A stretch of 63,879 nucleotides of DNA, the filler included, from Collodictyon triciliatum (Eukaryota): the NCBI GenBank assembly GCA_043381765.1. It is 6 parts of 6 records of this genome, joined end to end, with 100 filler letters (N's around TTAATTAATTAA, not from the genome) between each part and the next. Parts side by side here need not be neighbours in the genome. Positions count along the whole stretch, not along the records: positions 1 to 12,062 come from JBHJMP010002244.1; 5 more parts are not named here. One strand, written 5' to 3'. Below the pieces are notes generated by a model. That model was given only the letters and a program-made list of their open reading frames with translations. It did no database searches and was not told the origin of the DNA. Each line of letters starts with the position of its first letter. Within the stretch, counting starts at the first letter, position 1. Shown piece by piece: positions 1-63,879 of the stretch. The translations under genes were made by a program, and so were the position numbers.

Positions 1-1844
1 ACAACATTCCTTTCCGCTCCATGTGTCAAGCCGACTCATTCTGCCTCACGTCTGTTATTCAGCGCCGTCTGCTTCTCCCGATGAGAACCGACATCACATC
101 TCACGCCTTACGAGCACAATCTGCTCGATTCCTAGACGATCGAACATCCTTTCCTCATCCCTTGTGCCTTTCCTCTTGCCTTTGGATGGCCGATACCTTT
201 GGGCGCCTGCACGCTCTGCATTATTCCACGAAACTCATGTTTTGAATGCAGCGCACACTACTATCTACCTTGCATCGTGTTGGCTTTGGTGGCTGGATGA
301 TTTATTTTTCGCGCTTCGTTTCGCTTCATTTCATTTCATTTTACCCTGTTTCACGAATGCTCGCACCCTGTTGAAGGGGTTTACAGCTATTCTTGCTGGT
401 CTCTCTCCAATAAACTGCTTATAGCAAATTGGTCATTAGAGTTTCTTCAAAAGGGATGCTTTCTGATGGGAAAGGTCTTCATGAAAATGAGTTGTTCTGA
501 TGCTTTTGATCTTTGGATTCTGCTCTGGTAGAACAGTTTTTTGTTTTTATTTGTTTTTTGTTTTTTGTTTTTTGTTTTTTCAGCACTGTCAGTTGGGTTT
601 GTGAGGTGTTGGCCTTTTATGTGTATTTTCTGTCTGATGTATTATGTTTTCTTCCACATTCACCTTGCATTATTTATATGGCGAAACACGCAAACAACTA
701 AACTCATACTGTCCTTCACAAAATAAAAAAATCAATTGCGCTCCACCATGGGTAATAAGCAGCAATTCTTTCTGTCATAATGTCTACTAGTGCACCAGAT
801 TATCAAAGCAAGTTCATGCTTCGTGGTTCTATTTTGTGCAATGAGCGGGCAAGCACGTTCGGGTATGTCTATCTTACTCATAAAGTAGCAACACGTTAAA
901 TGATAAGGGTCTGCAGCAACTTGTTCAAATATCGAAACTGCATTTTGCCCATAGAACGCTCACCCCAAGAGCATATTCGACCCTTTTTTTTTTTTTTGGC
1001 ATAAGGACAGGCAGAATCAGGCTAATATGGTCATTTGTGAATACAAAAACACCATAGACTCAGGTAAGCGCAGAGAATAGTACCATTGAAAACTCTTACT
1101 TCAAACACGCTGGGATACACATTATCCAATAAAGAAATTCGTTTGATATCCAACTTATCATGTAGCGCAGGATTTCAGGCCAAGCGATGTATATAGCTTG
1201 TTTAAAGGTTAAAAAGAGAATCATTTAAACTTGACGATTTACGGAGGGTTAAATGATGGCTCCGGTATTAGGCTAAGGATGATAAAAAAAAAATTTTTTT
1301 TTTTAATAATAATCAGAAAGGAGTAGCTCGAAAATTGCAAGGATTTTATGAACATGCACATGGCCTCTTATGAGTCATCGCCTTGTTAGGGCATATCTTA
1401 AGTGTGCTAAATATATGCAATTAATGTTTCATGACCTATGAATTATATAAAAAATATTAAGGAATACTTATGTTTAAAGCAAGTACGCATTGAAGGCATA
1501 ACGGAAGCAGGGTGAAAACTTCCGGCTCATAGCTAAGAGAAAAAAAAACCCTAATCCAAGCGCAGTTTTTGGGATAAAAAACAACAAGGTAGATGATACA
1601 TATCACGTCCTAAGACAGTTATGTTATCAAGCGCACGCACGATAATCCCTAGATTGTGAAGAGCAGAATAAACAAGTTAATTATTCTTTTTTATTTCTTG
1701 GTCATTAGTAGAATCCGTGCTGAGATTGATCTCCCATAGTATACATGAAATACGCCACTTTCCGATTATTACAAAATAGCCAGCAATTATATTTTTTCTG
1801 CGAAGAGTATGAATCATTCTTTTTTTATTCCTATTCCAGTACTT

Positions 1845-2165
1845 TTTCTTTTTGTGTCTTTTTTCTTTTCTTCTTTTCTTCTTTTCTTCTTTTCTTCTTT
1901 TCTTCTTTTCTTCTTTTCTTCTTTTCTTCTTTTCTTCTTTTCTTCTTTTCTTCTTTTCTTCTTCCTTTTTTCTTTTCCTTTTTTTTCTTTTCTTCTTTTC
2001 TTCTTCCTTTTTTCTTTTCCTTTCTCTTTTCTCTTTTTCCTTTTTCTTTTTTCCTTTTTCTTTTTTCTTTTTTCTTTTTTTCTTTTCTCTTTTCTCTTTT
2101 CTCTTTTTTCTTTTTTCTGTTTTCTTTTTCCTTTTTCCTTTTTTTCCCCTCCTCTCCTCTCTTTT
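1845..2165. repeat. T/C-rich microsatellite, representative of many similar tracts
   Basis: (TTTTCTTC)n here. Similar simple repeats lie at 17600-17760, 20640-20750, 23575-23895, 28228-28530, 30226-30405, 31005-31290, 33640-33790, 59100-59265, 60690-60873, 61730-61794 and 62586-62770, mostly in introns or UTRs. Confidence 0.95.
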
Positions 2166-2263
2166 TTGTCACTTAAATATGTGAATATCTTATCCCTTTT
2201 GGCGTTAGGGATCGTGTGTTGCCAACATTTCCTCGACACCCACAGACGAAGAGAAAAAGAAAT

Positions 2264-4889
2264 ATGACGACCCTTTCCTACACACAAGCATTTGCGGTAT
2301 TCAGCGTTGCTGTATATACTGCTCTGTCAGGGTTCTTCTTGTGGAAGCTGATAGCTATCAAAGAAAACGTTCGTATGATTGGTGGTGTTGGTCGGGTTCA
2401 TTTCAACGAACCTTTAATCTCATCACGCCCTCAAAGGTTTCCTGTTCATCGCATGGACAATCAATATCTTTTGAACTATTTTTTTTTTTTGTATACCCCT
2501 TTCTTGTTGGACTCTATTGGATTTCTTTAATTTCATAATGATAGTGTGTAAAATTTATGGTTATGTAGATATAATCGCATATAAACTAGTTAAATATTAA
2601 TACTTTCAATCTAATGTTTCAGACTTTCTCTCATTTCTCTTCATTTTCCAATATATATATTTTATCTTCAGTTTCATTTTCTCCTCCTTCCTTTTCTTCT
2701 TTCAAATTTGATATCTTGAGAGATTCTGCTGATTATTACTTTCAATCGATATACCCGTAAACCGCTTATTCTCAAAGTCAACTGGGCTCCACTGATATCG
2801 ATCAAACTTCAACATGGTTGTCACTACCTGGAATATCAAAAATTGATTATAGATTGGGCATTCCCATTCTCCTGTTTGTGTATCACATTTGTAAGATTTT
2901 GATGGCGTTCGTACTTGGTTAATTAATTATTCTTCATCTACCCTACCTACCCTGTTTCAGTGATTTTTAGCCCGAAATACTCAACGCCCTGTACTTTTGC
3001 TCGAGATAGAATTTATCTTTACAGCTATCAAGTTCCAATATAGCAATTCACTTCCCTGCTCATCTACGTAAATTCTTTTTAGCGCGGTGCATAGGATTTT
3101 TAATCAGCATCGAGATAGAATTTTGGTGCGAATACGACTCAGAAAATACTGACTGCAAAAGAAAAAATCCTGGAGAGCGTTTTTTACAGGCCTTTCTTCT
3201 TTTCTCGGAAATTTTAATTCGACTTTCGATTACGATTTACTTATTTGATTATTGGTTTGTTTTGTTCACCTTGCATCAAATATTAACCATGGCTCTTATC
3301 TCGGTGTCATATAAAAATTCTTGTATGCCTTAAGGCAGTATATGCTATCTAACAACAAAATAACAACAGAAATAATAGAAAATTGTAACCCATGGGATAA
3401 TTTGTCACCGAATTTTTTTTCATAGGAGCAAAATAATAGAGACGGTCGAATATGTTACCTCTAATCCGAATTATTCCAGTGTAACTTTTGTGATTTGCAA
3501 GCTTCTTCGGTTCATCGTTATCATAGATGCAGCCGTCTCAATAATTCTGATTGTATACCATACCTCGCTTTCTGCGGGCATATACGACGTATGGCATTTA
3601 AGATTTACGCCTTAATGTTTTTCTATTAATTCAATTCAATGTGAGATATACATTAATCTATTTGTAATTTATTTATGTATATTTTAATTGTCTGCTTCTT
3701 TTATTCGCTTTTTCTTTGCTTTTTCTTTGCTTTTTCTTTGCTTTTTCTTTGCTTTTTCTTTGCTTTTTCTTTGCTTTTTCTTTGCTTTTTCTTTGCTTTT
3801 TCTTTGCTTATTTGTGTCTAATTGTGTCTATTTCCTTGTCGATTCATTACTTATTGTATTGACATTTAATGCCATGCCAGGTAATTATGGTATATCTTAT
3901 TTTTATACAAGCCCTTGGTTACTTGGTTCTAGCTTTACATGGATACTTTCTCTATTGCCTGAAGAAAGCAGAAGCATACATTCCTGAAAAACTGATTGAC
4001 TGCCAAAAGTTTGTTAAAGAAGTGAGTTTTCTAATTGACTTGCTCATTTACGATTAAATAGCATAAGAGTTAATCTAAAAGTATATTCGTAAATAAACTG
4101 CCCCTAAAAACTTGATTGAGACTTGAAAATATATCTTCGTCACGTTTCAAGTACCTTTAGAATTCATTTTCCATCAATATAGATTCCTTTTAAAATATTT
4201 AATTTTATTTGATAGTTTTACAAGTATATGGTCCTCAGAATGTCGATGATGGTTATCATGATAGTATTCTCCTTTGTGATTTACTACAGTCCAAATACAA
4301 AGATGTCATACAATCCTTTCTCATACGTTGAAGTAAAATTTTGTTCCTTTAAAATGTGTAATCATGCCTGTAGATCATATTAACAGAGCAGATGCTATGT
4401 TGTATTATTTTTATTTTATTTTTTGTGCTTTTATATGCTATTAAACATAGTAAAGAAATACCATTATTTTCCCCCTCTCATTTGTTATGTACTGTAATGT
4501 TACCTTACTACAACCTCTTTCAAACTAACGATTCGAATCGAAGGAATCATACATTTGGCTTCTGTATGTACATCGCATCGCTGATGCTATACCAGAGATT
4601 CTCCTCGTCCTCATCTTGGAACGGAAGTATAACAATCAATACCTTGTAAATTTCCTCCCAAAAAAATGTTGTAAACCATTGGCCCATACCGCTTGGGCTG
4701 GCTTTTTTTTTCCCTTGTTAATGTTTTACCCCTGTTGAATATGTAGTAATCATGATAACTATACAATAATCAATTGTGATGCGTTAAAATTAATTCAGAT
4801 ACTCCCCACAAACTCCGTCGGCGCAGCTACGACCTTGAATTCCTTTGCGGAGGGATTCAAACCATGCTTAAATGGATGGAATTTTTAGA
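2264..4889 (+). CDS. Multi-exon multi-pass membrane protein, unknown family (possibly 7TM/GPCR-like)
   Basis: ATG 2264 gives MTTLSYTQAFAVFSVAVYTALSGFFLWKLI. Further hydrophobic exons bounded by AG/GT read VIMVYLIFIQALGYLVLALHGYFLYCLKK (~3881-4021), FYKYMVLRMSMMVIMIVFSFVIYY (~4216-4332) and ESYIWLLYVHRIADAIPEILLVLILERKY (~4545-4645). A last exon ILPTNSVG...GWNF* ends near 4889. Middle exons are not fully resolved. Confidence 0.45.
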
Positions 4890-6398
4890 CTGAACCCCCC
4901 ACTCTGCCGCCAACTTGCTTCAAATGTTGATCATGTTTCTGCACTTCGTATTCCAAGAAAGAATCATAAATACTGTTTACACGCGCAAGTACGTTTATTT
5001 GTTTATTTGTTTATTTTCCAATACGGTAAGGTGGAAGACATAAAAAAAAAACTAATTGGCAAAAGGAGTGATGACAGAATAATTCAATCCATCCCTCTGA
5101 AGCTCTCCTGTTATCACGGGGATGTGGGAAAGAGATGGCCAAGAGCGAGAGCAATATCTCGACATTTCTGCACAACAGCAAAGAGGAAAACATATTTTTA
5201 TGAATATAAAGTCGAATGGCAGAGCATCGAAGCAGATTAATAAAAGACCACGATGGTGATTCGAAAGGAGAACTCAGTGGCAATGCTTTTTGTTATCAAG
5301 GCAACGATGAAGGGGGAAAAAAAGGGGGTGAAATTACATACTGCTCTGCGTTAGAGAAGTAAAGTAAAGTAATGTAAAGTAAAGTAAAGTAAAGTAAAGT
5401 AAAGTAAAGTAAAGTAAACTGGATGTGAAGAACAGAAGAAATAAGCCAGACAAAAATATAGTATAGATTTATTGAATTGCTGCGGGGTTTGTGTGATTCT
5501 TGGACTGGCTGATGATAGCGGGGTGTGCAATTGAAAGGGATGGGACACGAGTGTCAATGGGTGGGAGGAAAAATGGGAGGTTTTTAGTGGAAGGATGGCG
5601 TGAAAGGCTGGTCATGGCGGTTGTTTTTTCATGTGAGAAAAGGAAGGCAGGAAAAACATTCAAATCTTGAGTTAAGTCAAAAGATTCCCCTAGCTCTATC
5701 AGAAAAAGGTGTATTTTGTTTAATTTAGCGACGAAAAGTGGTATAGAAAAAGTTTTGGATTATTGGGTGGGTAGCCATATCACTGGAGTGTGTGATTCCT
5801 TTTGATGCCCCAGGAACCGAACTCTAGGATGTTGACTTAAAAAAATAGAAAGAAAGCGAAGGATGTAGAGAAAATTGAATGATGCCTCTTCCCCGCACGA
5901 ATCTATTTGCCCAGAAAAGAAGTTATTGTCAGGTCTGATGAGCCCTTCGTTATCATGTTTTAGATAAATCAGTGAGTGAAATGCGCAAGCAGCAGGTTGG
6001 TGTGACTTCCCTCCGTTTCTGCTTCTTTTCAAGGGGATTGAGCGGAATTAGATAAATGAGCGATGAGTCAGCAATTCATAGGAAAAATATGTCAATGAAG
6101 CAGCCCGGTAGTTGATAGGAGGAATGAAGGTTTTGTCTGTCTCGAGGTGAAATGGTTGTGAAGGAGAATAAGAAGGAGAATCCAATTTTGATTGCTTTTC
6201 TGCGAGGGTAGAATCGTATCACATATGAATGTAAGAAGATATGTGCGCTGCAGTTTGATAAGAAGTCCTTGGAAACCGTATGAAAAATCGCACATAGGTG
6301 GCGATGAACGAGACCAATTATACGAATTATCATCGGATGAATATGCATTCCATCTCGTTAATGTCATAGACTCGTTGACTCCTCACAGATGGAACTAC

Positions 6399-7796
6399 TT
6401 AGGGACTTACGGCGGCATAATTCCCAGGAGTGAACGAACTATTTGTGGTCCCCCCGATTTGGTCCCGGAGTTTCGTATATGGGCCCTCCTCGTCATACGA
6501 GCTTCTGAGCCAAAATATGTCCGCTTTTGTATGCACAAACCATGCAGCAATGCCCACAAAGAACCCGCCCCCAACTATATTCCCAAGGGTTGAACCAAGA
6601 ACACTGGTGACTAGAAAATCACCAACAGTAATATCAGCCCCCTCAAGCATGGCCACAGGGATGATAAACATGTTTGCGATGGAATGCTCAAACCCAATTC
6701 CGGAAAATGTGAAAGTTGGAAAGTAGATGGAAAGGACCTTGCCGGCGACATCCAACGATGAAGAGGAAATGTAAGTAGCCAAGCAGACAAGGAAGTTACA
6801 GCCGATACCGCGTAGAAATACCTTTGCGAAGCCCAAGTCTACCTAAGAAACAGGTATTAATATATTTTCAGTATTTGTTAATTTTTAGCGTATATAGTTA
6901 CCAGGATGAATCATGATGAACGTATCATAAGCGACATATCAAAGAAAGGATGGGTATTTTATTTTCAAATTTATGAGGAAAGATAAACCTTATCCTCCAC
7001 ATTATAGATAATCTTATCCGAAAAGGGATACTCTTGTGTCAGGCCGCTTAGGTGGGCGATAAAGTAAGCCATGGTTAGGCTCCCGATAAAGTTACCGATG
7101 TATACAATAACAAGATTTCGAATCATTTCGCTCCATGATATTTGTCCAATTAGATAAGCAGGGGGCAAAATCATGACATTCCCAGTAAAAAGCTCTCCTC
7201 CATAAAGGACGATGAGGATAAGACCCACAGGGAAGACAGCACCATAAAGGAGCTTTTTGAGCCCAGGGTTTTCATCAGCCACCCCAGGAGAGCCATACGA
7301 AACAAGCATGGCAAAGAGTGCACCCATCGAAATAAACATCCCAGCCTGGAAGCTCAGCACAAAAAGCTGGGGGACAGTATAAGAGACCTGTACAATCACC
7401 GCGAATTTTATGCGGCATGAGTTGGCATCATCATATAGTGCAATTTGGCAGACTTATTGTGCATTATGGTACTAAGTCTAAATGAAAGTGCTAGCAAGAG
7501 TTGGGAAATTACAAACCTTCTTCTGCGCGAGATAAGTCAAGTAGTAGAGTGTCTCACGAGGAGAAAAAAACTGAGGAAAGCAAATAGAAATTTTAACTGT
7601 AAAAAAAAAAAGGAAGCAAATACTCCAAAAAAAATAGCTTTCTATTCCACAGTTCTTGTGTATGAGTCACCAATTCTTCAGATATAAAAGAAGCCATGCG
7701 CATTTCGCAAAAACGGGACAATGATATGATTTCCTATGACACTTGAGCACTTACATTCAATTTCTGGTTGAAGTATTCATTGGTCATGGTCTTCAT
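6399..7796 (-). CDS. Formate/nitrite transporter (FNT family), 4 exons
   Basis: Exons MKTMTNEYFNQKLN | FFSPRETLYYLTYLAQKK | VSYTVPQLFVLSFQAGMFISMG...LYGAVFPVGLILIVLYGGELFTGN...VYIGNFIGS | ...RGIGCNFLVCLA...GFEHSIANMF...TLGNIVGG. FNT signatures GxELFTGN and FEHSxANM are present. Introns are GT-AG and in phase. Confidence 0.93.
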
Positions 7797-9015
7797 CTTC
7801 CTTTTTGGCTAGATCTCTAGGATCACAACTACACGACGCACGTTTGATATTCATCCGTTAGAATATTATGATATGCGCATTGGGATGCCGATTAGAAAAG
7901 AGGCAAAAGCGGCGCCTGAAAAGGGTGGTAAGTGTTCCTGTGCTATTGGGGTTATGCACCAAAATAATAGACAACCCGACAAAATATGTTGTTTTTTTTA
8001 TAAAAAAAATATCTGTAGAAGTAGGAGTAGGCTGTAATATAAAAAAGAAAGAAAAATAGCAGCCCTATCAGTTCTAAAGCAAACCCCTATTCTCAAACCC
8101 AACATATCTTCATACAGGAAATCAACGTAGAATAAGATGGAAAAAGATGGAAGAGAGATAAAAAGAAAGAAAAGAAAGAAAAGAAAAGAAAAGAAATAAC
8201 TCCCATTAGAAAGTAAGCGTTATAAGTGTCGATTATTAGGTCAGCACCGAGGAATGCGAGTATCGTCAGGAGACTTCTCCACAGAATAGTCGCACGAGCG
8301 TCGCTGAGCCTCCCTTTGCTTTGTTCGGAGCGGAAGTAGAGGAAGCAAGACAGTTGGGAATGATGGGCGCACGCGCGCTGAGCGAACAAGGGAGGTGAGC
8401 AGTTCGGGTGGGCAGTCATTTTAGTCGACTGGCACATCCACACACGGGCAAGTGCACACGCGCACCGCCCAATTGCGAGCCTATTCGCCCGGTGTGTGCA
8501 CGCGCACAGGATTTGCTTGCAGCTTATTTTGCTTTGTGGGTTTGTTTGGGGGACTTGTGTGCACGAGCGCGTTTGAGGAGACTGTGAACCGGCTCAACAG
8601 AAAGAATGAAAGGCTGGCAGAAGTGACAGGCTGAAAAGGAGGATAGCGTTGCGCAGAACGCGTTTTTCGCTGTTGTTGTTTTTTTGGCTTCTCTGCCGTT
8701 CTTTATTCGCTGGTGGATTGGTTGATGCAGAGAATTCATCTTTTATGGTATTTGTTTGTGTATATTGTACATATATTGTTACTTTCATTTAATATTCTGT
8801 TGGAAATTCGGCAGGTTCGCTATTCCGCAGGGATGTGGCGAAAACAATCCTTTCTTATATGGATATTTCATGAAATGAGCGGATTTTATATATTTCTGGA
8901 ATATGGCCGAGGGTGGAGTCGTTCTCCGCAGCAAAACATAAAATCTCCACAAGATGCGCGGTTGCCATGCAAACTCACTCAGGTAGTTTGTCGAAAGGGC
9001 GGTGCCCGACCCAGT

Positions 9016-10458
9016 TTATTGGAGGTTGGCAAGGAAGAAAGACACGATGTTGTTCCATCCTTTGTCGTACGCTTCCTGGTTGAAGACATGGCCGAGTTGG
9101 CCGCGCTTTTGCGTGTTGTCTTCGGAGGGGAAGTTGAGGAAGGCGTGGTCGGCGTCTTCGTAGCGGTGGAACTCGTGCTTGACGTTTCCAGACTGTGTTG
9201 GAATCGGTTACAAATCTTGTTTAATGGTGTACGTGTTGTAGGACCAGCGCGCTTATTTGATAGTGGTGGTGTTGAAGGTTTTTTTAGATTTTTTTTTCGT
9301 GCATTTGTGTTTCAATTAAAGTTGGCTTCGCAGCCCGCAGTGTTTTACCTTCAGAAGCTCCTCCAGCTTATCGGCTGTGGCGGGGTCGCTGAATCCTGTG
9401 TGCTTGTCGAGGTTGCCAAAGTTGCATTGGACAGGAACTTTGATCGTAGAAACATCACCCAGACCCGAGTTGTACCCATCTGGAAATGAAGATAAAGTGT
9501 AGGTATATGCATCAGGATGTGGCAATTCAAGCAGACGAAAGCAGAAATAATATTCATATCAGACAACTGTGGGATTTTGTGTTGGTTGGAAGGCGTGGTA
9601 GCATTATTACAGCAGCAGGATGCAGCGTCAACCGAGCCGCCAACAGCAGTTCCAAGAGTCAGTGCTCCACCCATGCAGAAGCTGCGTTCAACATGTATAA
9701 TCGTAAGTCGAATACTAGAATGCAAGGCAAGCATATTATAAAAGCGGATGCCCGTGAAAATGAATCAGTGCTAGAAAAAAATATTCCTTCACTGTGTTAA
9801 GGGATACAGCCACTGATGATATAGTTCTTCGTTATTTTAACAGAAAAATAAAAGGCGAAAATATACATGTTCAAGACATGGGTGATGGCGAGCAAAAGAA
9901 AGCCCGAAACATATCACAATAGAATATAGCTTGCGTCTTTTTTTCGTTCAGGCACATGGAACAAGAAAACTTACCCAACAACACCAACTTTCGCACAACC
10001 GAGGCTTCGAAGGTGGGCTGCAGTAGCGGCAATATCTTGCAGAGCGCCGGCCCAGTCAAGGTGAGACATCAAATGGTGGGCCTAGGACAAGAATGAGGTT
10101 ATATATATACAGACCATGGGCATGTTTTAAGGGGAGAAGGAAAAGTAAATGTAAAAGTAAAAGTAAAAGTAAATGAAACGAAATGAAATGAAATGAAATG
10201 AAATGAAATGAAAAGAAAAGAAAAGCAAGTGGTCGCTGAAACCTCTTCACGGTCGACACCAACTTTGCCGCGGTAGAGGTCGGGAATGAGGCAGTATGCG
10301 CCACCAAGTCTTTCGGACAGGAACGTGGCAATATCTTTGATAGACTGGTTCACTCCCCACCATTCCTGGATCACGATAACGCCAAACTTTTTGTCGCTGC
10401 CGAAAAGTACTCCAGAGACTTCGGTTCCGTCTGGGCGTGCGTAAGTGACAGTGGACAT
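9016..10458 (-). CDS. Dienelactone hydrolase family protein (carboxymethylenebutenolidase-like), 5 exons
   Basis: Reads VIVIQEWWGVNQSIK, LIPDLYRGKV, AHHLMSHLDW, KVGVVG|FCMGGAL (G-x-C-x-G-G nucleophile), YG, VPVQCNFGNLD and HRYEDADHAFLN. The Cys/Asp/His triad is intact. TAA at 9016-9018. Confidence 0.92.
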
Positions 10459-10889
10459 TGCGCGGCTGGGCTTTGTACTGGCTTCTGTTGTTGGGTATGC
10501 GCGAAGCAAATAGACTGTTTAGTGATAGGAAGATTTGTAGATGTTTGATTGTTGGCATGGGCGCCAACAGCTAAGTCTGTCGTGAATAAAAAAAATATAA
10601 AAAAAAAGATTTGTAGATGTTTGTAATTGGCCACGTGATCACAGGCTCCGCTCTGCGAGGTTGTCTCCCTTTCTTTTAGTTTCTTCATTTCGGCCATAAT
10701 GTTTGCTATTAATATGGGATTTTGACGTGTTGACAGGCTGGCTGTCTGTCTGCTGTAAGCGTAATATATACCTTAACGCTCTGCGCGCTCCAGACCGATC
10801 GGCCTCACGCTCTTATAAACCGCAGGTCGAAGGGGACTTCAGTGTCGAATCTACTTGAATGTTCTAGAATGCTCTTTGTAAAAAGGAAT

Positions 10890-11230
10890 TGCCTGGCTTT
10901 CTCCACTTATATGTGGAAATTATCTCTGTGCTCCCATGTAATCACATTAGGTGCTGTGTATGCACAATCCTCGGTATGATTATTATTCTGATGGTAATTA
11001 AATCGATAATTTCACACCAGAGGATTGTGCACAAGCAGCTGGCGGGATTTAACGACGACCCAGATTGGCGGCTTTTTGGCTTCATTTTTACTTGTTTTAT
11101 TCAACTAGAAGGGGTATACCAATGCTTAGATTGGTAAACCTGGTGTGCTAATACCCAAAGTCTCAACACTTTTTCCACAAAGATTGTGTAGTGGTGAAGG
11201 CTGCCAGGAAGGACCCAACAGCCTATTTTT
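10890..11230 (-). ncRNA. Candidate Fanzor omegaRNA / structured element end
   Basis: Lies directly 3' of the Fanzor ORF. Stems are 11113-11140 (TACCAAT/ATTGGTA core), 10959-11033 (12-bp perfect TGCACAATCCTC/GAGGATTGTGCA plus extensions) and ~10900-10920 (TCCAC/GTGGA). Boundaries are approximate. Confidence 0.4.
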
Positions 11231-11879
11231 TTTAGAGATGTGTGTGTGCATTTTTTTAAGGATTAAAAGAAATTTATTGATTATATTTTTAGCGCTGTTA
11301 AAGTCCCTTGTCAAGAATACACTTTGTTTGCTTTCTGAGCGATTGCAATCTTTACATGTGAGACATCTATACAACTTTTTTTTGAATTTCCTTTCAGTTG
11401 CATATATTCCAGTTCTTTTTCGCAGTTGCAACACATCTTGGATGTTCTAAATTCATCTACGCTAACTGTTTCAAAGCGTTTGGATAGTATTTTTCGTAAT
11501 CCTCTTCCGATCATTGCCATAAAATGTTTCATCTGAGATTTTCTGCTTCAGTCTCCATACGCCGGCATAACATCCTTGCCAAATGTCTTTTCGATTCGGT
11601 CCATAGACAATTGTTCACTTCTTTTTGTATTAACATACTATCTCCATGCCAGCTGGACTAAAAAGTCACTTGTTCATAAAATCTGGAAAGTTCTATCTGA
11701 TATCTTGATTTCATAGATACATATTCCCGAAATTTTTCATAATCGACCTTGCATGAATTATGTTTACACAGCTCTGTCTCTAAATCGATTAAAGATGCTC
11801 TTGATGTCTCAAACTGCTGATTCTCTTCAAAAGTCAGGGAACAAAAGAAACAGTTTTTTTTTTCCTTTATTCGATTCAA
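11126..11879 (-). pseudogene. Decayed, 5'-truncated Fanzor (eukaryotic TnpB-like RNA-guided endonuclease), most like Fanzor1
   Basis: Three frames stitch to ...LIDLETELCKHNSCKVDYEKFREYVSMK..FYEQ/LAWR*YVNTKRSE..RIEKTFGKDVMPAYGD*SRKSQMKHF..GRGLRKILSKRFETVSVDEFRTSKMCCNC...LYRCLTCKDC...FLTRDFNSAKNI. This contains the RuvC-II Glu (DEFRTS), a CxxC...CxxC zinc finger and the RuvC-III Asp (RDxNSAxNI). Stops at 11638-40 and 11548-50, frameshifts in homopolymers at ~11660 and ~11380. No introns. Confidence 0.85.
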
Positions 11880-12062
11880 AGTGTAGCGAGGTTATGCCAT
11901 ACAAAGGGGCGGGATGGGAGCGCATGGGAGAGAGCAAACGCGAGTAAGAGAAGACACTACCGTGGAGAGGGTAGCACTGGAAAGAAATCAGTGATAGCGA
12001 GCTGGTCAGGTGGGCGTCCCAACTGGTTGATTGGTTGCGTGGGTAGCAGGGGTTGGATATGC

Positions 12063-12162
12063 NNNNNNNNNNNNNNNNNNNNNNNNNNNNNNNNNNNNNN
12101 NNNNNNTTAATTAATTAANNNNNNNNNNNNNNNNNNNNNNNNNNNNNNNNNNNNNNNNNNNN
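12063..12162. other. Artificial 100-nt scaffold spacer N44-TTAATTAATTAA-N44
   Basis: Identical spacers occur at 24208-24307, 36534-36633, 48709-48808 and 60874-60973. The 12-mer puts stops in all six frames. Confidence 0.97.
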
Positions 12163-36833: not shown

Positions 36834-38562
36834 CGTTTCGAAACAAGTAAACATGGTCATATCAACACGTAACCAATGACGAAGTAAGACAAGGAAACAT
36901 GTTGGCATCACCCTCTTGGTTCAGATTATTTATTAAGTTCAAGTTCCTCCATAAGAAAAAAAATCAAAAACGCCTCGAACATGTTCGGATGAATAAATAA
37001 ATAAATAAATAAAAAAAGACATCGTCCAGGTATGATGTACAGAGGCAAATATGAACTGATAACATACCACCCGAACATTTAAAGAAGACACCCCATTGTC
37101 ATGAAGCTCATCCTCAAATAGGACAACATCCTCATAGTATTTGATTGGGTCAGTTCTCCTCAAAAGGTCGGTATCCAGCCCTTCCGTCGTTGGTTCGATG
37201 ATAAGCTCTTCCTGCATACCAGCAAAGTAGTAACAAAATAACATAATAGCGTGAGCCAGTCTCAGAATGCGCTTACATAAATATATTTTAATCAGACAAG
37301 TTTCAATATATATATATATCATATGGCATGGCTGCTATCTGCAATAGCGACTGTGACTGAAATCACCTTTGTTGTTGAGGAAAAAGTTCCTTGGTATTTT
37401 GTTGAAAACGTCCAATCGTACGCATCAAGTTTGGTCAATTCTCCTTTACTTGAGTAAGCAACTCTGTGTATCGAAATTTTACTACCCAAACATTACTCGC
37501 ACAAACCGGTGAGAATAAAATGACCCACCGATAATTCATAAAACACTTATTCTCGGGTACATTGAATATGTTTTCTGATTACATACCCCCTTTCGCCCCA
37601 TTTCTCGGAACCCTGGAGCACAGGTGACCTTTTTTGTGCCTCCTCGCCCTATTTTTAATTTGTATATCCTTTTTACATAGCACCATTAAAATTGCATGTG
37701 TAGTCCGTGGATGAAACGAATAGTTGATTGGACATTTTCGAATACTATTGGAAATCAACTGATGGAACTATATGAAATCCCTTTTTTATCGTTTCCTTTC
37801 AGTTTATTTGGCATGATATTTGAAATCCCTTTATTCTTAAGTATTTTATCATTCATTTGGAATTAAAATTAAAAAATATATTTTAGAAAAGTGCTTTTGT
37901 AACAAGCTATTTGCTTTGATCTTTTATCTAAAAGAAAAATCATTAATTAAGATGGAATTCCATACGACGCATTCCTTCAATGCATCAAACGCAAAGAATT
38001 GTATCTGTAGTCCTGAATAATGTGAACACGATAAGCCGTTGTTTCCGAAGAGCATTTCTGGCAGAAAAGACAATCCCAGCTCCGCAGAGAATCTAAAATG
38101 AATCCCGTGTCCGTGATACAGGTAAAATATCGATGACACTTAATAAATCCGTCACGTGGTGAATATTAGACTATATGTGTTTGAGGAGGAATTATTCGTG
38201 GAACATATGAGATGAGGAGATAAGCTAGGTTGCCAGGTAGTCAACCCGCAGGACAACCAAAACAACTTTATCACACGAACCGCACATTTTCAAACATAAT
38301 TCAGACCGATATGCTCTGAGTTTGGCAACTTTACGAAAAAGAAAAAAAAAATAAATGTTTGCGTATGACCATGGGAAAAGGATCAATTGAAAAGGAGAAG
38401 CAAAAAGCAAATCAATGCAAACGTCTCGAGTTCTGGCTGTGACAGAATGGGCTTCTTCCGCGCCTGAATCTTCCACCCGGAAATCTCGATCCCGTCGCTC
38501 AGGTACTGATGTGCATTCGTGACGACCGAAGCTGGCTGAAGGTAGTGCGGTGTTGTTGTCAT
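36834..38562 (-). CDS. TIPRL: TIP41-like / TIPRL PP2A regulator (3' end lost at spacer)
   Basis: Reads GWKIQARKKPILS, LPEMLFGNN, FFAFDALKEC, YDWTFSTKYQGT, DPIKYYEDVVLFEDELHDNGVSSLNVRV and RVMPTCFLVLLRHWLRVD. Confidence 0.93.
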
Positions 38563-38887
38563 CTCGCCCTATTTCTATTTGCCCTGTGAGAAATGTGCTT
38601 GCTCAACCTTCTCGATCGCCCCGATCTTGGCAGAACCTCCTTGCTGCCACAATAACCGATCAAAAAGACTTGCTGTCCCCTAGTTGCCCTCTTTTCTATA
38701 TTATATTTTCCACAAATGTTTTTGATTTGTGGAAATGATGCGATTGTAACCGCCGACTGAATCAGAAGCGCGCTTTTGGGGATGGATCTGCTGCCGATCA
38801 GGGCAAAACAAAGCATAAACACCCGCCAAAGCAGACCAACCCCCGGCCAAGGATTCAGGAGCGCTTAACACACTCCAAAAAAAAAAA

Positions 38888-39385
38888 ATGTCTGGAGAAG
38901 CTGCTAACGAGAGTCAAGCCAATGCATCTGCTCCTACACTGGATACTTCGCTCCTGAACTATACCGATCCCCAAGCGGTTTGTGACCTTGATCACTCTCC
39001 CTTTCTTTCATTTATACCTTTTTTTTCTCTTTTCGATGGCTCGAGACCTCAACGATGTGATTCCATATAGGGTCGCCAGGCCGAAGAAGAAGCCTTGAAA
39101 TCTATTCAGGAAGCTCCTGTCCAATCGCTGCCGACCCGCGGCTATCTGGAGCAAACCGTCATTCCTGTTCTGATGCAAGGCCTGACAGCCCTCGCCAAGA
39201 CAAGGTAACCCAACAGTATTTCTGATGCGCCTAAACACCATACCAGACCCGAGTACATCAGTTGTATTAAGGTTCCTTTGTAGTATTATCACTTGAAATA
39301 AACTGCTCTCAGGCCTCCAGACCCCGTCGAGTACCTTGCTGCCTATTTGATTCAACACAATCCCAACAAGAAAGAGAATCATTAG
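38888..39385 (+). CDS. DPY30: DPY-30 family protein (COMPASS subunit-like), 3 exons
   Basis: Spliced product ...[46 protein letters not shown] is the Dpy-30 motif. It is divergent from TIP41, 325 bp away. Confidence 0.92.
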
Positions 39386-40226
39386 GCCCATATGTCGAGC
39401 TCCTTTGTTGAAACTACCTCGAAACTGATTACCCCGCCGAGCTGTTACTGTATAATCGTCAGCTCCAATATCATCCTCTAATAAATATAGCGAACCCCCT
39501 TGTCTGAGAGCTGGCTTTAACACATTAAACTCTATCATCGCAGTCTACTTGTTTGTGGTATCGATAAAAAAAGACAGTGAAAGAGCGGAATCTTGGTGTG
39601 ATTTTGAGAACTTTACTGCAAGAGAACTACGGAAGAGTTTGTAATACCTGTGAAAACTTAACAATACTCTTAAATAACCATCCAGGAATAATAATTAAAA
39701 AAAAAACTGATTAAAGAATTATCACAGTCATCCATATTGCTTCTCAAAAAAGAAAATGCGCAACACCCCCGCCCGAAGCAAGGGAGCGAACCGGCCAAAC
39801 CTGTTTCTTTCCACTCCCAAAAGCGGTTATGTCTATTTTGGAAAATATATTTCTAATTACAAGAGATGCTTAATGACGCATAAAAATCTAAAAGATACGT
39901 AGGTAACATATAAATATCAAATTTTAGTTGTATGGCACCAGCACATTCGCAACTCAAGTGGAACAGTTCAACACACCATTTTAAGCTTCTGTTGCAACGG
40001 TAACTTATTTTGGATGTATCTAACGGCTCTCAGTTCTTGATATTCCAACCACATCTTTCACATCACCATTTAGCCGCTCCACACACACTCTTCTCGCAAC
40101 CATGATCGCACGAAACCCCTGCCGTGAGCGAAGCGCTTGAGAAAGGAAGAAAGGAAGAAAGGAAGGAAGAAAGAAAGAAGGAAAGAAAGAAAGGAAGGAA
40201 GAAAGAGCCACACACTGCTTAACTCA

Positions 40227-42086
40227 ATGCCAGCAGTTCGAACAGAGTCCACAGCCCCCACCGAAAGTCCCTCAGCAAGCAACTCAATGAGCTCCTCACA
40301 AAACGGCGACATACCTGCTTTCGGCTACTTCTCAACAGCTAAGTCCATCGGAGTTGACGATCCCTACGTCAAGAAACTTGGTAAGTCCCGAGGCAGCCTC
40401 GAAAAGCAGTAGCATCCCCCAACAACACAAAAGCAAAACAAAACAAAACAAAACAAAACAAAACAAAACAAAACAAAACAAAACAAAAAAAACGAAAGAA
40501 AAAAAAGAGTCTGAGCAAATTGAAACTACTTGTCTCTTTAATAAATGGTGAGGGCATGCTTACAAAACCACTCAAACAGCACCAGACTCACGGATCACGG
40601 GACGCCAGTTTCAAACAAATGCCGTGCGCCGCGGACAGACGGGAGACAACTGGAATTCTCATCACCGCGAAGTTAGGGTTCTGTTTGAGGAAGAAAAGTA
40701 CCAGGATCCTGGTTCGTGGGCCATCAAGGAGAAGATGGAGCAAAAGAAAAAGAATCTGACCAATGATGGGTTCAAGCCGAGCTCACCTCCAAAGAAATGG
40801 TATATTTTCCCGTCATGGTTTTTTTTTCATTGCCAAGGCGTGAATAACATGAAACTCAAAACCAGGAGCGGCCTGGGAAGCCATTTTGGCTGCATTGGCC
40901 CACAACTTGAGCACAAAGAGGATGGTTACGAAAAGAAAGAAAAGAAAGCACCCGAGCCCCGTAATGTGCAGACAAACCCCGTAAAAAAAGGCATGGCTCA
41001 TTACATTCAATGAGAGATTACGGGTCACATTCTCGTTGCTGCATTCCAAATAATATTCTTCCTGATTTAGGTTCGTTTGGTTACATCGGAACGACCATCG
41101 GGAAAGCTCCAGAGTACCAGACGGACCCGTTCGATCGTCCTAGACAGCTCGAACTGGTATTGGGTCTTTTTTCTTCTATTCCTTTTGTTTTATAACCATC
41201 TCATCGTACGGTCTAATTTTCAAAGGTGTTTTTTTTTTAACATGTGTATTGATATCCTGTAGACGGAGCGGAAAGAGCATCAAAAGAAAGTCCTCTCTGG
41301 GCCTTTGAAGACAATGAGTCACAGTGTAGATTACTTCGATTCATACCCAAATGTTGCCGCCTCGAAAGTCTACACGATGGACCGGCGTGAGTTTTCCTGA
41401 AGCGACATCTGAGCAATTTGATGGACATCTAACGGTGTTTGGATTACAATTCTAGCACTCCCGCCAGAACGATCGAGGCCCATGTCTGCACCTGAAGTGA
41501 AAGTCCCATTCGTCCCCAGCCACATTCCAAAGATTGTAAGCTTCCTTGAAAAAACTTCATTTGCTCTCATTTTCTTGTATATTGAAGAATAGCCTGATGT
41601 GTTCATTAGCCAACAGAGTATTTTTTCTCTCAATAATTCACATGTCATCCAGGGTCATAACAGCACCTTGACACCGTTTCCAGATTATCAAACGAGTCTG
41701 TACGATGCAAAGTTGCTTAAGGACCGTGAGGAGGCTAGGTTTGAATGAAAGTTTTTATAATATGTCAAGAAACACCAAGCGTTTCTACTGTGCAATTAAA
41801 GTACCCAAAAATACTTGTGGTGCTCCTTTGGATGTATTTTAGCCAATTATTAAATCACAAAATCTTATACTAGGGAGAAGAAAAAGAAGATTCTTGGTGG
41901 TCCATACAGGCCATCCAGTCGACCAAAATCTACCCCTCAGCCTGTAAGGACGAAAATTGTGCCTATTTGTCTCATTTTATGCTTGTCGCTCCTTTACCAT
42001 ATTTCGCTGATTCTTACTTATCCGCTCAATAGTCTATCGTTGCGAGGAACATCACCTACAACAGCATCTCCCGAGGGATGGTATAA
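40227..42086 (+). CDS. CFAP96: Cilia/flagella-associated protein CFAP96 (C4orf47/UPF0602 family)
   Basis: Reads FGYFSTAKSIGVDDPY, GRQFQTN, LFEEEKYQDP, FKPSSPPKK, SGLGSHFGCI, PRNVQTNPVKKGSFGYIGTTIG, YQTDPFD and GGPYRPSSRPKSTPQPSIVARN. Confidence 0.82.
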
Positions 42087-42559
42087 CGATTAACTCCTGA
42101 GCACTGAGAGACAGCTCAGAAAGATTGCGCGTTCGTGGACAATAGCTCCATACCATACCAGTGTCTGTATCACTCAAACCTGTGTGCGATGCATTTAGGC
42201 TCAAAAGCTTCCTGTTTCTCTTTTTTTTGTAATCGAGATTATCTTTTCTTATTTTCTCTTTCTCTCTTCTCATTTCATTTTTCCTTATCACATATTCTTG
42301 TCGTCGAGTATCTACCCGCTTAGCCTATCCCCCATTATAAACCAAACCCGATACGCTACATCCAGGACATTTCGCACCCGTCTAAATGCCAAACCCGGTA
42401 TTAATCAGACGTGGGAGTTACGCTAAACCACGCGGTTTTAATGAAACAATTTCTAAGAGAATGGAACAAAGTGGAGTAGATGGAGTAAGTAGGACAATAA
42501 TGAAACGGTCGGTGTTTGTGAGGGAGGGCAGGGATGGGGAATGACCAGCGCACGGAGCC

Positions 42560-42801
42560 TCAAACGTGGTCAGTTTGGATGATTGGGATGTTGAGCATCG
42601 GCGGCGGCGACTGGGACGGAGTCGGGGACGGGGCGGTGATTTCGAGGGGTGCGGGTGGCGCTGCAGGCTGATTCAGTCCCATCTGCTCTTGGATGTTTTC
42701 CTCGTCCATCTGGTCGGTGATAGCTCGGGTTAATCGCACTATCGTGGGGCAGCTTTTCTCATTTTCACTCGATTCGAAGAGCAGCATGAGGTGGGTAGAT
42801 T

Positions 42802-42854
<53 letters not shown>

Positions 42855-42871
42855 TTTTTTTTTTTTTATTA

Positions 42872-42915
<44 letters not shown>

Positions 42916-45900
42916 ATATGTAATAACTGATGAGGAATGGGAATGGACAGAAAAGATACCCGTGTTTTCCAGTATTCCAGGTTCAAGGACAGATTTTGTA
43001 AGGAATCAAGCCCAGTGCCCATTGCGCTGTTCCATAACTCTACGAGCGGCTGTACCACGAACGAAATAAAGCCAATCTGAGCCTTGCTAATCATGGGCAC
43101 CCCGCGGTCCATGAAGGGACTGATTGGCAGCCCTTTGTCTCTTTCTTTATCGCCCTGTAATAGCATTCAACATGTGGTCATAGAGAATGTCTTGATCTTA
43201 GAGATATAGAACACATGTGCTTCTGTAAAAAAAATATAAAAAAATGATGAAAAAATGAAATGAAAACAGAAGAAAAACCTGGCAATAGAACTCTTGTGTG
43301 ACCCTTTTCGTCCACTCTTGAGCAACCTGTGACGGTTTTGCTGGGTTGGAGACATCAGATATCTTCATCGCCATCTTCATCATGAGCATCCGACTGTCAA
43401 AGGACTCCCCTGTCAACGCTGCGTAATTAAATTGATAAATAATCAAGTAAAATAGAATAATTGGGCTGGGTTGCAGATATAAATAGGTATAATGAACGGA
43501 GAGAATGTGGTAGTGACTTTTTTTTTCAATATTGTAATTCATTGATTAAAGTATCAGAAGGGAATGATAAGGAGGGGGGAAAAAACCTCCAACACTAATG
43601 GAGTTCTTCAACGCGCCCATAATGTCTGCGTGCCGAGACATGTCGGTGGCTAGTACAAGGTCAATAGTAATTTTCCTGATTTTCTTTTTTCTATGAAAAA
43701 AAAACCCACTCAAGTTAGGACTAGACTTATGTATAGTTTACCCATGTTTTTTTTTGGGTGGCATACTAATAAACAGTCTTATGAGGGGAACCATTAATAA
43801 TGGAAGCTATTTCAATATCATACACATCTTTTGGGATATTCTTTAGAATATTGAACTCATCACTGGACATGAGTTTGAAAGCTTCGGATACGTGATAATT
43901 TTCGAGTACCTAAGTTCATATAAATATGATTACCCGTTTAAATCCATGATGCAGTAATACGTACAAAACGTTTTTCTGAATACCGATTGTGGTTGGAATA
44001 ATGATGTATCTTTGATTTATATGTCTTGCTTTGATTGGGCGGCTATCGAATTATACCACAAACGTGGTGTATTGTCTATCTAAATACTCACAGACGAATC
44101 GTTGAACGTGATTGCAATAGAGTCCTCTATGCTCATAAGGAAATTATTGTTCACTCCTGGATGTCGATAGTCGTGAATGATTGTTGCCAGTAGACAAGAG
44201 AATATTTCAACAGGTTCTAGTATCCTTTTTTTTTTTTTTGAAAGTTTTTTTTAGTGAGTATGACAAGTTTGAAATCCAAAATCAAAGGCATTCCAAAGTG
44301 TATAAGGTGATTCATTCAAATAAACCGTCTTCAAGTACTAGGATAGCAATCACATAAGTGAATATATATATGAACTTCGAAAACTGAAGTTGTGCCATAT
44401 TACTGAGATAGGCCGCCGGTTGCGATAAGGCTGTTGAATGACTGCAAGACATCGCCAGCATGTAATGAGTTGTGATAAGGATTGTTAATGTATCCAGATT
44501 GCACTTGGTACAAAAACCGTTTAAGGGTCTGCATAAAAAATTATTTCAACTTTCCAATTCAGATACGGCATAATTAACATTAGGCAAAGCTGAACTAGAC
44601 TGTACTTACTGGTTCTGGGATATCGAACTGTGAAATAAAATCATATTTCTGAAATAAGTGAAGTCCAAGAAAAGGTAATGCCTGTCTGTCAGTTAGTGTA
44701 TCAAATTCGAAAATGTCAAAATTCCAGTTATCCATTCCTTCCAGCACTTCGAGCAATCTACCATTCCTGCATTATATTCAAGAATACCAATTATTTTTTT
44801 TATAATTTTAATATGTTTTTGTGATGCCAACTAGAATGGAAAATTGAATGAGATGGACATTTGAATTTTATTCGAACTCCTTTTTTTATTTGTTTTTGAA
44901 GAAAAATATATTCATTTAGTTTGTATGATAATATTGGATTTGTAAATTAAACTTTTATTACATTTTATCCATAGAAATGGTTGATATACTCGGCTTTCGT
45001 AAATCGACGTATGAACCTCGCTTGCCGCCTCTTCCAAATTCTGCCATGGGTTTTGACAGCGAGCCTTTATTTGTTGTATCAGATTCATTGGGCTCTTCTT
45101 GTATGGTTGCTAGAAAATAAAATACACTATTACTTCTTTTCTTTTTTAACATTTAAATATTTATCTTTCAAATGGTGATAAACTATCATGAAGATATACT
45201 TCTGACATCAGAATATGATATACATGAAGGATAGATAATAGTTTAGTGATAAGCATATTTATACTGATTTTTGATTCGTCTTCATGTTCAATCTCCTTCT
45301 GGACTAATTGGTCTAATACCCATTTCTGAGTCTCCATATCAACATCTATGAAAAGCATAAACCATAAGAAATCGCCGTCAGGTGAGATTCTGTTGAAAAA
45401 ATAACCATACTATTCTTCATTTTTCTTTTCTTTTAAAAAAATAAAATTTTAATGAAGTAATTATAGATAACGCACACGCACAAAAAAAGAATGCAAAATG
45501 GAATAGAATAAAAAGGTGGGTCCATCCCATACTTTCTGATGGCCGAATGGCAGAATAGGATACGCTTGATACATATAATTTGTTGCTCCCAATGAGGCGG
45601 ATGATGTGATGGATGTCAGCTTTTTGGATTTCAGATAATCCAGCTAGAAAATTAGAAAAAAAATCCCATAATTTTTTATTAGTACATTATTCAGATTGCC
45701 GAAATATTTATCACTATAGCAGCCAAAAAAAAGACAATACTTAAAAAATATGCCGGGTTTTCTTATTTTGTCTTCTTTTGATTTATCATCAGCTTTGTTA
45801 AACAAAATATCGGAAAATATTTATCATGAGGATACTTTTTGGGTCACCGGCAAGGTTTCGGAGCATATGAATCACTTTCTCTGCAGGAGTTCCTAACACC

Positions 45901-47799
45901 TAGAGGGAATATGTCACTTGAATAACTTGGCTTCATTCTCTTTGAGGTACGTATTAGATAACCTTTGAATCTATGTTAAGGAATATATATTTAGCGGATA
46001 TAGATGATTGATTTTTCCTATGGTGTAGTGAGGTGATTGGGGGATTACTTCTTCGGTTTCCAGACTACGAAGTTCTCTTAGTTCTGATTGCAGCGTCCTA
46101 TAAAGCGCAAAATTTGAATGTAACTGATGATGGTCAGATAGATAGAAAATCTATAAATTGGATTCTAGAGTCTTTGCAATGAAGGATCACCTATTTTGCA
46201 TTTTCAAATGAAAATTAATCTGCTCCAAATTTTCTTTTTGGATTGAAATCTACGTTTGGAGAATATTAGTATATGTGTATCCATCTGTTCATCAACCAGA
46301 AAAGAAGAAAAAAGAAGAAAAAAGAGGAAAAAAAGAGGAAAAAAAGAGGAAAAAAGAGGAAAAAAGAGGAAAAAGAAGAAAAGAAGAAAAGAAAGATGTT
46401 TTGAATCCAAAATATAGGACAGTACGTCGAAAGATTAAAAAACTAGATAAAGACATTAAGCTATAGATTGTGTTGTTTGCAAATATAGAAGTACTGCACG
46501 CTCCAAGGTAAAGTATTCAAACCATTATATTAAGACATGCAGAAAAGTCATTGACGCGTTCATCATATTGTATGATAGAATTTGATAATTACCTGATAGA
46601 AAATAAAGCGAACCATAACCGCGGTCAGAAACAAGAGAAAAATGACTGTAAATATCATAAAGGCATCAAAATCAAACTCGTCGGTGTCTAACGTAGATAC
46701 TCCGAACGAGATATCATAATGCAACAGCAGATAAGCGAGAGCCGTCACAAGCAAATGAACGAGGGTGGCCCACTCTGCATACCTTTTGTAAAGGAAACAA
46801 ACAAAACAAAAATCAAAAATGGCTTTGATTTTTGGGTGTAAGATTGAAATACAAGATGAAAATGAAAAACAAAAAGGAAAGATGCTACTATGCCATCTTT
46901 CCAATGTCCATCACATCACATAAGACAACATAACTTCATCACATCACATCACATCACATCACATCACATCACATCACATCACATCACATCGCCAAGAAGG
47001 CAGACGAGACAGACCGCTTCATGAACATGCTTGTGAAGAGGACGGCAGGGGTCATCCAGACGCAGAGGAAGGCGTGGCCAAGAAGGACAGCGAGGAAGAC
47101 GGCGGCGTCGAGGACGGCAAGGACGGCGAGGACAAAGAGGGCAAAGTCGTTGCGGAGGCGCAGGAGGAGGAGGGCGGCGAGGAGGGCGGCGGCGGCGGCG
47201 GCCCAGAGGAGGGCGAGGGGCAGGGCGCGCAGGGCAAGCAGGACGCCCGCGTGGACGGCAAACGCCCCCGCCACCACGCAGCACGCCGCCACCGCCGCCC
47301 CGACGTGCACCGACGACTCGCCCCCGTCCAGATGCAGCGACGCCCCGAGCTGCTCCCCGCTCACCCCGCCCTCCCCGAGGAACGCCCGCCCCTGCCGCGC
47401 AAACGCCTTCATCACGCGCCCCGCCCCTCCGCCTCCGCCTCCGCCTCCGCCCACGCCTCCGCCCACGCCTGCGCCCCCGCCGTACGGGTCCACCTCCCCG
47501 TGGAACGCTGCCGCCGACCGCCGTCCCACTCGGCCCCGCCCGGGCCCCGCCGTCCCTGCTGCCCCCAGCACCGGGCTCGGCATCCCGCCCCCGCCGTGTG
47601 GCTGTGGCTGTGGCTGTGGCTGTGGCTGTGGCTGCACGAGGCTTCCGATGGCTCCGAAGGTCGATGCTCGCCGGGCCCCTACCCTCGGGCGCTGTGGCGG
47701 GGCCAGGCCCAAGCGTCCCGACGGCGTCCGCTCCTCCAGGCTCCCTGGCTTTGATGTGCTGCTGTGGTTGCTTGGCGTTGTTGCTGACAGTGTTGCCAT
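42560..47799 (-). CDS. Transmembrane class I cyclic nucleotide phosphodiesterase
   Basis: A GC-rich first exon with 4 hydrophobic helices, plus 2 more at 46600-46780. Catalytic motifs NPYHNSLHAGDV, IIHDYRHPGVNN, VLENYH, LATDMSRH, KISDVSNPAK and QEFY..QGDKE..ISPFMDR..AQIGFI. TGA at 42560. Confidence 0.93.
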
Positions 47800-48652
47800 G
47801 GGCCGCCCTGCTTCCTTTGTGTTGGTATGATCAGCTCTGCGTGTCTAGTTTTGTTTTTTAATTTCGTTTTGGCTATGGTTATTTGATTCTTTTTTTCCAA
47901 TTATCGCCCCTTTTTTTTTCTTTTTTGGCTTTCTTTATGCAACAGGCAAAGAACGGCAAGTTTAGTTTGATCAGGCAAAGAGATTGGTCATGCCACTTGG
48001 GAAATGGCCGTTAAATTTGCACCTATTTCCAGATTCAGATTCCATTTTGCGGCTTTTGGCATTTGTTTCCAAGAACGGAGTAAGGAGGTAGAAGGCGGCA
48101 ATCCAAAATCAATGATAATAATACAATTGACAATATCTATAACAAAAATTAATTAAAAAATGTAATAAACACCTATGTGCATTACATAATAAGATAATAC
48201 TATAAAATCCAGAAATATCAATGTCAACGAACCACGAGTCAAAACTTTAGACAGATTAGAGCACAGCGGTCATTGCCCAATCTGTGACAGCGTTGAACGC
48301 GAGCATAATGACTAATGAGTAGGAATCGAGTGAATATTCAATGGGAAAGAGCACAGGAAGAAATGTTTTTCAATTTTTCACGACTTCCCCAATCCAGCCG
48401 TCAAGCAACAACAACAAATTTTTGTGGAAAAGCAAACAAGAGGTCAAGTCAAAAAAGATCAAGAAAAGCCCGGTGGGAATGGCATTGGGAGGCTCGAACG
48501 AAATAAGCACTTGGCAGACAGCCGCCTGTGGCTTGTGTCTTATCTCAGCGCTCTGCGTCACAAACCGGGTTTTTTCTAATTCAACAAAACAGAAACATTG
48601 GCCACGCTCTAACTACACCACCAGCCACTCAATAATTTTGTCGTGTGCTACA

Positions 48653-48684
<32 letters not shown>

Positions 48685-48808
48685 AAAAAAAAAAAAAAGA
48701 AAAAAAAANNNNNNNNNNNNNNNNNNNNNNNNNNNNNNNNNNNNNNNNNNNNTTAATTAATTAANNNNNNNNNNNNNNNNNNNNNNNNNNNNNNNNNNNN
48801 NNNNNNNN

Positions 48809-48880
48809 GGAAGAGACGCCGTTGGGCGCAGCGGCAGAGACTGTGGTTGTGATTGCGGTCGCTGCAGCTGCATCTTCCAT
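48809..48880 (-). CDS. Possible first exon of an unknown gene running into the spacer
   Basis: MEDAAAATAITTTVSAAAPNGVSS in GC-rich sequence, divergent from the GAF-PDE start. Confidence 0.3.
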
Positions 48881-49611
48881 TTTGCGCTGTTCTGTTGGCC
48901 TAAGCTTGTTCTGTCGTGCGGAGTTCAGGAGGTTGTGAGTTTGCGATGTGGCCAGCAGGCAAGGGATTTCCCGACGAACGGCAACAAGAAGGCCAGGTTG
49001 TGATTGATCAGAGCGATCATGATTCGTTGTCGATGATCCAATTACGGAATATATTTATTTATATTATTTTACTGACTAGTAATCATTTTAATAAACTATA
49101 TGTATATATAATTTATATATTTATTATTATTCAATTAAAATAATATATATACAAACATGGCAAATGCGAATACAAACCTGTCGCTCATTTCTCCACCTTT
49201 GGACAAACGGATTGAAATCTCCCAATTTTTTTTTTCTCCTTCGGTAGACATACAAGATTGGCGAGTGGACATCCCAGTTGGGTTCCTTCACCCTCCCTTT
49301 TTTTTCTTTGCCTCCGTTTCGATCGGCCGGCTCGCTTGAGTGCATCAAACACGTCACGAGTCAGCAAAGCCCTGTTTGTCCATTGGTCGAGGCGTTCGGA
49401 ACTAACTCGTTCAACGTACAAACAACAACGGCGTTGAGTGGCAAGTGCATGAATAACTGTGCAAGGCTCATGCTTGTGCATTGTCCTCTGCTTTATATAT
49501 ATATGTGCGGGCGCTCTTTGATCGAACAAAGGGCTTAATAATAGTCAAAGTCGTTTTCAGCGTGGGTGGGAATCCAAGCCCTAATAGCGTTGTGATGCAG
49601 GAGAACTCGCC

Positions 49612-52600
49612 ATGACCTCACCTCAGAGACGCGGCAGCATCGATAGACCCAGCAGGCTGCGTTCGGTTGGTTGCTGTGTCTTTATGCTATGAATAGAAAT
49701 AAAAGACAAAAAAGTCCTACCTCCGTTAAACTTTGCCTCTTTACGACACAGACATCTATCGGGTCCCTACAAGCTTTCTCTGAGAGCATTTCTGGCCGGG
49801 TAATATTGTGTTCATGTTAGAGCAAAATATTTTTTTCAATCAGCTCCTACTTTTCTTTTTCTTTTTCTTTTTCTTTTTCCATTTCCATTTTCATTTTCAT
49901 TTTCATTTTCATTTTCATTTTCTAATTTCTTCGTTTTGTTTCGTAATTATCTTCACGCAGATCATTTTACAAAAAAAAAAAAATACACCAAGGTTTATAT
50001 TTTTCCATAAGTGATGAATATTTACAAATAAACCCTCCACCTTGCACAGAGCCCAAAGCAGGAATCATTCTCTGAGGTGCTTACCCTTCAGCATATAAAG
50101 AAGCTCATCGGAGTACGTACCTTAATCTACCTTCTTCAATACAAATAAGCAAGCATATGCCTTTCCTTGTATTCAAACATCCAAAGGAGAGCTTAATTTA
50201 CTTGAAAAAACGTTAAGACTTGTATTCCACTGTTTTAATATTTGGTTGAGTATATTCTGTAAATGAGGTTAATCAACTTTATCGTACTGAAAATCATTCA
50301 ACAAAATTAGAAAATGCAATCGAATCTCGGCAAGTCTATGACGGTCATAGAGCGATTTGTGTCAGGAGGAATGACTCCCACACAATTTGTGGAATCGCTC
50401 GAGGACAGAAAACAAAATGCACTCCGGACATTCTTCTCGGAATGGATATATCTATTGGGATTTACCAATGAAGATGAATCGAGGGAGAGGAAACTTCCCA
50501 GTATCAGAGATAAAGGAAATCAAGAGCAAACAAGCCGCTCGCATTCGAGGAGGAGTCCATCTCCTGCTCATTTAAAGGCCCGGCCCACTGAGGAGGACTT
50601 CAATTCATCATCTGATGGTATTTTGAGCGTCTGCAACCACTTTTTTTTTCCCTCTCAGTCAGCTAATATTCCTTTCCTTGTCTTTTTTTCCACTATAGAA
50701 TTTTCTCGCAAAAATTTTCTTTGGCTATTATATTTTGAAAAAAAATGATGCTATACACCAAGAATAGAGTCTATACCATCCATATGTTCTTTTCTCTCTT
50801 TTCTATTTCCTTTCCTTTCCTTTCCTTTCCTTTCCTTTCCTTTCCTTTCCTTTCCTTTCCTTTCCTTTCCTTTCCTTTCCTTTCTCTAAAATCACACTTT
50901 TCCCAGGGGAGAGTTCGCCAACCACCAAACCTAAATACCTGAGGAAATACCGGTACCCGTATTACATTGATGGTAAGCAATCTTCTCCCCGTGTGCGCAG
51001 CAGGTTTGTCAGGGGTGGACAGCCAACTGAGCAATCACGTGCAAAAAAGCCTTCATCAAAATTTGAGCACAGAACAAGGTCATCTCCTGGTCATCCAAAG
51101 CAGACAGGACGGCATCATTTTGGAACAGAGAGACCTGGATTTACTCCGTCCACCAGAGTCCTTCTCACATCATTCAAAACAAACACTTCTGAGGCTGCGG
51201 CTGCACTTGCGCCCTATGTCTCAAATTATATACGTAGAAAGTCACTACCCGCTGATTTATCCTCTATTGACATCTCAGAGCTCACAAACTCTTCTGATAA
51301 GATATTTCGTTCTCCAAACTCTATGTCGTCAAGCAGGCAGCAAGATGGTATACTAAATCAATACGACCTGTTTTTATTTTCATTTTCATGATTACTCACT
51401 TTTGTTTATCTACGACCTATTTTGCCAACCATACTTTCTAACCGAAATATAACAGTTTCAGTGAATGTTTTTCTCATCAAAATGTTTCCTTTTGTCCCTT
51501 CCATTTCTTCTTTGTCAGTAAAATCTCCATGAACCATCCGAGCAAAGATATCAATCATTTTACCTCCGCATACCCTTCTCATCGCATTCACATAAATAGA
51601 TGAGACGCAAAGTCCCCAGAGCTATGTTCTTAGAGCCGTGACATCTCTGGCATTTGCATCCGAAAATCGATTCCAATCTTCTCCCGAAGCTACGCAACGA
51701 CTCCTGGAAACATTAAACTCTGATAAAATATTAGACATAGAGCAAATGATGAGGATATGGGACTCACTACCCGGCCAGCAGCAAAAGCTATGGATTCAAT
51801 TGATTTTTAATCAATTTCGAACAGTTAGTGCAGCTGTAGCACAATTTTCATGGTTTGATGAAGAAACATCTTACACACAATCCCTATCCCGTGTTGTCTC
51901 TTCTTTGAAGCAGATTTCAAAGAGCACCTATGTTACTCTTTACAAAGTGACTGAAAAAGCAGAGAATGTCCACCAGAAACTTTCTGTTATAGCAAGCTCT
52001 CGCGGCTTCGATCCGTCAAACAAAACACCCATAGGAATTGGAATAGCAGGGATATCTGCTGCGGAATCCAAAATCCTTTACGTAGAAAATGTGAGAGAAG
52101 ACTCCCGCTTTGTTACGATTGTCGATGGCGAAGCTCCGAGGGGCTCCTCGATCCTTAGTGTACCCGTTGGATATAATTCCAAACAGAAGTCAGTACACTG
52201 GGTGGTTCAATTCTGCGGTCCTCAGTTCTCACCAGAATCTATTGCATTATTGGAGGCGTTGTCATCTCACACAATAGTACTCCTTTCAAACCACAAATCC
52301 CGTATTCAGGAGGTACATTTGAGAAAGAAGTTTCAAGCCATGATTGAAGTTGCACATGTCCTGTCATCCGAACTTGAATTGGAACCACTCATCAAACTCA
52401 TGAGGCAAACCTCGAAGGAATTATTGGACGCAGACAAATGTACCCTTTTCTTGGTCATTCCAGAGAAGCGTGAGCTATGGACAAGGATCGAAGAAGGACC
52501 CGAAATATCCTTCCCCATGTCTTCGGGAATATCAGGCTATGTGGCTTGTACTGGAGATACGGTCAATATACCTGACGCCTATAAGGTTCATTTTCATCCT

Positions 52601-55600
52601 TACTTTTTCTTTCTTCTAAAACGGGCTGCATTAATGTATAATATACCACCACCAGACAATATATATATCCCTCCCGTGTAACTGTCCCTAATTATTTTTA
52701 TTTGAAAACACCAGGAAATTCTAATCCAAATTGCATAAAAACACACACAGGACCCTCGCTTCTGCCCTGACGTTGATACAGATACAGGATATCGAACTCG
52801 CAGTATTCTCTGCATGCCAGTGAAGGATGGAAAAGGAGAAATAATCGGGGCTATTCAAATGATAAATAAGGTTTTGTTCATCTATGAGTATCTTTATGTC
52901 TTGCAGTCATATTTTTATGAGACAGTTTCCGTTATTCCTTCCCCTGAGAATTCTGTTCATATTATTATTATGCAGGCATCGGGTCATTTTGGAGAGGAAG
53001 ATGAAGAGCTACTACACGCATTCTGTACCCACGCAGCTGTGGCCATTCGCAACTCAAGGATATACAAACAAAAATTAGAAGAAAGGTTCATTATTTATAT
53101 ATATATATCACAAATAACGCATGGGATAGTTCTTCAACAAGGTCATTAATGTAAAAAGGTATATTAATTTATTAATTTTTCGTATTATCCTGACTTGTTC
53201 AGAGAAAAGTTCCAGGCCTTGGCGCAGATAATGGATGTGATTTCATCAGAACTTGAGCTTGACCCGCTTATTCCCATTCTAAGACTAAAATCACGAGAGC
53301 TACTAGTATGATATTTTTTTTACGACAAATTTGTATTTCATTGGAGGAGTTAAACGTTAAGACTATCTTCAAATATCGCGGTATTCACCAAAACAGTAAT
53401 CTGTCTTGATCATTTAGGATGCTGACAAATGCACCTTGTTCATCGTCGATGAAGAAAATAAATCGATGAGAACAAGGTTGGCAGAAGGAATGGATGTATC
53501 ATTTCCAATGACACAAGGAATTGCAGGGTATGTAGCTACAACAGGAGAAACCTTGAATATTCCGGATGCATACGCAGACCCACGGTTCAACAGGGTATAT
53601 TGTGCTATTTTCTTTCTTTATACGGAATGATGCAACCATAAACTCTAAATTCTAAATTATCAATATCTCACTCTTGTCACAATTGAGTATTATATCTATT
53701 TATTCATTTCTTAAATTGTAAATTGTAACGGTAAATAAAATCAAAACAATTAGAAATTCGATATCGAAACGGGGTACTGCACTCGTAATATTCTGTGCAT
53801 GCCAGTCAGGAGCAGTGATGACGGTGCGATTGTGGGGTCGATTCAAATGATCAATAAGAGGAAAGGGTATGTCTTAATCTCACGCGGGTTATATGCCAAC
53901 TGAAAAAAAATACTAAATATATTTATCCCATATTTCATTATTAGGCAATTTGGAAAATCTGATGAGGAGCTACTTAAGGCATTTACGGCACATGCAGCCG
54001 TTGCCATCACAAACTCTCGCCTTTATTCAGAGGTCAGGAACACAAAGCAAACCCTTGAGAGTATTTTGAGTAGCATCAATAGCTACGTCATTACATTCAA
54101 CATGGACGGGATTCTTACGTCTTTCAATCGATCTTTCGGCCATATTTTTGGTGTCCCGGAATCGGAATTTAAGTAATAACGCCATTTATCAGTTTCCTTT
54201 TCTTTTTTATTTTTCAAAAAAAAAAGAAAAAAAAGAAGGGGGATTGGTAGATATCTTTTTCCAAATTATGCTGTTAACAATCTGAACAAACAAGCTCTAT
54301 TATTAATATACTGATAAATACTTTGAGATTGATATCACTATGTGAAATTATTGCAGAGCAAGGCCATTCTGGGCTCTATTCCCTGCTCCTTGCGATAGCA
54401 AGCTCATTGGGGACATGAGGCTTATTTACACTTCATCCAATCCGATTACCAGCACAGCTTTCGTTCTCCAGTCTCTAAATGGCACTACTTACACAGTGAA
54501 TTACACTGTGACACACCTGCTAAGCCATGACGTAAGTCAAAGGATTAAGCAAAATATACCCATTTTACTCGCCTGATATTATATTTTTCATATATATATT
54601 ATCATGTGCTATTAATGAGTTTTTTTTTCAAAAACAATCCTCAGTCAACAGACCAATCGATGTGGGGAAGCCAGAAGCGAACAGGGCTTCTTCTAGTGAT
54701 TGATGATATCAGTGACTTCAACATAATGAAGAAAACAATATCTGATATGGAAACAGAGATGGATAAGTTAAGAACACATGTATCCTCTGCATTCGAAGCG
54801 CCCATACAAGTAGGCAATGATTATCATGTTTAATTATTACGAATGGATGTCTTTCATATAGACCTACATACCATAAGACTCAATAGACACAGTAGCTATT
54901 AGTTCAATAGGCATATTGCTAATCGAGATTTATCATTCAAAATGAAGGGAGTTATAAGAACAATCCAAAAAATAAGCCAAGGAAATCTACCTCTCTCTCA
55001 AACCAGGTACCTATAATTCTTTTTTGAGGGGACTATGTAATCTCCATTTTGAAATTCATTTCTATATTTTTAATGCGGCTGATAATTGAAGTCTAGGAAA
55101 CCTCATCTATCTTGTCTCTTTCTCTATGCAGACAAGAACTTGTTCACTGCCTGACTCTTTTGTCAAAGACCGATCTCTTTCAACCCGACATTGAGAGTAT
55201 GTTGGTTGGTGTTGATGAAACTACTCGCTCGTTCATATTGCAGAGATTCGAACAACCCCTCCATGGAGATAGACAGACTATCCAAACGTATGTATTTAAT
55301 AATATTTTGAGTATAAACCATTTTACAAATGTACGATGTATTTTCCCTTCATTTCGTTAATTTATTAGAGTAGTTCATAACAGTATATATATATGCATTT
55401 TATTCTTATTCACGAGAAACATACTTTGCACCATTGATATTCACTATGTCTCCATCCGAGCTCCACTCATTACCAAATTTGAATGCAGATGGCCTGACCT
55501 GGATACAATAATTGATGGTGTAGACCCTGACTTATTGAATTGGGGCTATGATTGTGCAAACGCGAACGCAGATTCAATCCTTGCCATCATGTTTAACATT

Positions 55601-57036
55601 TTCAAGCATTTCAATCTCATATCATTGTTCCGAATTCCAGAGGAGAAGTTGCGCAATTTTTTGATGGCATGTCGAAACTGCTACCGAATGAATCCCTTCC
55701 ACAATTTCCATCATGCTTTTGCAGTTTTACAGGCTGTATATATCATTCTAGTAAGGACAAAAGTCTCTCAGTATCTCAGCAACATCGACATACTCTCTCT
55801 GGTTGTTGGGGCAATCGCCCACGATTTGGACCACCCAGGGGTGAACAATATGTTTGAGATCAACACGCGGTCGACTTTGGCGATGACGTACAACGACCTT
55901 TCAGTCCAAGAAAATCACCACTCGGCCACCGCGTTCTCACTGATATTTCAACAAGACAACAATATTCTTGAGAATCTTCAACCAGATGAATTTAAGGTTA
56001 GAAAGAGAGAAAAAAAAGTGTGCTGTTGTAGTTATTTAAAGAAATCTACTTTTGCCATGCAAGTGTAATGAATGGCTCTAGCAATTCCAATCAATATAAA
56101 TTATCATAGATCTAACTGAATTTTTACGTTCTCACAGACATATCGCAGTATAACATCATACTATCACTTCGTTTGTAGGAGTTTCGAAAGATTGTTGTTA
56201 CATCCATACTGGCCACTGATATGACCCAGCATTTCGAACTAACTGCTAAGTTCAAGAGTGCGTTTGCCACATCAAGCTTCTCTCGTGAAAGCAAAGAATC
56301 AAGGTAACAAATAGCACGTAATAAAATATCGAATAAAACCCTGTACTCAACTTTTTGATTGCCACCATGTGCCCCAAATGTGGGATGAAAAAAAAAAAGC
56401 GTTCTGTTTTTAACTGATTCATGCAATTTGCTATGATTATCAATCCCTTTAGACAGCTTTTAGTCTCTATTATTCTGCACGCTGCCGACTTGTCTAATCC
56501 TGTAAGACCTTCAGAAATATCATCGGGATGGTCTGAACGACTACGGCAGGAGTTTCTTAGTCAGGTAAGAAAAAGGACACATTAGAATGTAATTATTATA
56601 ACCTACGTAATATCATGACATTTCACCCCAAAGCCAAATTAATTTGCTTTTTGTCGGAAATAACAGACACAAAGGGAGAAAGAATGTGGCGTGCCAGTGA
56701 CCCCCTTCATGCTCATTGAAGAGGACCATGTCTTCGCCAAGAATGAAATGGGGTTCATCGATTTTGTTGTTCGTCCAATGTGGGAGGCTGTTGTGGAGTT
56801 CATTCCAGAGTTATCTGTAAGGAATACATATTATTGATAATCGCCACTAATTTATTTTACTGTATAAAAAAGTATGGGCCAGCTTGATGAAAGCTTCTGT
56901 ACATTTTTGTTTCCTTATGATTCCTATCAAATCACATACCCACACCAAACCTTACATAAAAAATTAGGAGTGTAAAGTTAACATGGATATGAACAAGCGT
57001 TACTGGCAGCACAAGGCTGGAATGCCCTCTTCCTAG
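49612..57036 (+). CDS. Soluble class I phosphodiesterase with three GAF domains and a PAS-like domain
   Basis: Ser-rich N-terminus, then a degenerate GAF (51880-52290) and two canonical GAFs (DADKCTLF..GIxGYVA..VNIPDAYxDPRF..DxxTGYxTRxILCMPV..QMINK..FxxxDE). A PAS-like region follows ([32 protein letters not shown]). Catalytic motifs [42 protein letters not shown] and GFIDFVV. TAG at 57034-36. Confidence 0.93.
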
Positions 57037-57121
57037 GCATCATCCTCTTTGAGAATAGCGTGGAATTCACCCACCCACAAATATTTTAATTATGGCAACA
57101 GAGTTAGCCCTATTATTTCTG

Positions 57122-57154
<33 letters not shown>

Positions 57155-57378
57155 TTAATGTGTGCGGTATTTGCAATGTCTCACATCCTCTTTTATTTGC
57201 ACTTTTCTTCGTTCTTAACGAAGCCAGCCAGCTTAGCTCCTCTTACCTCTGTGCCAATATCATTAATTAAATGAATGAAACAACACAAGAGTAAACAGAC
57301 AGAAACAATTTGATACACAAATAAGCTAGAATTATTAAAAAAAAATAAATAAAATTAATCATTGGCGCATCGTTATAA

Positions 57379-59103
57379 TCAAAATGAACTGCCATATTTC
57401 TGCATTTTACAATTTGATTGAGCCGAAGTCTGGTTAGAGTTTATGAGTTTCTTCGCCTTTTCCTCATTTACTGCAGATGGGAAGTTGTTCGACAGAGCAG
57501 CGAGTTTTGTCGGCCAGAAACTGGTGGTCTCGCCAAACCTTTCTGTCAAAGTCGGACGCCACAAGAGCCCGGAAGACTCTTTGCTTCTTGGCGGAACAAC
57601 AGCCTTCCTTTACACGATTATTCTATTTTTCTCAATGGCTTTTGTGTGTACTCGAAAGGGAACTGCTGCTGAGGAAATCAACTGTTATCAAGACTCATGG
57701 GCGTTGCCCGCCATCAAATGCGAAACGAAGGCAGATGGATGCAGATTTACGCATTCGAAAGTTGTTTTAACAGATGCAACGCAATAATTTTCGACCCATA
57801 TAGAAAACAAAACCGTCAGTATTTGCTTTTGTGTGAAATCGTGCCCAATATTTCCCTCATTAAATTATGTTTTATAGGGTCTTGATAGTATCAAAACCGA
57901 TAATATGTGATGAAATCACAAAAGGGAGAAGGAAAAAGAAGCAAGGGGGTACATCTTTAGGGATTCTTGGTGTAAATCATCCTGGCTAGATGTTCAAATA
58001 AGATTGACTGTTTCTATAGTATCTCATGGCCACAAACGACGCTGCCTGGAACAAACTACAAATGAGTACAGGCCCGAAGCTTGAAAATAACTCTGGCTCG
58101 ACCTGTTGTCCCACGCAGAAAAAAACAATTATTTTTTTTTGATGAAATGGGTTATGATAAACATACTATCACGAATAAAACATAGATGTGTTTGGTTGTG
58201 GTTGAAACTATTCTATTTGGTCGCATTTGGTGGACGAAAGTACAATTACATTTCCTGTGTATATCAAATCATCCAGAAGGTCCTGTCGTTTGTAATAGCT
58301 ATGTTAATTTACTCAACTACACCAATAAATGCAGCAGATTTCATTGATGAGTTACCTCACACGATGGATGCGCGTACAGGATCCACACTAGCCATGCAAA
58401 CACTGATGCAATAGTGGAGACAACAACAAGGGACTCTCGGATAATAGGAGAGTTTGGGTAGTGAAGAGAGACAAAAAGCATAGCGAGAGAGGTCATCGTA
58501 AAGGCCACCGAAAGGATGGAGCCAATCAGAACTAGAATTCCAGCCTCAGCCACGTTTGTGATTTCAGGACAGTCTCCTGTGAAGGTGAAATCTTTGTTCG
58601 TGTTTTGAACGGGAGATGGATAAAGAGTGTTAGTATTTGTATTGCCGGTTACTGTTAATGTCTTTGCATAATCCTCAATCAAAGTCCCAAGTAAAAATTC
58701 GCGAATATGTGATATATCTAGTTCTATCGGTTTTATTTCTTTTTTGAATATTGCCCTGATTTTACTTTTGATTCCCTTTGTTTTGTTTTGTTATGCCACA
58801 TAAGCCAACGTAATCATGAAGTTATCTCAGCCTTTTTTTTTCAACAACAAAAAAAAAAAAAAAAGGGACCATGATGAGAAAGTGAATGATACTTACTTCC
58901 AACAACGATAGTGCAGTCATTCTGGAGTGATGAGTAGTCATAAAATATGGCATCGTCTTCGGGTGGCTCAACGCGTAGAGAAGTAAGGCCAAAGTGGATG
59001 TGGTAGCCGCTATCTTCGTACGTTCCATCAGCCTTTATCAGGTTGTAAGCAGGTCAATGAGCTCTTTTTTTCTCAGATCAAGCTGTCAGAGAAGATAAAT
59101 GGA

Positions 59104-59135
<32 letters not shown>

Positions 59136-59205
59136 AGGAAAGAAAAGAAAGAAAAGAAAGAAAAGAAAGAAAAGAAAGAAAAGAAAGAAGAGAAAGAAAA
59201 GAAAG

Positions 59206-59236
<31 letters not shown>

Positions 59237-60590
59237 GAGAAGAGAAGAGAAGAGAAGAGAAGAGGATAATAGAAAGAGAAGAGATTAAATCATGAGAAAG
59301 AGATGAGAGTAAAAGGAGACGTGAGGGCACTTGAAACGTTGATAAATTTTTTCTCAAAAGGCGTGTACTAAATTCCCATCTGTTTGACACACGTCAAGTT
59401 TTTTGGCATAATAAAATTTCCAAAAAAAGAAATCGCTCCTTCTTATAACGACAGTGGGAAAAGCTTCCCTCTTGACATTTGACAAGGCACAAGCACTCGC
59501 TTGCCCTATCGCCCCAGAGACGCTCAAACACATTCAAGACATCCACAAAAACCAGAGACGCTCAAACACATTCAAGACATCCACAAAAACTGGACAAAAA
59601 NNNNNNNNNNNNNNNNNNNNNNNNNNNNNNNNNNNNNNNNNNNNNNNNNNNNNNNNNNNNNNNNNNNNNNNNNNNNNNNNNNNNNNNNNNNNNNNNNNNN
59701 NNNNNNNNNNNNNNNNNNNNNNNNNNNNNNNNNNNNNNNNNNNNNNNNNNNNNNNNNNNNNNNNNNNNNNNNNNNNNNNNNNNNNNNNNNNNNNNNNNNN
59801 NNNNNNNNNNNNNNNNNNNNNNNNNNNNNNNNNNNNNNNNNNNNNNNNNNNNNNNNNNNNNNNNNNNNNNNNNNNNNNNNNNNNNNNNNNNNNNNNNNNN
59901 NNNNNNNNNNNNNNNNNNNNNNNNNNNNNNNNNNNNNNNNNNNNNNNNNNNNNNNNNNNNNNNNNNNNNNNNNNNNNNNNNNNNNNNNNNNNNNNNNNNN
60001 NNNNNNNNNNNNNNNNNNNNNNNNNNNNNNNNNNNNNNNNNNNNNNNNNNNNNNNNNTGTTTGTCTTTGTGTGCGGCAATCTTGCTTTACTTTTCCTCAT
60101 GGCTCACTATTTTCTCATCCTTTGGCCCGACTTGATGAAACCTGGTGTCCTCATATTGGTATACTTCGTTTAGCGTGGTACACAACTTCGTCATTTTTTG
60201 GAGGAATCCTCTTCTGCTGGGGGCTTCACAAAGTCGTCCATGAAATAGAAGCATTTAGCGTATGTGTCAATCTCGATTCTTATCAGCATACACTTTTATT
60301 CAAAGATTCATTTTGTCGTATTATCATGCTTTCATAAATGACTGTATTTTAAATGATATTTTATTCGCTCTTTTCTTTATGATAATGAAAGGGAGGGGAA
60401 AACGAAAAGTATCTGGCTATTCCAATATAACCCCGATGACTAATATGAATGGCCTCTTACCCATTCATTTCTTTCATGAAAAATTTTTTGGTGAACTTTT
60501 CAAGAAAGCTGTAAACATATTTTCCTACAGAACCGAGGTGATAGAGGCTCACCAAGACATAGTCGAGTCGACTCTACAGCGACATCAGGA
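57379..60590 (-). CDS. Multi-exon membrane protein, unknown (5' end missing)
   Basis: Exons at ~60095-60205, 58897-59033 and 58355-58680. The last has two TM helices after a Cys-containing ectodomain-like segment. A possible terminal exon lies at 57379-57610. The splicing could not be fully reconciled. Confidence 0.4.
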
Positions 60591-60988
60591 CACGTTTCTG
60601 TGATGGACTTTGGGGATGGTACCACATCAGATATAGAAAACGAGCACGAAATGCAGAACTTGGAAAGCCAGGATGAAGTAATTTATTATTAGTGTTATTA
60701 GTATTATTATAAGTATTAGTATTAGTATTATTATAAGTATTAGTATTAGTATTATTATAAGTATTAGTATTAGTATTAGTATTAGTATTAGTATTAGTAT
60801 TAGTATTAGTATTAGTATTAGTATTAGTATTAGTATTAGTATTAGTATTAGTATTAGTATTAGTATTAGTATTNNNNNNNNNNNNNNNNNNNNNNNNNNN
60901 NNNNNNNNNNNNNNNNNTTAATTAATTAANNNNNNNNNNNNNNNNNNNNNNNNNNNNNNNNNNNNNNNNNNNNAAAAAGAGATGGGTA

Positions 60989-61059
<71 letters not shown>

Positions 61060-61089
61060 GTATATGATTTTTCAAATGTAATTTTTATA

Positions 61090-61728
61090 CCGCCCATTTT
61101 TTAGAGAATCGAACAGTATATTGGGCACTTTTTCATTACTCGGGCAGTTCATCCGTGATGTCCTTGTTTGAATCACATCCTACAATAAATTAGGGGTTTA
61201 TTATTAATTTACTATTAAGACAATCCATCATTTTTTGGTAGGAAGTATTTCGAAGTTAGTCATGATTTTCTTTCTAATAAAACTAAATATTATTGACCTT
61301 GGGGATGATAGCTAGCTCTAGGGTCATAGTCAGACAAGCAGACCTTCTAGCTCCCCCTATAAGGTCTTTACCAAAGAGTGAATTTATGAATGAATATGTC
61401 TCTGTTGATTACACCATAATATCCTTTCATAGATAAAAGAATCAGGCCTTGGTCTGATTTTGAATGATACGTACTGATGTAATGGAATGAAATCTCGTAG
61501 TGATCATCTCCAGCAGAAGAGGCAGGTAAATCGACAGCGATTACTTCTTCGGAGTCGATGCCAAGCGAAGAGTGCTGATTTTGTTTTCATTTAAAAACTT
61601 GATTTGCGTGATAAAGTATAAAATAATATACAATCTAAATGAAATATCGAACTAAGCAAAGAGCGCGTGTATTCAAAAAAATATGTGGCGCACTAATGGA
61701 CAAAATCATAGATACACTCAATACAAAA

Positions 61729-61795
<67 letters not shown>

Positions 61796-62348
61796 GACTA
61801 TTACCGCCAAGATTTTTTCTCCGTGGCGAAGATAAACGTCCACGTCCATCTTGTGGGGTGCAACATATAAGCGAAAGAGCGCTTCTTTCTTCGCTCGGAA
61901 GGAAATCAAGTTTCTATAATCACCAAAGTACCGAGCACATCATGTTTGTGAATTTCCCTCCAAAAAATGAATAAAAGGGTTGACTTCTGTTTATGTAATC
62001 GCGAGAAAAGATATTACCCAACAGTCACGCTTTCCACTAAATATTCCTCGTGTAAGTGAAGCTCTCCGGATCCATCCTGCTCTAGAAACCCGGCAATATT
62101 CAAGGACCTGATTGAGTGAAAGGCAAATATAAGACCAAGAATACGATACTGGCGAGTATAGAACGAATGCATACTTATTCCATGTGAGTTGAATCTAGTC
62201 ATTTTCTGTTTGAATACCTCGGGAGTCTGGGCTGGTGGCAGAGGAAAACACTGGAGTTGGACGGCGTGTCGAAGGCAAATGCTGTTTGGAAGAGCTGAGC
62301 CATGACGATGAGCCCGAGAACAAAAGGAAGCACGAGGGTTCTCTGCAT
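61090..62348 (-). CDS. N-terminal part of a secreted/surface protein (3' part lost at spacer)
   Basis: Signal peptide MQRTLVLPFVLGLIVMAQLFQTAFA. Following exons read ..FLEQDGSGELHLHEEYLV.., ISFRAKKEALFRLYVAPHKMDVDVYL and HSSLGIDSEEVIAVDL. Confidence 0.6.
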
Positions 62349-62584
62349 TCCAAATATTGCGAGACGGAAGAAGAAAAAAAGAACAGAGTTTCGACTGGCC
62401 AAACGGCGGATCTGCGACGAAGAGACGCCGAAGGTAAACTTCTTTTCTCTTTTTTTTTCTCTTGAAAAGCTAGGCGCAAAAAATAAAAAAAAATCAGCAA
62501 AGGGTTTGATGACTCAAAAAGACACCGACAAATAGATCTCCGCGGTTTCGTTACTTGAAATCGAAGAAAAGAAAACAAGAGCGT

Positions 62585-62659
<75 letters not shown>

Positions 62660-62669
62660 NNNNNNNNNN

Positions 62670-62769
<100 letters not shown>

Positions 62770-63535
62770 AAAAGAGGGCCAAAAGAAACTTATGAAAGTA
62801 GCACACGTGTATATCATTTTTCTAACTCTCCTGAGCCAGCATTTCGCATGCCATCATGCATACATCCTTTATATTATTGTGACTTAATTTTTCATAGGAT
62901 TGGGTTTCCGTGGCCCATAGTTCCTGGTTTAACGGGAAGGGCGGGAGTTTGACTCTAGTTTGCGAGAGTTGAGTCCCATCTTGCCTGAAAGCCATGCCTT
63001 TGGCCCAAGCAAAGCAGGCCACGTGGCCGATGAAAACCCCACCATTGCGGCCACGTATGGCGTATTGCGTATTGTTTGTCTGTATGTATATTAACAATAA
63101 AGCGACGTGTTCTCCTTGCTGCTCGTCTCTTTGCGCCAACAAGTTACTTGGTATATTTCCCGGAAGTGACGCGCGGGGCACACGAACCCGGCCCAAAGTC
63201 ACAATGCCTTCAAGTTTGGCGGCGCGAGTACGGGCAGATTGGATGTTTAAGGACGCGGCGCGATCGGAGGAGTCTTGTGAAAGTGGCCATTTTCCAACAA
63301 TGGAAAGAATGGGAAACATTGGATCAAATATATCCTTTTTAACTGAATTTTATAATAAAAAGTATGTTTAAGGTATCATGAATCATTTACTGACGCGGGG
63401 CTTCGCTTTGTGTGCTGTCTTGTCTGTTTTGATTTCGTGCGGAGCCCGCGCAGCAACCAAAGCCAAGGGAGATGCAGCCGAGCGCCCAGAGGAAAGCAGA
63501 GGGAAATCGTGAGACAGGCACCAAACGACAAAGCG

Positions 63536-63591
63536 ATGAGCCTCGCACAAACGTCTTATTCTGGGATTAAACTCGGTCTCGATCGCATCAG
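63536..63591 (+). CDS. First exon of a probable folylpolyglutamate/dihydrofolate synthase (FolC-like); the rest is outside the window
   Basis: MSLAQTSYSGIKLGLDRI followed by a GT donor. IxLGLxRI is the N-terminal FolC motif. Only 18 codons are visible. Confidence 0.4.
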
Positions 63592-63879
63592 GTGGGTCGG
63601 TTATTCATCGGGGCTGGCCACTAGCCATTTTACAGGATTCATTTCTTATTCTCTCCCGTCTCAGTTTTCTTTGTTCTTATAACTTTTGTATTAATCCTTT
63701 TTTTATTCCATTTTATTCCTATTTTATTCTTTTTATTTCTATTATTCTTTTTATTACTATTTTATTCTTCTCTATTCCTATTTTATTCTTTTTTATTCTT
63801 TTTTATTCTTTTTTATTCTTTTTTATTCTTTTTTATTCTTTTTTATTCTTTTTTATTCTTTTTTATTCTTTTTTATTCT

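What the first reader, a model, noticed from the sequence alone, without database searches (positions are those of the whole stretch)
11126..11879. Fanzor (eukaryotic TnpB-like RNA-guided nuclease) relic in a protist genome
Seen: an intron-less minus-strand segment whose three frames join into the C-terminal half of a nuclease, with YGD(W)S..QMKHF, GLRKIL, VDEFRTSKMCCNC, CKDC and RDFNSAKNI. Known: this E / zinc finger / D layout is the RuvC-II, Zn and RuvC-III arrangement of TnpB/Fanzor OMEGA nucleases. The GDWS and DEFRTS wording recalls Fanzor1 proteins of protists and giant viruses (from memory, not a search). Inference: only four lesions are visible (two nonsense changes, two homopolymer frameshifts), so decay is recent. 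Intact, possibly active copies of an undescribed Fanzor family may exist elsewhere in this genome or in its viruses. RuvC-I and the N-terminus are absent here.
Basis: partly seen in the sequence, partly recalled or inferred. Interest (0 to 1): 0.8.

Follow-up and report, generated by a model that had tools for sequence, protein, structure and literature searches.

The report
Dead Fanzor1 nuclease gene fragment
This stretch is the broken back third of a Fanzor1 gene, a eukaryotic RNA-guided DNA cutter carried by jumping genes, left as a fossil between ordinary genes of a freshwater-type protist, so it is a real but ordinary relic.

Summary
The motifs are real. Minus strand 11853-11129 holds the C-terminal ~35% of a Fanzor1 nuclease, read across frame changes. 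The 100-aa middle piece hits 876 proteins (best E 2.8e-29) and solved Fanzor1 structures. A 648-aa intact metagenomic relative, P0176, is 64-68% identical. A profile of the family hits only PpFz1, SpuFz1 and GtFz1 strongly (E 1e-69 to 1e-51).

All Fanzor1 signature residues downstream of RuvC-I survive: the G, the alternative E, TSK, C4 and RD..N.

- four stop codons;
- three frame breaks, one of them an 11-to-13-nt replacement rather than a homopolymer slip;
- a 5' cut at 11853/11854, where a separate high-copy poly(A)-ended repeat begins.

The ORF probably ended at 11163.

It belongs to a multi-copy family. That family is sister to giant-virus Fanzor1 genes that sit beside IS630/Tc1-mariner transposases inside 32-33-bp inverted repeats.

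This scan has already reported several Fanzor1-mariner relics on giant-virus DNA. This is a protist-genome counterpart: a new member of a known kind, of low interest.

The parts
11129..11853 (-). Whole Fanzor1 relic. It corresponds to about residues 423-648 of the 648-aa relative P0176.
   Evidence: tblastn HSPs. The family depth profile and the boundaries at about 11129 and 11853/4 come.
11661..11852 (-). Piece 1, first frame: the helical region between RuvC-I and RuvC-II (...SLIDLETELCKHNSCKVDYEKF...SRFYEQVTF).
   Evidence: P0176 residues 429-486 align to 11834-11661 at 59% identity. P0003 aligns from 11834.
11648..11660 (-). Lesion: 13 unrelated bases stand where other copies have 11 bases encoding R-K-M-R. 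The net +2 causes a frame break.
   Evidence: Loose-end consensus of contigs from X1 and X14 at 11647 and 11661, compared.
11377..11655 (-). Piece 2, second frame: RuvC-II region and first half of the TNB zinc finger (WR*YVNTKRSEQ...AYGD*S...VDEFRTSKMCCNC...KGNSKK).
   Evidence: 68% identity to P0176 residues 488-580. P0001 searches.
11638..11640 (-). Lesion: TAG stop where other copies read CAG (Gln).
   Evidence: In one search table 3, place 11640 A>G on the + strand carries 31.6 of 31.6 depth in X1 and 116.8 of 121.1 in X14.
11548..11550 (-). Lesion: TGA stop where other copies read TGG (the Trp of the GDW motif).
   Evidence: In one search table 3, place 11548 T>C on the + strand carries 11.6 of 11.6 depth in X1 and 192.9 of 260.3 in X14.
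11554..11556 (-). Gly codon at the position of the canonical RuvC-II glutamate. It is the Fanzor1-specific G, invariant G521 of alignment A1.
   Evidence: PMC10530073 passages and PMC3627910 passages.
11452..11454 (-). Glu codon of VDEF: the relocated catalytic glutamate just before the zinc finger (invariant E555 of A1).
   Evidence: PMC11423790 passage placing the E on the loop between the fifth beta strand and TNB. PMC10530073.
11422..11433 (-). First CxxC of the TNB zinc finger (C-C-N-C), preceded by T-S-K.
   Evidence: Invariant C562 and C565 in A1. Alignment.
11376..11383 (-). Lesion: an A8 run two bases longer than the in-frame state, which breaks the frame.
   Evidence: Some other copies lack 2 bases here (table 4, places 11376 and 11382). 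Relatives read G-N-S/T-K-K-V/L.
11258..11374 (-). Piece 3, third frame: second CxxC (codons at 11354-56 and 11345-47) and RuvC-III (R-D-F-N, Asp codon 11303-11305, ...NI).
   Evidence: 67% identity to P0176 residues 579-629. Invariant C587, C590, R603, D604, N606 and N610.
11241..11257 (-). Lesion: a further frame change somewhere in an A7 run followed by (CA)5.
   Evidence: The tail matches P0176 residues 620-642 only in another frame (weak, E 0.11). Copies vary in indels here (table 4).
11163..11252 (-). Probable true C-terminal tail (..HTHL*KK*AVG...), with TAA at 11234-11232, TAG at 11225-11223 and the likely original stop TGA at 11165-11163.
   Evidence: At 11225 other copies read CAG: 6.87 of 6.87 depth in X1 and 122.1 of 171.5 in X14.
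11129..11162 (-). About 34 nt of non-coding 3' end of the element. Similarity to other copies stops near 11129, followed by TA.
   Evidence: depth bins, and X2 record 19 covering 11129-11208 with an unlike loose end before 11129. The boundary rests on few, low-depth contigs.
11854..12062 (-). Separate high-copy repeat that ends in AATAAA (11871-11866), GG and A10 (11863-11854). It is probably the 3' end of a poly(A) retroposon that cuts or interrupts the Fanzor gene. The contig ends at 12062.
   Evidence: X14 depth rises from about 400 to about 4300 at this point. X2 record 23 and X16 record 18 match 11854/5-12062 with 1-2 differences and then diverge into unlike flanks. Sequence, linker.

Best explanation
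Minus strand 11853-11129 is a dead, 5'-truncated copy of a Fanzor1 gene. It is one decayed member of a multi-copy family in a protist genome, lying in the intergenic space upstream of a dienelactone-hydrolase-like gene.

In its intact form the family is a ~650-aa protein. By homology to SpuFz1, PpFz1 and GtFz1, such a protein binds a guide RNA (omegaRNA) transcribed from the 3' end of its own element. It then cuts double-stranded DNA beside a short motif, using a single RuvC site built from three residues: Asp (RuvC-I), a relocated Glu just before the zinc finger, and Asp (RuvC-III). This mechanism is inferred from homology.

In the nearest giant-virus relatives the gene rides with an IS630/Tc1-mariner DDE transposase inside 32-33-bp inverted repeats. 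This architecture is shown here.

The window's copy cannot work. It lacks the N-terminal two thirds including the RuvC-I Asp. It carries four stop codons and three frame breaks. Its 5' side abuts a different, poly(A)-ended high-copy repeat.
For: Homology:
- P0001 against 1.84 billion representatives gives 876 hits at E<=1e-3, best 2.8e-29.
- PDB phmmer with P0001 finds only PpFz1 (4.5e-6) and SpuFz1 (0.0021) among 2 hits at E<=10.
- P0176 hits GtFz1, PpFz1 and SpuFz1 at 2e-28 to 4e-23, the only 3 hits at E<=0.01.
- The A1 profile gives 2.9e-69, 4.3e-68 and 2.3e-51. The other 4 hits are at E 0.24-0.68.

Residues: the relic keeps all invariant columns of A1 that lie in its range except one, Y520, which is Trp (QLAWR) in the relic. 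Kept are G521, E555, T558-S559-K560, C562, C565, C587, C590, R603, D604, N606 and N610.

Lesions. Other copies carry sense codons at three of the four stops and an in-frame sequence at 11648-11660.

Multi-copy family:
- 332 contigs of run X14 were laid on the whole 11100-12062 stretch, the high-copy repeat included. The listed pieces on the relic differ from it by about 10-15%; the near-identical ones listed lie on the neighbouring repeat.
- Four NCBI-sourced fragments are 70-82% identical. Two of them carry the same out-of-frame words as this copy.

Tree: the relic groups with P0172 and P0173 (100/96), then with P0175, P0176 and P0171 (92/83). This clade is sister (98/90) to the clade that holds the giant-virus loci L002-L006.

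Architecture of relatives:
- A DDE_3 + HTH transposase sits beside Fanzor1 in L002 and L005.
- 30 of 80 viral loci have such a transposase in their flanks; 25 are upstream and divergent.
- TIRs of 32-33 bp, 97-100% complementary, bound the element in L002, L004 and L005.

Cellular context: a formate/nitrite transporter split into two exons, DLH, and GAF plus PDEase.
Against: - Pfam's own model (PF07282, TNB domain) stays below its cut-off, both for the pieces (E 0.005, 17.4 bits against 26.3; 1 of 5 pieces) and for intact relatives. Family assignment therefore rests on PDB and library homology, not on a curated Pfam hit.
- The two A-run frame breaks could be sequencing errors. No reads of the source assembly were available.
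- No run held this locus itself; the best share of words was 0.18. The comparison copies may therefore come from related strains or species.
- The 3' boundary (~11129), the tail frame and the retroposon reading each rest on few contigs or on a weak HSP (E 0.11).
- No transposase, TIR or omegaRNA could be shown for this copy.
Confidence: 0.93

Rival explanations
1. The relic is a leftover of an integrated giant-virus segment (an endogenous viral element), not a copy of a transposon family resident in the protist.
For: The sister clade is made of giant-virus contigs. 516 of 586 pattern stretches in IMG/VR encode relatives (tree). Bao and Jurka note virus-derived Fanzor elements inside cellular contigs, namely HMa-1 and ESvi (PMC3627910 passages).
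Against: No viral gene lies on the ~12-kb contig. Its genes are cellular and have introns. The relic's own clade contains no IMG/VR locus. Many diverged copies exist (NCBI fragments), which points to amplification inside a cellular genome.
Confidence: 0.08
2. The gene is intact in the organism, and the lesions are assembly or sequencing errors.
For: Two frame breaks sit in A-runs (A8 at 11383-11376, A7 at 11257-11251). The assembly is fragmented and stitched with linkers.
Against: Four stops arise by base substitution. An 11-to-13-nt replacement and a junction with a different repeat are not homopolymer errors. There is no similarity to the N-terminal 420 residues anywhere in the window.
Confidence: 0.03
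3. The protein part is dead, but the 3' end survives as a standalone guide-RNA ('ghost') locus that intact family members use in trans.
For: Standalone ghost loci are mentioned for S. punctatus Fanzor (PMC10432273, legend of Extended Data Fig. 3). The last ~100 nt can form three hairpins.
Against: The folding energy is not unusual: z = -1.40, and 14 of 200 shuffles fold as well. The same region shows stops, indels and substitutions like the rest. It shows no similarity to the conserved 3' ends of the viral relatives. Rfam finds nothing relevant.
Confidence: 0.04
4. The gene is read through recoding, that is, stop codons read as sense or programmed frameshifts.
For: TGA stands exactly where relatives have Trp.
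Against: All three stop types occur (TAG, TGA, TAA). Other copies have ordinary TGG and CAG at these sites. Long host ORFs, up to 961 codons, are open under the standard code. RuvC-I is missing in any case.
Confidence: 0.01

Closest known systems
Fanzor1 carried by Tc1/mariner (IS630-like) elements of giant viruses and protists (PGv-1, PUl-1; Bao and Jurka 2013, PMC3627910, passages read)
   Same: The same protein family and motif constellation: [TS][TS]-x-x-C4-x(12)-RD plus the Fanzor1-specific G and E. The sister clade of the relic's family is made of giant-virus loci with a DDE_3/HTH transposase and 32-33-bp TIRs around transposase plus Fanzor1.
   Different: The relic's own clade (P0176, P0175, P0171 and the NCBI fragments) sits on a long separate branch, about 45% identical to the viral clade. 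For it no transposase, TIR or TSD has been seen. I could not fetch PGv-1 itself, so the link to the named elements is by architecture, not by direct alignment.
Solved Fanzor1 nucleases SpuFz1 (8GKH), PpFz1 (9CF0) and GtFz1 (9CER)
   Same: There is full-length profile homology, E 4e-68, 3e-69 and 2e-51. The relic's VDEFRTS-C..C aligns with PpFz1's and SpuFz1's D-E-F/Y-[RK]-T-S-..C..C. The catalytic layout D / E-before-TNB / D is as described in PMC11423790.
   Different: Sequence identity is low. The intact family is ~650 aa with no long insertions, such as PpFz1's FRI domain (a comparison not tested structurally). The window's copy is a pseudogene that lacks WED, REC and RuvC-I.
Bacterial TnpB of IS200/IS605 and IS607, and Fanzor2
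   Same: The same RuvC plus zinc-finger (TNB) core and the same presumed guide-RNA logic. A sub-threshold PF07282 signal is present.
   Different: No TnpB or Fanzor2 chain reached E<=1 with the family profile. Gly replaces the canonical RuvC-II Glu, with the relocated Glu instead, as reported for Fanzors (PMC10530073).

Membership tests
Fanzor1 | Significant sequence homology to experimentally characterised Fanzor1 proteins | tested here: met
   (relic piece: PpFz1 4.5e-6, SpuFz1 0.0021). (P0176). (family profile, 1e-69 to 1e-51).
Fanzor1 | RuvC-I aspartate (the D of D-X(125,275)-[TS][TS], Bao and Jurka 2013) | tested here: not met
   It is absent from the window. Homology starts at P0176 residue ~423-429. 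The intact relative P0176 has it (GVDPGK, D364, 193 residues before T558).
Fanzor1 | [TS][TS]-x-x-C4 zinc finger (TNB domain) | tested here: met
   T-S-K-M-C-C-N-C ... C-K-D-C. All four Cys fall on the invariant columns C562, C565, C587 and C590.
Fanzor1 | RD (RuvC-III Asp) 5-50 residues after the zinc finger | tested here: met
   R-D-F-N lies 12 residues after the last Cys. The Asp codon is 11303-11305.
Fanzor1 | Fanzor-type rearranged RuvC-II: Gly/Pro at the canonical Glu position and a conserved Glu before the zinc finger (G500/E536 of SPu-1-1p) | tested here: met
   The G of Y-G-D-W and the E of V-D-E-F lie 34 residues apart and are invariant in A1. Papers.
Fanzor1 | Intact open reading frame of ~600-700 aa | tested here: not met
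   Four stops, three frame breaks and a 5' truncation.
Fanzor1 | omegaRNA encoded at the 3' end of the element | tested here: inconclusive
   The fold is not distinctive, z = -1.40. There is no match to viral 3' ends and no Rfam family. The family's own copies could not be fetched for covariation.
Tc1/mariner-Fanzor1 element | DDE transposase, TIRs and a TA target duplication | tested here: inconclusive
   Relatives: met. This copy: no transposase trace in the window. Only the 3' end is present, and TA follows the apparent end at 11129, which is weak evidence.
Fanzor2 / TnpB | Closer homology to IS607-type TnpB/Fanzor2 than to Fanzor1 | tested here: not met
   No Fanzor2 or TnpB chain among the 7 PDB hits at E<=1.
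Poly(A) retroposon (for 11854-12062) | 3' end with a poly(A) tail, high copy number and different flanks at each copy | tested here: met
   AATAAA-GG-A10 ends at 11854. There is a ~10-fold depth step, and contigs diverge at 11852-11854 into unlike sequences.
Poly(A) retroposon (for 11854-12062) | Reverse transcriptase or a SINE head, and a target-site duplication | not testable with these tools
   Only 209 bp lie before the contig end at 12062. Rfam finds nothing there.

The most novel reading that the evidence does not exclude
The relic marks a protist-resident, amplified Fanzor1 lineage: the clade of P0176, P0175, P0171, two NCBI fragments (P0172, P0173) and this copy. In this reading the lineage branched from giant-virus mariner-Fanzor1 elements and still has intact, active members, such as the 648-aa P0176, in freshwater protists. 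That would be a case of virus-to-host (or host-to-virus) transfer followed by a burst in a cellular genome, and a source of a compact natural Fanzor1.
Probability: 0.3. Interest if true: 0.4.

Novelty: new member of a known kind. Interest (0 to 1): 0.2.

Why it matters
It matters little on its own. Fanzor1 genes and their decayed copies are known to be widespread in protists, fungi, animals and giant viruses.

Modest value remains:
- It documents a multi-copy Fanzor1 family in a freshwater-type protist whose nearest outgroup is a giant-virus transposon clade. That fits the idea that viruses ferry these elements.
- It points to an intact 648-aa relative (P0176) that could be tested as a nuclease.
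- It shows that reading by eye undercounted the lesions and misread the tail.

Tried and rejected
- Whole-genome search: no genome is held for this window, so copy number and intact copies in the source genome could not be examined.
- Pfam on the pieces gave only a sub-threshold PF07282 hit. PF26935.1, listed as precomputed for all relatives, was not returned by any Pfam scan here, so I cannot name it.
- I first thought 'PRYTLNRIKEKK' (11891-11854) continued the homology, as L-R-Y-T...N-H-K-I-F-L-K-E-K-K-K. I rejected this. Contigs show a repeat boundary exactly at 11853/4, and no HSP covers that stretch.
- By eye, the relic's last ~60 nt seemed to resemble the conserved 3' end of viral loci L002-L006. 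An nhmmer profile of those ends did not find the relic at E<=100, and the MAFFT alignment was unconvincing. Rejected.
- There is no second copy and no transposase remnant in the 64-kb window.
- A JGI metagenome scan with P0176 gave one distant locus at 21% identity. An IMG/VR scan with P0176 alone gave none. Only the alignment query worked.
- No sequencing run held the locus. The best share of words was 0.18, which came from the neighbouring repeat. The lesions could therefore not be checked against source reads. Habitat labels of those runs are not used as evidence.
- PMC10711439 had no passage for my terms.
- Earlier notes of this scan near this place: none.
Full report
**What is there**

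On the minus strand between 11853 and about 11129 three reading frames carry collinear pieces of one protein.
- Frame 1, 11852-11661: ...SLIDLETELCKHNSCKVDYEKF...SRFYEQVTF.
- Frame 2, 11655-11377: WR[TAG]YVNTKRSEQ...AYGD[TGA]SRKSQMKHF...GLRKIL...VDEFRTSKMCCNC...KGNSKK.
- Frame 3, 11374-11258: LYRCLTCKDC...LTRDFNSAKNI.

**Is it more than chance?**

Yes.
- I read the middle piece with X at its two stops (P0001, 100 aa) and searched 1.84 billion cluster representatives. It gave 876 hits at E<=1e-3 and 125 at E<=1e-10, the best at 2.8e-29 and 58% identity.
- tblastn of 11 relatives back onto the window gives collinear HSPs in these three frames for nine of them. For example, residues 412-588 of the 634-aa P0007 map to 11810-11282. 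The two short fragments P0003 and P0005 cover only two of the three pieces.
- There is no second copy in the window.

**Which family**

Sequence comparison points to Fanzor1.
- A phmmer search of P0001 against all PDB chains returned only two sequences at E<=10, both Fanzor1: Parasitella parasitica Fanzor1 (4.5e-6) and Spizellomyces punctatus Fanzor1 (0.0021).
- The closest intact relative is P0176, 648 aa, from a metagenome. It is 68% identical to P0001 and 63.6% identical over 217 aligned columns of the whole read-through.
- P0176 hits GtFz1, PpFz1 and SpuFz1 at 2e-28 to 4e-23. These are the only three hits at E<=0.01.
- A profile of 12 family members (A1) hits the same three at 2.9e-69, 4.3e-68 and 2.3e-51. 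The remaining four hits at E<=1 are noise-level, 0.24-0.68. No TnpB or Fanzor2 chain appears.
- Pfam's TNB model PF07282 stays below its threshold for the pieces (1 of 5 pieces, E 0.005) and for intact relatives. The assignment therefore rests on homology to solved Fanzor1 proteins, not on Pfam.

**Signature residues**

Bao and Jurka (PMC3627910; passages read) define Fanzor/TnpB by D-X(125,275)-[TS][TS]-X-X-C4-X(5,50)-RD. They add two Fanzor1-specific residues, G500 and E536.

Jiang et al. (PMC10530073; passages) show that Fanzors replace the canonical RuvC-II Glu by Gly or Pro and use a relocated Glu. The Cell 2024 structure paper (PMC11423790; passages) places that Glu on the loop between the fifth beta strand and the TNB domain.

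The invariant columns of A1 are G521, E555, T558, S559, K560, C562, C565, C587, C590, R603, D604, N606 and N610. The relic has the family residue at each of these:
- G of YGDW, codon 11556-11554;
- E of VDEF, codon 11454-11452;
- TSK;
- C..C at 11433-11422;
- C..C at 11356-11345;
- R-D-F-N, with the Asp codon at 11305-11303.

Of the other invariant columns in its range only Y520 is changed (Trp, QLAWR). One nuance: the GDW motif marks the vacated canonical Glu site, and the catalytic Glu is the one in VDEF. The RuvC-I Asp (D364 of P0176, in GVDPGK) and everything N-terminal are absent from the window.

**How broken it is**

I find more.
1. TAG at 11640-11638. Other copies read CAG there.
2. 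TGA at 11550-11548. Other copies read TGG, the Trp of GDW.
3. At 11660-11648, 13 unrelated bases replace the 11 bases that in other copies encode R-K-M-R. The net +2 is a replacement, not a T-run slip.
4. An A8 run at 11383-11376, two bases longer than the in-frame state. Some copies lack two bases here, and relatives read ..KK[VL]..
5. A further frame change within 11257-11241 (an A7 run plus (CA)5).
6. TAA at 11234-11232.
7. TAG at 11225-11223. Other copies read CAG.
8. The 5' cut at 11853/11854.

Items 1-4 and 7 rest (contigs of four public runs laid on the stretch), together.

Items 5-7 depend on the tail being read in the frame that matches P0176 residues 620-642 (..HTKLFKKQAVG.. against ..HTHL*KK*AVG..). 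That HSP is weak alone (E 0.11), but the CAG variant at 11225 supports it. On this reading the original stop was TGA at 11165-11163.

The listed contig pieces of other copies differ from this one by about 5-15% (table 8). 'Recent decay' is therefore not supported.

Caveat: no run held this locus itself (best share of words 0.18). The two A-run lesions could be sequencing errors, and the other copies may belong to related strains.

**The 5' boundary**

At 11854 the depth of matching contigs jumps about tenfold. In run X14 it goes from about 400 to about 4300.

Contigs from a wastewater run (X2 record 23) and from a lake metatranscriptome run (X16 record 18) match 11854/5-12062 with 1-2 differences. 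They then continue into sequences unlike the window and unlike each other (tables 2, 7, 8).

On the minus strand this block ends in AATAAA-GG-A10 (11871-11854). I read it as the 3' end of a separate, high-copy poly(A) retroposon that truncates or interrupts the Fanzor gene (about 0.75 confidence).

The contig ends at 12062, so which of the two applies cannot be told. The window is a chain of ~12.1-kb contigs joined by N44-TTAATTAATTAA-N44 linkers.

**The family and its relatives**

- Four NCBI-sourced fragments of 59-136 aa are 70-82% identical. P0020 and P0174 even carry the same out-of-frame words as this copy, so they are further decayed copies in the same or a close genome.
- 332 contigs of one small run were laid on the 11100-12062 stretch as a whole, the neighbouring high-copy repeat included.
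- A search with P0176 for proteins of 356-1134 aa found 242 at E<=1e-20, but none above 46% identity. None of the NCBI-sourced ones exceeded 42% among the 120 listed. No intact close copy from a sequenced genome was seen. This is weak evidence, because the index is word-based.
- In IMG/VR, 516 of 586 pattern stretches encode full-length relatives. The best 80 were kept, many of them on giant-virus MAG contigs.
- In L002 and L005 the Fanzor1 gene lies next to a divergent DDE_3 + HTH (IS630/Tc1-mariner type) transposase, between core virus genes such as ribonucleotide reductase, capping enzyme and helicase.
- 30 of the 80 loci have such a transposase in the fetched flanks. 25 are upstream and divergent, 2 upstream on the same strand, and 3 downstream.
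- L002, L004 and L005 have 32-33-bp TIRs, 97-100% complementary, bounding a ~3.3-kb unit.
- This is the architecture Bao and Jurka described for PGv-1 and PUl-1.

I built a maximum-likelihood tree of the C-terminal region with 39 rows; L010 was dropped for having fewer than 60 residues.
- The relic groups with P0172 and P0173 (100/96).
- That group joins P0175, P0176 and P0171 (92/83).
- With P0003 and P0005 (100/99) it forms a long branch sister (98/90) to the clade holding L002-L006.
- The root is by midpoint only.

**Context**

The contig carries cellular, intron-split genes. A formate/nitrite transporter lies in two exons at 6399-7453. A dienelactone-hydrolase-like exon lies at 10099-10518, about 600 bp downstream of the relic on the same strand. 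There are no viral genes. The other contigs of the window encode GAF plus PDEase, Sel1/pentapeptide and PUA-domain proteins, all open under the standard code. An endogenous-virus origin or a recoding explanation is therefore unlikely.

**How it works**

By homology (inferred, not shown here), the intact family protein binds an omegaRNA made from the 3' end of its element. It cuts DNA next to a TAM with one RuvC site.

For bacterial TnpB this serves transposon maintenance, by cutting vacated sites so that the element is copied back. I saw this only in the abstract of PMC10690162 in the listing. For Fanzor this biological role is still an inference.

The window's copy cannot do any of this. I found no evidence that its 3' end is a conserved RNA: the fold has z = -1.40, there is no match to viral 3' ends, and Rfam finds nothing.

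**Verdict**

It belongs to a known kind.

This scan has already reported several Fanzor1-mariner relics on giant-virus DNA. This one is their counterpart in a protist genome.

Noticed in passing
window 12063-12162, 24208-24307, 36534-36633, 48709-48808, 60874-60973: N44-TTAATTAATTAA-N44 linkers recur every ~12.2 kb. The window is a chain of similar-sized contigs, so genes on either side of a linker are not real neighbours.
   Followed up: partly
window 11854-12062 (minus): A high-copy repeat ends in AATAAA-GG-A10. Contigs from freshwater, wastewater and lake-RNA runs match it with 1-2 differences over 209 bp and carry different flanks. It is probably a poly(A) retroposon of the host.
   Followed up: partly
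window 12540-12640 and 35174-36577: Long microsatellites: (AAAAC)n-like just upstream of the linker, and a ~1.2-kb imperfect trinucleotide-type repeat that stays open in several frames (His/Asn-rich, Ser/Gln-rich). It lies next to a PUA-domain exon.
   Followed up: no
window 24256-27141 (+): A 961-codon open frame encodes pentapeptide repeats followed by many Sel1 repeats.
   Followed up: no
window 51596-52681 and 55361-56068 (+): A GAF-domain exon and a class I cyclic-nucleotide phosphodiesterase exon lie on one strand. They are probably one intron-split GAF-PDE gene.
   Followed up: no
L002 1637-4952; L005 1627-4949; L004 1638-4919: Intact ~3.3-kb giant-virus elements have 32-33-bp TIRs (97-100% complementary) enclosing a divergent IS630/Tc1-mariner-type transposase and a 605-634-aa Fanzor1. 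TA adjoins both ends in L002. The last ~70 nt of the ORF are strikingly conserved in DNA across L002, L004, L005 and L006, which makes them a candidate omegaRNA part.
   Followed up: partly
proteins P0176, P0007 and 118 others: All listed relatives carry a precomputed Pfam accession PF26935.1 that was not returned by any Pfam scan here. Its name could not be seen.
   Followed up: no
window 11648-11660 (minus): The 13-nt filler that replaces 11 nt of coding sequence contains the palindrome CCAGCTGG. It is possibly a repair scar. It has not been explained.
   Followed up: no
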